A DNA stretch of 63,525 nt, the filler included, from Intoshia linei (taxonomy: Eukaryota; Animalia; Orthonectida): NCBI GenBank assembly GCA_001642005.1. It is 6 parts of 6 records of this genome, joined end to end, with 100 filler letters (N's around TTAATTAATTAA, not from the genome) between each part and the next. Parts side by side here need not be neighbours in the genome. Positions count along the whole stretch, not along the records: positions 48,726 to 53,131 come from LWCA01001949.1; positions 53,232 to 58,562 come from LWCA01001800.1; positions 58,663 to 63,525 come from LWCA01001884.1; 3 more parts are not named here. The stretch is one strand, 5' to 3'. Shown in pieces: positions 1 to 63,525 of the stretch; position 1 is the first letter of the stretch; each line of letters opens with the position of its first letter. Both the position numbers and the translations under genes were made by a program. The notes below the pieces were generated by a model. That model saw only the letters and a list, made by a program, of their open reading frames with translations, was not told the origin of the DNA and ran no database searches.

Positions 1-267
1 CTAAATGTAGTAGATAAAGACATTAATTATATAAGTTTATAAAAATTTTCACAGAGCTCGTTTTACAGCCCCTACAATTATAGCGCCCACTTGGGGAAAC
101 ACTGACTTAATTGATCAATGATGAGTCATTAATGAGTATTTTTTAGAATTAATCATCGGATTGTCATTTTTTTATTAAATTACATCTAATCTATTGGGTA
201 TGTTTTTGAATTTTTTGAAAAAAATATTTGATGTAACACCCTACTGTATATATATTTTAATATTTAG

Positions 268-1702
268 GATGTATGGATATTGAATTAAATGACACTGGAA
301 TTCTCCAAGCCACAGAAATTGGAAGATTGCTTAAAAACGAGAAAGTCGATTACATATATTCTAGTAAACTCAAAAGAGCATTTACTGTAAATCTTTGTTA
401 GAAAATTTTTGCTTACCTAATTGTCTTTTGAAAATACAATTAATATTTCATTTTAGACTGCCGAATATATAAGGCAACAAAATATAAATTCTAAAGAAAT
501 TGACATTTCAAAAAATGAATGGTTAAATGAAAGGGTAATAAATTAAATACTTAAATAATGGAAATTTGAAACGATTATATTTATTTAGGGATATGGTTCA
601 TGTGAAGGAATGCATATTTCAGAATATCGACAAAAAAATGAGCAAGAAAAGTTGGAATGTGGTGTCGAATCAATTCAACATGTAAGCCAGTATTGATAGT
701 TTACAGCAGTGTATCTCAACCCTTTTTCAATATTTTCCTTGGGAAGACAATAAAAGTAACAAATTATTAAAAATTTTATATATTTTTGGTGCTTACTGAA
801 AATCTTTACTATACATGTAGTATCAGATTTTCTTAGAAAAAGATGCAAATTTAACCATTTCATTGTTTGTATATTCTATAGCAGTGGTTCTCAACACGTG
901 TTCGGCAAAATTTAATTGGGGTTCCGTGAAATCTAGATGTGATATTTTTCAATTTAAAGTTTTCTAAATTACTGTTGTATGCAATGAAAAAAATTTTTTT
1001 GATCATGCTTTTAGGTGCCGCGATTTTTTGAAATTTTTGAAAAGGGTTCCGCGCAGTAAAAAAAGTTGAGAAACACTGTTCTATAGTATACTATACACAG
1101 CATAATTTTGAAAAACTTTATTCTTTTATTTTCATACATTTTCACATACGAAATTTAAAAATTATACAAGTTTAAATTAAAACATAAATCCCACACTCTG
1201 GGATTTATGTCTGGGACCAAGACAGTGAAAGGGTTAAGAAGAAAAGTTGATTAGATTTAAAAAAAAATCTGGTGTAACTAATTTTGTGAGATGGTATATA
1301 GTTTGTTTCGATTTTTCTTGGACCCGGTTGAGAACTCTGATTTACAAAATAATAAATACATTTTATAAGTTATGAATTAAATAGGTCCGAATAAGATGCG
1401 GAAATTTTTGTAAAGACATGCATGCTCAAATCAAAAAATGTGTAAAACTACAAAATACAATTAGAGACAATGGTTCTATAAGTTGCACACCTGTAACAGT
1501 TATTGTGGTTAGTCACGGTGCATATTTCAATCAACTTGTAAAATATTTTAAAGAAACTAACCAACTTGCTCAATTCACTTCAAATTCTATCGAGAATTGC
1601 GAATGTCACTATTTTTCTTATGCAATAAAAGATAATGCCAAATTAAAAAATAATATATTTTATATTGATAATATTAAACCTGTTATAAAAAATGATAATT
1701 AA
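268..1702 (+). CDS. Histidine phosphatase (phosphoglycerate mutase family), TIGAR-like; 5' end upstream of the window
   Basis: Four GT-AG exons (268-386, 457-534, 589-681, 1385-1702) splice in frame to GCMDIELNDTGILQA...YIYSSKLKRAFTTAEYI...LNERGYGSCEG...GVES...VIVVSHGAYF. The SSxLxRAxxTA, LxERxxGxxEG, GxES and VVSHG motifs are typical of branch-1 histidine phosphatases. The N-terminal RHG motif is not in the window. Confidence 0.88.
882..1078. mobile_element. hAT (Charlie-type) MITE in the phosphatase intron
   Basis: TIRs CAGTGGTTCTCAAC / GTTGAGAAACACTG with a perfect 8-bp TSD TTCTATAG (874-881 and 1079-1086). Confidence 0.88.
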
Positions 1703-4700
1703 ATTGTTAAATTGTATCAGTTTTATAATAGTATTCAAATGCATATGTTTATTTTAACAAAATATTTAAAACAGAGTAAATTGGATCGGTGAGGAATTAT
1801 AATGATATGACATTGCTAGTGACGAAAAAGCGAGTCTAAAGTGATAATATATTATAATTTAAACAATGTACAATATGTTCAGTGCCGTGGAATGGATACC
1901 ATATTGAAACGATACATTTGTTAATTTTCTAAGCGTTAGTTTAATCTTATAACATTATTAATGAGCCTATTATTTTCTATATTCTAAAGGACAATAAGTA
2001 ATAAAAAGCAAATTTAGGGTTCGTTTGACTGGCACGGCACTGAATAGGTTAATTTAATTAATTAGTAAAGCAATACATCAATAATATAAAATAAACGTCA
2101 AATCTAATATCGGTTTCACATACAATGATTCATATATTAATCATTTCAAAAAATCGAATGGTTTATATAGGGTGTCTATTTAAATCCGACGGTTTTTAGT
2201 AAAAATCAAAATTTATCAACCCTTAAGGAAAAAATATAATTTTACCAACCCTGAACGGAAAAATCCAGTTTCACCAGCCATTTAGGTGAAATTCAAATTT
2301 TATATCGATATGTAAATTTTAATTTCTACTACATTTTAAAATAATCATAATACAAAAGGGGATTATTTAAATCATATAAAAGGGGGCGATTGTTCAAAAA
2401 AGTGGCAAAATTGAACTGGAATGTAGGAATGGAGGTTGGCAGTTTACCGAATAAATTTTTACAGGTAATAAAATTACTGATAAATTTTATTGTTACCGGT
2501 AATTTTTTATTGAAATATCAAAACTAATTCAATCTCTATAATTTATTTAAACATATTTATTTTATTTTTTGAAATAGTATTTTAAGAATATCAATAAATA
2601 ATCAACATCTGCAGATATTTTTGATGGAATTTTAGTAATTATATTGACGACAGTCGAACATATCATATCTGACTGACAATGGTAGGTTTAATAATTCTCA
2701 GTGCTGGTATATCCTGTTTACATTATCGGTTCTCATTCCTTGTCTTTCGATAATTGACCTATTAATGTTTTTAATATTTTTTGTGTTATCTAGATCTGTA
2801 TCAACTGTAATTTTTTTTAAATTCTAAAATTATTTACATTTTTAAAAAATTTATTAAAAAAAGGTCAATTTGAAGTTTTGATCGTGAAAATGCACTTTTA
2901 TGGGTTTGCATTTATCATAATGATTTTAAAATTTTTATCAGATTGTGTATTTTTTATAATTCTAGGAATCGTTTTCATTTTAAAAAAGGATAATTGGGTT
3001 TTTGACCTTGAAGGACTCAATTTCTGAAAATAAAATTTGCGATAAAATATCAACCTCGACAAATTGTAATAGAAAAATGGATTTTTTAAAAATCGACCCA
3101 CTTAATTTCTTAAATAAACTGAAACAAACAAATAATTCAAGCATGCATTTTAACTAAATTATTTATGTAAATCCTTACTAAGGATTTACCCTTATAAATT
3201 TACTTTAATTTACAGAAAAGTTTTATCAATTGCCAATCGTAACTGGAACCCATTCAAATTTATAATAAAATGAAAGGGGTCAAAAAAATCTAAAATAAAT
3301 TCATTGTGGTGCAACGCTATTGAAATGTAGTCTTTATAGTAAAAACTCTAATGATTTCAGTTTAACGTAGATTATAAACAATGTAATAATTATATGTATT
3401 TTCAAATTGACACTAAATTCGTGACTGATTTATTATAATTAGAATTACATCATGCATGATTCATTCATACAAAAACAAATAAAAATTATTGTTTAGTATC
3501 CATGTGTTTATTTCCAAAGCTTTTCCAGTTCAACAGAAAAGCATTCAATAATACACATGAGTAAAGTCTGACTCGCTAGGCTATACATTTTTTATATCTA
3601 TAAAATTATCCAAAATTTCTATGCACAAAAAAAATGTACAAAAATTAGTCATCCTAATTGTTTCACACCACAAAAAATGTATAAAATGGTATTTGAAAAT
3701 GTAAGAGTTAAAAACCTGATAAAACTAAATTATTCTAAATGATTAAATCATTTTGAAGATGTAAAGAAACATGTTTAATTACACAATGTAAAGTATATAA
3801 CTTCATAAGCACTTAATAATAATAATTAAATATGTTTTTTCGAAAGAGTCACAGAAATTGTAAAAATGAATATATTACATAAAACTACTAAAAACTTGTT
3901 TGACATCATCGCTACTTCTTCGACAAGAAAATGAAACAAAGCACAAATAAAGTGAAGCCCAAGCACACAGTTTAGTCTAGAATTGATAAATAAAGAACAT
4001 AATAGACCACGATAAAGACATAATAATTAGCATTTGAATGGATAAGATATATTCCACGCATATAATATATAACTGGTTCCCTCAATTTTCTTCGTTTGTG
4101 GAAAAAACCGATTTTCACGTTAATTTACACCAAATGGAATATAAATACCACCATCAATTTAATTAATTAGTTAAACCTTCATGATGAGAGCAAATAAACT
4201 AAACAAAATAGACAATATGTTGGTTGAATCATAAAATGTATCTTCTAGAAAAGCAAAATATTCTTCTTTTTGTCTAAATTCATATGGTAAATTATGTATT
4301 AGATCCAAAAAATAATATTCTTAAAAACAAAGAATCATAACCCTTCAATAGTGAAACTCTCTTAGGTCTCTCTATGACTCAGTATCTCAAACTGAATTAT
4401 ATAATTAAAGATCATATATGTAAAACAATTGATTTTATCTAAAATTTACGTTTTTATCACGTCCATTGTCAAAAAAGATTTCTTTTGGTTTTGTTTCATT
4501 TTGCTATAAATTTAAATTGATTTTAATGATCAACATAGTTATAATAACTACGCAAAAATTAATCACTCGCACGAAGTCTGAGTTTCAGACATTTTTTGAT
4601 TTAAATTTATTTTTTATGATGCCACAATTTCCACAGTGACCTGAAAAAATGTACACATGTATAAAAAAATTCGTATGCTTGTCAAAAGTTTGTTTGTTTA

Positions 4701-5209
4701 AGTAATTAGCATCAATTTGAAGTTCACATTCCAAACTGCATATGTAGTTCATGAATGTGAGAATGTTAACATTAAAAAAGGTTTAATTTGTATTAAAAAT
4801 ATGCATAATCTGATTGTATCTTATTTTTACAGTGTGCCGATAATTAAAGTTGAAAAGTGTTTTCAATTATCTAGTTAATAGTTATTTAATTAATTAGGTG
4901 ATTATTAGTAAATATTTGAAATATTAGACAACAGTTTTGAAATTTACTTTTAAGAAAATTATTTTCAATTTGTATATTTTTCATTTTTGGTTGAATGTGG
5001 TTTTTTTATGTGCATTGTGTTACCAAATGTAAATAACATGCTGAATTTTTAAATTTAAGTATCCAAACTTTTGAAAAATACTTGTCCACCACAAGAGATA
5101 ATCTACATGAAATTATATTGTTATCAACTAAATTAAATGTGCAACTTTGGCCGCAAGGCAATACATTTAAATACAATAAATTTGTAACACTCTAACAGTC
5201 ATCCTAATA

Positions 5210-5451
5210 CAGTATTATCTCTATAACTCGCCATTCTTGGGGTTTAGAAAAAGTTAGCGAGATAGAGAAGTTAAAACTATAGAAACCGTAAATAAAAACG
5301 TTAAATTGTAATATATTGTAAAATGTAAATTTTAACACAAATTGTAAAATTTAATACTAAAAATGTTATGTAAATAACTTATTATGAAAAATGGTTTTAA
5401 AACTTTAAGTTTATATTTTAAAATTAATGGCCAGTTGTGGAGAGAATACTG
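5210..5451. mobile_element. Tc1/pogo-type MITE
   Basis: TA|CAGTATTATCTCTATAACT ... AGTTGTGGAGAGAATACTG|TA: imperfect TIRs with TA flanks. Confidence 0.65.
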
Positions 5452-6093
5452 TATATCTTTCTCAAATATTAACAAGACATAGTGATAACATCATCAAAAT
5501 TGCCCAAAATTTTTTTTAATTGACCAATTTAATTACAAGGTGTAATTTATCACATAAAAATTAAGATTAACCTTGGTAAAATAGACTGATGAATTAAATT
5601 CATTGAATTGTTGAAAATGTAGTAAAACACAAAAAAATGTACACATGATTAAATACTATTCAGTTAAATCTATAAAACCAATCAGTTTAACATTACAGAT
5701 AAGCACTTGAATTATTATACAGTAGAAAATTGCAATAACTATTCAAAGCATATTCCCATAATTCATACTTGAAATATGGTTGTGAAGTAAGTTTGATACA
5801 TTTCAATTACGTTACATTTGTAGTCTGTTTATCTTTACATTATGAATGAATAGAATAATCGGATAATTAAATGTTAAAAATAGACAATGAAATTCATTGA
5901 GAGGATAACCTAATCAAGTGTAAAATTCTCATACATTAAGTTTACAGCAGTCCATCAAAATTCCCAAACAGTGATAATGTGATTACGTTTCCAAGTAATA
6001 ATACACTTTTGGCGCAATATGGTTGCACAATTATATTGTACAAACAATATTCAAAACTAAACTTTAAAACAAATTTTCGTTTATTGAATTAGG

Positions 6094-9000
6094 ATGGAAA
6101 AAATGTGTACTATTAAAACTAAAACGTGTACCAATTTACGGTTAAAAGCTACAAACGAATATCATAGACAAAATTTAATCAATTTCAAACTCAAAAATCT
6201 TAAATTACAGCGACTTGCCGTTGTTCGTCAAAAATCTAAAGCTCACGCAAAAGAAACTCTCCAAATTTTTAGAAACGAAAAGAATAGATTGGTTTCAGCA
6301 TTGAAGGCCAAAATTATAGTAATTTTTAAGATTTCATTGATTTTTTACTGTAATTGTTACTTTACCTCATTGATATTTTTATATAGTGTACTTTATTTAG
6401 TCTGAGTAACCATTTTTGGGGACCTTTTCCACTAAAGTTAAACTACAATATCACTGTAGTTACGGTATTAAACTAATTACTTTATATTTGACCAGGGTGA
6501 TTGTTATGTACTACGTACAAACATCACGTAGATTTGCCAGGCCGGACATTTTTATTCTACCATGAAAATAAATTCAATTACAAAATCTAACTTAAATTTG
6601 CTACTATTCACTATTATCAATCATATCAAGGAGTGGATTCCAAACTTGTTTCGATTTGTGATTTTTAATTTAACGTGAATTATTTCCACTTAATTTTATT
6701 TTGTTAACATTTGTGTAAAGAATTTTGTGATCACATCTTTTTAATTTATTAAATAGGATGCGTGTATAATTTTAACAGTAGCTCAGGTTGAATATTAAGG
6801 GTCATGTATCCTCTAAGGCATGGTTTCCCAACGGGAGCCATGTGACTAAAAGGAGCAACTTTAAAAATCAAGGGGACAATAAAAAAAAATTTTAATTGGG
6901 CCATAAAAAATTTTTTATATATTTTTTTGGATAATGTATTTATCCCTTAAAATTGAGTATATAGAAAAATCTAAAAGTGCTAAAATGCTATATTTCTTGG
7001 TCATCCTTAATTATTTTTAAAAAAAATTATAATGGGACCACAGAAAGAAATTTAGTAAAGAAGGTTCTATAGAATCGAGAAGATTGTGAAATCGTGATCT
7101 AAGATAGACTTGAAGGTATAAATATATATTAGACAAAAAATCGACAGTTTAGTTCAGCCATTCTCAACGGGGTCCACAGCACTTTTTTGGGGTCCATGAA
7201 AATTATATACATTTATTACATATTAAAGACATTTTCAGTAACATAAAGGCTTAGAAATATTAATATAAAGCGTGAGAATCATGTAAAAATAAATTCTTTG
7301 GTATTAAATTAAATTACTTACAAGTGTAAAAACTTATTGGGAAACCTCCATTGTTCTATTTTAGGAGCATCGTTTTATTTAATTATTCTATTAAAATGTA
7401 TGACCGAGCCAAGTTTCTAGTCATAAAAAAAGCTTTAAATTTCAAGTTGAAAATGGAACAAAAAATAAGTCAATATTCATGATTCTATAAAGCATCAACC
7501 AAGGGATATAAAATATTAATTCTTCACATGGAAAATAGATAATATAGAATTTTTATTGATCTGATAAAATATGTAGTAAACAATTAATAATGTACAGGTT
7601 ATTCTCGATATTTTGACAAAATCTGAACTTCATTTTTTAAGTTTTTGAAAAATTTTCAATTTGTACAGTAAAGTTATTGTTTTAAATTTCTGTTTGCGCA
7701 AATTGTGTTATTGTTATTGTTATTGTTAATTATATTTTCGTCCATATTTAAATTTATATAAGTTATTTACTAAATTAAATTTATTAAATGCATCACTTAT
7801 GCAGAATTAAATAATTGTAATTTAAATGACATGCTTCGTGAATTTAGATATAAATTATGTAAAGCCAAAACTACTTATCTATGGTGACGAATAAAAATTT
7901 TCAGCTTAAAATGTATTCCAAATAAACTAAAAGTTATACTACGTCTTTTTTTTGTCACACTAGTTAAACTAGAGGTGGGGAAGCATTTACTGTTAGAGAG
8001 TCGCACTTAGTTAGATTTATTTAAAAAAAATTAGTAAGGCCCGCCTTTCTAAATAAAATTTAATCAAATACAGCAGTGCTTCTCATGGGGTAACTGGTCA
8101 CCCGAAGGGGTGAATACGACAATTTTAAATGATTGGGGTGAGTGATAAATTTTTAGCATATTTTATTCAATTTCGTAAAATGTTATGAGAAAAAACCAAA
8201 ATTTTACCAACCTTTAAGGAAAAAACCTCTTTTACCAAAAATTAATATTTAAAAATAAAATAATTGAGATTGTTCAGAAGGCCCCACTTTCCCCATCTCT
8301 GGGTTAAATTATATTTATAAATTCTAATGTTAATCAACCATTATAATTTTTTTATTAAGCCTTTAATATTTTATTTTTGGAAGTGTTTTTAATTATATTG
8401 AAAAATGTATATTGTACAATATGTGAGCAGTAGATTCACTTTTATTAATTTATTAATAGTAATATTTAAAGTTTTTTTAATGATAATTTTAGGAAGAGGA
8501 ACATAAACTTAAAAATGAAAAAATATACTTATTGGAAAAACAATACCAACATGAATTATCCCATATTGGAGATGCTCATTCATCTGCTAAAAACGCGGTA
8601 ATTTATTAAATCCATCGTTTTTGATCAAGTGGAACAATGTAACCCACGAGATGATGCACTGATTTTTAATTTTAATTCATTAATTTATTTTCTAAAAGGG
8701 TTTGCTTTATCTAAGCGATTACTGTAATTAATTAAAAAATTTTAGTCTATTGAAAATGAAATACGCCGACAAAAGGCTGGAAAAATTAAACTTTTCTGTA
8801 ACATGAATAATAAAGAAAGACACATGAGAGCATTGTCGTTATTAAAAGATTTAAAACGTGAAAATAATCGACCACATGAAATTTCACACCAATTGAGAGA
8901 AAAGGTTAAATACATGGAAAACAATAGAGCCAAGAACATTGCGAATTTACCTAAATCAAACATTGCAGATATTGAACATATTTTAAAAAATGTAGATGCG

Positions 9001-10979
9001 AAACCAAAAATAAAAATCATAGATAATCACGGAAATACCTATATGCATGTACCCGAAAACTCTAAATTTGCAATTTCTACTCATGAGGATGAAAATGCAA
9101 ATCTACTTGCTGGAAGGGAGAATAAAAATAATGAAATAGAATTTCAAAAAGTACTCGAAACTCGAGAGAAAATTAATGAAATTGCATTAGAACGACACTC
9201 TAAAGCTTTAAAGATTGAGCGTATTCGGAAAAATACAAATAATTTGATGGAATTATTTAAAAAACATCAAACTTTGTATTTTAATCAAAAATCAAAGAAT
9301 ATATCAAAATTACCTAAACAATTGTTTCTACCTCAGTGCCAGCGTAAAAATTTAAATATGGTTAAACAACAAAACATGGAAAATTTATTTGAAAAAAATT
9401 ACCGTGAAAATACATCACATTATGCAGATTTGAACGCTTTAAGAAAAGAAACTGATTTTGAAGATACCGAGTTTTCCGATGAATATTTAGTGACAAATAA
9501 CATGGAACCTCTCAAAGATTTATCTGCAGAAAGTGATTTGGAAAGTACTAAATTTGTTAAAAAGTCTCAAAATGATATTTCTTGTTTATCAGAGTCGAAA
9601 TTTTATGACAAATATACACATGACTCTCAACACCCTGAAACAACGTATGCATCTTCTCTTTCTAATGGTTTACATTTATCAAAACCCAGTATTATCTCAA
9701 ATTTTTCCACCAAATTTAATTTAGCGAGTATTTCAAGTGATTCAGATTCAATGTCTGTTGTTTCTAGTAATGTGTCAACCTTAGTTGATAGTAAAATTGA
9801 TAATGTTATAAATGAATCGTTGATTCATACTGGAGAAAAAGCTATCGCTCAATTATCTGATAGATCCTTTATTTCGACAGAAATGAATTATTCTGATATG
9901 TTCATGTATGGTGTTAAAACTGTTGATCCTTTTCAAGATTTAAACGAATTTAATGAATTGAGTTTAAATCAAAAAAATATGACTAGTTCTCCAACCAAAC
10001 ACCAAGTACCACCTTTTTTAAAAAATGTACCAAATTTATCATCTAGTATTAAAATGAATTCAACAGCCGAGGATTCTTACAAAAAAAGCTTCGATAATGT
10101 TGTCAATAAATTGCAAGTTTGCTTGGAAGAATTGCATCAATCTAAAAGTGTTTTGGAATGTGATTCTACCAAATATGATTCCTTTTCCAAATCTTTTTAT
10201 AATTCGGCTCAAAAGGCAGTGGCAGTTAATTCCGAACGATCCCTTTCGTTGGATATTAATGATACTGGTTCTGTTTTGTCTATGTTTAACTCTGCCAGAA
10301 AAGCTGTTGCTCTTAATTCTGAACGATCCCTTTCGTTGGATAATAATGATACTGGTTCTGTTTTATCTATGTATAACTCTGCCAGAAAAGCTGTTGCTTT
10401 TAATTCAGAACGATCTCTTTCATTGGATAATAGTCACGATAATTTTGATACCAGTTCCATAATATCAAGGCCTGATGACAATTATTGGGTCCATGAACTT
10501 GATGCAAAATTTCATCAACTTGAGGTACATTGTGTTTACTATTAAACCCACTCTTATGATTAATAATCATTGATTATATGTTGAGACAAGGATTTAATTT
10601 GTCTACAAAAAAAATACCATAATAAAATGAAATTTTTTTAACCTAAGCGTATTTGTTATCGTAATCCAGGTCTCCTCTAATTTACTGATGGTTTTATCAA
10701 AATTTCCCGTGTTTAACATTGTACAATCGGTACAGATACGAATATTTCATTTATTTGAATGATACCATTTTTAATTGGACCCGCCCATATAATACCATTA
10801 TCATATTTATCTATTTGAAATACCGGTTTCAGTTATAAGAATCTAATATTGTCAAAATTATAATAGCTTATGTTTAGGTGGATATTTCCGATGAACCTGA
10901 TATGACACTTGTGAGTATATCAGATACTCCTATCAGTGAAATGGACGAATCTATAAATAGCACGCTTAAACCAAATTGA
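6094..10979 (+). CDS. CEP295: CEP295/Ana1-like centriolar protein, about 736 aa, 4 exons
   Basis: Exons 6094-6318, 8493-8597, 8746-10524 and 10878-10979, all phase 0. The N-terminus (LQRLAVVRQK...KIYLLEKQYQHELSHIGDAHSSAK...ERHMRAL...ENNRAKNIANLP) matches the conserved CEP295 N-terminal region as I recall it (LRLLQVREQ...KIQNLEKLY...MGEGHRQAK...RHKEAL...EKERSAKITSLP). The last exon has DEPDMTLVS, resembling the CEP295 EEPELTL motif. AATAAA follows near 11013. Confidence 0.8.
7971..8300. mobile_element. hAT-like MITE (GAGGTGGGGAA ends) in the first CEP295 intron; related copy at about 43379-43892
   Basis: AGAGGTGGGGAAG ... CTTTCCCCATCTCT inverted ends. The second copy has near-identical 8-bp flanks ATTTAAAA/ATTTAAAT. 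Confidence 0.55.
10198..10440 (+). repeat. Coding tandem repeat, 87 bp / 29 aa, about 2.7 copies, inside the CEP295-like gene
   Basis: NSAQKAVAVNSERSLSLDINDTGSVLSMF / NSARKAVALNSERSLSLDNNDTGSVLSMY / NSARKAVAFNSERSLSLDNS. Confidence 0.95.
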
Positions 10980-12692
10980 ACCATTCTTTAACTTGTATTA
11001 CCTCAACCTTTTAATAAACTATAAAATGTATGTCTTACTATTTTATTCTTTTAACAATAATAAATGTGAAATTTATTCTTATTAATTTTCCATAAAAATA
11101 CTTATCGACCTGTAATATTTTGGGATCCTTACATGTACAATGTACATACTTTTTAGTCAATTCAATGAATCATTATAATGATGAATATTATTTAATTTTG
11201 AAGCATCTTTATATGTCTAAACTTTAGACCAAGGCGCGAAACGCATATTTCTTTGTGGACCACAATATGTATAAATCTAATGAGACTAAACGAATGGCAA
11301 CCCCTGGTAACCAGACCGCCAGAAGACAGAAGTGATTTGAATTTGACATTATTTTTTAGCAATTTTAGTGTGACCGTGAAGGCGTTAATTTTGAAAATTG
11401 AAATTTTTTCTGGATAAAGTTGTATTGATTAAGAATTTTTTTAAATTGTAAAAATAAGTTTTTTAATTTTTAAAAAAGGAGCAACTTGTGTTTTGACGAA
11501 CATTGAGTTGTCATAATCACAGAGCTAACCATCATCTATTTTGAAAACCTATCGGTGGTGTAGAACTTAATCACATTGATTTTTTGAGCAAAGTTTTGTG
11601 GTTTAGGTTTTCAAATTTTATCCACAATTTATAGTTTTTTAAATATGCTTGATCTCAAACTTTGGTAGCGTTATTAAGGGAAGTTTTTTTAGAGATTTTG
11701 AAGATAATTTGATACAGTTTATAAGGGATGTTTTTTCACCCAATTTTTAGAGAGTTTTAAGGTAATTATGGGTCCAAAATTTGGTAGGGAACATATTTTT
11801 TTAATACTCTGAAGATAATTTTGTAGAGTTTATAAGATATCTTTAAAAATACTACAAAACTTTAGACCCACAATTATCTTTAAAAATTAAGTCAAAAAAG
11901 TTTCTCTAAAGTAACCATGAAAAAATCAATATGATAAATTAGTAAAATCGATGATTCGTCGTAGTCCAAACGGTACGTCACGAGATTTTTAACTAATTTC
12001 AAAAATTGAATACAACTTGATAAATTAATAGCAAATACAGTGATTAATTTGAATCTATACACTTCAAACAAACAAATCACCAAACTTAATGTAGTTATTT
12101 TAATAAACATAATAATTTAAGCATTTGGGTCCACATTTTATGAGTATATTTCTGCAAAACCGAGTCAAATATTTCGGACAAATCGATTTTAAGTATTTAG
12201 AAATTTTTTTACATATTGGGTGCATCGCAATAGTAAAAAGTTTGGGAACCACTGCAATAGAGAATAGACGTCATGTGTTTTTGACTTAACTTGCAAATTT
12301 CTGATATATTTTAGTTTTTTTACCCTAATTTCTGAGTTTAAAAAAAATAACTTTGAATTGAACTTTTTCATATTGTTGGGACTTAATTTTCCAAAAAAAA
12401 TTAAAAACCTTTTAAATATTTTACATTATTTGTGAGAATATATTGACTAGAGGTGGCCAATAGCAATCGATAAAAATTTAAAAAATCTAAACTAACATTA
12501 ACCAAAATATCAAAGTTATTCACCTTTTAATATATTGTCACATTTGGAGAAAATGAGTTAATGTAGTTAATTTAATTTATTTTCTCAAAATTAGTTGATA
12601 TCAAATGTTTATTTAAAAAAATGAATCTAAATACTGTACTACAAATTATTAATATTATTCAGTGAGTAATCGCATTAAACACTAGCATTAAT

Positions 12693-14058
12693 TTATTTCA
12701 TTTTTTTGAGTTCATGATTAATTCTATCCAAAGAAATATCTTCTATAATTGGATTTTCAACTATTTGAGGTGCTTTGTAAAAATCATCTTCATTTAAAAC
12801 ATGATCGATGGATGGAATTAAAGCACAACCAATATTTCTATTTTCAGCGTTTAACATGTTGAATAAAGATAATGCCCTATTCTAAAAGAATATAAAATAA
12901 ATCATTCCTACGAATATGGTAATAATTACTAATAATATAAATGGAATAATAAAATAAGACGTATACATGTAAACAAATATTTATTACTGTTTTCATAATT
13001 TCTGGTTTAATGGAATTGGAAGCTAAATACATTCCCACTTTAGAATCAAATTTTGATACATTCGATTCTTCTCCGACTCCAATAATAAATAAATCTATTT
13101 TATATAATTGAAATTGATACAATTTTAACATAATTTTAAAAATAAAGTAAAAACAGTCCAATCCTAAAAATTGTCATAAATAGCATAAATTAAGAAAAAA
13201 TAAAATTATAAAAACCTATTTTGTCATTTTCTATATAATAATATATATTCAGTACCAATTTAATTCAATTTAATAAATACATAAAAATACCAATTATGTA
13301 TCAATAATTAACGGAATCGGCACTTTATAAACATAATTCAGGTGAATTTTACCAATATTGCAAAAGATTGTAATAAATATAAAAATTATATAACAAAGTT
13401 GTATTACTTTTAGTAATCGTTGTTGTAGTTTTAATTTAAATTTTAAACAAAATGTTTTGGAAATGAGAATTTGAGATTGCGTAGCAATGAAAAAAATTCC
13501 TGGTAATTATTGAAATAAATAGTAACACACACACAAACAAATATTTCAAAGTATATAATGTAATAATAATGTTAAATTACCTATTTTTGGTTTAATTTTT
13601 GTTAATATGTTAAGCGAGTCAGTATTAATATCTGCAACGTTTTTTATCTAGATTATGAATAACCTTTACATTAAAAAAAATTTACATTCCATGAAAACAA
13701 TCGATTTCTTAATATAAGTAAAGATCCAAATATTTTTGTTCCATCAACAAGTCTATGAATTTTATAAATCATAATTTATTATTACATCATGTCTAGAAAA
13801 CTTATTTAAATTTAATCCAAATTATACTAATAATTCCATCAAAATAATACTGAAATCCATGAGATGAATGACATAAGAATTCAACACGATTCTTATTTAA
13901 ATTAAATTTTCCAAGCGTGTTACTGGGAAAAGTTCCATCATCATCAAGTCTTGCCCAGCGACGTGATCTATACTGTAGATGAATTTTTTAAATGGTTAAC
14001 ATTGTATAAATAATTACAAAGCTTGGTATGGTTTTGATCGATTAAGGATTTTAATCAT
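12693..14058 (-). CDS. NDUFAF3: NADH dehydrogenase complex I assembly factor 3 (Mth938-like/DUF498 domain), 6 exons
   Basis: Spliced minus-strand product MIKILNRSKPYQALSRRWARL...CHSSHGFQLVDGTKIFGSLLILRNRLFSWNIKNVADINTDSLNILTKIKPKIDLFIIGVG...IKPEIMKTNRALSLFNMLNAENRNIGCALIPS. It parallels the NDUFAF3 pattern (GF..G..V.G...WN...ITEDS...P.IE..V.GTG...EV..T..A...FN.L..E.R..GAALIP). The basic N-terminus fits a mitochondrial targeting peptide; the start exon is the least certain part. Confidence 0.88.
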
Positions 14059-14326
14059 AAGATTTCATTAAAAATTAAAATTGTTAGTCTTAAGTTGAGA
14101 TTCTTGTATTAATTCTGGTAATTACACTAACTTTATTGTAAATTTTTTGAAATTGTTGAAATTTAACAATTGATATTATTGTTTCAACTGATATTTAACT
14201 GAATAAATAAATGATTCGACACTGAAAAAACTTGCGAATTAAAATTTAAATGTAATTATAAAATGTTTACTTTAATCATACGGATTATACATTTTTAATA
14301 TATAAAACTAAAATTTCAATTTTTTT

Positions 14327-14896
14327 TTATTGATTGTGAGTCGTATCATTTGTTTTATTTTCAGATTCTTTAATGTATATTTTATCCAATTCCTCTTTAG
14401 GCTTTGCCAACAAATTGTAGATTTTGTTTAAATTTGAGAAAATGTTTTTGTAATCAGTAACTATATTATTTAGATGGAAAGAAGTGTATACACTTTCGTG
14501 TTTCATTTTTGCCAATCTGTATTTAATTATTTGAGCAATATTAATTCCATTGTACTTGTGATGCCAATAATAATCGTACATTTCAAAAAAAAATTTAATT
14601 AGGGTATCAGTCCAATACTTGAATCTCAAATCCCATAAAAACTTTTCGTTTGTATTAATAATGTATCCGTAAATGAAAAAGGCGGAATCGTATACAAAAG
14701 TGTATATTTTTAAAACATTATCAACATGTGAACTATACGGTATACTCAAAGCATACAAATACAGGTCGTACATTAGTTTCCCGTGCCATATGAATGTTTT
14801 TAAATTTGCTGTTGGTTTCGCCACGTATATATTTGAAGGTGCTTGAAAGGTAACACCTAATATTGCAAAGCAAGTTAATAAATTGAGAAATTGCAT
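14327..14896 (-). CDS. Intronless secreted protein of unknown function, 189 aa
   Basis: Open frame from the ATG at 14896 (MQFLNLLTCFAILGVTFQA-, signal-peptide-like), Tyr/Phe/Lys-rich, no family recognised. An ORF this long is unlikely by chance at this AT content. Confidence 0.65.
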   Translation of the reverse strand: MQFLNLLTCFAILGVTFQAPSNIYVAKPTANLKTFIWHGKLMYDLYLYALSIPYSSHVDNVLKIYTFVYDSAFFIYGYIINTNEKFLWDLRFKYWTDTLIKFFFEMYDYYWHHKYNGINIAQIIKYRLAKMKHESVYTSFHLNNIVTDYKNIFSNLNKIYNLLAKPKEELDKIYIKESENKTNDTTHNQ

Positions 14897-16679
14897 GTCG
14901 CTTTTTTTACGTAATTTTAGTCGATTTGTAAGAGTCACGTATTTTGGAATTTTAAAATTATGAAATTTGTGTTTTTCCTTGTTTGCTTTATATGTTGTTG
15001 TGGTTATTTTGGTTTACCTTTTATTCATTAACATTTTTTTACATGTTAATTGATATATTGTATACTTTTGTAAGTTTAAGTTTCTAAGTTTAATTTTAAT
15101 TTTGATGAGATAAGGTCACATGATGTGATTCAAATCGCATACAATATTAGTTATCTCGTCACTTGTTTGTCAATCCTTTACATTTCATATTTTTGGAAAA
15201 GTTTATTGAATTCACGGTGCAAAAAATTTCTTATATTCAATACATAATCAATATAATTGTCTGTAAAAAAAATCGTTTCTTCTTAATCATCATGATGAAA
15301 TAAGTAATTAAATTTCACGTGTTTTCAATATGAATCAAAGTTTAATTTTGATTAGTAAAAATTACTAATTTACTTTTTTTTACAGTTTTTGTATGAGGTT
15401 ATAAAAATGATCTGCGACACTTCAAAACGAATTATGGAAATTTTTTTTCGCATAGTGATTTCTATACCAAATTTAACCTAAACTTTTACATAGTTTGATT
15501 TAGTGAAACACCCTAGTATATATAATAAAAATTAATTATGATTATTATATATATGGCTACCATGCCTGTATTTGGTCAAATTATCGAAATTATGCCAAAT
15601 CCCAATTTTCGACCCAGAGAGAATTATGTATAATTTTTCATACACCTTTTAGTTATTTTTACGATTAGTACAATTAGCAGGGTTTTGAGGATAATTGTTA
15701 GATAGTTAGACCAATATGTGGGGATTTTTTACTTCATTTTCAAAAAAAATTTATTCAATCAAAGGTTAATATTATTGATAATAAACCTCCTTGAAATATA
15801 TCGTTAATTTAATTGTTAGTTTATGGAAACAAAAATACAAAAATGTATTTATACATGTATTGATAATTTTATTAAATTCTACAATGATTTCTAGCTTTTT
15901 AAATGTTATATAATAACGTGTTTATTATGGTGATATATTCTAAAAATAATAATTATGGAAATGATATATAATTATAATATGGATTGGAAATGATTGATTG
16001 CAATTACCATTAATCATTGTACAATGTATATTATTCATTGAATATGCACCTGAAGTGGAAGACACTGATTATAAAATGAGTGATGAAGATGAATTAAAGT
16101 GTTTATATAAAGATGATGATTCTCATGCCAATTTATTTGTACGAAATGGCGGTGCATTGCTCGGACGATAAGGGATAACGGTTTGACCAAACATTGGGAA
16201 TATATGAACGATTTCACAAAACAAATTTAAAAAACATGGTGGTGTAAAATCATGAATCAAAAATACTTGTAAATCGAATAAACTTACATTGTTGATATTT
16301 TTATTTTGTCATTTGTTTTTAATTCATTAATTACGCTTGATGTAGACGTAAACCATTTCGGTTAAATAAATTGTATCAGTATTTTTAAATTTTTTTTCAT
16401 ACAAGATAAGATTCGCTAAGAAAGATTTTGATTTCAACAAATTTATTTTATTTCAAATGTGTACTGCAGGTAACTGTTTTAAAAATTTTTTTAGATAAGA
16501 TTTAAATCATATATTTAACAATATGACACTGATAGCTAAATAAACAAAGCTAATATATACATTTATTCATTATATTACCATATGTTTGCTACCCCGTATC
16601 TCGAGTATCTGACGTAAACCAATAAAAAAATAATATACATATTGATGCCAAGAAAAAACTACATATATGTATAATAGGG

Positions 16680-16963
16680 CAGGGCGGATTCAAGGGGGTA
16701 CAGAAGGTGCAGTTGCACCTCTAGATTTTGAATTAATGTTTTGTAAAATAACTGAAAAAGGTTTTAATTCATTGGGAAAAAATACAAATTTGGAAACTAT
16801 TGTATAACAATGTTTAAATGAAAAAAAGAGACGCTTTAAAATCAAACTACACACCTTGATATTAAAAGAGACGCCATAAAATTTTTTTTTTGCCTCCGGC
16901 AAAGTTAAATATATTGCTCGCTTCGCTCGCACCCCATTAACTGGCCTCTTGGATCCGCCCCTG
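16680..16963. mobile_element. MITE with CAGGG(G)CGGAT ends, nested in the left terminus of the hATm-like element
   Basis: CAGGGCGGATTCAAG ... CTTGGATCCGCCCCTG inverted ends, flanked on both sides by TAGGG. Confidence 0.75.
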
Positions 16964-18820
16964 TAGGGTGTCCACTTTTGACACTTTTTGTTGAATTAGA
17001 AAAAGTATATTTTACTGAACATTGGAAATGTAATTTAGAACATAAATATCCAAGAGAGTTTTAAGAGAAATACAAAAGGATAATCCTTTATCTATATTAC
17101 TTGACACACATACAACAAAACGCTCAGCATATTTATTTAAGTTTTGATATATTGGGGTTCTTTTTCCGTCAAAATATAGACATAAATCACCTTTAAATAA
17201 TGTTATATATTTTTAATTTTGGGCTTAATCATATTTAATTCTTTAATTTGTGTCTTGAAAATGCCACTTTTAGATGGTACATCTATTTCAGTTCCAATTA
17301 AAATTATTTTCTTGGCTTTACGAACGGAAACATTTGTAGATAATGAGGCTTTAGCTAACTTCTCACATTTTATTGATTTATTTGTGGAAACTTTATCGAG
17401 AGGATAATAATTTTCATCGGAAGAATTGTCAGAATATGGTTTTACTTTTGATTCAAAACGGAAATCAAAATTTTTTTTGTAATGGTTGTTGAGTTTGTAA
17501 ATTTGATATGCAAAAACTACTAGAACACGCTCCACTTTCTCCACTGAGAATCATTTTACATTTTAAGAAAATTTTTATCTTTTTTGTCATTTTTTATCTC
17601 TTATCATTAATATGTTATCCCAATTTTGTTTAAATTTTTGATGGTAGTTCGGATTTTTTAAATAGAACGCATATTTGTTCATTAAATCTCTAATTTTGAA
17701 TTTTACTAATCCTAATGAAATCGGTCCCAGAGTGCACTTTGTCTATAAAGAATATAGTTCTATTGCAGTTTTATCACAGTAATAAGATTTTCGTTGAGTT
17801 ATTTTCCATTTCTAAAAAATGATATCTACCCATTACTTTTTTTATAGTAGGCAATCTCGATAATTACTAAGCGGTTTACTAACCACTACTCCATAAGGAC
17901 GCGTTCACCTCATGCTTTTTTTGAATAATTCATTTTTAGATCTCGACATTTTAATTTTATATCATTAATTTATGAATTATAAGATTGATAAATAAATAAA
18001 ATAGTGTCACTAGGACATACTTGCAATAATACTAGTGTATGTAGGCATACTAGCTATGCTAGACTACTTTCCATTCATGTGGAAAATTTTTTATGTGTTT
18101 TAACAAAATTATTTAATTGTTCAAGCCAAGAATTTAAGCTGTGGATCAATCATGAAACTTGATATGAAAGATTAAATAGTCGAGAGGATATTATTTTATG
18201 AGTCTATGGTTTTGTTGATTTAAAGATTTATTTCATTATTAGATCACATTATTCACAGTACAATTAAAATTATTATTAAAATTACGCTATTGAGTGAACA
18301 GAATTTTCAATTACAAAAATTGATTATTAAAATGAGAGTTAGTTAACAACAGAATTTTCAAGGAGAACAACAATGGACCAAATAAGGTGACGACACTTGT
18401 AACGATTGGAAGAGAAGAACTCAGATAAGTTCATCTTATTTAAAAATATGTCAAAATCGGGATCCGAACTCTAGCCACGCAGCACACAATTATATGACTA
18501 TAACCACTCTGCCAATTAGACATCAAAATTATATATTAGAATTTCGATTAGTACGATAGTTATATATCACTACAATACTAATAAAAAGTAATACATTATT
18601 AACATTATAGCACATTAAGATTTAGATTAATAAATTATTATTATTAATAATAAATAGTATAATAAAGTATAGTTCACATTTTTAAAAATAAAAATGTTTT
18701 TAATTTCAGGTGGGATTAATTTCAATTAAATAAATTAATTTTCACATATTCGTGATCAGTGCATAAAAACACACCTATATGCAAATATACTTTTCGATCT
18801 TTAAAAAAGTGGACACCCTA
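16964..18820 (-). mobile_element. Non-autonomous hATm-like DNA transposon, copy 1, with transposase remnant (17203-17544)
   Basis: TIRs TAGGGTGTCCACTTTT / AAAAGTGGACACCCTA; more than 1 kb is nearly identical to 56008-57468. The internal minus-strand ORF (...LSTNVSVRKAKKI...IDVPSKSGIFK...) resembles a hATm transposase N-terminus (from memory). Confidence 0.8.
18449..18521 (-). other. tRNA-like / SINE-head sequence inside the hATm-like element (second copy at about 57072-57144)
   Basis: The minus strand reads GTCTAAT-TGGCAGAGTGG (A box) ... GTTCGGATCCC (B-box-like) ... ATTTTGACA, with partial acceptor-stem pairing. The anticodon arm is degenerate, so this is not a functional tRNA. Confidence 0.5.
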
Positions 18821-20499
18821 ATATTCATATATAAAAATAGTTCCATACATTTTCACCTTTTTAAGTGAAATTTTAGATGAAAGCGTACCAGGATAATTGC
18901 CCAGTTTAAATTTTTTTTATTTTGTCAATAACTTTGCTTGAAAAAATAGTATTCTTCTGGATGATACTTTGGTGTAGTCCAAATGCGTGGTATTTCAAAC
19001 AGGTTTTTCTTTTCTTAATGTCGTACAGCCACATAAATTTAGGCGTCCAAATGTGATCTGTTACATTAATTGAAAAATCACATTTGTAGAAGAATTTAAA
19101 AATTTTCATTTATTGCATATGATTTTTTTGATTTAATTAAATAAATGCCAAACCATGCAGTAGTTTGACAAATATTTTAAACATTCTATTTACAATTAAC
19201 AATAATGATAAAAAATAAAAATTAATTTTTTTTAGTTAAAATTATACAAAATTGTTTAATATTATTTTTAGAATAGTTATTTTATGCCAATTTTAATTAA
19301 AGTTTTTTTAAAGTGTAGATAAAAGGCGATTTTAGCGAAAAATGTCTTATTTTAAAATTACATATTATGTATATCGAATAATGTTGAAATAATGATTTTT
19401 GAATTTTAAAATTAATTACTATGACAAATATTATTTTTTAAAATGAAAAAAATCAATTTAAATTTTTGTCTTATTCTGACGTAATTCACAAACATGTTTG
19501 ATATCATTAGAATTGCAAAGAAAAACTACATCAGACTAAATATATTTTAAGAAGAAAGATTTTTGAGTGTTGGCTAGTGTTATAAAATACACTATATATA
19601 GATATGTACTGACTTTTAATCTATGAAAATAAACCTATATTCGTTTAAATTTATTATTTATTTTTAAAATAAAATTTTCGTACTTCGCCTGATCAAATTA
19701 ATATTAAATTATAAATTAAAAGCGACATCTTACATTGTATACAAAATGGGACATACAGTCAAAAATACTTTTTAAATTTCAAACAAAAATGTTAAATTGG
19801 GGATACTCTATTGTTCATTATACAAATCAATGACATTTCAAATTTGTGAATTTTAAGCTTTAAATTTTAGTGCTTTTTAACATTTCAAAATTGAAATTTT
19901 TTGCTTTCAATTTTGAAAATATCCATAGTCTTGTAAGGTAGGCTGACCATATTTTTGTCATACTAAAAGTAGCACTTTTATTGCTTAGAAACAAAATATA
20001 TTTTTAATTAATTTTTCAATAGAAAAATGAACATTTAAGTTAAATTTCAATTTATAAGTTTATTTAGTTTTGAAAAGTACGTCAAAAGTACGACTTTTGG
20101 CACTGTTCCAAAGTCGTACTTATGGTCGCACTGCGTAAGGGTTAAAATAGTGTAATAAAGTATAGTTCATATTTTTTAAAATAAAAATATCATAAGTGTT
20201 TTTAATTCCAGGCGGGATTAATTTCAATTAAATGAATTAATTTTTACATATTCGTGATCAGTGAATAAAGATTCTGTTATTTTAACCATCAATTATAATA
20301 ATAAATAAATCATTATTTATTATCTGACACCTCTATTCGATACAAATTATACATCATTATGAGCTTTTAAAAGTGTGGTCATGTAAATTTGTATTTATTT
20401 AACATGCCCGTAGTTTAAGATTGAACATTAACATTTTATTTATATTTGTTTAAAAGAAAACTTAATTTATTTAAATTATTAATTTTTCAACAAAGTGAA

Positions 20500-22617
20500 A
20501 TGAAAACAATATTAATTTTTTGTATATTTCTGTTCCATGTTATAAAAAGTATATATGCTTTAATTTATTTAACATTTAACAGATTGTAAGCTAGGAACGT
20601 ACCTGGAAAAATACGTGTTTTCGTCTAAATGTTTAAGTAAGAACACAATTGTACAAAATGCTGTCACATAATTTTATTTAATTTTAAATTTTAGATTGTC
20701 ATCGCTCATGTCGATCATGTCATGGTGGTAATTCAGGTAATTGTGAGTCCTGTAAAGATGGTAAATACTTACAATTCCATCGTTGCAGAGGTAATCACCT
20801 AAACGCTATTAATTAATAGTGTCATGTATTTTGATAGTTATACAGTTTTTTGAATAAATGGTTACAGACAGACATACTTTTTTAGCTACATAAATTTATA
20901 TGTAAAATTATAATATTTTCAAACTATTGGCTCTAAAATATAAAAGACCCATATTTTATATTAATAATTAATATATTAATACAATAAGATATATAGTCGT
21001 TTCTAATCTATATGTCTATTTTTGAAGCCATAAGTGTACGTTTGCAGTCGATAGTATTAACTTATATTTATGAAAATACAATTTTAAATATACATGAAAA
21101 TATCAACGCACAAAGTTCACTTTACTCTTAATTTAGATTGTCATGTAACATGTACCAAGTGCACTGGTGAATCAATGACTCAGTGTCTGGCTTGCAAAAA
21201 AGGGTTTATTGGTGATGGTCACATCTGTAAAAGTAAATTCATACAGCCCATTTCATAAAATAACCAATTTACTATAATTAGTGAATGCATAATTATTAAA
21301 AATATACATTGGTGACCATGATGTGATAATATCCGTTACTTGTATAAAATTGAATGTCTGTGTATTTATTTTAAGCTTCCGAATTTGAATCCTTAAAGGT
21401 CAAAAACCCAATTTGCAATTTTGTATAAAAATAAAATCAACCCACAAATTTAATAATTCATCAATTCTAAGACGCGTTTTGAAATCATTAATATTGTCGT
21501 AAATCTCAGCCTCAGAAACGCACACCTTCATGGTCAACACTAAAAATTACCCTTATGTTTAAAAATAAATGAATGTCCTAAAATTTTATAATAATAAAAT
21601 TCTGGGATAGTTTTTAAAATAAAAAGAATTATCATAATTTGCAACTTCAAAAAAGTGCATTTTCATGACAATACCCCAGATTGTCATTTTTTTAAAAAAT
21701 TAAAATAGTCTTAGAATTTCAAAAAAATTACAACTGATACATATGCTATATTCAGTTGACATACACACAAAAAAATTCAACCTGAATAACTGAGGCCTAC
21801 TCGGTCAAAAAAGTATAATTTTAAAATTCTAAGACTCGTTTGATTTTTAAAAAAACGATAGTTGGGGTTTTTGACATTCATGGAGCCAATTTCTAAAATA
21901 AAAATTGCCATATAATTTAACCGACAAAAAATTGTATTAGCAATTCGTATTTTTAAAATTGTACGACTCTTACGTTGTTAGATAAATAGTAACAGACAGA
22001 CATACATTTTTAGCTAAATAATTAGATATACATGGTTTTAGCTTGAAATTCACGATTCTTAAAATCAAATCCGCGATAGTTAAAATAATTTAATATAATA
22101 TAATTAAGATTTTTTTTATATCATTTTGCAGCAAATTAAATGGAGATTATTATCTATATATGTCTTTTTTAAATTTCAAAAAAAAGTCCAAATTGGAATA
22201 GCCCTATTGTACATCAGATGTTTTTTAATAATTTGTGGGATTCTTAGTTTTGGATGTGGATCGAACAGACACACATTATATATATTTTATATACACATTT
22301 TATATATTACATACGTATATAGCCTGCAAATTGGATGAATTTCAAGTAAACATAGAAATGAAATCTTACTGTTCTAGTATAAACTTTATTTTCGATATGA
22401 CTATTGATTAAATTAACTTAGAATGCGATGAATCATGTGAGACTTGCAACGGAGGTCAATTAAACAACTGTCTTTCGTGTCCTTATGACAGATACAAAAC
22501 AACATTTAACGAATGTAAAAGTACAATTTATTCTATTTTTCATTTACATTAATGTACATTACGTTGTACATGTTAATATAATATTATAAAAAAAATAATT
22601 ATAGAATGCGGTAAAAA
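20500..22617 (+). CDS. Secreted protein with furin-like (FU) cysteine-rich repeats; runs into an assembly gap
   Basis: Signal exon MKTILIFCIFLFHVIK (20500-20548), then phase-1 exons at 20583, 20695, 21138, 22422 and 22604: CKLGTYL...KCL, CHRSCRSCHGGNSGNCESCKDGKYLQFHRCR, CHVTCTKCTGESMTQCLACKKGFIGDGHICK, CDESCETCNGGQLNNCLSCPYDRY...ECK. These follow the CxxxCxxCxGxxxxxCxxC FU pattern. Confidence 0.85.
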
Positions 22618-22717
22618 NNNNNNNNNNNNNNNNNNNNNNNNNNNNNNNNNNNNNNNNNNNNTTAATTAATTAANNNNNNNNNNNNNNNNNNNNNNNNNNN
22701 NNNNNNNNNNNNNNNNN
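22618..22717. other. Artificial contig spacer N...TTAATTAATTAA...N (also 38413-38512, 48626-48726, 53132-53231, 58563-58662)
   Basis: Five roughly 100-nt N blocks each contain the same 12-mer, which has stops in all six frames. This is an assembly linker, not biology. Confidence 0.97.
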
Positions 22718-23362
22718 TTTAATTTTAAATTTTAAAAACTTTTTTTTCATTTACAAAAATTTTAAATTAGTTTAAAAAGGCCACCAGTTGACCACTTTTG
22801 TTAAAATCCACTCCCATCAAATCTTACAGGACCTTTTAAAAAAAGTAAATACAAATAATACAAAAGGATACATTTAAACAACTAAATTAGTACTTATTTT
22901 CAAGAAATAAATGTATATCTACGTTTATATTAGAACCACCAACAAAAGGACATTATATGATTAAATAAATATATAAAACTCGAAAGAAAATTTCATTAAC
23001 TGATAATATAAATACAATGTTACTGTTTGTTTTAATCTTACATTCAAGCGTAAATTGTAATACAGATAAATCAATATTTTGTGAAAGTTTGCTCAACGCA
23101 AGTATTGTTATTTAATCTGTTCATTCAACTGATAAATTAAGATGTAGGCCTGCAAATTGATACTTGAATAAATTAGACATAATTATGCACATGAAAATTA
23201 GGTTACAGCAGAAACAATTGAATAGTCTTGAAATGAAATTCAATTGGCATTTAGTTTAATTATATTAGATATATGGAACAAAATTAATATTTAACCGTAA
23301 ATGGATTACTTTTTATGTCCTATCCAAAAATTTTTCAAAATTTATCAATTTTATAAATTTAC

Positions 23363-26300
23363 ATGAAGCTTTTGATCATTTTCTCTATAATTCTCATAAT
23401 TTTTTGTAAAAAAAGGACCTCTGCTATAAGTTCAAAATTTGAAGGTAACATACAAGCGAATAATATAAATCACACAAACACGTAATTTAGGAACCAAAGT
23501 AAACCATTGTTTCAAATTGAGTAATATACCGTTCATTTGTCCATATAAACAAGTTGTTTTCATTTCAGACGTATTACTGGGTACTGCAGACGACGTGCAT
23601 TGCAATACCTTCAGTTCTGTCTGCGATGTTAATATTTGGCCAAAATTTATAGGTAATGCTGAAATTTATTAAACCTAATTTACTTTCTAGATGAATGTCA
23701 CGGTAAGCGTTCTTGTCAATTATTGATTGATCACAACGATTATACACACAATTGCCCTGAAGAAACTAACATGATTAGCATTGTTCATAGTTGCATTTTA
23801 GGTTATTTTAATGTTGTTTATAAATTATACAAAATAATACATACATATCCATTTATTTACATTTACATTGTTAATAAATTTAATTTTATCATTAATCCGA
23901 TTATAAATAATATCAGCGATCGACAATATTTTCATTGCAGCGTATTATGAATCCATATAAATGTTAAGTACAATACCAGAAAATTCTTTTTAATTTAGTT
24001 TCTACAAAATGTCAAAATAACACCCTAAAGGGTTTTAAGAATTTAATAATATTTTTTGAAATATAAATACATTTATTAACTTTTAAAAATACTGCATAAG
24101 CTATACGAACCAGCGTCAATTGTTATACTCAACTATTTCGTATGTATCATTATAAAATTTTAAAGAAAGTTTAAAGAAATTTAATTAATACGTTTATATT
24201 TAGAATTTGATATATTTGAAAAATCGATATGTGACACTGTATCAACTTTGCGAAATTATGCATTTATAAACGTATACTCTAGCGCTCAATCAAATAAAAA
24301 CCAATTAATGAACGTTTCTCAACATATAAAGGGTAAAAGTTGCGCATGCACCGTTTTATCGAATATCAAAGGCACTTATATACATTACAGGATTAGGAAA
24401 ATACCAAATGAAAATGAATATAAAAAAAATAATTTGACGAAATTCAAAGATGTCATAATGGCTACACCTTTTGGAACCGATTCTATTCATAATTGTGGAG
24501 AAAATTGGGTACATCGAGGGAATTTAAACATTATTAATGCATCTTTACCTTGGCAATACCATTACAGAACTTGCAAGCTCAATACTATTAAAGATAGTGA
24601 CATGAATATAAAACAAAATTTTAATTTTTTCAATGAAAATTCCCAATTAAATAACCCCAATTTGTATATCGAAATTTTTGGTAATTTATATTAGCATATA
24701 GTTCATACCAGAGTGTGTTTAATCAGAGTTTCTTTAAGAATTGTGCTTGGGCGGTCGCATAGTTTTTTTTAAAAAATAAAAGTAAATATAAAATAAAAAT
24801 ACAGGCTAATTCATCGTTAACGGAATAATTAATCCAGAAAAAATCTCATTCCGTTAACGAGGAATAAATTTTATAAATAATGTATACATTAAAACAATGG
24901 TTCCGGATTGAGGTCCAAAATTATATGCCTGGGGGTTCGTGAGATTCAAATAAAGTGTAGAAAAATTTTGATCAACTTTTGTTTATTTTTATAGGATAAT
25001 TTTTAATATTTATTACAGAGTTTCTAGATGATGATTATCGCAAAGGTTAGACGACCGCTACATTATTATTTCAAAAACCCACTTTTATCCTACCATTAAT
25101 AAAAAATACCGTTTCAAGACCAAGGGAAAAATTGACTTTTACCGATTTTTTATTGAAAAATTCTATTTTACGAAACTTAATAAAAAATCCAAATTTACTA
25201 AACCTTATGGGAAAATAGTTATTTTCCAATATTTTTTTAAAAAATATGATTTTACCAATTCTTATTCCAACCACAAAATAAAACTCCAATATTACCAACG
25301 TTTAAGAAAATATCCTCTTTTTCCAATATTATTTTGAAAAATTTAATTTTACTAAATCTTATGAGCAACAACTTGCTAAACGCAAAATAAAAAATGAAAT
25401 TTTTTCCAACCCTCAATAAAAAAATGCTCTTTTTTCATTTTTTTTTGAAAAACACGATTTTACTAAATCCTATAATAAAAAACTTTTAATTTTTTTATTA
25501 ATGTTTTATATTTCATGTTTTCCCTGGGGTCTGAAAACATGTATATTTTCAAATGGGCGTCGTACACTATTTGAACCGGGATCCACTTAATTCAAATTTC
25601 ATATAATTAATAATCAACCATTATTATCATTATTAATATAGAAAAAAATAAAATCTTTACGTATCTAAAGCATTTAATTTGAACCGAACAAGCTTTAGTA
25701 TAATTATGATTTTAATCAATTTAAGTTAAAATTTAACGGCATTTTTTTCAGTTAAATAGGAATTAGTCTGTAGTAAATAAAAAATGTGTTATTCTTAAAA
25801 TTTAAAATACATGTATGAAAGGCTAGAAATTTTTAATTATACTTTTAAATCAAATTACATTATTCGCCAAAACGGGAATTAAAATTTTTTTTGAAAATAT
25901 TTTTGGCGAGTATTGGAGACTGACCCATAACGGGAAGATGAATAGTAATGGATCAACAACCCTTTTTATTGAAATATCTTAATAATATAGGAAATTGAGA
26001 AAATCCTATTACTTGTTCATTTTTACTTGACCCTGAAAGTCTTAATTTTTGATAATCAACTTTTCGATACTGCATCACTATCTCAAACCATTATTACAAT
26101 GTGGGGGTTTTTTTAAATTCTAGAATTCATCATTTTTTAACACACACAAACATTAAATTTCTGGGGAAAACATTATTAATTTTCATAAAAAATATTTATT
26201 ATTTGACCGATACTTTTTTTTATGTCATGTATTTATATTTTAGGAATCTCAAGAGGAAGAATGCAACCATTGCATATAGACTGCCACAGTAATTATATAA

Positions 26301-27984
26301 AAGGTAAATTTATATTTAATGCAATGGTGCCTGATTTAATATTCCTTAACTATGTAACGGGTTTCGTGAAATAAAATACATTTTGTTTTATTTTAATTTA
26401 ATTTTAATGATAAGTTGATTGATTTAAGTGACAAATTATCAAGTTATGAGAACATTATAGAAATAAAGAGACTATATAATTTACATTTGTATTGGTTTTC
26501 TAATAGATTGTGTTTATGATTTTTTCAAAGTTTATTCCGGTCAGGTCTACTACAAGGCAAGGTAACATACTTACTTTTTCATTGTTAGATGAGTTTCAAT
26601 TAGGACTCGGAAAGTTTGTTTTGTAGCGTTTTTAAATACTCTTACTTTTCTGAAAATGTTCCTTTAATAATTGAAATTTTTTTGTAAATTTTAAATTACC
26701 CCATAGAAGGGTTTTAATTGAGATTATTATTCATTATTAAATACTGAGAATTAAACATTTTGAAAAATTTTGTTTTAATATTAATGCCCGTAAATTATTC
26801 CTCCCTTTATTATTATTTTCTTGCCAGTCTGATACCGCATACCCAGCTTAATTAATATTAATAACAAAACAATTGAAATTTTTTAATATTGTATATAGAA
26901 AATAAAATAACGACAATACAAATGTGCAAATTAACAGATTACATAATGTCTGATAGAGGTTATTTGATGTTCGATACATCGATGCAAGAGGGTAGTACCA
27001 ATTTAACCCATGGTTCAGAATGCAGATGCAACATTGAAGCAGACGGTGCCGATAAAATTTACATCAAAGCTATAAAGTCATGCATACTAAGACCAAAAAA
27101 TATAAAATTTGCAAGAAAATCGGAAAACATAACTATTGAGAAATCATCACATGAATTAAATCAATCAACTTGGTACCAACACTTAGAATTGACATATAGA
27201 AACAAGTCGAAAAAAGGTATAGATATTAATTTGTGCAATATCGGTTCATCTTTGATCGTCAAATATAATTCTGTCAACATTACATTCACGTACAATGAGA
27301 ACAAGGAAGATAAAATTTTGTACAAATATTCAGGTATAAATGTAGAAATAAAATATATATAAAATAAAATGTATAACGTATGTATTATAGCTGAAAATGA
27401 AAAAAAGGAAGATATTCCAGTCAACATTGCATGTTATGTTGACTACGCGGAAAAAAAAAATACAAATTTTTCGAGCAAAGGTGATTATCCCGCCAGAAAA
27501 AATTTTTTATCAGTTTTCAAATCAAGTCGTTATTATGGAATGGGTAAAAACACTGTATTTGTTTATACGTAAAATTTAGCGATAACTATTTTGACTATAA
27601 TCGTCATTACGTTTGTCATATCCATCTTTGCTTTTCTTATATGGATATTTTATAAACATGTTCAAAAGTAAGTCTATCAAATTTCAATGTATTAATGTTA
27701 TTTTTAGGAAAAAAAGAAATCATGTCACAGGTTGTCATAATATAGATAGATACTGTACATGCAACAATATAAACACTTTGGGCAAACACAGTATAAGCAG
27801 TAACATTTCAGAGTATCGTCACATTTTTGACACAAAACCAGTCGACGAAATGAATCCTTCAACGCAGCTAATGGAAGATTACGTTTTATCCATCTTTAAT
27901 GAATCCAAAAATACTAAAATTAACCCACTTAATACTTTACTTAACAAAACCCCCAAACTGGATAATGATGCCAGTTTGTATTAA
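23363..27984 (+). CDS. Type-I membrane protein: signal peptide, SUEL/rhamnose-binding-lectin-like domain, two CUB-like regions, TM helix, cytoplasmic tail (9 exons)
   Basis: Exons 23363-23444 (MKLLIIFSIILIIFC...), 23491-23652 and 23691-23801 (C...FICPYKQVVFISDVLLG...C...C...ECHGKRSCQL...CPEETNMISIVHSC, SUEL-type Cys pattern), 24204-24680, 26244-26303, 26899-27333, 27391-27543, 27580-27667 (TM ITILTIIVITFVISIFAFLIWIFY) and 27708-27984. All phases are compatible. The CUB-like assignment is weak. Confidence 0.8.
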
Positions 27985-28923
27985 CGTTGTACATAACGTG
28001 TAAATTAAAATTTATTTTAATTACTCCATTTTTACTCGAGACACTTTTTTCATAACGTAAATTTCATAACCATACAATGTAATAAATAGAAAAGGTATGC
28101 TTATAATACGGAACTAAACTATAATCATTTCATTTTAAATTATATATTACATATTTCGGCAAACGTACAGTTGCTGGTCCGCCGTGGCGCATCGTTCTTC
28201 GTTGAACGAAATTGTTTGAAACGCTTTTACCAATATTCAATAATTTCAACATTGATAAGTTCAGTCAAATAAAGGTTTGTACATTTATTCCATTAGTAAC
28301 TTATGCAACTTGAGTTTAGTTAACACATGTAACTTGTGCAATTAAATATTGAAGCTAAACATGCATTTTAACTCTGGTGACCGGAGTCTGATCATGTTTT
28401 ATTTATATTAGAGAGGATACAGGGTTTCAACATTTATATGGACAAAATTGTAGACCACGGAACGAGATTCGAATCTACCAGTCTACTAAACTCGAGGCTT
28501 GAAATTGACATCGAAATTTGAACATTGATTATGATATTCAAGAATATGATTTTTTAATGCACTATTTGGAAGAATTAAGCCATCAATAGTGGCCCACCAC
28601 CTTAAATAATTTTCAAAAGTTATCGAGACCCCATGAATAGGCGCCTTGTAGTGCGATAGGTTTGGATTTACATGGAACGACGTGTCTCGCTAAACATTAG
28701 CTATAAAAGGTTGATATCCACTTTTTTAAATAACAAAAAATTTAATTTTGCTCCAATTAGTTGTAAAAATAAAATAATTATGCTATATGAACATAAATTA
28801 AAATCACCAACAATAAAAATTAAGATTGTAATTATTTGATAATTGGAGTGTTGTTTTTATATTAAAAGCACTGTTCAATTTTGTTTAGAACGTTATTGTA
28901 CATATTGTATAAGGAATTTTACC

Positions 28924-31900
28924 ATGAATCTGTCAGATGAAGAATATAGAGGTTTATTTTAACATAACTGTTTGGATTTGTCTTATGAGGCAAGTAAAAT
29001 TAAATTAAATCATTTTCCAGTACATTTATATAGCTCTTTAAGTTAAAATTTAATATTAAAATTAAAATTATGTTGTATTCTTGTATTATGTAATGCTCAA
29101 ATTTAAGATATCTGCCCGTTTCAAACAAAATTTCAGTGGTTTTAATTTTTTTTAAAACAATATAATGTATTGCTTTTCAATTGTTATGATTCAGAGTTTC
29201 AAGTTGAGAGTAGAGAAGTTTTATTTTTTTTGAAATGGCGCAAAAATTAAATTTTTCAAACACGCAATTATTTAAGATTTGTCTTATCTATTATTATCTT
29301 TAACTCGATATCATTTTGTAATTTTTATTGAAATGTCATAAAACGCTAAAAATATGCAAAAGGATGTTTAAATTGCAAAAATTGTTTTACAATTCTACAA
29401 ATATAATGTAAAATTAAATGAAAGTTAAATTATGAATAGAATTAGAACAGGCTTTTCAAATTTTTGACAAAGACGGAGATGGAACAATATCATCGGATGA
29501 ATTAGGAATTGTAATGCAATCTCTAGGTCAAAATCCCTCAGAAGATCAACTGCAGGAAATTATTGAAGAAGCTGATATTGACGGTAAAAATTACATGTCT
29601 ATAACTGTTTTCGCAACAAAACATGGGTCGAGATAAAAATTAGTTGGATTTGTTCCCGTCATGGTTTACTTCAATTTTAGTTTTTTATTTCTATACTTAA
29701 TTAACATTTTATTTTTTTTTCCAATTACACACATTTTTCGGAATAAATTTTAATAAATTTGGGTAGTGCTGGGTTTAAACGACTATATTTTATGGACTAT
29801 AAAATCAAGAATTATTGATTATAATTATAAAATATAGATTTAACGTTATATCTTCACCGTCGATTGCACAACTCATATTTGAAGAAATTATATCGATAAA
29901 ATGTTAAAGTAAATATTAATTGTTGCTATCCAAAAACAAGTGAATCATTTAAGTTATTTTCGTAAACCGTTTAATAAGGCTTACTAAATTCTTTTTCTGA
30001 TAATGTGTTACTATGCATTATAATGTAAAATTATTGTATTGCATGGATCCAATTGTGACGGCTTAAGGATAAATTTAAGTCGATGAAACTCTGAGGTGAT
30101 TTAATTTTGTATTTTAAAGTGATTTACTTAAATTTTATCCAAAATGTTACCATTTTACAGAGCAGTTATTCTTAACCCGTGCGCCGCAAAGATATTTGAG
30201 TTTATTTTATAAAAAAGTTTTTTTATATTTTAGTTTCTATTTTAAAAATTTTTATAAATTAAACTTTTACATTGACATTTCTCTAATAAACATTTTTTAA
30301 TGTTTATTGAACAGGGGTGTCAATTATACGGCCCCCAATTATGGAATGTGCGGCACGCGTTATAATATAAATTTTTATTTTTTATAACAATTTTTTACAC
30401 ATATTTCTTATTTTACAGTTTTTTCATATATTTTTCATGATTTATTTATTCATTATTACAATATTAACATTATTTTTACACTTATTCCAATTTTATTGTT
30501 TCATATTATGAATTAAAATTATTATAAATTAATTAAATTTGTTAGTTTTAACATAATTTTTGGAGTAAAGATTTTTTTTGTGCGGCCTGCGTAATAACTT
30601 TTTTTCACATTTGGCCCGCCAAGCAAATTGAGTCTGACACCCCTGCTATTGAATATAATAATGTATTCATATTTAATAATATTGTCAACTCCAAAAATAT
30701 CAATACATTTCATCATACATCAAAAGTATTTTTTTATTGTTATTACAATTTTTTATTTTTATCGTTTTATGTTTAAAATTTTAATTATTTCACAAGTGCG
30801 CCCTGAAGTAAAAATAGGTTAAGAAGCACTGTAACAGTGAGTGAGTTACGTTAGATTTTTTGTTTTTTATTCCGAAACAGGGCTGTAGAGGGCCATATGG
30901 CCTAGACTACAATCATGAGTGGCCTACTTTTTAAATTTATTAATAGGTAATCTTGGAAAATTTCTTAAGTATACCAAAATTATTTCATTTTTATGTTGAC
31001 CAATGCGATTTCCCACGGTTATTTATAATTTTTAGATGATGAATGGTCGATTAAGCAATGCATAGAGGCATACAATTTTCATTTGACCCGAACATACTGC
31101 TGGTTGTCCACGGGCCTGAGCGAAACAACAAACTTTTTTTGATATGCAGCCTTTGCTAAATTTTATTATATAATAAAGATTTTTAGTAACTATTTTGTTA
31201 TTTTTTAAATTTCTTCCAAAACTACCCATTAGAAAGAAGATTGAGAAACACTTATCTAAGATGTACTGCTAGTTGATTTTATTTATTTTTTTTACTTTAT
31301 TACTCAAAACTTAATTTTTACTCATTTTTATTTTTCAATCTTCATATTCATTCAAATAAATCAATAATATTTACATTAATATAGATTTAAACTGAATAAA
31401 CATTTTTGAAATGTAACGTATTGTAATTGTATAAATCATTGTATCTGAAATGAATTTTTTTTTGTAATTATCATTATTATAATATCCAAATAATCTAGTT
31501 TTTAATGATCATTTTATATGTTCAATAAATCAAAATTTAGATACATATTATTAAGATTTTTAATTGGAATAATACAATTTAATGTTCATTCATGACATTA
31601 TACATACATGTATGAGTGGTCTCAGTTTCATCCCATATATAATTTAACCAGGACAGAAACTTTAGTAGGTCATCATAATTTTCCTGAAAAAAACAATCTA
31701 AATCCCCTTCCAGCTTTCATGACAAAACAATTTGATCATTTTTTTTGTATAACTATACTTTAAATTAAATATTTGATTTTGTTTACCTTATTGATATTAT
31801 GGTTTTGTCATGATTTGTGATTTTAGGAAACGGAATAATCGATTTCGAAGAATTTGTGCTTTTAATGATGAAACATAATACTTCCATAGAAAGTAGAGAA

Positions 31901-32161
31901 AATTTAAAGGAAGCTTTCCGTTTATTCGACGTTAATAACAATGGATATTTAACTATTGAAGAATTATATGAAATGATGACAAATCGTGGTGAAAAACTAA
32001 CTGATGATGAATTTACAGAAATGATTCAAGAAATTGATATTGATAACGATGGTCATATAGAATTTGATGGTTTTAAATTAAATTAATACTAGTATCAAAT
32101 TTGTTATTTAGAAATTGTTAAAACATACATTGGAGAAGATTATGGAGATGTCGAAGATTAA
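28924..32161 (+). CDS. Calmodulin-like EF-hand protein (4 EF hands, 4 exons)
   Basis: [10 protein letters not shown]|[48 protein letters not shown]|[13 protein letters not shown]...[19 protein letters not shown]...[28 protein letters not shown]|[15 protein letters not shown]. Too divergent to be calmodulin itself. Confidence 0.93.
30312..30645. mobile_element. hAT MITE in the calmodulin-like intron
   Basis: CAGGGGTGTCA ... TGACACCCCTG TIRs; 8-bp flanks TTATTGAA / CTATTGAA (7/8 match). Confidence 0.8.
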
Positions 32162-32663
32162 TTAAATTATAATTACACCCACATTATATTAATTTTTTAA
32201 TAAAATTTTGTAATCGTCATTTTTAATATTTGTACATTCATATTATTATGCATAATTAGTGTATATAATTTTATTTTTCTCTGTGAACTATTCACAGTGA
32301 ACATTATAAAACTAATTAGTTAAATTTAAATTTCTAAATTGATCTGGTCGCTCTTGGTATAGTCTCCACTAAGGATGGGCAACCTACGGAACGTGGGCCG
32401 GATCCTGCCAGCATAATTTTTTTTAATCCACTGTCATTTTACTAACAACTAAATAATATTAACAGTGGGTAGTAAATTTTTAATGTTTTCGGTCCCGCCA
32501 AATTATCAAAATCTAATCATCCGTCCCGTTACCATCATAAGTAGCCCGACAATAATAATAAAAAATAAATAATTAATTGTAAGAAACTCCACGACTTACA
32601 AAATTGTTATCGATACACTTATATAGAAGTTAATTTAATTAAACTTTATTGAACATAACAAAA

Positions 32664-33495
32664 ATGACTGAGAATGAAGACAAAGCGATTGAAAACTCTT
32701 CCAATGTTGTAAATACTCAAAACTCGGATGTTGTACAAAATACAAATCAAAGTGACAATGTAAACTATTAATTGAATAAATTCATAACATTTTAGAACAG
32801 AAATACGACAAATTGGTTTTCTATCATTAAAACATTAGTTTTTAGAATGATTGTGTTTTATTTTATAACCAGCTTTTTTCGTAAAAGTGTCAATAAAGTA
32901 GAACCAAATGCACCGACTTCCATGCATATTTACAAGAACGCTTATCTGCAGAATGAATTAATTGTAAGTTTAATTTATTTTTTTATCTATTGCAGTGTGG
33001 GTTTAAAATTTAAAGACACAAACATTAACTAATTTTCAATGTTATTGTCTATTTTTGAGATATATAATCATATTTCGGGGACGTTCATTCGCACAACCGA
33101 ACATACAGTATTGAGACCTTTATTGGGGGGTTTAACGAATTTTTTGTAAAATGAAGCCTATTTTTTTCAAACTAAGCATTTAAAAAAATTTTCAATGGCA
33201 TTATTTTGTGTCAAATTTAAACTGCTTATTTCAGACACGTGAAGATGTGGATAGTGGCTATATGGAATTATTTCATATGGTTCGGTTGAGTTTCTTTCTG
33301 ACACGACAGGGTTTTATATTATGTTTTAAATGATTTTTAATTTAGGATATATTTTTATATCTCAGCGAATCACCACACACTGTCAATTTTGAAAAACCAT
33401 TATTCCTTTTGAAAAAAATTAAATTTGCAAGTTATGAAAATGGTGATGATGACTATGGAACGTATACTAAACAACATCGTTATTTTCTAACAAAG
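32664..33495 (+). CDS. CLPTM1: CLPTM1 family membrane protein, first three exons only
   Basis: MTENEDK...|NRNTTNWFSIIKTLVFRMIVFYFITSFFRK...YKNAYLQNELI|DIFLYLSES...IKFASYENGDDDYGTY parallels the CLPTM1 N-terminus as I recall it (WQVIKGVLFRIFIIWAISSWFRR...NLFPKDTLMNLHVYISE...VYGDWTSGENSDGCY). No further exons were found before the 38413 gap. Confidence 0.8.
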
Positions 33496-33592
33496 GTTTG
33501 TTTATGTATTTTGTATAACATTGATTCCGAACGTTTTTGGTTTTGCGACCTTTTTACTAAAATTATGACTTTTCCTTTTTAAAATTTAAATA

Positions 33593-35420
33593 CAGTCGGA
33601 CCTGTATATATTGAACACTAACAGAAAAAATAACGATGTTCATTATAGAGTTTATAGTGAACTTTTTATTATCCTTAAAATGCTGATTTTTCGACTTGAA
33701 GCGTAATAACAAAGTTTGATCGAATCAAAATATTTTTGAAAATAGTATATTAATACTACCGAATATTCACGAAAAAACTAAGTAAAATTATATTCAATGT
33801 TTTAAATTTTTTTTAATGTAGAAAATTAATCAGTTATTTTAGCTTGTCTCGACAATTTTTCCGATATTATACCATTTATCACTTTGAGTATATTATTAAT
33901 TCCATTCGGATAATTTTCAACGTACCATTGTTGCCAACTGTTTAGAAATACATAGAGCTTCGTAAGTATGTATTGTCGTTTCAATGGGAGTCTGACAGTC
34001 ATTTGATTTTACGGATTCGACGTCACTGTCGGTACCTAGATCAATATTTTGAAGGAATACCTCATCTGTAGTTATTGTTGTATCATATGCTGGAAAATCA
34101 TCATCTAAGTTACTATTTAGCGAGTTAGATTCTAATTCGTCATTGTCTATAGCTTGGTTATCGATTATGGCATCATCTCGATATACCAATGTAGTAATTT
34201 TTTAATTTATAAATGCTTTTTTGAAACAATTTATTATACGTTTTTTTGAAACATTCTCCCACGCCATGAGAATATTTGTATAATTTGAATTTTTTTAATA
34301 AATTTTGATAATCCAGATCTTCATATTCTGGGTTTTCCATTTCAATAAGTATAATCATGTTAATAATGCGCTTGTATTGCTATTTGAACGAGTGTATAAT
34401 CCCTTGATCGAGTGGTTGTATCTTAGAAGTCGTATTCGGAGGTAGAAAAAACAACTCTACATTCGATTATTGAGTACATTTTGGGTGAACAGTTGCGTTG
34501 TCTAGAATTAAAAGAATTTTTCTATCTTCATTTTTCATCCATAAATTTAAATCTGACAACCATGATTCAAAAATTATTAATGTCATCCACGACTTTTTGT
34601 TACTTTTATAGGAAACATTTAATTTTTCAAAATGTAAATTCTTAAAATCTCCAGGGTTTTTAGATTTTCCAATAATTAATAATTTTAACTTCTCGCCTAA
34701 CATGCTTACACAGAATAGTATAGTTATACATTCCTTGCTGAACTTACTACATGCTTTATCTACATTCGATAATGTTTCCGTTCTGTTAGAGGAACATTTG
34801 TAAAACAATCCAGATTCATCACAATGAAAAATATTTTTGTGGTTATAATTAGTAATTTTTTTTATGTAAATATCCTTTAAATTTTCAATTAGAATGGGAT
34901 AAGCAAGCCTCTCTTCACCAATAACTTTTTTTGAAAGAACTTATCCAACCATTTGAAGCCTTAAAATCTTCAATTTTATAAGTTTGAGACAATTTTAGAG
35001 CCATTTTTTTAATCATTTCGTCAGATAAAATAAAATGTTTCAACCTTTTAAATTCAATTCATTCAAATAGTTTTTCATTTATTTTAGAGATTTTAAAGAA
35101 GCTTCTATTACGGATGATCTTATCATCTTGAATGAGAATATTGTGAATTTTTAATTATTCCATTAATGCCGCCCAGATATAATTTAAATTTCTTAGCCAT
35201 ATTTCGTTGGCTATGTTTTATTTTCCTCATGAAACAGTATTTGTTTTTTTCTCCAATTGACAAATTTTTACGCTTTTTATCGTTCATTATATAATGTAAA
35301 AATAAAGTGCAAATCATATTATTTGATTCAAATTACAATGAGATTATACAAAAATAAAATATTACCTTCATTTTGAAAGGTGTTCACTGTTCATTACCGT
35401 ATTGTTCACTATACTTCCAT
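33593..35420 (-). mobile_element. Decayed Tigger/pogo transposon (CENP-B HTH plus DDE_1 transposase pseudogene)
   Basis: Broken minus-strand ORFs: KKRKNLSIGEK (HTH start), IFHCDESGLFYK, KECITILFCVSMLGEKLKLLIIGKSKNP, YKSNKKSWMT..IFESWL, ILLILDNATVHP, FLPPNTTSKIQPLDQGII. One terminus TA|CAGTCGGACCTGTATA lies at about 33591; the other was not found. Confidence 0.9.
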
Positions 35421-38400
35421 ATAAAGTGGATTTTTTTGTGGATCAAATGAGATGATAACAAGGACTGACCCCTGATTTTAATCTTAACGTTATTTCGATA
35501 TTTAAAAGAACTATCATATTCAGAAATGCTATCAACTTATGACTCATAAGTTATGAGAATAATTTTTGATGATGTCTCGGTTATACAATTACAGATATTT
35601 AAATAAGGTGCTTGTAGTTCAGAGAACAAAATTTAATTGGATCAATGGCTGATTTCTTCGTGTAACTTGTATCTATTTTTATCATAGATTACCAGGAGAG
35701 TCACTTATCAGTTTAGATAATTGAACTGGCTTTGGAGGATAACTATTTTGGTTAATTAAAAGTTGCTCAATTTGATCAAATCCATACATGATTCCGATTT
35801 CATTGGAACTCCCTGTAGTGGGTTTCGATAAATATTTAATAACACAAAATTATATTTAAAAGTGTTTGATAATTTTATATATAGAGAATGTCTTGAGTAA
35901 ATATTGATAAAGGTAAATGTTTATATTCATTGCGTTGTTATATACACGCTACACTCCCGAAGATGATATTGATTTTAAAATAATCCCATCGATATTAATT
36001 CTGTTATTTTTTTTGTCAAAGATATATTTCATTTTCAGACTCAAGATACTTGAGGCTTTAAGGATTCCTTGTAAATTATCAGAAATCTGTCATTTTGATC
36101 AAACTTTATTAAAGATATAGGAAATATTTGAATAGGGATATAGACTGTAAATGTCCATTGATGGATAATGTATATAATATTCCAAAATTAATACCCAGAG
36201 CTGTTGATAAAGTTCCGTGATTGTTTTGTCAAGGTGTCAAACTGATAACAGCTATTCTCGTAAATTAAATTCGATGGATAACAAATATCAATATAAAACT
36301 GATAATTTTTAGCTATTTCTGAAAAACAGAACATATCATTCTACGTGAAATTCAAATTTTAAATAATATAAAGCATATCCTTGATTAAGCCACAAAAAAA
36401 TAATTACAAAATATTTATAACGTTAGTATTTATGAGCCTTTTTAAGTGATAAATCATATGTAATACATTAAATTTCAAAGGGTTAAATAATCATGTTATC
36501 ATTCAAATATTAAAGCAATTGTTCGAAAATTCAAATTCTGTACGAACCACCAATCCTAATTTCTTTTTATATCGCATGCCCATAAAATATAAGAAAAACT
36601 TAAAAAAAATTTGATCAAATAAAAGAAAAATCTACTATATTCTTGGTCATATAAAATGTAATGTCTATCGATATTACCACACATTTTTATTATTCATTGC
36701 GGTATGTGATAAAACTATAGGGCACTTATACTTTCGTCACGTTATTATAAATTTGAGAGTATATATTCAATAGTATGATATTAAATAAAAATTAAATTCC
36801 CTAAAAAGGTAAAAATTGATAAGCTTACACAGAATGGTTATAACGATTCAAACATCACGACGCTTAACAGAAGTAGGTGTTGCATCAAATTTGCGATAAA
36901 GCATCAAAGAAAATCTGTAAAATATTAAAACTTATTTTAAATTTAAAATGGGTTAAATGTCAATAAGATCTGATATAAATTTTAAACCAAAGGATGGACA
37001 CTAATTTTTTTAAATTAGAACGAAATAACATTACACATAGTGATGGTTTACCACCCTAAATAAATTTGTGTTTTTTGCATAGATTTTAATAAATAACAAA
37101 ATTGTAACATTCTCATAAAAATAATACTCTGATTAATTAGATCTGACTGAAACATATATTATGACTTTTAGTATATTTATTTGACTGATATATTATTCTG
37201 GAAAAGATGTTTCGTTTTAGGAACCTTTGCGCGATAAAGGTTAACATGGTTATTTACTTTTATGAAATTGATTAAAATCGGTATCGGGAAATATTGTTGT
37301 ACAATATATGTTGTATAAATCCATATAATATTAATTATTTTTTTATAAAATAGAAAACACAAAATAATGGTACACTTTATTTACACTCTTTTCTCAGCCC
37401 TCACAATGAAGCATTATCTTCAAATAAAACAGCATTGGTTGTTAATCGTAATTTATTTTTTTCTGTAAAAATGTTGTTATTGCATTTCTAGGAATCTGAT
37501 ATTGTGCTTATTGGTATTTTTTAAATTTCAATCTAATTGAAGTGGTTTCTGTCCAATATGATTGTGATGGGTCGGATAGTTATTAGATTAGTTAATTCAA
37601 ATTATATATCAAGAGTATATAAGACGTTTACTAGCGCCGCGGTACGAACAGACAAAATATTTTTAAAATATTGATGAACGTGTAAATATGCTTAATTAAC
37701 AAAAAAAAAAAGTAAATTAATAGTAAATTAGAATAAAATTAAATGTATAAGTAATGTTTAATAATTTACTGTATTAGACTTTGACATTTTTAACAGCGTT
37801 AAGATTTACTTCTTTTAACAACGTACAAATATTTTTTGAAATTTTCGATTGTTTTAGGAAGTCTTCTAATTTTCTCTTTCTATATTTTGTGTTGTTAGAC
37901 GGAAAATTTTTATTGAAATCAATTCTGTGATTGATTTTTTTTGGTATGTTTTTCGTTTTTATAAGTACAGTCAGACTTGTGGATAGTGAACATTTGGTTC
38001 TGAATTATTTTAATGTTCACTATAAAAAAATAATGAACAATGAAAATGACAGTGAAATAAAACATTATTAATCATGAATCTAAGTTTATTTTCTATATAA
38101 GTCAAGTTAGTATAGTAATATCAGTTAAGTTCATTATCAACAAGTCATATCTATAAACATTTCTGTTTACATCAAGCAATAATTTTTCTGGGGGAATTGG
38201 TGCTACATCATTTCTCTTTGTAATTTGTGCTTCTTATCTACATCTAGAACAGCGGTTCTAAACATACTTCGCAGTTGGTACCCCTAAACTATATATACTT
38301 ATAGAAAACTATTATTAATTAACTTATAGATACTTTTCATGGTTGTAACAGACTATTAAATACACCTTTTTCGATTCAAATCAAAAAATCTGACATTCAA

Positions 38401-38512
38401 ATTAACAAATTTNNNNNNNNNNNNNNNNNNNNNNNNNNNNNNNNNNNNNNNNNNNNTTAATTAATTAANNNNNNNNNNNNNNNNNNNNNNNNNNNNNNNN
38501 NNNNNNNNNNNN

Positions 38513-41500
38513 TGTAATGAGAAAGATTATTATCTATTATAATTTATAATATAAATAAAATTTATTAATTAAAAATTTTAATAAAGCTGATTGTAATTAA
38601 TAATATATAGTAAATTAAATCAAATAAAATAATATTCATATTATTAAAATTAAAATGACTACTTAGGCAAATCAAAAAATTTTTTTTAAAATCAATTACA
38701 GTCAAAATAATTAGTTATTTAAAAATAACAAAAAAATTTAACGGAATTTCACCATTAATATTAACATGTGCATTAGGACAGAGCCCAACATACCATGAAT
38801 TATAAAATCATCCCTAATTGATTTTTTTAAATTAAAATTCATTTATAAAATAAAAAAAAATTGATAAAATTTTTTTAAATTGTATTTCAGACTTACGGAC
38901 AACAGACATATAGTTTTGACCCCGAATCGGGGACAATTATTCAAGGAATATTGTTGTTGTTGTATGGGTCAAATAAATAGAATTATAAAGAAAGAATATC
39001 GAAAAATATTGATAAAACTCATATGTATGCCAAAAAAAATATCAGGGGAGTACATGATTTTTAATTTTTAAAAAAAGTTGCAATTTCTTTCTTACAAATT
39101 AAATATATTACATATATACATGTATTACATATTTCATATATATTTATATTTTAATATTTTTTTATTATATTAATATTTTGAATTTATATTATACTATATA
39201 ATATGTATTATATAATAATGTTATATGTAATATGTAACATAACTTATTACATTTATAATATAAAAAATTTTTAAATTTACATTATTAAGCTGGTAAATTT
39301 GACATATCATGTAAAATACATTAATTACTATTTAACTATTTTACTATACTATTTAAAAAAGTTTCAAATTTTACCTATATTATAATCAGTATTGTACACT
39401 ATAAATATGGTATACTGTTGTGTATGTCAAATACTTATTTTTGTAATTATTATATATCATAGTTTTCATGGGTTGATAATTTTTTTTGAATTTTTTAATC
39501 ATATCTAATTTTGGATATTTTTATGTAAAAAAAAACAGTTAAGTTAGTGTAAGTTAAATCATGATATTTAAGATAATAACATATGTGTATGTAAGACTAG
39601 TGAATCCATTATAATGTGAATAACTACATTTTAATTTATTATAAAATTAAATTTGTAAATAAATCTGCAAAATAATAACTATAATACTAATTAAAATCTA
39701 AAGTAGATACACATTTAACGCGATAAAAATGTTGAATCTACTTTGATAAACATTTCATTATTATACTAAATAAATAATAGATGGTATTAAATTTTTATTT
39801 TAATTAAACATGTATTGATTAAATTTTAATATAATAGATGGTAAATATTTTACATTATAACTAAACAAATAATATTTATACAAATATTTTTAATTTTTAT
39901 ATTTTTAACTATTTTGATATTTATTTATTCAAGATTGTAAAATTTTATTTGCAAATTTTAAATTATTATTAATAATTATCAATTAATAATAATTTATAAT
40001 CTATTAAACAGATAGTATGTTAATAAATATAAATACCAAATTTAACAAAATATATAATATTAAATTAGGACAGAGCAGAACCTATTAAGTTCGAGGCCAT
40101 CCGAAAATAAAAAATAAGTCCATAAAAAAATTTTTAGAGTCGATGGGTGTCAATTGGTCACATAGAACCTAGCTATCCTATAAAACTATTGAATTGACAT
40201 TTTAAATTTAACACAAAAAAAGTAATAATATTAAAAGATGTAAACTGTAAGGTTTTTAAAAGATTTTAACAAATTGTCTTTACTTTTGTAATTTATAATG
40301 GTAGTCAATGAATTCACCGACTCAATGGGAATATGACCAGAGTTCTCTATTGAAAAGCCTCCTAAGGATATAAAGCATTCTATTATCTGTTAGAACATCT
40401 ATTTTTTCATTTTCATTGGATCCCTTTACAAATTACCATAATATAACATTAATTTTTAATGTAAATAATAATTAATTTAATGTAAAATAATGTATTCATA
40501 ATTTATTATAATAAATACATTAATTAACTAATGAACTTGTAAATTAAATAAAATTATGATTTATTTCAAAATATAGACGGTATAACTTGTTTTCAAATTT
40601 AAAATATCAATAATTATTATAATAATAGTCATTAATTATAATTTATATATTATAATTTAAAAAGACTGTAAATGATTAGTTATTAACTATATCTGTCAAA
40701 TGAAAAATTTGTTAAATTATCAAAATTAAAATTTAGTACGTAATACATATTAAATAAATTATCATTATATATCAATTTTTTCTAATTACTTTGAATTTGA
40801 CCACTTTTGTTACAATAATGTTTATATGGTTCACAATAAATGAATGTAAATATGGAGATTAAGTACTATAATGTAAGAGTTTAGATAAACTATTTTATTA
40901 TCAAATTATAAAGTACCTGTGAAATTTATTTAAAATATGTATTCTCATTTTTCACTAATATTTATATGCCACGAAAGATTAAATTTTCCTAATAATACAT
41001 ATATTTATTACATAAATATACAATTCAAATTAATATAAATTTAATTTAGTAAGTAATATTGTAATAATGGGACAAAATATATCAATAAAAGAATTAATAA
41101 TAATATGATAAGAAATTATTAATTTATTAAATTATAATAGATGGTACTTAATGATTAGGAAAAATCGTATTTCTGTTATTACACGTAACTTACGTGACGT
41201 AAGGCAAATTATAACACCAAATAATTTTTATAGACTGTAAATTTATTAATTATTTATATATCCTCCATATGTATATATATGTATATATGTTAATATATAA
41301 ATTATAATCATAATATATTTATTATATGTAAAATAGTAAATGTAATCAATCAAATGATGTAGACGGTAAATATACACGTTTAGATACATAGAATAATGAG
41401 ATAGTTCATTATGTTTTTGTTATTCATTATTTATTACATTTTTACTTTATGAATTAGACGGTATATGCGATTAATAATTATTTAAATTAACATTTAAATA

Positions 41501-44500
41501 ATAATGAAATTTAAGAAAGTAAAATTATTCTTCACATTAAATTTAAAGTTGCATATAATCAATTTCATACCATATAATAAATATCAGCTGAGTCAACCTC
41601 AAATCCATGATCGATCTTAAAATTTAATTTACATTATAATATATAACATAATATACAAAATATATGCATGTATCATAATTTTGAAACTTTTTTTCTAATT
41701 GCAATATATGCTAAGAAAAAAGTAGATTATAGTCCATAATTATACTATTAAAGTAGACATGTATAATATACATATCTAGAAATTAAAAACTAATCGTTTA
41801 ATTGAAATGGCTGATATACATTGTACATTGCATATACAGTGGAAGTAGCTGGTAGTGATCATATTGGGACACAGTAGTTTTAATCATGATATACATCTGA
41901 TCATACTACGCTATTTTTTTAAATGAAGGTACATTTATTTATTTAAAATACTCGATGAAAGTTAAGATATGAAACATTCTTACTCATAAAATTAAATGTT
42001 GGTAAAAATGTGTGTCTGTTGAATCATTTATTGAGATAACTATCACCGTCCCATATATTTTTAATAAAAATTAAAAGTCTCTTTTTCCGATGAAGAAAGT
42101 AATATACATTTAAAACTAAAAATTGGCAGTTTCACGACCAAAACCACAATTTACCCTAGAATTTTAAAAAGCAAAAATTCTATAATATATAAATTCATTA
42201 ACATTTTCTATTAATATAGTATTAATAATATTCTAAAATGTACTAAAATGTAGTAGAGAAATTTTAAAAAATATTAGTTATTTCCAAAAATTTTTTAATC
42301 TCGCAAAGTCACGCCTTCACCGCAGTGGCGGATCTAGGATTTTCATCCAGGGGCGAAATAATTATTAGATGCCCAAACGCATATAATTTATTTAAATTGG
42401 AATTTTGACACTAAGTTTATTAATATATTTCTATTTATAATAATTTATATTTTTTTTCTAGTTTCCATTCTACTAAATTTGTCAATGTTGTAACATTCAA
42501 ATACTGTTGAGTGGTTCAACTGCATCAAAATCGACTTTTTGGGCAAGTTTTCGCAAATGTACGTTAAGTCCGATAATCTAACTTAAACTGATATTACTAG
42601 CATAAAAAATAATACATAAAGTAATGATGAATGATCATTATACATAAAACGTAAACGATGGTCCTAGAATTTTTTTTTAATTTTTCGCAATTTTAATATA
42701 CAAATTAAATAAAATATTTTAGGGCACATTTGTCACGCCAGGGGGCGGCTTTTTCTATTATCAGTTTTTCTATTGAATCGTTAAATTGAACCGTTTTTTT
42801 TAGATGTGACATTTTATAGTAATTTATACTTAACTAAATTAGTTAATATATAAATATATTGAATATTTTAAATTTTTTCATTTTCTACTTTCAAAATTTA
42901 CTTTAGTACAAGTAAATTTAAATTAAATGTTTTAAACATGGACAAAAACAATTTAAAATTATTTAAAATATTCGGCGGCCACAAAAAATTTAAAAAGAGC
43001 TACAAAATGGCCTGCGGGCCACAGGTTGAGAATTACTGCTATAAGCGAATCTAATTTCATAAATTTTAATTATAAATAAATTTGTATAAGCGACTTCTAC
43101 TGAAAGTTAGTAACTATATTGTGATAATATCTTTTAGAAAGTAAAAATTGTCATTAATAATATTACGCAGTAAAAAATTTGTCTACGATACCTATTGTAA
43201 GGAATTTCTTTACAAAAAAGTTTAGTTTGTCAAAGACTTTTCAAAGACTTTTCAAAAATTTTTCAAATATTTGGATTCTGCGGTCTATAACAAAAATTTA
43301 TGAATAATATATATAATAAATGATTTTATTGATTATTATATTGATAACAGCTAGTAACTTTTCATTTATATTTAAAAACGAGGTGGGGAAAGTGCGAATT
43401 TATTCACCATTCGGGGTCGTCTTATGAACAATTTTAAATAATTTTGCAATTTAGAAAAAAATATATAACATTTATATAAAATAAATTTAATTAATATAAA
43501 CAAAAAATATTGCGTTTTATGCGATTTAGTCATTAATTATTGTATCAATAAATAGTATAATAATTTAATAAAAATAGTTTTATGTATAATTAATAATTAT
43601 AAACTAAAAAAAGTTCAAAGATATTATGATATTGCAATTTATTTAACTAAAAAGCTTACTTAACTACTACATTATTAAAATAATCCTACCATTTTGATGT
43701 ACATGTATCTAAAAATTTAAAAAAAAAAAAAAGAAGCCGACGAGTTAAACAAGGTTTGACTCTACTTAAATTTGCATATAACAAAAATTTTATTTTTTTG
43801 TCATAATCTATTTCATTTTATTTTCAATCGCCTTATTAAATTATATAAGCTTGGCTGAGCGGTATTTCCACACTGATCGCTTCCCCACCCTGATTTAAAT
43901 ATAAAAAATTTATCTAGAAATGTAATACTTGACTATTTTGTAAATACAACAATGATTAGTGAGTAAATATATTTTTAATAATAAATATTGCAATGATCAG
44001 GTCTGTGTGTGAAATACTGGTACCGGTAATTATTAAATTTGTCAGTTTTTTCCATGCATAAAAAATTACAGAAAGAATGTAATTTCTAAAATTGACATTA
44101 TAAAATATTTCGTACTACATCAAAAATTTATATTAAATTTTTATAATTCATTATAATTAATACACATAATACATAATTTAACAACATAAAAATATTTTTT
44201 TTTTATTTCTGAGTTTATAATTTATTTTTATGAAATTTATTTCGTTATGAAACATATTGGAAATAATATTCTGCATCAACATATATTATATATTTAACTG
44301 TAAAAATGACTTTAGTACTGGTACTACGGTAGTAGTCCCTTCCGATTAAATAAATGTATATTATCTTAAAATTATAACTGTAGAGGGTATTCTAATTTAT
44401 AGTATAAAATGAAAAACATTTTATGATAGTGATATTATTGTATTAATAAATGTAACATGCCATTTATGCAGTCGGTAATTATTGATGATATTAATTAGTA

Positions 44501-47500
44501 CAGTCATAATTGAGTTAAAAAATAATTCAAAGTATATTAAAAAAGTATATTTAAATAACCGTACAATTTGTACATTTCAATATCAATAGTTGGTAAAATT
44601 TATATTAATTATCATGTACCTAATATATTATACAACTAATTATCGTAAAATCAATTTAATTTAAATATTAGATGGTTTATTTGATTATATTTTTAATTAT
44701 CATTTTATAATTAACTAATCAATAATTATACTATTTTTAAAGTTTTATAAAGCAAAACACAATAATACATTTTATAAGGGGCCACGAATAATATAAAATA
44801 GCTAAAGGGCAATGGAGAGTAAAATGTTGAGAACCACTGATCTAGTTCGCCATATTTTATATTCCTGTTAATATAATTTTATACTTGTGTAAAAACTAAT
44901 TATTAAATTTAATTGACGTATAGATTGTAAATCGTTATTTATTATCATATAATAGTAAATACTGAGTCTATAATAGGGGCCCGCTTAATAATTTTTAATT
45001 TGTTTATTTTTATGAAACTCTACAAAAGAAAAAATGGAATATACGGATATGACTATTACAGAATAATAGTTTGGACAATGATTTGATCCAATTCTTAAAT
45101 TTTTATATGAATTTATAGTTTCATTTATATTTAAATTTAATTTTTATGTTTTATTTAACCCACTTGTAATATGACTAATAATGAATAAAATAGACTTTAT
45201 AATTGAATTTAATATGATTAATTACAGATTGTAATTATTTAGAATTTATAAAATGTGTATAAAGGGTTTGCAATCGGTTTTTATATACAGTCACTTATTA
45301 ATTATGAACATGGTTCATTGAACACGAATCATGAAAAAATAATGAAATTATTTTGATACAATTGTTGAATTGTTAGTTTTTAATAATACATGTAATTAAA
45401 AATCATTTAATTTCATTTAATAGATTTCATTATTTTATTTTGATCTAAGAATGATTTTTATACATTCTCTACTTACCATACTATGCGAAAGCAATATCTG
45501 CGAGTTCTGATGATAAACCTAGACTAAATTACAAAATATTATTAATACATATATGTTAATTAAATGAAAAAAACTAAAATTAATTGCAAACGCTGTTATT
45601 ATGTTATGACAATAATATATAAATACTGAATAATGTTTCTACACAAATAATTATTCACTTTGCTGCTGGATAACCAATTAATCATGCATTTATTGTAACT
45701 ACAATACATTTATATTATATTTACTGAATGGTTTTACTTTCAAATAAATTAATTTAGTGAGTAAAATTTTTCTTTTTACATAATGCACTATATAATAATA
45801 TATAAAGAATTATAGTTATACTACTATTATACTACTACTACTGTAAAATAACAATTTTTAATATGTAATGTAGATTGTAATATTCATAAAGTTTAATATA
45901 CATAGTATTTAAATATTTTAATTTGAATATATTAGCTAAATGTAATATTCTATTAATAAAATATATATTAACATGTGTTATTATTTAAGTTCTTATTTAT
46001 CTATAAGTATTTAATATTAAAATGATAAATATTAAATTAATCAAATTAATTTAATTTTGTAAATGTGATCCATATTGTTTAACATGTAAGATAAAACGAA
46101 TAAATTTTGATAATTTTTAACGTTTTAATTTTATTTGAAAATATTTTTTCATTTTTGAACAAACAATTAATTGATTTTATTTTCAATAATTTTTATCAAT
46201 TAATTTTAATCCCTGTGTACAGCAGACAATACAAAATTTTTAATTAGTTAATTTAAATTGACCCAAAATACAGTTCTACTGTAGCGTTTACTAGAGATAA
46301 TTAGTACGTTTCTGAGGTAGAGTAGCCATTGGTGGTAAGTAACAATTTTAATTTTTAATTGGTTTACATATCGTTTGTCGATCATTATTAATAATAATTA
46401 TTTTTATTAAACTATATAGAATATATTATATATCAATACATTAATTAATAATATTTGTTACAGATAATCAAAATGAAGGTATTATCCTTACTTGTATAAT
46501 ATGCTACGCAATATTTGTTTGTGTGTGTGTGTGTTATCGTTTATTTCAATAACTACCAGTCTTAGAATTTTATAAAGGTCAGATTTCAATTACAGATTTT
46601 TCCGGGACTGTTAGCAAAATAAATTTCAACCTTTCAAACTCACATCTTACGGATCAAAAAGCCCAATTTTTTTTTTTGAAATGGATATGAAATATGGGTG
46701 AAAATCTATATAATTCATTATTCGGAATTTTTTTCATTACTACGCAATTTTTTAATCTTAAATTCTCATTTTCAAAACATTTAAAACATTAAAATTTAAA
46801 TAAGAAACTACAACAACTTTGTTAATATCATATTTATATTACAATCCTTTGCAATATTGGTAAAATTCGAGTGAAATGTTTATAAATTGAAAATTCAGTT
46901 AATTATTGATACATAATTGTTATTTTTAAGTATTTATTAAATTGGTACTGAATTAACAATAGTTTGTCTAAAAAATTATCACATTGAAAATTAAAAAATA
47001 AGTTTTTATAATTGTATTTTATCTGGAATTTATGCTATTTATTATAATTTTTAGGAAATGACTGTTTTAATTTTATTTTTAATATTATACACACATTCTG
47101 TCTAATAAATTAAAAAATGATATAAAAATTGTTATTAAAATGAAATTTAAAAAAAATTGAATTAAAAGGGTGTGATAAGTATTATTTTCTTGTCTGACGA
47201 GTATCTGATATTGATTATGCTATGTATTAAAAAATTAGAATTATAACCTGGGAATATTAATGAACTTACAAATGATAAAATAACATTTCATAAGATTAAA
47301 TGATCTGGAAGTAGTAAAATTTATTATTTTATAGTGTACCCTATCCAACAGTGAACATGATAATTTTTGACACTTTATTGATACATATATTTATTGTATA
47401 TTCAGGATAACTGAAAGTATTTTTAATACAATCACACATCTACATTTATTAAAATGTAAAATTTAATATATAATTAATGACTTTCAAATTGATTGATTAT

Positions 47501-48476
47501 ATTGTAGATAAACCGGGTATTTATATATATTCAACAAATATGCCAATGAAAACGTGTCCATATCTATGAAAATTATATTAATTTAGATGATTATGGTAAA
47601 AGTCTTAATGCATGTTTATCTCTGTTTCATTAAATAATAAAAGTTAAATTTTAGATGACTTTATTGGTATTTTTTTAGTTTATGTACACTTTTTTAATTA
47701 TAGTATATTTTTATAATAAAATTACATATTAGATTGTAATAATTTATGATAACTATTATTAAATTTTTCTACATTTGATGATTGATGATTGTACTATAAT
47801 ACAATTACATAAATTTCAGTGGGTTAATTTTTATAAATATAAATAATTATATTGGAATAGTTCATAAAAAGAAATAGAAACCCGTTGTGTGTAAAATTTA
47901 TAAAATAACTAAGATAATTTATATTACATATGACGGGTGTATACATTATTCTTGCTATTTATCTTGTTAATACATTATCGCAGAAAGTAATTAAATAAGA
48001 TACAATTAATAAATGTTTAATAACGTACAATAAGTCGAATAAATGTATTATTATTTTAGAAAGTAACGAAAATATAATGAAAAAATTATCAATGAAATAC
48101 ATGTATTTTAATATTATACTTAGAGGGTATGATTGTAATTTGCAATAATAATATAAAACGTGATAATATAATTAATATGAATATGTATATTTTATTTTAA
48201 AGAAAGTAATTATCAAATACAACGTATAATAAATTATTATATACCAATTAAACATATTAATACATTTTAATAGTTGGTAAATTATCTTAATTACTAGAAA
48301 ACATGTTTACTTTATATCTATCAACAAATCGCCATTTTTTTATGTAATCGTCAAACATTAATCATTTATATTGGGTTATCCGTTCAAAAAATGTATTTTA
48401 TACATCGCTGGACACGTTTATTATACCCATTATCGTCTACAATACAAAGGTATAATATAAATGTATTTTTTAGTTA
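38513..48476 (+). CDS. Predicted micro-exon gene, block 1: 39 phase-1 exons (33 of 3 nt, 2 of 6, 2 of 9, 1 of 12, 1 of 15); partial at both ends
   Basis: Exon starts and sequences, each flanked by AG and GT: 38587 CTGATT, 39290 CTG, 39781 ATG, 39838 ATG, 39934 ATT, 40012 ATA, 40577 ACG, 40665 ACT, 40737 TAC, 41050 TAA, 41141 ATG, 41234 ACT, 41363 ACG, 41458 ACG, 41516 AAA, 43138 AAA, 43351 CTA, 43960 TGA, 44384 AGG, 44472 TCG, 44590 TTG, 44672 ATG, 44924 ATT, 45228 ATT, 45758 TGA, 45874 ATT, 45936 CTAAAT, 46464 ATAATCAAAATGAAG, 47508 ATAAACCGG, 47587 ATGATTATG, 47655 ATGACTTTATTG, 47733 ATT, 47820 TGG, 47984 AAA, 48060 AAA, 48124 AGG, 48203 AAA, 48274 TTG, 48474 TTA. With the T|GTAATG at 38513 they translate to SDSDDDYNDLLNDYDEKTMKVVDDYLNSKYNQNEDKPDDYDDFIDLEKKEIV. 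Confidence 0.8.
46484..47075 (+). mobile_element. Interspersed Helitron-like repeat (other copies about 61247-62090, and inverted/deleted about 13140-13565 in an NDUFAF3 intron)
   Basis: Begins A|TCCTTACTTGTATAATATGCTACGCAATATTTGTTTGTGTGTG, a TC 5' end followed by a TG microsatellite as in non-autonomous Helitrons. Clear similarity among three loci; no 3' CTAG/hairpin identified. Confidence 0.55.
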
Positions 48477-48726
48477 GTAATGCCAATTTTTATAATATTT
48501 TTGAATCATAGTAAACTTTTAATTATGTATTATATATTTACCAGTGACGTAGCGTCATAGTGTGCAAGGTGTCGCCGAACACCCTAGACAATTTAAAATT
48601 TAAAAAAATTATATTTAATAAATAANNNNNNNNNNNNNNNNNNNNNNNNNNNNNNNNNNNNNNNNNNNNTTAATTAATTAANNNNNNNNNNNNNNNNNNN
48701 NNNNNNNNNNNNNNNNNNNNNNNNNA

Positions 48727-49104
48727 ATTGTTCACATTTATGATAATCAACAGTCTCCAATTGTTAAATTTAATGTTATGGTGGAGAATACTGATCATGA
48801 ATTTCAGAAAAAACCACTCATTTTAGAAAAACCTCAAAACCTACACATTGCAGCTTATTCTATGGCTGTATTTGATTGTATTATTCATCATTTTCAATTT
48901 GATGATTTATCTATCGAATGGTTCAAATGTTTTATCGATTCGTCATGCAATCAAGATTCAGTAATGACATCATCAGATAACATTGAAATATCCTTATACG
49001 GACGTCATTTAAAGTTTTTAAGAGTAAAAGTTGATACTTCATACTCACACATATGCTTGCGCAAAAAGCTAACCGGAACCATATTAAAAATAGAATTCTT
49101 TTAA
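48727..49104 (+). CDS. Ig-like (I-set) domain fragment at a contig start
   Basis: KPLILEKPQNLHIAAYSMAVFDCIIH...LSIEWFK...LKFLRV...HIC fits the PxIxxxPxN...AxFxC...xWxK Ig pattern. The frame is open from the gap, so the gene is incomplete or decayed. Confidence 0.55.
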   Translation: MVHIYDNQQSPIVKFNVMVENTDHEFQKKPLILEKPQNLHIAAYSMAVFDCIIHHFQFDDLSIEWFKCFIDSSCNQDSVMTSSDNIEISLYGRHLKFLRVKVDTSYSHICLRKKLTGTILKIEFF

Positions 49105-49361
49105 TTAAAAAATAAATGTGGGTTGTCACAATGAATGTGTAGTTTTTGAGGTTTAAATTTATGATAATATGATTATGTTAATTCTTTCAAGAATTGTTTA
49201 AGGATTTGTTTTATTAATTTCTACGCCGTTAAATATTTTAAGATTTTAAATAAATGGTTAAAAACAAACAGTTATAAATTTTTAACTATTTTACTGTATA
49301 TAAGTAAGGATGTGTCATTTATAAGTTTGCAAACGACGACGCAATGTACATTGTACAGTAA

Positions 49362-49506
49362 TATAGATGTTATCTATTTATATAGTCATGTTTGCATTTA
49401 ATATTGTCATATTTGAATTTAATATAGTCATAATTACTATGACTAATAATAAACATAATGACTATATTAAATGCAAACAGGACTATATAAATAGATAACA
49501 TCTATA
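49362..49506. repeat. Long inverted repeat / hairpin MITE-like element
   Basis: TATAGATGTTATCTATTTATATAGTCATGTTTGCATTTAATAT ... ATATTAAATGCAAACAGGACTATATAAATAGATAACATCTATA: arms of over 40 bp, nearly perfect. Confidence 0.85.
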
Positions 49507-52259
49507 ATATTAATTTTTAATAATAGGACATTTTATTTGACGCAAAAACTCACAAATTAAAGAAAATTATACTTCACAGCAATTATCCACATCATTATAA
49601 TTTCGGAACGTAAATTATTAGTTTCTACATTAATTAATTTAATTTAGTTATAACCGTTGCTATTTTCAAATTCCAATTACTTTTACGCCTGACAAAATTA
49701 ATGAATCTACACAAATTGAAGAAAACTTTGTGATAACACCACATGTTAAGGTAAATGTAAACTTGATAATTAGTCAGCACAATCCTATGACGGATTTGTA
49801 AAAAATTTTCCCTAGTTGATAAAATTTTTTATTATACTTTAAACAAGTGGTTCCGAAATGATTTAAATTTAAATTTTTAATCGGTAATCCCGATTCAAAT
49901 ACTGTACGGAACCCATTTCAAAATATTTATTTTTTTAAACGTAAGTAATACTGAGTAAACTTTATTAATACTGTGTAAATCATAAAAATACTGAGTAAAA
50001 TTAAATAGACACCCTTAAACTTAATTTTTGACTAGTGTTAATTAATTATTGGGACTCCCAACTTGGGAGTTAATTTTAATTATTTTAAGGATGCATAATA
50101 TGTGTATTATACTGAAGAATCAATAACAAAATTTTGGACAAAGATGTATAATTTATACCCTAAACTCGGATAAAAATTTATTAGAATTCTGTTACTTTTC
50201 GCATCACCTTACTTATGTGAATTTGAATTTTCTACTCTATTAGACATAAAAAATTAAAAAATAAGCAGATTAAAATTAAGATGTTGACGACGATTTACGT
50301 TGTGTGCTTTTTTTTGGCGCACTATCAAAAGATCGTAATTCAAAAGATAGTAAATCAAATGATCGTAAAAATATACTAATATTAGAATTTATAATTGAAT
50401 TGGATAAAAAAATATTTTCTGGTGTCAACACCATAGAATATATCTAATTTTTTTGTAATATGGTTTGTAGGTATAATACAGTATTTTANTTGAATTGGAT
50501 AAAAAAATATTTTCTGGTGTCAACACCATAGAATATTTCTAATTTTTTTGTAATATGGTTTGTAGGTATAATACAGTATTTTAATATTTCAGTTTTAACT
50601 TGGGTCTGTAGATCTACGATCAAATATTATCATATATTAAAATTAATATTAACTACGATTATAAAATACGATCTTTTGATTTACGATCAAAAAACTACGA
50701 TAATTTGATTTTACGATCATTTCAACGGACACGCTCTTTTTTTACTCAACCTCGTATTTATTAATTTTGTAACGTATACATTTTGACTTGCTTAATTAGA
50801 TATTATGCAAAATTAAAAGTGAATAGTTAGTGCAACTATAGTAACCACGAGCGGTGGGATCAAGGTTAAAATTTTGATAATTCTATCATATAGCAATACA
50901 TTTTACTTTTTATCATAGTTAATGTAAAGCAGCGGTCGAAAACCTTTTACATCTCGTAGACCACTTTTTTATTACAAAAAATTATACGGGCCCCGTTTTT
51001 GAAAATTTAAACGTGTTGCAGTTCAAATTAAATCAGACATACAATTTTTTTTACTTCAATGTTATTTTTGAAAAATAATAATTTAAATATATACTCAAAG
51101 GCCACCAAAATGATTCTGTGGGCCACTGGTTGCAGACCTCGGATCTAAAGAGTACAAAACGTACAAATATAGTAAATATATTATCAATCTTATCTTCATA
51201 TCAAATTATATCGAGTTATTTTAAATCATGATAAACACTATATAATTATTAAAACTTGGCCTGTTTTTGATCGTTTGTTTTTAATTAGTTTTAAATCGCT
51301 TTGAAAGTTTTTTTTTGGAATTTTTCCAGTAACAATATATATTTTTTTAATTGTGGGAAAATTCTATTAATTCTCATAAAATATTCATTAAAAGACTAAA
51401 AATTACCGCCTTTTGTTTACTGAAGCGAATGTCAACCTTGGTCGAAATAAATAAATTATAAATGTTTGACAAGCCATTCGTCATTTTCAGAGGTTTAACC
51501 GGTTTTTTCAGTATTAGATTTGGTACGTTTTTTTAATTGATCAAAACTTTTAATGTTTTAATGACTTTGGAAGATAATTCCGTTTTGTAGTTGTAGAAAA
51601 TTTCACAAATCATTTTGTTACAATTTATCTAATTACTCTAGTATAAATGTAAATGGTAGTCCCAGATTTTGTAATTATGCCGACCTGAATGATGGACAAA
51701 TTTAAATTATAAAATTATAAAAGATATGCTATTTATTTAACAATTAATAAATTTAATAAACAATTATTTTATCTACCGAAATCATTCAACCTGCATTTAA
51801 AAGTTTTCTGAAATCAAAGTCCATTTGTTTTGACTGTAGATGACGCTTTTCAGTTGATGTATCCGACTCATGTGTTTGTCGCGAGTGAATTCTAGATGTA
51901 TACCGAAATGATCAAAATTTATTATATTCTATTTTATATTATACTACAATTACCCAAACGTTTATAATTTCTATTTAATGTCATTTTTTTGGAAATGAAA
52001 TTATTTCATATTTAATATGGTTCAAATATATATATTATCTCATATTTTTTGTTAATGGATGTGTCGCGAATTTTTTTTTGATTGAAATTTGTGCGCCAAG
52101 TGAGATTAGTTAAAAATTAACAAATTGTAAGACTGGTTCTATTTACAACTAATATAATCTGATAATTGTGTATAGAACAAAACCTAAAGTATTTGTCAAA
52201 TAATGGATGGTGTATCAATTTGTTTTTTAATTATTTTTTAACTTTGGATGCGGAAGATT

Positions 52260-52565
52260 TTTTTTGAACCAAACTTCAAGAGGGGTTGTTAAGATTTTTT
52301 TAATTAAACAGGTTGTCTTTAAGTTTGGTTAAAATAAAATTTCCTAAAAACCTTCCATTAAATTCGGTTCAAAAAAATTTCTAAATAAACCACCCTTAAG
52401 GTACTGTTCAAAAAAAAACTTCTTAAAAACCCTCATAAAGTTTGGTTCAAAAAGAAATCTTAAAAACGCCCATTAAGTTAGGTTCAAAAAAATTCTTAAA
52501 AACCACCATTAAGTTTGGTTCAAAAACATTTCTTAAAAACCCTTAAAAGTTTGGTTTAAAAAAAA
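52260..52565. repeat. Degenerate ~38-40 bp tandem units (AAGTTTGGTTCAAAAAAA..TTCTTAAAAACCC), one inverted; same family at about 54005-54180
   Basis: About seven units visible here and about four at 54.0-54.2 kb; probably subterminal repeats of a foldback-type transposon. Confidence 0.75.
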
Positions 52566-53499
52566 TTATATAACCCAAAATTTAAATTAAAATTAAAATA
52601 TAAATAAAAATTTTACACATTCTATGTCACATATATACTTGAAGAGTCCCACCCTAACCATTCATGTTATATACATTTCATATTTTATTGATTTATTATG
52701 AAATTAAATTATAGTGGGATGAAATATTGGAAAAATGTGACTTGTGTGATCTGAAACGAGTTATATTGAGACGAACTCCATCATTAAACAATACAAACCC
52801 CTTTCCGTATACTGTATGTTATGGTTATGAAAATCTGATATTTGAGGTAATATAGATAGAGGATAATGAGGTTTTACTTTCTTTTTATATACATAACATA
52901 ATTTATATGTGTATGTATAATTTGGCAGAGTGTTTATAACTATTTCCAATATATACAAATATGAAATATTTAAAAAAATTAATTAATTTGTTTAGGTTTT
53001 GAAAAATTCTTGTATATCATCCATTACAATTTTATCTCACGATAAATTCAATTTATAATGAAAATATATAAATAAAAATTAAAGTATTAATTTTAATTTA
53101 ACTTGATTATTAATTATGTATTTTATGACGANNNNNNNNNNNNNNNNNNNNNNNNNNNNNNNNNNNNNNNNNNNNTTAATTAATTAANNNNNNNNNNNNN
53201 NNNNNNNNNNNNNNNNNNNNNNNNNNNNNNNTATGTAATTTAATGAGTAAAATCTTATTATTAGTTTTCATTGTTAGATTTTCATTTATTTTAATATATT
53301 TATACTTTATATATTATTATACATATATATAATATGTATCGGGTCGCATCAATTTTTATTTTAAACGTTTGTAATTTTAACCTCAAAAAATACTTTTTAT
53401 TTTTTAAGCCTTTTTCAAATAATCTGTCACATAAAATGGTTAAGATTAAGTTAAAATTCAGTTAGAAGCCGTTACAATGTATAGTCAATTATATTTTAG

Positions 53500-56400
53500 A
53501 ATGTATATTTTTTTATAATACACAATACTATGTAATTATTTCTGTCAGTGCTATGTAATGAGCAAGTTACACTATTATAACTGTGGGCTACTATTAAAAT
53601 ACTGTAGAAAATGTAGAAAAATTTTTTAATTTTGATGTTTTAGATTTAATTGTTACTTCTCTACAGTAGTAATGCAATAATGATTTACTATTCAAAAAGT
53701 TCAGACATTTTTATTATTCTTAAAAAATAAATTCACGTTGAAAATCTAACTTAAAAATTTTACTATTCACTATTATCAATTATTTAAAGAAGTGGTTCCC
53801 AAATTTATAAAATAAACTCAAATTTCTTTTCGTTTAGTATATTTTGGCTTATAATAATACACAATTACTTCATTTTGCACACTGTTATTTAACCTAAAAT
53901 TAATCTGGCTTAAAATACACTGCTCAATTACTTTTTTTGTTAGTGTAATGCTGTTTTTATATTGATATCAATTATCGTTCAATTTTTAGGTATAAAATTT
54001 TTCACGACAACCCCTCTTGAAATTTTGGTTCAAAAAAAATTTCCTAAAAACCCCCTTAAAAGTTTTGTTGAAAAAAAAATCTTAAAAACCCTCTTAAAGT
54101 TTGGTTTAAAATAAAAATTCTAAGAAACGCCCCTTCAAATTTGGTTTACAAAAATTTCTAAAAAAACCCCCTGAAAGTTTATTTATTTATCATCGGGATA
54201 TAATCCTTATAATTAACCAGGGGCAATTCTTTTAAATTTCTATGATTTCTTTAATAATGTATTCTTTAATATTGTATTTATTTTAAAACTGGAATTTAAA
54301 ATTGATATTTTATTATCTCATTTATATATGCCATTTAAAAATTGATATAATACTACATATGCAAATTGATATAATGTTTATTTGAAACATTTATTCTGCC
54401 TCAGTATCTCAAAAGCATCATATAATATATATAATAATTTATAATATAATAACTTATGGTACTATAACATGTATTATAAGAAAAATAAATTGTTTTAATT
54501 TATTGTAGGCTTGGCACTGCACTGATTATAGTTAATTGCAATATTTAATACTTGGATTTTAGTGGGTATATACATTTTTTACATTTTAGAGATATGGTAA
54601 ATACCTATTGGTCCTGTTACTACCTGATTTACCAATTTTAAATTTGTAAAAAATTAAGGGGCATAGTTTATTTTAAAAAAAACATCCCCTCAAAATGTAC
54701 TAAAAAAAGGTTATATTATTTTTTCAATTTGATTAAAGCCGCACCAAATTATCGAAAGTAATGCAACTTAACATAATTCCATATATTACATATCAAATTA
54801 TACATTGTATATTTATATGCAATGAATCCGGTTACCCTTGTCCGGGATCATGATAAAAAGTTATAAATTATAACTTATAATATACTGATAGAACATAAAT
54901 CTAAGATCCTTTTCTGGTTTCAAGTTAAGCATTTTCATGACACTTGGAATGATGCAAGTTTATACTTTGTATTTACTTTATATATACAAGATTACACTTT
55001 TATATGTTTATATTTTTATGTGTTGATGTATATGATGAAAAAATTTATAGCTTGTAATGAAATCAATTAATAAATATATTGTACTGAAAATTATATTACA
55101 ATAGAAATTTGATTATTATTATATATTATAGATGGTCATATCAAATTAAATAAATTTTAATATTTAAATTAAATAATAAATTTTATTTTGTTTAGATGGT
55201 AATATTTACATGAAAAAATGGTATTGAGATGAACAATATTAACCAAAAAGTTTAAGATGATAATGAATTATTTTTGGTATTATTTAGTGGGTATAATAAA
55301 ATGTTTTGATATAAATAATAATTATGATATACCCACAATTGTAAATTCGTTTTAGCTTGTAAATTATAAAACTAATTGCATGTATAAAATTACTATTTTT
55401 CTTAGGTAGTAATTAAATTTATAAATTAGAACGTAGTGTAATACCATTATCAACATTGACTCTTGAGATTTAAATAAATTTAAATATCCTGAAACTATAT
55501 ACCATATAATTCTGTAATATCGATAAAATTTCAAATCTATATTACTGAGTGTTTTGTCGTTTTAACAATGTTTGTAATATATACATTTCTGCAGATTTTA
55601 TTTTTAATTTAGGCTGTAAATTATATATTTTAACATTTAACATATGTACATATATATGTAAGTAATAGTTATAGATAATTATCTATATATAATAAAATTG
55701 TATAATAACGTGATACATAAATACCCTATACTTGTTACCTGAGAATGAACTTTTAATTTTTTGTAACTATCTCGTGTACAAGGATGATATTTAACAAGTC
55801 GCATTATTTATGAAACAACTTTATCTATTAAAAATTGAACGTTTTATTATAAAATTTTTTATAGCTAGCTTTTTCGAATATTTGATATAAATGTTAGATA
55901 TTTATATCTTAATAATTATTGAGAAATTAAATATGTGTTCACAAAAATATTAATATAAGTAATTATACGCTATTTAATAGATTCGCGTTATTTTTGAAAC
56001 TGTGTATTAGGGTGTCCACTTTTGACACTTTTTGTTGAATTAGAAAAAGTATATTTTACTGAACATTGGAAATGTAATTTAGAACGTATCCAAAACAAAA
56101 TTCCAAAGTCTGTAATTTTTTCAACCTAAAAATTTTTAAACTTTTTTAAAAAAACTAACTTTATTTAAATTTATGAATTAAAATTATTGAATTTAGACAA
56201 GAGTTTTAATTCCAATTTTTCATCTGTTCTAACTGTTGATCTTATAATTTCCATTTAGGGAACAGCTCGTTCCGATATTTCGTTGGTATAAATTACCGCG
56301 CATACTTGTTATTAAATCTCTAATTTTGACTTTTACTAATCCTAATGAAATCGGTCCCAGAGTGCACTTTGTCCATAAAGAATATAGTTCTATTGCAGTT

Positions 56401-58250
56401 TTATCACAGTAATAAAATTTTCATTGTGAATTATTTTCCATTTTTAAAAAATGATATCTTCCCATTACTTTTTTTATAGTAGGTAATCTCGATAATTACT
56501 AAGCGATTCACTGACCACAACTCCATAAGGACGCGTCCACCTCATACTTTTTTTGAATAATTCATTTTTAGATCTCGACATTTTAATTTTATATCATTAA
56601 TTTATGAATTATAAGATTGATAAATAAATAAAATAGTGTCACTAGGACATACTTGCAATAATACTAGTGTATGTAGGCTATCCATTTATGTGTAAAATTT
56701 TTTATGTGTTTTAACAAGATTATTTAATTGTTCAAGCCAAATATTAAGTTCTGGATTAATCATGAAACTTGAGATAAAAGAGTAAATAGACGAGGGGATA
56801 TTATTTTATGAGTCTATGGTTTTGTGGATTTAAAGATTTATTTTAATTGAATACAAATTCTAATAATTCAGTTATTCACAGTACAATTAAAATTATTATT
56901 AAAATTAGGAGATTGAGTTAACAGAATGTTCTATTACAAAAATTGATTATTAAAATTATAAGAGTCAGTTAACAGAATTTTCAAGTAGAACAACAATGGA
57001 CCAAATAAGGTGACGACACTTGTAACGATTGGCAGAGAAGAACTCAGATAAGTTCATCTTAAATAAAAATATGTCAAAATCGGGATCCAAACTCTAGCCA
57101 TGCAGCATAAAATTATATGACTATAACCACTCTGCCAGTTAAACATCACAAGTGAGTTATATCAAAAGTATATATTCGAATTTCGATTAGTACGATAGTT
57201 ATATATCACTACAACACTAATAAAGAGTAATACATTATTAACATTATAGCACATTAAGATTTAAATTAATAATACATTATTATTAATAATAAATAGTGTA
57301 ATAAAGTATAGTTTACATTTTTAAAAATAAAAATATCATAAACGTTATTAATATTAGGCGGGATTAATTTCAATTAAATGAATTAATTTTCACATATTCG
57401 TGATCAGTGCATAAAAACACACTTATATGCAAATATACTTTTCGATCTTTAAAAAAGTGGATACCCTAGTGTGTATATTATATTTATTTTTTTTAGTGGG
57501 TTACATTATTTAAATTTCATTATTACAATTATAAAATATAGGAAGTAAATTTAACGAAATATTAATATTTTTCCTAATATATACAGTAATAATGTATATA
57601 CAATGTACATGTATAATATATTAGCTGGTAATGATTGATTCATTTTCATTTTATACGCATTATATATTTTAATAAAGTTTGTAAGCCATTATTTTTAACA
57701 ATCTGTAAACATAAATAACTTAACGAAATAAAATAAATAAAATGCGTCTAGCAAGTAATAATAATAATAAGATAATATAATAATATTGAAAAAATTAATC
57801 ATTTTTAGTGATGGGTAATTAGTATTTATTGTACAATACATTATATTATATAATTAAAATTAATGTACTAAATACATTAAAAATCATTAAAATAAATTAA
57901 TTTACTTTTAATTGATTTTTATTGTAGTCAATGAATTCACCTTATGAGTTTTAATCATAAACTTTTGTATATTTTATGCCTAATAGTAGGTATACTTAAT
58001 ATATTTATTTTTTTAAAAACATTATTGTAATAATTCTTTTTAATATTTTTAGTATCATGTGATTATTTATAAAAATATGCTATATTAAGTTACATTCTAA
58101 GTTGACTTTAATTGTGAATTTTGTGGATTGTATTTTAATTTTAAATACTTTAAACATTTATATACATGTTTAATACATGATATATTTATATCAGAATGTC
58201 TATATTTTAAGTATAAAAATGTATTTCAATCTTTGAAACATTTTTAGATT
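53500..58250 (+). CDS. Predicted micro-exon gene, block 2: about 16-20 phase-1 exons of 3-6 nt; partial
   Basis: AG|exon|GT at 54563 TGG, 55051 CTT, 55132 ATG, 55196 ATG, 55288 TGG, 55356 CTT, 55406 GTA, 55613 GCT, 57497 TGG, 57542 GAA, 57625 CTG, 57678 TTT, 57752 CAA, 57809 TGATGG, 57987 TAG, 58248 ATT. Less certain: 53500 AAT, 53549 TGCTAT, 58053 TATCAT, 58195 AAT. The core translates in phase 1 to (LLL)AYDVACSLGTVSMMV. Confidence 0.7.
56008..57468. mobile_element. Non-autonomous hATm-like DNA transposon, copy 2, inside a micro-exon intron
   Basis: TIRs TAGGGTGTCCACTTTT / AAAAGTGGATACCCTA; 8-bp flanks CTGTGTAT / GTGTGTAT (7/8 match). Shares both arms with 16964-18820 but has a different internal segment. 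Confidence 0.88.
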
Positions 58251-58739
58251 GTAAATAATTACATAAACATTTATTATACCTGAGTGGTTTTTCAACTGAA
58301 CTGAACTATCATTATTTTAAAATTTATTTAAATTTAATTATAAAACAAATAATTAAGTATTTACCGCGTCATAATTATCATTTAATTTATTAAATTTATA
58401 ATAATATGATACTTATAAATTATATAAATTATAAATATTAACCCATATATTCCCAGTGTGACCATATGGTCACACAACATTACATTTATAAAAACACCTA
58501 TCAAATTAAAACAAAGTTAATTAAATATGAAAAATTAAATTAATTAGTATATTATATAACATNNNNNNNNNNNNNNNNNNNNNNNNNNNNNNNNNNNNNN
58601 NNNNNNTTAATTAATTAANNNNNNNNNNNNNNNNNNNNNNNNNNNNNNNNNNNNNNNNNNNNTGTAGGAAGGTGTAGTAAATATCCATAGATATTTACTA
58701 TTTACTAAAGATATATCGATACAATATGTTACATTAAGT

Positions 58740-58982
58740 CATGGGTTCTTAACCTTTTCCACTTGGCACACCCTTGCTTCAATAAAATTCGATTTCGCAC
58801 CCAAATTCAATAAAATTAAGTTAATATTATAACTATGGTAACAGAAAATTGCTAGGTGTAATGGCTACAAATGGCTTTAAATTTGAAATATAAAAAACTT
58901 TGAACATAAAAACACTGTGGTTTGTACGATTTATCAATATCATTTAATATTAACTGATTTCATCCCAGGTTAAGAACCCATG
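58740..58982. mobile_element. hAT MITE
   Basis: Perfect 15-bp TIRs CATGGGTTCTTAACC / GGTTAAGAACCCATG; flanks CATTAAGT / AATTAAGT (7/8 match). Confidence 0.85.
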
Positions 58983-59269
58983 AATTAAGTTCTTAGTAAA
59001 TAAATAAAAATTTCAAATTTTACAAAACATCCAAATGAAATGTTTTGACATACAATTTGCATGATGTTAGTGTGTGAGCAATATAACTTGAAATGCTGAG
59101 CTGTAAAATTCATATGAAATAATGCAATGTTCTCAACTCACCCATTAAAATTAATACTCATTAATTATTACTCAGTTCTGCGTAATTAAGTTATTGAAAT
59201 TTATGAGTACTTGTATCTTACTGCACTGGAGAGCAAGAACCAAAAATTAAAATAAAATAAAATAAGCAC

Positions 59270-60324
59270 CGACTGACTTTAAAACGATTGTTGGTTTAGC
59301 ATTAGTTCTAAAAATATATAAATCGAAAATTTAAAAAAACCTTATATCCCATATATTAATAAAAGTATCACTGGAAGCAGTTAGAACAATGTTTGGGTCT
59401 ACTTTACTCCAATCAACATCACTAAATCAATTGATCAATATTTTACATGCTCATTTAGCAATTTCAAAATATTTTTTGTATTACAAATTTTTTATAATCA
59501 AAACCCACCGTCCTACAATAAAATAACATTAAAAATTTTGAAATGTACAAAAATTTAAATAGTGAATTCATTTAAGCCGCTACCTTATCTGTCTATTGTG
59601 ATTGGACAAAACATACAGTTTTTCTATACAGTCCTTAATTTGAGCAATATGAGCTTTATCATAAACAACATAACAAAAAATATCTTTGTTAGTAGTGCTC
59701 CACTTTACATGACTAATTCCCCATCTTTTTATTGATTTACTCTTTAATAATTGTTCTGAATTATTTTCATTCAAATTAATGATGAGAATTTCATTTTTCC
59801 TTAATATAATGTAAAGTGCGATAAAATTTAAGTTTTAATTGTTCATAATATACTATATAGTATATTATTTTTATTAAAATTTAAAACCTTATTCAAATTT
59901 TGATTATAAAGTATATAATATGGAATAAAATTGATAATGTTATTAGGTCATTGAAAATTTAATGTATGTAGATTCTACTGGAAGTACAATGAATGTAAGT
60001 GAATAAAATACAACGTATGCACATATTGAAATAAAGATTTGATATTTCGATAAAGGGTTTAAATTTGTAAAACTCAATTGCAGTTGAAACTAAAGTTGCA
60101 TACTCCAATTACATGCATAAAGTAAATTATAAAACTTTGACAAAATGAATTAAGTACAATGAAAATACCCGCCAATTATAACACGATCTTTTTTGTCTAC
60201 GTCGAAGCATTTTGCCTATATGTGATATAAATCAATAAATAAATATCCTCACGTCACTGTGTGATAATTTTATACAATTTGTAGGTTGATGTGTGTCATA
60301 AGATTCCAAAGTTAAATATTTCAT
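59270..60324 (-). CDS. WDR59: WDR59 (GATOR2/Sea3) homologue, N-terminal WD40 exons
   Basis: Five exons splice to MKYLTLE...SHSD|AKCFDVDKKDRVIIGG|KNEILIINLNEN...KRWGISHVKWS...LSNHNRQI|SDVDWSKVDPNIVLTASSDTFINIWDIR|TNAKPTIVLKSV. This parallels WDR59 as I recall it (ATAMSVD...SGRRFLYIVNLD...SKWDIGAVQWN...LQGHTRVISDLDW...PDLLVTSSVDTYIYIWDIKDTRKPTVALSAV). The continuation is unclear. Confidence 0.8.
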
Positions 60325-60847
60325 CTTTATCTAATTTTAACATGAAGAAAAATTTATTATCTTATAATTATTTTACTTACAAACAATGTTAAGTTAACAT
60401 TGTGAACAAACAAATTTACAAATAAATATGTACTAAATTCAACAAGTTGTATAATTATAGCGTTCCATGTCTAAAAATAAATGGCTATTTTTTGTTGCGA
60501 GATTTCTACATGATTTGGTAATATTCTTAATGAATTAAACTTTTTTAATATTGATTAATTTCATACTATCGTTTATTTTTCATATGCAGTATTAAAATTG
60601 CATAGAAATTAGAAATTGAATCCAAATTTGTGAAATATTGTTTAATTTTTAATTCCCCAAATTTTAGTACCTGAAATGAGGATAATATTCATTTCAATTT
60701 AATATTATGCATTTATTCTAAATTTAAAATTACTTTCCAATTTTTTTGCTTCAGATGAGTTTACACGTGGGTTTCTATATTAATATGAACATATTGTAAT
60801 TAGGCAATATATAACCTTCAAAAATTGTAGCGCTCGAACTATAATAC

Positions 60848-61008
60848 AGTGATATCTCTATTTAGTCACGTTCGATTACTTAAATTTTAATTTTATTTAG
60901 AAACAATTTTAAGCCAAAAATATTTTTTGCAATCATAGATATTATGTAATTTTGGCTTTACATTTAACTCCAAATAAACTAAAATTGAAGTAATCGATAT
61001 ATCACTGT
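60848..61008. mobile_element. Small Tc1/pogo-type MITE
   Basis: TA|CAGTGATAT ... ATATCACTG|TA inverted ends with TA flanks. Confidence 0.55.
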
Positions 61009-62341
61009 ACAATGTACATTCAAGCTATATTTATAATATATATATTTTCATATTTAGTAGTATGTAAATGAAACTGTATAAATGGAACAGTTTCTTTATA
61101 CAAAAAAACACGTTTTGTTAGTTAATGATGTTAGTCAAGAATGTCGTCGTCTACGGAATTGCGGTTACATGTATTCGTCTACTGTACTTGTTAAATTTAA
61201 TCTTCATAAACGTCTTACTAAACGTTATGAGTAGGGAAAACTTTATATCCTTGCTTATATAATATCCTACGCAATGTTTGTGTGTGTTCCACTTTATTTC
61301 ATAACTAGCAGTCTTAGAATTTTATAAAGTCCACATTTCAATTACAGTTTTTTCCGGGGGTGATAATAAAATAAATTTCAACCTCCCAAACTCACATGTT
61401 ACGGGTCAAAAACCTTAATTTTTTTTTTAAAAGTCAAACGAGTTGGAGAATTTAAAAAAATAAATACGCTGATACGAATTTTATAACCATAAACATTATC
61501 ATAACTATAAATTAAAAAAAATTATATCTTCAGGGCCAACACCCCAAATTACCCTTTCTTTTTTTATAATAGCAGCCCTAGAATTTAAAAAAATTAACAG
61601 GTGGTACAGTTGTATCCTGTTAAAATTCAAATTAAAATTTAAAAAATTCAATCTGAATAAGTGACGACTTCACGGTCAAGAAAGCATTTTAGTATTCATA
61701 TTTTTTTTTCCGAAATATTATATTAGAACAAAAAATGTGAAATAATTAAAGGTCCGAAAATAAAAAAAAAGAATATTATTCTGATAGAGCTTATTCCAGT
61801 TGATATAAATACAAAATTTCAACCTCAGAAATCTACGCATTCCCGATAAAAAAATAATTTTTAATATATTATCAATTAATATTTTTCAAATATTTCAATT
61901 AAAATAAAAATTGAAAATGTTGATATTGATCCTACAATTTCAAAAAAAAATGTGCATTGAACGTCTACACATTTCCAATAAAGAAATATGGGTGAAAATC
62001 TATATAATTCATTCTTTCNCACATTTCCAATAAAGAAATATGGGTGAAAATCTATATAATTCATTCTTTCGGAATTTTTTTCATTGCTACATTCAGAGCT
62101 AGCTGCTGTTTGTAGTTGATTTTTGTCAATAGAAATGACGATTTGAATAAATAATATACAAATAATGGCAAGGTTACGCACAATGTTATAAATCTTATTT
62201 ATGAAAAATATTTCCTTTGAGCAGACCGATGTTTTTCAAAATTTAGGCTTAACGAATGGTACCACCGTTCTTAGAATTTTTTTTCTCATCCTGTATAACC
62301 CTGTATTTTTGTTCTTAAAAAAAAGTTAACACCCTAACTTA

Positions 62342-63525
62342 CACTGCGTTCCAAGTTATTATGCAAACATTAAAAACATCAATAATTTAAAAAGTAGTCA
62401 CTTAATTCTATTAATTTTTTTATCATAATCTAATCATTCACCATATAAAACGTTATTATTACAAAAAAATTTGTCACGGTTATAAAAATGCATTATATTT
62501 AACATTTTATATGTTTGGGTAATTTTTGGTGTGCCAAATTATTATGCTAATCAAAATTTAGGATAATTATGGGTAAATAAACATCATTTATTGTTGACAA
62601 AAAGGATAAAATCCTGAAAATGTTGGATAACGGAATATCGATAAATGAAATAACTTCAAATTTAGAACGCGATCATCGCACAATCCGCGATATATAAAAA
62701 AATCCTTCCAACAAAAGAAAAAGAAAGATAAAGGGATCATTCAAAGGAGTATCTGTTAAAGATATATTCATATTAAACTCGAAACCCTCTGAGCACTTCT
62801 CTAGAGATATTTAAATTATCAGGAGTAACTGATATACCTAAAAGTACGAGATGCAGAATATTAAAAACGGTTGGTAAAGTCAGGAATGATACAGTTAAAC
62901 CAGGTTTAACCAAACGAAACCAATTACGACTATCCTGGGCTAAAAATTATTTAATATTATTTTAATGAGATAAAATTTTAAATTTTTTTAAATGTAATTT
63001 TTACCGATTAAACTAGAATATTTTTAGATGGGTCAGATTCGTGAAGTAAGGGTTGGTTAGTGAATAACAGATCACAACCAAACCGTTTAAGGCGGCATCA
63101 AGGGGTGGGAGTATAATGATTTAGGCAGGCATTGTGAAATACACTATTATTTGACATTTTAAATTAGATGATGGAGTCAAAATTAATTCTGAAATATACT
63201 GCGCGTTTTTAAAAAATAACGTTTTTTTGTGGTTAAAAAAAAGAGGAAAAAATCTTTTTTAAAAATTTCATTTTTATGCATGATATTGCCCCAAGTCACG
63301 CATCCCGTTATACAAAAGAATATCTTTGATCAAATGGCTATGGATCAGAAAAAATAATGTGTTAACCGCCAAATTCTTCCGATCTTGATTGTATTGAAAA
63401 TCTATGATCCATAATTAAAAGAAAGAAATACAGTGGGAATAAACAATATCAATCAAAAAACGATATATGGTATGCAATTTTGAAAGAAATCAAAACAATC
63501 GATGCAAAAACAATTGAAAACCTCA
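62342..63525 (+). mobile_element. Decayed Tc1 (DD34E) transposon, runs off the window end
   Basis: TA|CACTGCGTTCCAAGTTATTATGCAA terminus. The transposase pseudogene from about 62569 has many stops and frameshifts: HTH (ISINEITSNLERDHRTIR), VIFTD*TRIFLDG, RHQGGG..IMI*AGI, FMHDIAPSHAS, *PPNSSDLDCIENL*SIIKRK. Confidence 0.92.

Follow-up and report, generated by a model that had tools for sequence, protein, structure and literature searches.

The contig LWCA01001306.1 of Intoshia linei occupies positions 38513-48625 of the window, the 63,525-nt stretch of joined genomic parts analysed here, and amounts to 10113 nt with 20% GC. On the + strand of this piece, an acceptor-like AG and a donor-like GT recur at a distance of exactly three bases; in the form AG-NNN-GTA, there are about 30 sites in excess of expectation on one strand in 10 kb, which would represent many unusually small candidate internal exons (Table 1). 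The outermost sites lie 74 nt past the start of the piece and 150 nt short of its end, and the putative gene probably extends beyond the contig at both ends. In the 10-kb piece, neither a first or last exon nor a signal peptide was found, ordinary exons and start or stop contexts are likewise missing, and the poly(A) signals show no strand asymmetry.

Table 1. Candidate exons predicted from sequence in positions 38513-48625 of the window. Exons are in upper case between their flanks; 'lower confidence' denotes a GTT donor or an AG in the upstream 20 nt.
Feature	Position	Strand	Acceptor/exon/donor	Upstream intron (nt)	Remarks
6-nt exon, candidate	38587-38592	+	ataaag/CTGATT/gtaatt		first in earlier chain; weak support, k = 6 unenriched
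3-nt exon CTG, strict	39290-39292	+	attaag/CTG/gtaaat		AG-free upstream
3-nt exon ATG, strict	39781-39783	+	taatag/ATG/gtatta
3-nt exon ATG, strict	39838-39840	+	taatag/ATG/gtaaat	54
3-nt exon ATT, strict	39934-39936	+	ttcaag/ATT/gtaaaa	93
3-nt exon ATA, strict	40012-40014	+	aaacag/ATA/gtatgt	75	overlapping alternative at 40016
3-nt exon ACG, strict	40577-40579	+	atatag/ACG/gtataa
3-nt exon ACT, strict	40665-40667	+	aaaaag/ACT/gtaaat	85
3-nt exon TAC, strict	40737-40739	+	atttag/TAC/gtaata	69
3-nt exon TAA, strict	41050-41052	+	atttag/TAA/gtaata		rules out phase 0 if coding
3-nt exon ATG, strict	41141-41143	+	taatag/ATG/gtactt	88
3-nt exon ACT, strict	41234-41236	+	ttatag/ACT/gtaaat	90
3-nt exon ACG, strict	41363-41365	+	atgtag/ACG/gtaaat	126
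3-nt exon ACG, strict	41458-41460	+	aattag/ACG/gtatat	92
3-nt exon AAA, strict	41516-41518	+	tttaag/AAA/gtaaaa	55
3-nt exon AAA, lower confidence	42096-42098	+	atgaag/AAA/gtaata		AG in upstream 20 nt
3-nt exon AAA, strict	43138-43140	+	cttttag/AAA/gtaaaa		31 nt past doubtful site 43107
3-nt exon CTA, strict	43351-43353	+	taacag/CTA/gtaact
3-nt exon TGA, strict	43960-43962	+	gattag/TGA/gtaaat		rules out phase 0 if coding
3-nt exon AGG, strict	44384-44386	+	ctgtag/AGG/gtattc
3-nt exon TCG, strict	44472-44474	+	atgcag/TCG/gtaatt	85
3-nt exon TTG, strict	44590-44592	+	caatag/TTG/gtaaaa	115
3-nt exon ATG, lower confidence	44672-44674	+	tattag/ATG/gtttat	79	GTT donor
3-nt exon ATT, strict	44924-44926	+	gtatag/ATT/gtaaat
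3-nt exon ATT, strict	45228-45230	+	ttacag/ATT/gtaatt
3-nt exon TGA, strict	45758-45760	+	atttag/TGA/gtaaaa
3-nt exon ATT, strict	45874-45876	+	atgtag/ATT/gtaata	113
6-nt exon, candidate	45936-45941	+	tattag/CTAAAT/gtaata		59 nt past previous exon; inseparable statistically from background
15-nt exon, candidate	46464-46478	+	ttacag/15 nt/gtatta		inseparable statistically from background
9-nt exon, candidate	47508-47516	+	ttgtag/ATAAACCGG/gtattt		opens run spaced 70, 59, 66 nt into 3-nt exons
9-nt exon, candidate	47587-47595	+	atttag/ATGATTATG/gtaaaa	70
12-nt exon, candidate	47655-47666	+	ttttag/12 nt/gtattt	59	AG within upstream 20 nt
3-nt exon ATT, strict	47733-47735	+	tattag/ATT/gtaata	66
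3-nt exon TGG, lower confidence	47820-47822	+	tttcag/TGG/gttaat	84	GTT donor
3-nt exon AAA, strict	47984-47986	+	tcgcag/AAA/gtaatt
3-nt exon AAA, strict	48060-48062	+	ttttag/AAA/gtaacg	73
3-nt exon AGG, strict	48124-48126	+	acttag/AGG/gtatga	61
3-nt exon AAA, strict	48203-48205	+	ttaaag/AAA/gtaatt	76
3-nt exon TTG, strict	48274-48276	+	taatag/TTG/gtaaat	68
3-nt exon TTA, strict	48474-48476	+	ttttag/TTA/gtaatg		last before contig end

One additional site, AAT at 44076-44078 (+; acagaaag/AAT/gtaatt), was left out of the model; it has an AG 4 nt upstream, alone among the strict sites makes a stop in phase 1 unavoidable, and is a probable chance site. The sites at 41849 and 43107 are likewise flagged as doubtful.

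The abundance of the pattern was compared with that in 200 dinucleotide-preserving shuffles of 38513-48625 and, as a second control, with the minus strand. The + strand contains 44 AG-NNN-GT sites, compared with 12.9 ± 3.5 in the shuffles (maximum 25) and 6 on the minus strand. For AG-NNN-GTA, the respective numbers are 35, 5.2 and 1, so that about 5 of these strict sites are expected by chance. TAG-NNN-GTA occurs 22 times (2.0 ± 1.4 in the shuffles, maximum 7; 0 on the minus strand); the earlier note had counted 21 such sites, and every site quoted there was found at its coordinate. The Poisson tails for the enrichment at a gap of k = 3 bases range from 1e-11 to 7e-18, and the signal therefore holds up even when the look-elsewhere effect that comes with a large scan is allowed for. 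Indeed, in an unbiased scan of the piece, AG-N3-GT ranks first (z = 8.5) among all 1920 patterns consisting of two dinucleotides and a gap of 1-8 bases, and the patterns ranked next are sub-patterns of the same motif. The k = 3 array is thus confirmed as real and far beyond the chance expectation.

This enrichment is confined to a single gap length. The scan over k that had been proposed in the earlier note, against shuffles and the minus strand, was run and yielded a peak on the + strand at k = 3 only. Under uniform strict criteria (YAG-Nk-GTA with an AG-free zone, k from 0 to 30), k = 3 gives 26 sites on the + strand and 0 on the minus strand, and every other k gives at most 5. The multiples of three other than 3 are not enriched (16 sites, compared with 19 and 21 in the other residue classes), with no overall enrichment at k = 6; gaps of 1, 2, 4 and 5 are at the background level, and directly abutting AG-GT (k = 0) is, if anything, depleted on the + strand (11 sites compared with 19.0 ± 4.4 expected). 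The previous statement that each of the longer exons has a length divisible by three reflects selection of the sites, given that only k = 3 is enriched when the same criteria are applied throughout.

The GTAA donor, the AG-poor upstream zone and a floor in the spacing of the sites are splice-site-like signals for which the earlier reader had not selected. GTAA follows 61% of the sites but only 16% of other GT dinucleotides, and T is present at position -3 in 61-63% of the sites compared with 37%. Among the 35 strict sites, 31 have no AG in the upstream 20 nt, compared with 24.0 ± 2.3 expected with stratification by G content (z = 3.1); in the upstream 25 nt, AG occurs 7 times against 20.7 expected, whereas GA, with 21 occurrences against 20.7, matches the expectation. 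Motifs resembling a branch point (YTRAY) accompany 63% of the sites compared with 41% (P = 0.018). A polypyrimidine tract was not found upstream of the acceptors, where A and T are about equally frequent. The extended motif, approximately TAG-A-Y-K-GTAA, has a somewhat higher specificity than splice sites by themselves. The first exon position is A in 25 of the 44 sites and the third is G or T; the composition of the triplets is largely set because the splice consensus dictates A after AG and G or T before GT.

The distances between neighboring sites have a floor at approximately 54-57 nt followed by a pile-up at 55-130 nt, and are variable, without periodicity. Only 1 of the 34 gaps is shorter than 55 nt, compared with 5.8 expected (P = 0.008), and 18 lie between 55 and 130 nt, compared with 6.6 expected (P < 2e-4). 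The modelled introns are at least 54 nt long, with a median of 92.5 nt, and 23 of the 38 are within 54-130 nt; the short introns are very AT-rich, and the longer ones contain GC-richer insertions. Neither TRF nor a repeat finder detected an array or a repeat family covering the sites, and, in their interiors, the 23 short introns resemble each other no more than shuffled sequences do (20.15 compared with 19.81 ± 0.32), so that the array is not a repeat family. The AG/GT motif alone is maintained and the rest of the sequence looks unconstrained. In one adjacent pair, 39774-39821 and 39831-39878, which includes the ATG sites at 39781 and 39838, the two segments are 73% alike over 48 nt; this similarity is local only.

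The chain of 39 exons (156 nt) described previously can be rebuilt, and its sole stop-free frame is the one with phase 1 introns. If the sites are coding, phase 0 is excluded by the TAA and TGA triplets among the strict sites, and one other frame contains 8-16 stops, leaving phase 1 as the only frame able to be open. The open frame of 52 amino acids had been offered as evidence of coding; it depends on the removal of sites by hand. With unbiased site sets, phase 1 contains 1-2 stops, compared with about 2 expected when the exon order is permuted, so that the evidence from the open frame is weak and loses significance once the hand-picking is removed. The conceptual phase 1 peptide from the part of the gene in the piece contains no cysteine.

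The piece, then, combines an acceptor-NNN-donor architecture, strand specificity, splice-like flanks and intron-like spacing, and several explanations of this combination have to be considered. The array could be suspected to be an artefact of chance or of composition in an 80% AT sequence, boosted by picking sites by eye, because the exons of the earlier note were indeed chosen in this manner and because AG and CT are generally under-represented across 38513-48625, so that simple expectations can mislead. However, the observed counts of 44 and 22 are far above the shuffle maxima of 25 and 7 and the minus strand counts of 6 and 0, AG-N3-GT is the first of 1920 patterns, and the Poisson P values do not exceed 1e-11; a chance origin is already refuted for this piece, and next to no probability attaches to it. 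It is also quite improbable that (T)AG-NNN-GTAA is unrelated to splicing, that is, a strand-oriented motif for binding or processing, or else the surviving core of an ancient, degenerate tandem repeat of about 55-130 nt. Such an origin would fit the specificity of the extended motif, the preferred spacing of 55-130 nt, which might be a repeat period, and the 73% similarity over 48 nt between 39774-39821 and 39831-39878. Against it, AG and GT are invariant and the central triplet is variable (ATG, ACG, ATT, ACT, AAA, TGA, TAA, TTG, AGG, TCG, CTG and others), which is opposite to what a binding site typically shows; the distances vary without a period and have a sharp floor; the repeat searches detected no array and the intron interiors are as dissimilar as shuffled sequences; and an AG-poor upstream zone is characteristic of 3' splice sites.

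An unlikely alternative is that the splice sites are genuine but yield no protein of the modelled kind, as would be the case for an untranslated or non-coding transcript, a decaying gene, or stepping stones by which a very long intron is removed piecemeal, leaving few triplets per mRNA. This possibility is compatible with a phase 1 frame that is no better than permuted exon order, with a triplet composition largely dictated by the splice consensus (A first in 25 of 44), with the lack of an ordinary exon, start or stop context in the piece, and with the lack of support for larger in-frame exons. For such an array, though, the frame-indifferent gaps of 0, 1, 2, 4 and 5 should do as well, and yet k = 3 stands alone in being enriched; a gap of exactly one codon would be expected if the frame is to be preserved.

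The interpretation favored here, which appears reasonably probable, is that the piece is the interior of a truncated, protein-coding micro-exon gene on the + strand, with about 30 exons of 3 nt and with introns spliced in order. Of the micro-exon gene put forward in the earlier note, the juxtaposed splice sites around 3-nt exons, on one strand and with short introns, have strong in silico backing; the coding claim is weak, and the exons of 6-15 nt are indistinguishable from background. The gene would consist of about 30 exons of exactly 3 nt, and perhaps a few of 6-15 nt, separated by canonical, very AT-rich GT-AG introns mostly of 54-130 nt. Such introns would be recognized by intron definition, so that the exon length would be immaterial to recognition. 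U1 at a donor and U2AF at the acceptor 3 nt upstream presumably could not be bound together; given this clash, the introns would have to be excised in sequence, probably co-transcriptionally and in the 5' to 3' direction, and each ligation would make the following donor available, in a process that would be similar to recursive splicing but leave one triplet per step. With all introns in phase 1, nearly every codon would be split. The more detailed scheme, in which about 30 consecutive single-triplet exons are separated by phase 1 introns, nearly every codon is assembled across an intron, and the introns are removed in an ordered, recursive-like manner, is given slightly better than even chances. 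The splice consensus would skew the product toward a peptide rich in Asp, Tyr, Asn, Lys and Glu that is probably disordered and, by analogy with the aphid KQY and bicycle genes and the schistosome micro-exon genes (MEGs), likely to be secreted and fast-evolving. Skipping of symmetric 3-nt exons could change this product by one residue at a time. Several observations speak against this interpretation: the phase 1 frame is not significantly open, a polypyrimidine tract and a strand bias of poly(A) signals are lacking, and the piece contains neither end of a gene. Furthermore, the coding constraint alone would permit gaps of 6 and 9 as well, and the exclusivity of 3 requires something further. 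The analogy with the effectors of sap-sucking insects serves only as a lead.

If spliced as it looks, this coding sequence would be more finely split than any described, with the exon size at its practical minimum dozens of times in succession. In the known micro-exon genes of schistosomes and sap-sucking insects, the exons are mostly at least 6 nt long and lie between long introns. Under intron definition, the spliceosome would then be able to cope with 3-nt exons even when many of them follow in a row. Such a series would bear on how splice sites 3 nt apart can be used without a steric clash, a constraint that would force ordered, recursive-like splicing. It would also bear on the origin and upkeep of such structures, where nothing but the AG and GT signals is conspicuous in the present piece, and on the amount of coding sequence that escapes gene finders and RNA-seq aligners, as no such program is able to place reads composed of 3-nt pieces. 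If other contigs of this genome are alike, there would be a gene class invisible to the current annotation pipelines and, if the product is a secreted effector, triplet skipping would provide for single-residue combinatorial variation.

The novelty claimed previously relative to the Schistosoma MEGs was a fair assessment, but closer precedents, namely the KQY/KHI genes of the pea aphid (PMC7495047) and the bicycle genes (PMC9168663), had been missed. The pea-aphid KQY1a gene consists of 37 exons, 33 of which are no longer than 15 bp, and encodes a 204-amino acid protein over 45.7 kb (Dommel et al. 2020, PMC7495047). The KQY/KHI cassette effector genes resemble the present array in that a small product without a recognizable domain is encoded over a large gene via dozens of tiny, frame-preserving exons. 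They differ in the minimum exon size (5-9 bp compared with 3 nt here) and in having introns of 180 to over 5000 bp, longer than the 54-130 nt typical here; furthermore, the first exon of KQY genes is conserved and encodes a signal peptide, and their expression in salivary glands and their secretion are proven (PMC7495047); neither feature is evident in the present piece. In the bicycle genes, which occur in aphids, phylloxerans and scale insects, almost every internal exon begins at the second codon position, corresponding to introns in phase 1 (PMC9168663); in the present array, no other phase could be open, although phase 1 itself is no better than with permuted exon order. These genes typically contain 5-25 microexons, long introns and, in most members, CYC motifs, with some classifier-defined homologues lacking CYC (PMC9168663), and a 'megacycle' member has more than 100 microexons (Korgaonkar et al. 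2021; Stern and Han 2022, PMC9168663). Both systems have many tiny internal exons but, in the present case, these are mostly single triplets, 23 of the 38 modelled introns are 54-130 nt rather than long, and the conceptual peptide, the N-terminus of which is outside the piece, is cysteine-free.

The Schistosoma MEGs, restricted to Schistosomatidae, comprise 10-20 exons, most of which measure 6-81 bp (mode 15 bp), and their introns span 0.1-5 kb; the protein encoded by their symmetric micro-exons is secreted and variable, and skipping of exons has been put forward as a source of variants (10.1101/2023.06.21.545858). Runs of symmetric, frame-preserving micro-exons are shared with the present array, which differs in having about 30 exons of 3 nt and introns mostly below 130 nt in an 80% AT piece. 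Isolated 3-nt exons, such as micro-Ex8 of Drosophila homothorax (PMC7392893) and those of human MAP4K5 (PMC8632122) and of RPS24, demonstrate that the spliceosome is able to include an exon of exactly 3 nt; these are single exons between normal ones, whereas those in the array are consecutive. No precedent for consecutive 3-nt exons was found in the literature searched.

Recursive splice sites, or ratchet points, in long Drosophila introns juxtapose an acceptor AG directly with a donor GT, leaving zero bases in the mRNA; the upstream intron is removed first, and the regenerated donor is used next. The juxtaposition of acceptor and donor is common to both, and the same order of events would apply here. 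The difference is in the gap: k = 0 in the ratchet points, compared with a piece in which k = 0 is not enriched (11 compared with 19.0) and k = 3 is.

The contig (LWCA01001306.1 of Intoshia linei) is 10113 nt long, with 20% GC, about as much A as T and a weak GC skew. None of its ORFs exceeds 63 aa or is gene-like; tRNA and Rfam scans of the contig gave no match, and AATAAA/ATTAAA signals are not depleted on its + strand. When sites are sorted by k, the number of nucleotides between an acceptor AG and a donor GT, the + strand carries 44 AG-NNN-GT sites (k=3), compared with 12.9±3.5 in 200 dinucleotide-preserving shuffles of the contig (maximum 25) and with 6 on the minus strand, and the counts for k=1, 2, 4-8, 10, 11, 13 and 14 stay at background (8-14 each, about 13 expected). 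The earlier note, which proposed a gene of mostly 3-nt micro-exons here, had suggested this count as a check, and the contig does show a + strand peak at k=3; its tally of 21 TAG-NNN-GTA sites, where 2-3 were expected, is also accurate, the full count being 22 on the + strand (2.0±1.4 in shuffles) and 0 on the minus strand. For AG-NNN-GTA, the definition of the strict sites used below, the + strand has 35 sites versus 5.2 expected, so that about 5 of the 35 represent the chance expectation, and the minus strand has 1. When no pattern was specified beforehand, AG-N3-GT ranks at the top of the 1920 dinucleotide-gap-dinucleotide combinations scanned (z 8.5), and the next in rank (GA-N2-GT, AG-N2-GG and AG-N4-TA) are pieces of the same motif. 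Under the pattern YAG-N(k)-GTA with an AG-free upstream zone, k=3 yields 26 sites on the + strand and 0 on the minus strand, and no other k between 0 and 30 yields more than 5. The k=3 array on the + strand is thus confirmed as real and beyond chance.

The sites also show splice-like features for which they were not selected. The donor is extended to GTAA in 61% of the sites versus 16% of other GT dinucleotides, T occupies acceptor position -3 in 61-63% versus 37%, and the branch-point-like YTRAY is somewhat enriched (63% versus 41%, P 0.018). No polypyrimidine tract precedes the sites, A and T being about equally frequent there. The 20 nt upstream are free of AG in 31 of the 35 strict sites, compared with 24.0±2.3 expected after stratification by G content (z 3.1), and the 25 nt upstream contain 7 AG versus 20.7 expected from local composition, against 21 GA versus 20.7. 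This AG-free zone partly reflects local G-poverty and a deficit that runs through the whole contig: AG and its complement CT lie below the local-composition expectation also outside the sites (13 versus 25 and 16 versus 25 in the 25 nt that follow the donors, for instance), and because of this general bias naive AG-exclusion tests look too strong. The cleanest of the splice-like signals is the spacing. Only 1 of the 34 gaps between strict sites is shorter than 55 nt (5.8 expected, P 0.008), whereas 18 of the 34 measure 55-130 nt (6.6 expected, P<2e-4). The gene model of the earlier note, when rebuilt, has 38 introns with a minimum of 54 nt and a median of 92.5 nt, 23 of them at or below 130 nt; the short introns have 9-20% GC and the long ones hold GC-richer inserts.

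We consider it somewhat probable, on the genomic sequence from which all conclusions on the array are drawn, that the contig covers the internal part of a micro-exon gene on the + strand, with about 30 three-nucleotide exons and cut by both contig ends. In such a gene, the short AT-rich introns would be recognized via intron definition, and since an acceptor and a donor separated by only 3 nt could not be occupied together, the introns would have to be removed in order, each ligation presenting the next donor in a recursive-like process that leaves a triplet behind at each step. Standard spliced aligners could not map reads from such a transcript. That the reading frame matters is best argued from the size of the gap, exactly one codon, with gaps of 0, 1, 2, 4 and 5 nt at or below background. 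Phase 1, in which the intron splits the codon after its first base, is the sole possible coding phase because TAA/TGA triplets at excellent sites exclude phase 0, as the earlier note held, and the third frame is filled with stops. With A following AG and G or T preceding GT, as in the splice consensus, this phase would force codons such as GAT, GAC, TAT, AAT, AAA and GAA, and the predicted product is an acidic peptide rich in Asp, Tyr, Asn, Lys and Glu that is probably disordered.

The proposed gene is partly supported: the evidence is strong for the splice-site array, but the larger exons are not enriched and the open frame is not significant. The larger exons had been described as all multiples of three, which is a product of selection: strict criteria enrich k=3 alone, multiples of three among k=6-30 show no enrichment in the contig, and multiples other than 3 account for 16 sites versus 19 and 21 in the other residue classes. 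The exons of 6, 6, 9, 9, 12 and 15 nt accordingly remain candidates, each individually unproven, although three of them gain some credit from a spacing that runs on into the 3-nt sites. The hand-picked chain of 39 exons (156 nt) is reproducible, with 0 stops in the phase-1 frame and 3 and 16 in the others, but site sets assembled without hand-picking (all 44, the strict 35 and the 22 TAG-NNN-GTA sites) contain 1-2 phase-1 stops, and permuting the exon order gives about 2. Exon order does not account for the open frame; triplet composition and hand-picking do. Of the adjacent strict sites, a single one, an AAT triplet, forces a phase-1 stop, and this site is independently suspect, with an AG 4 nt upstream; the second stop of the strict set arises solely when certain non-strict exons are omitted.

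These shortcomings of the frame bear on an alternative under which the splice sites are true but the triplets do not code as modelled, or are just sparsely included; we regard it as unlikely, the exact one-codon gap being the point that speaks for coding. Less likely still is an oriented motif unrelated to splicing, or the remaining core of a repeat that degenerated long ago. Only AG, the 3-nt gap and GTAA, in a single orientation, stand out from random-looking AT-rich sequence; the three central bases vary widely, the opposite of what a protein-binding motif would show, and the intron interiors resemble each other no more than shuffled sequence does. Chance is hardly credible as the source of the array: even with about 5 strict sites expected at random, Poisson tails for the k=3 excess range from 1e-11 to 7e-18, low enough to hold even though this contig was picked in a very large scan.

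An origin of the signal from a satellite or from transposon copies is rejected. TRF and a repeat finder detected in the contig solely AT low-complexity sequence and short chance pairs centered on the motif, with no array, and all-against-all comparison of the 23 short introns, reduced to their interiors by trimming the consensus, gave a mean local score of 20.15 versus 19.81±0.32 for shuffled sequences. One pair of adjacent ATG units is the sole hint that exon-plus-intron units may multiply by tandem duplication; across all short introns no comparable similarity emerges, and recent duplication of this kind gains no support.

The closest known system is that of the pea-aphid KQY/KHI genes: KQY1a spreads 37 exons, of which 33 measure at most 15 bp, across 45.7 kb, and in these genes the reported exon minimum is 5-9 bp and introns range from 180 to over 5000 bp (PMC7495047). 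In aphids, phylloxerans and scale insects, bicycle genes carry 5-25 microexons, and a 'megacycle' gene has >100 (PMC9168663 and a 2020 preprint); nearly all bicycle microexons begin at codon position 2, that is, follow phase-1 introns (PMC9168663), the sole possible coding phase of the array. The stretch of the array within the contig has no CYC motifs. Schistosome MEGs have 10-20 exons, mostly of 6-81 bp (10.1101/2023.06.21.545858). The array introns are much shorter than those of all three families. Single 3-nt exons occur in Drosophila hth (PMC7392893), human MAP4K5 (PMC8632122) and RPS24, and a literature search found no paper describing consecutive ones; serial 3-nt exons, if true, would surprise splicing specialists. 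The array is rated as a putative micro-exon gene at the one-codon limit, with membership in the KQY/KHI, bicycle or MEG families not established.

Features of the contig (window coordinates)
Position	Strand	Feature
38513-48625		Whole contig
38772-38792; 40064-40084		21-nt direct repeat ATTAGGACAGAGC..., 86% identical, bordering two GC-richer blocks
39123-39171		AT-rich simple tandem repeat, listed by TRF at 39098-39233
39774-39878	+	Pair of neighboring ATG units at a distance of 57 nt, with 73% identity across 48 nt
40060-40432	mainly minus	Island richer in GC (about 24-31%), with two stop-free stretches (52 and 36 aa) in neighboring minus-strand frames
40234-40432	minus	Segment of the island used in protein searches
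41050; 43960; 45758	+	TAA/TGA triplets at excellent sites
42290-42360; 48540-48590		Short GC-rich blocks sharing CAGTG-R-CG... (by eye)
42960-43040; 44780-44850		Short GC-rich blocks sharing GGCCAC...GTTGAGAA..ACTG (by eye)
43226-43272		11-nt tandem repeat TCAAAGACTTT, about 3.5-4 copies, in a long modelled intron (TRF)
44076	+	AAT triplet, suspect strict site
45874 to 47984	+	Interval of the non-strict exons whose omission yields the second stop
46516-46534		(TG)9 microsatellite in a long modelled intron (TRF)
47508; 47587; 47655	+	Candidate larger exons, 70/59/66-nt spacing

The GC-richer island resembles, as judged by eye, a decayed transposase fragment. Its minus-strand segment gave no match in Pfam or in a word-based protein search, and exact look-up of one ORF from it returned no record; a full phmmer search produced four weak matches, and Pfam scans of three of these revealed no transposase or other informative domain, only mismatched fragments, none significant alone. 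Both pairs of short GC-rich blocks look like remnants of small dispersed elements that entered the longer introns, and the 21-nt direct repeat may mark a small element present in two copies.

Follow-up and report, generated by a model that had tools for sequence, protein, structure and literature searches.

An array of AG-N3-GTA sites on one strand

The window analysed here is a stretch of 63,525 nucleotides (filler included) from the orthonectid Intoshia linei, and the whole case is built on one 10-kb sequence within it, the very AT-rich piece from LWCA01001306.1 at positions 38,513 to 48,625. We observed 35 AG-N3-GTA sites on the plus strand of this piece and a single one on the minus strand. 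The expectation for the whole piece, from 200 dinucleotide-preserving shuffles, is 5.3 +/- 2.4 with a maximum of 12. The array is real and lies far above chance; about five chance matches are expected among the 35 sites and are individually indistinguishable. On the plus strand the AG-to-GTA spacings of 0-2 and 4-15 nt are at background level and spacing 3 alone is enriched, and sites with a GTT donor at the 3-nt spacing show no enrichment as a class. The enrichment is stronger for more specific words: the stricter motif YAG-N3-GTAA occurs 19 times against 1.2 expected, and the longer word AGAYKGTA, found at 13 of the 35 sites, against 0.56.

The sites form two clusters. Cluster 1 spans 39290-45876 and contains 28 AG-N3-GTA sites, or 33 if AG-N3-GT is counted, all on the plus strand, where chance would provide about 3.5. 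Its GT..AG intervals are mostly 54-127 nt in length, and the longer ones contain repeat-like inserts that are G+C-richer. Beyond 45876 there is a gap of 1859 nt, followed by the seven AG-N3-GTA sites of cluster 2 (47733-48476), which occur at about one per 106 nt and reach the edge of the piece. Cluster 2 could belong either to the same gene as cluster 1 or to a tandem paralogue. An earlier note on this DNA described 25 consecutive 3-nt exons between 39290 and 45876, which is a fair estimate given the number counted here, and both ends of that span coincide exactly with candidate 3-nt exons; its statement that every exon preserves the frame is trivially so at this length. The structure that it proposed, an extended series of symmetric 3-nt cassettes along the plus strand, is backed by the enrichment and by the splice-site-like behaviour described below. 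A minus-strand excess of AG-N4-GTA (12 against 5.1 expected) was also encountered, but these sites are scattered and have no shared context and were taken as chance.

Candidate exons

All candidate exons are on the plus strand. In cluster 1 the strict sites, which conform to YAG-N3-GTAA, enclose ATG at 39838-39840 (tAG-ATG-GTAAAT), TAC at 40737-40739 (tAG-TAC-GTAATA), TAA at 41050-41052 (tAG-TAA-GTAATA, with the alternative reading a-GTAAGT), ACT at 41234-41236 (tAG-ACT-GTAAAT), ACG at 41363-41365 (tAG-ACG-GTAAAT), AAA at 43138-43140 (tAG-AAA-GTAAAA), CTA at 43351-43353 (cAG-CTA-GTAACT), TGA at 43960-43962 (tAG-TGA-GTAAAT), TCG at 44472-44474 (cAG-TCG-GTAATT), TTG at 44590-44592 (tAG-TTG-GTAAAA), ATT at 44924-44926 (tAG-ATT-GTAAAT), ATT at 45228-45230 (cAG-ATT-GTAATT), TGA at 45758-45760 (tAG-TGA-GTAAAA) and, as the final site of the cluster, ATT at 45874-45876 (tAG-ATT-GTAATA).

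The loose sites of this cluster begin with CTG at 39290-39292 (aAG-CTG-GTAAAT) and ATG at 39781-39783 (tAG-ATG-GTATTA). The latter lies 57 nt before the strict ATG site at 39838, and the two are 73% alike over the surrounding 48 nt, which is the sole hint of a tandem duplicate. They are followed by ATT at 39934-39936 (aAG-ATT-GTAAAA), ATA at 40012-40014 (cAG-ATA-GTATGT), which overlaps an alternative AG-TAT-GTT at 40016, ACG at 40577-40579 (tAG-ACG-GTATAA), ACT at 40665-40667 (aAG-ACT-GTAAAT), ATG at 41141-41143 (tAG-ATG-GTACTT), ACG at 41458-41460 (tAG-ACG-GTATAT), AAA at 41516-41518 (aAG-AAA-GTAAAA), CTG at 41849-41851 (tAG-CTG-GTAGTG), AAA at 42096-42098 (aAG-AAA-GTAATA) and TTA at 43107-43109 (aAG-TTA-GTAACT). 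This last site is only 31 nt before the strict site at 43138, so that at most one of the two is usable. The remaining loose sites are AAT at 44076-44078 (aAG-AAT-GTAATT) and AGG at 44384-44386 (tAG-AGG-GTATTC), and a possible extra exon with a GTT donor, ATG, is located at 44672-44674 (tAG-ATG-GTTTAT).

Cluster 2 has strict sites around ATT at 47733-47735 (tAG-ATT-GTAATA), AAA at 47984-47986 (cAG-AAA-GTAATT), AAA at 48060-48062 (tAG-AAA-GTAACG), TTG at 48274-48276 (tAG-TTG-GTAAAT) and TTA at 48474-48476 (tAG-TTA-GTAATG), the final site before the piece edge, and loose sites around AGG at 48124-48126 (tAG-AGG-GTATGA) and AAA at 48203-48205 (aAG-AAA-GTAATT). A possible exon with a GTT donor, TGG, is present at 47820-47822 (tttcAG-TGG-GTTAAT).

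Splice-site-like properties of the array

The logo of the sites reads YAG-NNN-GTAA(W) and conservation is absent outside it; the mean similarity score of the flanks (+/-45 nt) is 16.2, compared with 14.9 for random windows. All 15 one-mismatch variants of AG-N3-GTA are at or near background, which, set against the excess of the stricter motif, implies that an intact signal pair is maintained and that the array is no decaying repeat. We found no long repeat family carrying the sites within the piece and therefore rejected, in view also of the unrelated flanks and the mismatch variants, a dispersed or tandem repeat bearing the motif.

The spacing of the sites is likewise non-random. A single site-to-site gap is shorter than 57 nt, where 6.1 are expected (P=0.006), and 18 of the 34 gaps measure 57-130 nt against an expectation of 6.3, a number reached in 0 of 20,000 trials. 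This floor at 57 nt, together with the excess immediately above it, is the pattern expected of a minimal intron length. Counts of the dinucleotide AG total 16 over the 40-nt windows upstream of the acceptors, compared with 31 over windows of equal length after the donors, a depletion that looks like an AG-exclusion zone; GA, GT, TG, AC and CT are symmetric between the same windows. Only two of the 35 sites have G at donor position +5 and the pyrimidine tract is weak, features for which the AT-rich genome may be a simple cause. Of the 35 sites, 19 have the branch-point motif TTAAT upstream, where random positions give 10.6, but the upstream and downstream windows differ little in this respect (21 and 16) and a positional peak is absent. 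Neither recursive sites of the 0-nt type (AG-N0-GTA, or AGGTA; 4 against 7.5 expected) nor micro-exons of 6, 9, 12 or 15 nt are enriched, and both were rejected as descriptions of the array.

An Rfam search of the piece returned no RNA family at E<=1, and an ORF scan found none longer than 63 aa, the G+C-richer segments yielding short junk ORFs only, so that the region is left with no other explanation from these sources. Look-ups of the exact ORFs from the piece gave no match to other copies. The piece was searched for a signal-peptide-bearing first exon and for a terminal exon, and neither was found. A second gene start at 41926 was considered, as AAATGAAGGTA is common to this position and 46471, but was rejected since the surrounding 180 nt are dissimilar (score below the shuffle mean).

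Reading phase

Codons were counted junction by junction in each phase. Phase 2 is excluded, as it contains eight in-frame stops, and phase 0 is disfavoured, with stop triplets at three strict sites (41050 TAA, 43960 TGA and 45758 TGA). Phase 1, whereby the last base of one exon and the first two of the next would form a codon, gives the best fit of the three and is favoured by the sequence as the most likely frame. In cluster 1 it meets a single stop junction, T+AG between 44076 AAT and 44384 AGG, both of which are weaker-class sites. In cluster 2 there is also one, between 47733 ATT and 47984 AAA, which is avoided if 47820 TGG is used. An open phase 1 thus requires that one site is dropped in cluster 1 and that one GTT-donor site is added in cluster 2. 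Over all 35 sites the stop counts in phases 0, 1 and 2 are 3, 2 and 8, compared with 3, 2.0 and 7.1 when the exon order is permuted; since they equal the permuted-order expectation in every phase, phase-1 coding is favoured without a positive open-frame signal. The phase 1 put forward in the earlier note is an interpretation, and it is supported only in part.

Codon positions in phase 1 would have a normal coding pattern, with G (37%) or A (37%) in the first position and A (66%) in the second. The first exon base is never G in the 35 sites, as a consequence of which phase 0 has no codons starting in G and phase 1 has no Cys codons. The segment encoded in phase 1 would be polar, cysteine-free and of low complexity, rich in Asp, Tyr, Asn, Glu and Lys.

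A putative micro-exon gene and its alternatives

We consider it probable, from the organisation of the sites, that the piece represents part of one micro-exon gene, or of two in tandem, which would be transcribed from the plus strand and include about 30 consecutive 3-nt exons. The more literal proposition, in which each exon supplies one codon and a codon-wise ratchet joins at least about 30 successive 3-nt exons in order across minimal introns, has in our estimate an even chance of being correct. The putative gene would reside in an AT-rich, transposon-bearing genome, each 3-nt exon being flanked by YAG or AAG and by GTAA or GTAT, with most introns near minimal size (54-127 nt) and the longer ones enlarged by repeat insertions. 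A 3-nt exon is too small for simultaneous occupancy of its acceptor and donor, and splicing would therefore probably proceed by intron definition and stepwise intron removal. Each step would leave three bases behind and present the next donor, in a ratchet resembling recursive splicing that advances by one codon at a time. Such an array may have originated by repeated duplication of a unit comprising an intron and a 3-nt exon, the introns having since diverged to background, which would account both for the uniform exon length and for the AYK triplet common to 13 sites. By analogy with MEG, bicycle and KQY genes, the predicted product is probably a secreted, fast-evolving protein. What the sequence itself shows is the array of motifs with its splice-like statistics; transcription, splicing, coding, phase, secretion and any skipping of exons are inferred from it.

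It is also conceivable, though unlikely, that the splice pairs are used but that the product is not a protein, the sites lying in a UTR or a non-coding RNA, or serving as stepping stones for the stepwise removal of a long intron, in which case the phase would be meaningless. The permuted-order result, in which stops are rarer than expected in no phase, agrees with this, as does the absence from the piece of a start exon, signal peptide and terminal exon, and the triplet bias (A first, G or A third) is explicable by donor -3/-1 preferences alone. On the other hand, enrichment occurs only at the frame-preserving length of 3 and not at 1, 2, 4 or 5, and this uniformity would be unexplained unless the sites were constrained by coding or related by descent; in true recursive sites AG abuts GT, an arrangement that is unenriched here, and three nucleotides would still be left in the RNA at each step. 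Phase-0 reading of a micro-exon gene, in which every exon is a codon in itself and a skip would cost one residue without hybrid codons or stops, appears somewhat less likely again. Once the three stop triplets are removed the remaining 25 sites of 39290-45876 are open in this phase, all three stop-triplet sites can also be read as a-GTRAGT, and donors in phase 0 come after AUCAAAAUG at 46473, which contains the sole AUG of the piece in a good context. The three triplets are nevertheless at strict sites (tAG...GTAA), among which only about 1.2 of 19 are expected by chance, and GTRAGT shows no strand preference (5 on each). Phase 0 would furthermore yield a protein devoid of Val, Ala, Asp, Glu and Gly, with G at 37% of third positions in a genome of 20% G+C.

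A DNA-level feature that is never spliced, either the remains of an ancient tandem repeat or a group of protein-binding sites in a common orientation, would fit the sharing of AGAYKGTA and the resemblance of the one adjacent pair 57 nt apart, yet we regard it as improbable. Its copies are not decaying neutrally, as judged from the one-mismatch variants, the flanks are unrelated, and conservation falls precisely on the splice dinucleotides, on Y at -3 and on A at +3/+4; a floor of 57 nt and a depletion of AG upstream characterise introns, not binding sites. Chance, or a compositional artefact of very AT-rich DNA, explains the expected five or so sites but is refuted by the shuffles, the opposite strand and the unenriched other spacings, and its likelihood is negligible.

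Comparison with known micro-exon systems

The putative micro-exon gene resembles several known systems in structure. Micro-exons are defined in the tapeworm genome paper as exons of <70 nt that are divisible by three. In silico, all candidate exons of the array have a length of 3 nt and so fall within this definition, and they are numerous (28 in the first cluster and 7 in the second, against about 5 by chance). Schistosome and tapeworm MEGs similarly contain many symmetric micro-exons in succession, each a multiple of three in length, and are difficult for gene finders and RNA-seq aligners; skipping can alter their proteins by single residues. However, MEG exons range from 6 to 81 bp, the majority being 15 bp, and differ in length inside one gene, there are 10-20 of them, and introns extend over 0.1-5 kb, whereas in the array every exon is 3 nt, about 30 occur in a row and introns are mostly 54-127 nt. 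At 20% G+C the sequence is not schistosome-like, the short introns are also unlike published MEG loci, and the likeness described here is one of gene structure.

Aphid bicycle genes (Korgaonkar 2021; Stern and Han 2022) contain many microexons, nearly all of which start at codon position 2, equivalent to phase 1, the phase favoured for the array. Their exons number about 17 and differ in size, their introns are long and their proteins carry CYC motifs; the genes are grouped in clusters of paralogues and were found via gene structure rather than sequence. Megacycle has 118 exons for 2092 aa, or about 53 nt per exon. The array shares with them the many tiny internal exons, but its candidate exons, about 30 of 3 nt, are far smaller than those described and are uniform in length, and its introns are short, over half of the site-to-site gaps lying at 57-130 nt as noted above. 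Paired CYC motifs would be impossible in a phase-1 segment that allows no Cys codon, but cysteine-free proteins exist among accepted bicycle proteins. The KQY/KHI cassette effectors of the pea aphid (Dommel 2020) are secreted proteins of small size, each encoded by dozens of tiny exons that are spliced together, and alternative-splice isoforms are present in saliva proteomes. In pea aphid KQY1a 33 of 37 exons are <=15 bp (Dommel 2020), and across these genes annotated exons go down to 5-6 bp, while introns measure 180-5168 nt. What defines the family is a signal peptide, conserved among its members, with a KQY or KHI motif; the piece contains no such ORF, and the 5' end of the gene may lie outside it.

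Exons of 3 nt are spliced elsewhere. Isolated 3-nt microexons are described in RPS24, cytohesin-1, MAP4K5 and bee ELAV, which demonstrate that spliceosomal inclusion of such an exon is possible and often alternative; they occur singly or as one among three microexons in ordinary genes, with no run of about 30. In the literature searched, no gene is described with more than a few 3-nt exons, or with a long run of them.

Recursive splice sites of long Drosophila introns, known as ratchet points, consist of AG and then GT with 0 nt between, and leave nothing in the mRNA. The array is similar in that each acceptor leads straight into a donor, which implies that introns are removed stepwise and in order, but differs in its spacing of 3 rather than 0 and in its far denser sites (about one per 100-300 nt).

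Significance and possible exon skipping

If spliced as proposed, the array would exceed every described coding sequence in fragmentation, would be a limiting case of micro-exon genes and would offer a natural test of the spliceosome on exons too small for exon definition, many in succession. It would also mean that entire genes of the kind that encode host-interface effectors can go undetected, since neither current gene finders nor short-read aligners would see them. As standard pipelines place no 3-nt exons, a strand-specific scan for AG-N3-GT arrays could reveal such genes in other genomes. The array may then be the first sign of an unannotated gene family, with products that differ from one another through the skipping of exons, and the locus would provide a clean system in which to measure protein diversity from single-codon cassettes.

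Single-residue diversification by micro-exon skipping is a concept already published as a rationale for flatworm MEGs. The arithmetic given in the earlier note, whereby a skip replaces two residues with one hybrid codon, is correct in phase 1, but the predicted outcome is milder: in 19 of 26 single skips the hybrid codon specifies one of the two replaced residues, which would result in a clean one-residue deletion. The stop-making skips that it also anticipated do not arise from single skips (0 of 26, with 1.2 expected, a difference that is not significant), but would be created by 15 of 351 multi-exon skips.

An array of candidate three-nucleotide exons

The candidate exons lie in the record LWCA01001306.1 (positions 38513-48625 of the window), which has a G+C content of about 20% along its whole length; a scan of both strands of this piece found no open reading frame of more than 63 amino acids, and no Rfam family matched it at E<=1. 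Inspection by eye showed that its + strand is dotted with words such as tAG-ATG-GTAAAT, tAG-ACG-GTAAAT and tAG-ATT-GTAATA, in which an acceptor-like AG and a donor-like GTA enclose three nucleotides. Counts of AG-N3-GTA in the piece are 35 for the + strand and 1 for the - strand, compared with 5.3 +/- 2.4 occurrences (maximum 12) in 200 shuffles that preserved dinucleotides, an excess that is beyond chance by a wide margin. All other spacings from 0 to 15 gave only 1-8 + strand sites each, which is background. More stringent forms of the pattern are also over-represented, with 19 occurrences of YAG-N3-GTAA (hereafter the strict class, the remaining sites being the loose class) against 1.2 expected, and 13 of AGAYKGTA against 0.56. 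On the - strand AG-N4-GTA was found 12 times (5.1 +/- 2.4 expected), but these matches are scattered and share no common context, and we attribute them to multiple-testing fluctuation.

The sites fall into two clusters. Cluster 1 runs from a candidate exon CTG at 39290-39292 to a candidate exon ATT at 45874-45876 (both + strand), exactly the limits of the span delineated in the earlier note, whose count of 25 consecutive three-nucleotide exons was a fair one, as we find 28 AG-N3-GTA sites there against approximately 3.5 expected by chance. Beyond this span, a gap of 1859 nt is followed by seven further sites (cluster 2, 47733-48476) that reach the edge of the piece. Chance alone should account for approximately five of the 35 sites, which are not individually distinguishable, and for about one quarter of the loose class; the sites at 43107 and 43138 are separated by just 31 nt, and no more than one of them can be real.

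Resemblance of the sites to splice sites

The sequence properties of the array say that the sites resemble splice sites in four independent respects, and the micro-exon reading is well supported on these grounds. The site logo is YAG|NNN|GTAA(W) with essentially no information beyond these positions, all 15 variants of the core with a single mismatch occur at about background frequency, similarity between the flanks (+/-45 nt) scarcely exceeds that of random windows, and no repeat family carrying the sites was found in the piece. The background level of the variants and the unrelated flanks together indicate that the signal pair has been maintained while its surroundings drifted, which is what selection on splice signals, and not a decaying repeat, would predict. 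The spacing of the sites has a sharp lower limit: a single gap is shorter than 57 nt, where 6.1 would be expected (P=0.006), whereas 18 of the 34 gaps measure 57-130 nt (6.3 expected; none of 20,000 trials reached 18). Introns of at least 54 nt, bunched just above the minimum, are usual in animals with small introns. Finally, AG occurs 16 times in the 40 nt preceding the acceptors and 31 times in the 40 nt following the donors, whereas GA, GT, TG, AC and CT are symmetric between these windows; such upstream depletion would correspond to the AG-exclusion zone expected before a real 3' splice site. A suggestive excess of TTAAT upstream of the acceptors was lost under local control.

An exon of three nucleotides would be too small for splicing factors to occupy its acceptor and donor simultaneously, so the introns would have to be defined across themselves and removed in sequence, and their predicted size of 54-127 nt suits intron definition. 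With every ligation the exon in front of the next donor would grow, and formally the process would be recursive splicing by a ratchet that deposits one codon at each step. The uniform length and phase of the exons, together with the AYK triplet in 13 sites, would be explained most simply if the array arose by repeated duplication of a unit consisting of an intron and a three-nucleotide exon. The adjacent pair at 39781 and 39838 shows 73% identity across 48 nt.

Reading phase and exon skipping

Stop codons were counted one junction at a time, with no joined sequence built. Phase 2 is excluded by eight stops (xTG followed by A). In phase 0 there are three stop triplets (41050 TAA, 43960 TGA and 45758 TGA), all in the strict class, of which only about 1.2 of 19 members are expected to be chance matches, and this phase is therefore unlikely, with the caveat that the same three sites can also be read as a|GTRAGT. 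Phase 1, in which each codon comprises the last base of one exon and the first two of the next, gives a single stop within cluster 1 (44076 AAT to 44384 AGG, both loose class) and one in cluster 2 (47733 ATT to 47984 AAA), the latter disappearing if a possible + strand exon TGG at 47820 (tttcAG|TGG|GTTAAT) is used. Base composition also points to phase 1, since its codons would have G (37%) or A (37%) in the first position and A (66%) in the second, whereas no codon would begin with G in phase 0. The phase 1 proposed in the earlier note thus has the fewest stops and a fitting composition, but its stops are no rarer than when exon order is permuted (3, 2 and 8 observed in phases 0, 1 and 2 against 3, 2.0 and 7.1), so that the counts do not positively demonstrate, in statistical terms, that any frame is open. 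On balance phase 1 is favoured over everything else as the probable reading. The 27 junctions of cluster 1 would then encode Asp (7), Tyr, Asn and Leu (3 each) and Glu, Lys, Thr and Val (2 each) among their residues; Cys, Gly, Trp and Arg are impossible, and the segment would be polar and of low complexity.

Given phase 1, the earlier argument that skipping an exon replaces two residues by one hybrid codon is arithmetically correct. In 19 of 26 single skips the hybrid codon is synonymous with one of the replaced residues, giving a clean one-residue deletion. Stops, which the earlier note expected from some skips, would arise in none of the 26 single skips (1.2 expected, P=0.23) and in 15 of the 351 possible multi-exon skips, where an exon ending in T meets one that begins with AA or AG; the consequences of skipping in phase 1 would be mild. 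Under phase 0 each skip would remove a single residue and produce neither hybrids nor stops. Diversity generated by skipping is the rationale put forward for flatworm micro-exon genes (MEGs) in a passage of the tapeworm genome paper, and two to four isoforms have been reported for aphid miniature-exon effector genes (Dommel 2020). Diversification by exon skipping at this locus is a reasonable hypothesis of an already published type.

Comparison with known micro-exon genes

If its exons are real, the locus would be a micro-exon gene by the structural definition used in the tapeworm genome paper. In schistosome MEGs, 10-20 exons with lengths of 6-81 bp (most often 15 bp) are separated by introns of 0.1-5 kb. 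In the pea aphid gene KQY1a, 33 of the 37 exons measure 15 bp or less, the minimum being 5-6 bp, and the introns span 180-5168 nt. Bicycle genes contain long introns and CYC motifs, and almost all of their approximately 17 exons begin at codon position 2; in contrast, introns are short here and the segment cannot encode any such motif. With these two differences, and with a signal-peptide exon missing, the locus cannot be classed as homologous to the bicycle, KQY or MEG genes. Single three-nucleotide exons are described for RPS24, cytohesin-1, MAP4K5 and bee ELAV. A full-text literature search returned no report of an array of them, although absence there is not proof of absence.

Sequences between and beyond the clusters

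Two AATAAA words (45955-45960 and 46099-46104) lie 79 and 223 nt past the last exon of cluster 1 and would fit a gene end there, although the word is common in such AT-rich DNA. Within the 1.86-kb gap between the clusters, a G+C-richer stretch (46273-46334) follows aaatacAG, which is acceptor-like or a possible start site, and closes with a consensus donor, TGGTG|GTAAGT, at 46335. Approximately 130 nt past this donor is gttacAG|ATAATCAAAATGAAG (46464-46493), with an ATG at 46473 whose start context (AUCAAAAUG) is a good one of the insect type. From this ATG the frame reads Met-Lys-Val-Leu-Ser-Leu-Leu and then runs into a GTATAA donor at 46494; both possible donors after it (46479 and 46494) are phase 0. 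A second micro-exon gene, in tandem with the first, could have its 5' end here. Further downstream, 55 nt between aAG and GTATTA (47169-47223), open on phase-0 entry and phase-1 exit, encode 18 mostly hydrophobic residues and would join the ATG to the phase-1 micro-exons, although AT-rich DNA often contains such reading frames by chance. The word AAATGAAGGTA is present at both 41922-41932 and 46471-46481, but the surrounding 180 nt are dissimilar and the match is probably a coincidence.

The longer gaps between sites contain G+C-richer, repeat-like inserts, as expected for transposon insertion into introns. Two of the long intervals each hold a diverged copy of one short repeat (42960-43050 and 44765-44860); the copies share GGCCAC...AGCTA...GTTGAGAA..ACTG, are identical in about half of the aligned columns and resemble transposon remnants within introns. 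A possible miniature inverted-repeat element at 43372-43895 has ends (GAGGTGGGGAAAGTGCGA on the left and TCGCTTCCCCACCCTG on the right) that appear by eye to form an imperfect inverted repeat, with similar ATTTAAA(A/T) words on either side; a repeat search, whose listing was crowded by AT-rich pairs, did not confirm the inverted repeat. Other G+C-richer fragments at 42290-42760 and 48540-48590 (CAGTGGCGGATCTAGG..., GCCAGGGGGCGGC and CCAGTGACGTAGCG...), in which no open reading frame was found, resemble the ends of DNA transposons. The piece also contains an 11-nt tandem repeat (TCAAAGACTTT) in about four copies at 43226-43272 and a (TG)9 microsatellite at 46516-46534.

Follow-up and report, generated by a model that had tools for sequence, protein, structure and literature searches.

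Positions 53232-58562 of the analysed DNA (contig LWCA01001800.1) carry a plus-strand array of splice-like units, which is best explained as a real array of single-codon exons belonging to a small gene, with a probability that we put at roughly 55%. (The window is the whole stretch analysed, 63,525 nucleotides from Intoshia linei, GCA_001642005.1, in which parts of several records are joined; all positions refer to it.) The evidence consists of an excess of the acceptor-triplet-donor motif, its restriction to one strand and to one spacer length, the intron-sized spacing of the units and a contrast in base composition between the units and the gaps. From these observations we infer that the array is transcribed and spliced, and that its units are coding and in phase.

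Organization of the array

All 14 units listed in the original prediction were recovered at their coordinates in two clusters, 55051-55615 and 57497-57989 (Table 1). Thirteen of the units are 3 nt and one is 6 nt in length, so that all lengths are multiples of 3. The gaps measure, in order, 78, 61, 89, 65, 47 and 204 nt in cluster 1 and 42, 80, 50, 71, 54 and 172 nt in cluster 2; introns of mostly 42-90 nt had been claimed, and 10 of the 12 gaps are indeed 42-89 nt in length, with the values of 172 and 204 nt as the other two. Two further candidates lie outside the clusters, and the upstream one (54563) has a 13-nt core, TTTAGTGGGTATA, in common with unit 55288. No conventional open reading frame (ORF) of more than 56 aa was found in the piece, look-ups of the exact products of the two longest ORFs returned no match, and neither the first nor the last exon was established. 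The ATG exon entered in Table 1 at 54937-54957 is speculative, and is proposed by analogy with the conventional ATG exons that precede the arrays in the metagenome contigs L072, L093 and L118 (see below).

Table 1. Positions of the candidate exons and associated features in the window
Feature	Position	Strand	Sequence context and remarks
Outlying candidate 3-nt exon TGG	54563-54565	+	ttttag TGG gtatat; 485 nt upstream of cluster 1; membership uncertain
Speculative conventional first exon	54937-54957	+	7 codons starting with ATG; donor GTTTAT; same frame as cluster 1
Candidate 3-nt exon CTT	55051-55053	+	tttatag CTT gtaatg
Candidate 3-nt exon ATG	55132-55134	+	attatag ATG gtcata; weak donor GTC at 55135
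Candidate 3-nt exon ATG	55196-55198	+	tgtttag ATG gtaata
Candidate 3-nt exon TGG	55288-55290	+	tatttag TGG gtataa
Candidate 3-nt exon CTT	55356-55358	+	gttttag CTT gtaaat
Candidate 3-nt exon GTA	55406-55408	+	ttcttag GTA gtaatt
Candidate 3-nt exon GCT	55613-55615	+	aatttag GCT gtaaat; final unit of cluster 1
Long putative intron, 1881 nt	55616-57496	+	starts gtaaat, ends ttttttttag
Non-autonomous DNA transposon, 1461 bp	56008-57468		terminal inverted repeats starting TAGGGTGTCCAC / TAGGGTATCCAC (ends aligned)
Candidate 3-nt exon TGG	57497-57499	+	ttttttttag TGG gttaca; weak donor GTT at 57500
Candidate 3-nt exon GAA	57542-57544	+	aatatag GAA gtaaat
Candidate 3-nt exon CTG	57625-57627	+	atattag CTG gtaatg
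Candidate 3-nt exon TTT	57678-57680	+	aataaag TTT gtaagc; acceptor AAG (57676-57677), not YAG
Candidate 3-nt exon CAA	57752-57754	+	cgtctag CAA gtaata
Candidate 6-nt exon TGATGG	57809-57814	+	atttttag TGATGG gtaatt; sole 6-nt unit; opens with the stop TGA in phase 0
3-nt unit TAG, stop-codon exon or start of a terminal exon	57987-57989	+	ctaatag TAG gtatac
Outlying candidate ATT	58248-58250	+	atttttag ATT gtaaat; 258 nt downstream of cluster 2; membership uncertain

Motif frequency and sequence composition

The motif YAG-N3-GTA occurs 17 times on the plus strand of the piece versus twice on the minus strand, which is an approximately 10-fold excess over dinucleotide shuffles (n=1000; mean 1.6, sd 1.3, maximum 8); none of the 1000 shuffles reached half the observed count. 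When spacers of 0 to 15 nt between YAG and GTA were compared, enrichment was restricted to a spacer of 3 (17 sites), while the other spacers yielded 0-4 sites on the plus strand; a spacer of 0 gave four sites on each strand, without enrichment. The density of the looser motif AG-N3-GT, for which a match with background would have counted against the array, exceeded it (28 sites on the plus strand and 10 on the minus strand, shuffle mean 8). Regarding real DNA of similar composition (199 kb, <30% GC), YAG-N3-GTA was found at 0.29 sites per kb per strand, whereas its density in the whole piece is 3.2 per kb, 11 times the value for real AT-rich DNA; within the clusters there are seven sites per 591 nt and five per 521 nt. 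Two sites, 56011 and 57470, arise from the transposon ends, and the isolated sites at 53500, 54563, 56083, 56480 and 58248 may be chance matches (1.6 expected). The single-strand array architecture is well supported by the strand, spacer and shuffle controls and by analogous arrays elsewhere, the exons themselves remaining candidates.

The array had also been claimed not to be the by-product of one repeated motif, and this holds, since the flanks of the units resemble each other in the splice consensus only: the sites share the T-rich/TAG and GTA(A/T) elements, and the position matrix is flat outside -5 to +5. Tandem Repeats Finder detected no period of 45-95 nt, a repeat finder detected no family comprising the units, and the lone similar pair consists of units 55613 and 55356 (family D7), with 74% identity over 31 nt. 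The GC content of the triplets is 42% versus 17% in the gaps (p = 5.6e-5), and the T content of the 12 nt upstream of the acceptors is 57% versus 47% at control TAGs. On its plus strand cluster 1 shows a positive GC skew and a depletion of TCA, which is consistent with a strand-asymmetric (transcribed) region. The TGA-free frames of 485 and 476 codons on the minus strand, which had suggested a ciliate-code reading, result from the local depletion of C and TCA on the plus strand and were rejected as coding.

Reading frame and proposed splicing

Read in phase 0, the clusters give L M M W L V A and W E L F Q, followed by TGA (the start of the 6-nt unit) or TAG (57987), so that the frame would close at the end of cluster 2. 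The peptide originally proposed (AYDVAC...) is in a shifted frame, which had been picked only for staying open. Thirteen triplets are too few for a coding test, and the stop-free run is not significant (p about 0.25-0.4, as a rough estimate). With three Trp and two Met per 13 residues the protein would be an odd one, and its composition may reflect a donor-side constraint (G at -1) instead of coding.

If the array is spliced as proposed, the piece holds part of a small plus-strand gene with at least 13 successive codons, each forming its own 3-nt exon, plus one 6-nt exon. Every exon would have a T-rich tract with a terminal TAG on its upstream side and GTAA or GTAT on its downstream side, and the very AT-rich intervals (mostly 42-89 nt, with 172-204 nt in two cases and 1.9 kb in one) would be spliceosomal introns recognized by intron definition. 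A 3-nt exon would be exactly the exonic part of the U1 binding site (-3 to -1) and would abut the acceptor AG, so that intron removal would have to proceed sequentially, with every ligation contributing a codon and thereby supplying the exonic part of the donor that follows. The predicted product is a short, hydrophobic stretch rich in Trp, Met and Leu that runs into TGA or TAG where cluster 2 finishes. Judging from the arrays described below, such arrays probably grow by duplication of an intron-plus-codon unit, and single residues could be gained, lost or skipped in them without a shift of frame; the introns of the present locus are mutually dissimilar, and growth by duplication is not visible here.

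Analogous arrays and known systems

A pattern scan of metagenome contigs, in which exons were likewise predicted from sequence alone, yielded the same architecture in unrelated eukaryotic contigs of other organisms. Contig L072 contains 54 consecutive 3-nt candidate exons together with longer ones of 6, 9, 9 and 21 nt, so that every length is divisible by 3; its 60 candidate exons give an open, protein-like frame without an in-frame stop, and the array is preceded by a signal-peptide-like first exon. Contig L093 contains approximately 27 candidate units preceded by an ATG exon. In a second family (L084/L118, L122 and L094) approximately 34 candidate exons are accompanied by tandemly duplicated 72-nt introns; conservation is highest in the columns of the donor, a branch-like TTTGGCTYA and the TTTTAG acceptor, and lowest in those of the triplet. 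Every 3-nt candidate exon of the independent arrays corresponds to one whole codon (phase 0). Most of the 120 matches of the scan were set aside as repeat arrays whose flanks are conserved (in many cases at a CRISPR-like period of 66 nt) or as (GTAA)n microsatellites, and a 24-mer taken from the array region had no exact match in the metagenome contigs. A broader proposal, for which we consider the odds to be slightly below even, is that genes split codon by codon form an undescribed but widespread class in several unrelated eukaryotic lineages, with runs of up to at least 54 single-codon exons, near-minimal introns, growth by tandem intron-plus-codon duplication and small, fast-evolving, possibly secreted proteins missed by standard annotation, and that the present piece holds one member of it.

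Among known systems the closest in kind are the micro-exon genes (MEGs) of schistosomes, the exons of which are reported down to 3 bp (range 3-81 bp; PMC10526429). As in the MEGs of Schistosoma mansoni and other flatworms, whose products are small and often secreted, coding would be distributed mostly over many tiny symmetric exons in multiples of 3, with units added or skipped in frame. A run of micro-exons in multiples of 3 is present here, but MEG exons vary widely in length and MEG introns are long (up to 5 kb), whereas the units of the present array are nearly all 3 nt and the putative introns are near-minimal (42-89 nt for 10 of the 12 gaps); a relationship in sequence to MEG families is not expected. 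Regarding the conventional first exon with a signal peptide and the conventional last exon of MEGs, the search returned just the speculative 7-codon ATG exon. Isolated 3-nt microexons in animal genes, such as those of MAP4K5 (PMC8632122) and RPS24 (PMC12686416), are likewise exactly 3 nt long, have a normal acceptor and donor and insert one residue, but they are single, usually regulated cassette exons between long introns and do not form runs of 7-54 units. In the ratchet points of recursive splicing in long insect introns a donor follows almost directly after an acceptor, which implies an ordered, stepwise removal as proposed here; these points, however, are AG/GT without a spacer (zero-length exons) and leave no trace in the mRNA, whereas the enrichment in the present piece is at spacer 3 only, and the spacer must stay in the RNA. 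Tandem-intron host genes such as SNHG14 (SNORD115/116; PMC11608373) resemble the array in their long runs of repeated introns with short, poorly conserved exons and differ in that their introns carry snoRNAs and their non-coding exons vary in length, whereas here the length is fixed at 3 and no RNA-family match or stable fold was detected. Literature on arrays of 3-nt exons was not found, within a coverage that is incomplete and does not prove novelty.

If spliced, the units would form a series of exons as small as is physically possible. They would call into question how the recognition of an acceptor and that of a donor can coexist on 3 nt, imply an obligate order of intron removal and reveal a class of small genes invisible to gene finders and RNA-seq aligners. 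The family with duplicated introns would then be a natural system for the joint gain of introns and codons.

Alternative explanations

An unlikely but serious alternative is that the splice sites are real and the array is or was spliced, with a product other than protein, as in a micro-exon non-coding RNA or UTR or in a decaying former array (pseudogene). The odd Trp/Met-rich peptide, the stop triplets TGA and TAG within the chain, the weakened signals of some units and the lack of an identified start or end exon would all suit such a product; a non-coding exon needs no frame, however, and the length is held at exactly 3 (once 6), while L072 has only lengths divisible by 3 and no stop in frame across its 60 candidate exons. 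Somewhat less probable again is that the splice-like signals lie in one long intron or in untranscribed DNA and are not retained, be it as decoy or cryptic sites, as stepping stones of stepwise removal or as a strand-specific DNA or RNA motif of a new kind. The footprints of U1 and U2AF pose a steric problem for the simultaneous recognition of an acceptor and a donor on a 3-nt exon, which speaks for unretained signals. Yet the spacer is lacking in classical recursive sites, and sites with spacer 0 show no enrichment in this piece; splicing at AG-NNN-GT necessarily leaves NNN in the RNA, and both the high GC content of the triplets and the coding-like analogues argue for retention.

That the locus hosts small RNAs derived from its introns (a mirtron cluster or a snoRNA host gene), with the exons as mere spacers, is very improbable. 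Host genes with tandem introns are known, for example SNHG14 (PMC11608373), and the intron interiors of the L118 family are moderately conserved, but the introns of the present array fold no better than shuffled sequences (z-scores from -2.4 to +1.9, most positive or near zero), Rfam 15 gave no matches at E up to 1, and the majority of the introns (42-89 nt, 8-23% GC) have less than the length required for snoRNAs. The minimum free energies of the short introns range from 0 to -10 kcal/mol, with z-scores of -1.8 to +1.9 relative to shuffles, and the mirtron reading was rejected on the basis of the folding, which gave no stable hairpins resembling pre-miRNAs. The least probable explanation attributes the pattern to chance in AT-rich DNA or to a simple repeat ((GTAA)n microsatellite or degenerate satellite). 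TAG and GTA are common in AT-rich DNA, and (GTAA)n and CRISPR-like arrays did account for many false matches in the metagenome scan; the 10-fold excess on one strand and at one spacer nevertheless speaks against chance, and (GTAA)n, satellite and CRISPR-like arrays are not supported either, as no repeat family spans the sites and the units have no extended common sequence.

Transposon between the clusters

The 1.9-kb gap between the clusters results from the insertion of a transposon with target-site duplication. The element is flanked by an 8-bp duplication, CTGTGTAT (56000-56007) and GTGTGTAT (57469-57476), and without the element and the duplication the inter-cluster intron would be approximately 412 nt in length. 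No ORF of more than 44 aa was found in the transposon, and a Pfam search with ten ORF pieces gave no credible match and no transposase; we take the element to be hAT-like on the basis of its 8-bp duplication and TAGGG termini, not of a transposase match. When viral contigs were scanned with the transposon end, four matches were obtained, which were taken as chance.

Structure of the array

All micro-exon units listed in the original prediction were found at their positions on the + strand. A T-rich stretch that ends in TAG (AAG in one case) stands before each unit, and GTA(A/T) comes after it, except for one GTC and one GTT. The contig segment at 53232-58562 has a GC content of 21.5%; its longest ORF does not exceed 56 aa, and tRNA-like features of note are absent from it.

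The motif YAG-N3-GTA occurs 17 times on the + strand of the segment and twice on the - strand, the expectation from 1000 dinucleotide-preserving shuffles being 1.6 (standard deviation 1.3, maximum 8). When spacers of 0-15 nt were scanned on the + strand, enrichment was confined to a spacer of 3 (17 sites), with 0-4 sites for each other length. The original prediction named a background-level density as grounds for its rejection, and the density did not fall to that level: the + strand carries 3.2 sites per kb, compared with 0.29 per kb per strand in a real-DNA sample of 199 kb with GC below 30% (the unselected strand of loci retrieved later), and the clusters themselves hold 7 sites over 591 nt and 5 over 521 nt. 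The motif count in the segment exceeds chance.

The array is not repetitive DNA. The position matrix calculated from the 17 sites is flat beyond -5 to +5, and Tandem Repeats Finder detected no 45-95 nt period; the repeat finder linked a single pair of units (74% over 31 nt). Some triplets recur together with their immediate flanks (TGG three times, CTT and ATG twice each), and a 13-nt core is present in two copies, which hints weakly at ancient duplication of units. As a source of the array, chance or a simple repeat is the least probable of the readings considered.

Positions of features in the joined DNA and of analogous arrays in metagenome contigs
Feature	Position	Strand	Details
Cluster 1 unit CTT	55051	+	
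Cluster 1 unit ATG	55132	+	
Cluster 1 unit ATG	55196	+	
Cluster 1 unit TGG	55288	+	
Cluster 1 unit CTT	55356	+	
Cluster 1 unit GTA	55406	+	
Cluster 1 unit GCT	55613	+	
Cluster 2 unit TGG	57497	+	
Cluster 2 unit GAA	57542	+	
Cluster 2 unit CTG	57625	+	
Cluster 2 unit TTT	57678	+	
Cluster 2 unit CAA	57752	+	
Cluster 2 unit TGATGG	57809-57814	+	
Cluster 2 unit TAG	57987	+	
Candidate ATG exon (speculative)	54937-54957	+	7 codons, in frame with array
Tandem repeat	54009-54180		period 39 nt, 4.4 copies, 77% matches, AACCCCCTTGAAAGTTTGG within consensus
DNA transposon	56008-57468		1461 bp, terminal inverted repeats beginning TAGGGTGTCCAC
L072 array	Ga0169931_10021451, 117-2181	+	25% GC
L093 array	JAEEGK010007630.1, 9273-10076	+	18% GC

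Putative splicing signals and reading frame

The gaps between units are 78, 61, 89, 65, 47 and 204 nt in cluster 1 and 42, 80, 50, 71, 54 and 172 nt in cluster 2, which is the range of short introns. The 45 exon bases have a GC content of 42% vs 17% in the gaps (p = 5.6e-5), and T makes up 57% of the 12 nt before acceptors vs 47% at other TAGs. From these features we infer that the array is spliced. Around cluster 1 the GC skew is positive and the + strand is locally poor in TCA (at 55232-56231, 2-3 per 500 nt vs about 8), a strand asymmetry that could result from transcription. Since this combination produces long TGA-free frames on the - strand, those frames were rejected as coding.

The 3-nt exons of the analogous loci described below are whole codons in their exon models, and the segment was therefore read in phase 0, one codon per unit, as L M M W L V A and then W E L F Q. 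A stop follows, supplied by the TGA that opens the 6-nt unit or by the TAG at 57987, and by analogy the frame would close at the end of cluster 2. The shifted frame of the original prediction (AYDVAC...) is indeed open and gained no further support. The excess of Trp and Met may simply stem from G being favoured ahead of the donor; 13 codons are too few for a statistical coding test.

Analogous loci in metagenomes

Metagenome contigs were scanned for three TTAG-N3-GTA(A) sites 35-65 nt apart, a pattern matched once in the segment (0 expected). The majority of the 120 loci returned were flank-conserved repeat arrays (of which many are CRISPR-like in their 66-nt period), satellites and (GTAA)n microsatellites. 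Among those rejected (L016, L048, L060, L101, L115, L041, L080, L113 and others) were microsatellites, short satellites and 66-nt-period, CRISPR-like arrays that mimic AG-N3-GT; the contigs of the first five and others are, judging by their names, presumably from termite-gut metagenomes. Genome-wide screens for micro-exon arrays require a filter on conserved flanks.

Six loci (L072, L093, L084, L118, L122 and L094) fell outside the repeat classes. L072 has about 58 AG-NNN-GT units in succession; their flanks are not conserved and they recur every 29-39 nt. Dynamic programming modelled it as 60 exons, comprising two conventional 5' exons, 54 exons of 3 nt, two of 9 nt and one each of 6 and 21 nt, with introns of 21-36 nt; all exon lengths are multiples of 3, the frame does not close, and the modelled product starts with a signal-peptide-like stretch encoded by the first exon. 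In L093 an ATG exon precedes about 27 single-codon units with introns of about 26 nt, and the array is truncated by the contig end. Long ORFs neighbouring L072, and long Asn/Gln-rich ORFs neighbouring L093, use the standard code.

L084 and L118 are one locus (99.2% identity, - strand) from two different metagenomes, to which L122 and L094 are related (70-82% identity, 5' exon conserved). This family has about 34 single-codon exons, and the introns between them, each about 72 nt long, are tandem duplicates. When the units are aligned, conservation is highest at the donor, at a branch-like TTTGGCTYA motif and at the TTTTAG acceptor, and lowest at the three exon positions, as expected if selection acts on the splice signals and either leaves the codons free to differ or drives them to. 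By sequence comparison none of the six loci is related to the segment at 53232-58562; as modelled, they demonstrate that the architecture exists, not that this locus is expressed.

Preferred reading, alternatives and known systems

The preferred reading is a + strand gene with serial single-codon exons (probability about 0.55). That the array is spliced and either non-coding or decayed is unlikely, and is the foremost of the alternatives. Ranking next, and also improbable, is a set of splice-like signals whose triplets do not end up as exons, a reading against which the higher GC content of the units speaks. A host of intron-derived small RNAs is very improbable, as the introns fold no better than shuffles and an Rfam search of the segment yielded no match.

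Recursive splice sites have no spacer, whereas acceptor and donor in this array are 3 nt apart. The closest known kind is the flatworm micro-exon gene, with symmetric exons of 3-81 bp, varied in length, and long introns (PMC10526429). In both the variation of exon length and the long introns these genes are unlike the array. Single 3-nt exons are documented in ordinary genes (PMC8632122, PMC12686416), and serial single-codon exons were not found reported in full-text searches of an incomplete literature collection. The array is rated as a new, extreme form of micro-exon gene architecture.

In the proposed serial single-codon gene, introns would be recognised singly and excised in order. A 3-nt exon matches exactly the stretch of exon that pairs with U1, and it abuts the acceptor AG, so simultaneous binding of both sides would hardly be possible. 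With every ligation the transcript would gain one codon and the next donor would acquire its full context, an ordered removal suggested by general knowledge of spliceosome footprints.

Inserted element

The two clusters are separated by 1881 nt that contain the DNA transposon, which is non-autonomous, is taken by us to be hAT-like and is flanked by an 8-bp target duplication matching at seven of eight bases. Without the element the gap would be about 412 nt. The element's ends generate two AG-N3-GT sites as by-products (56011 and 57470), and 20 nt separate the element from the downstream T-tract of the acceptor at 57497.
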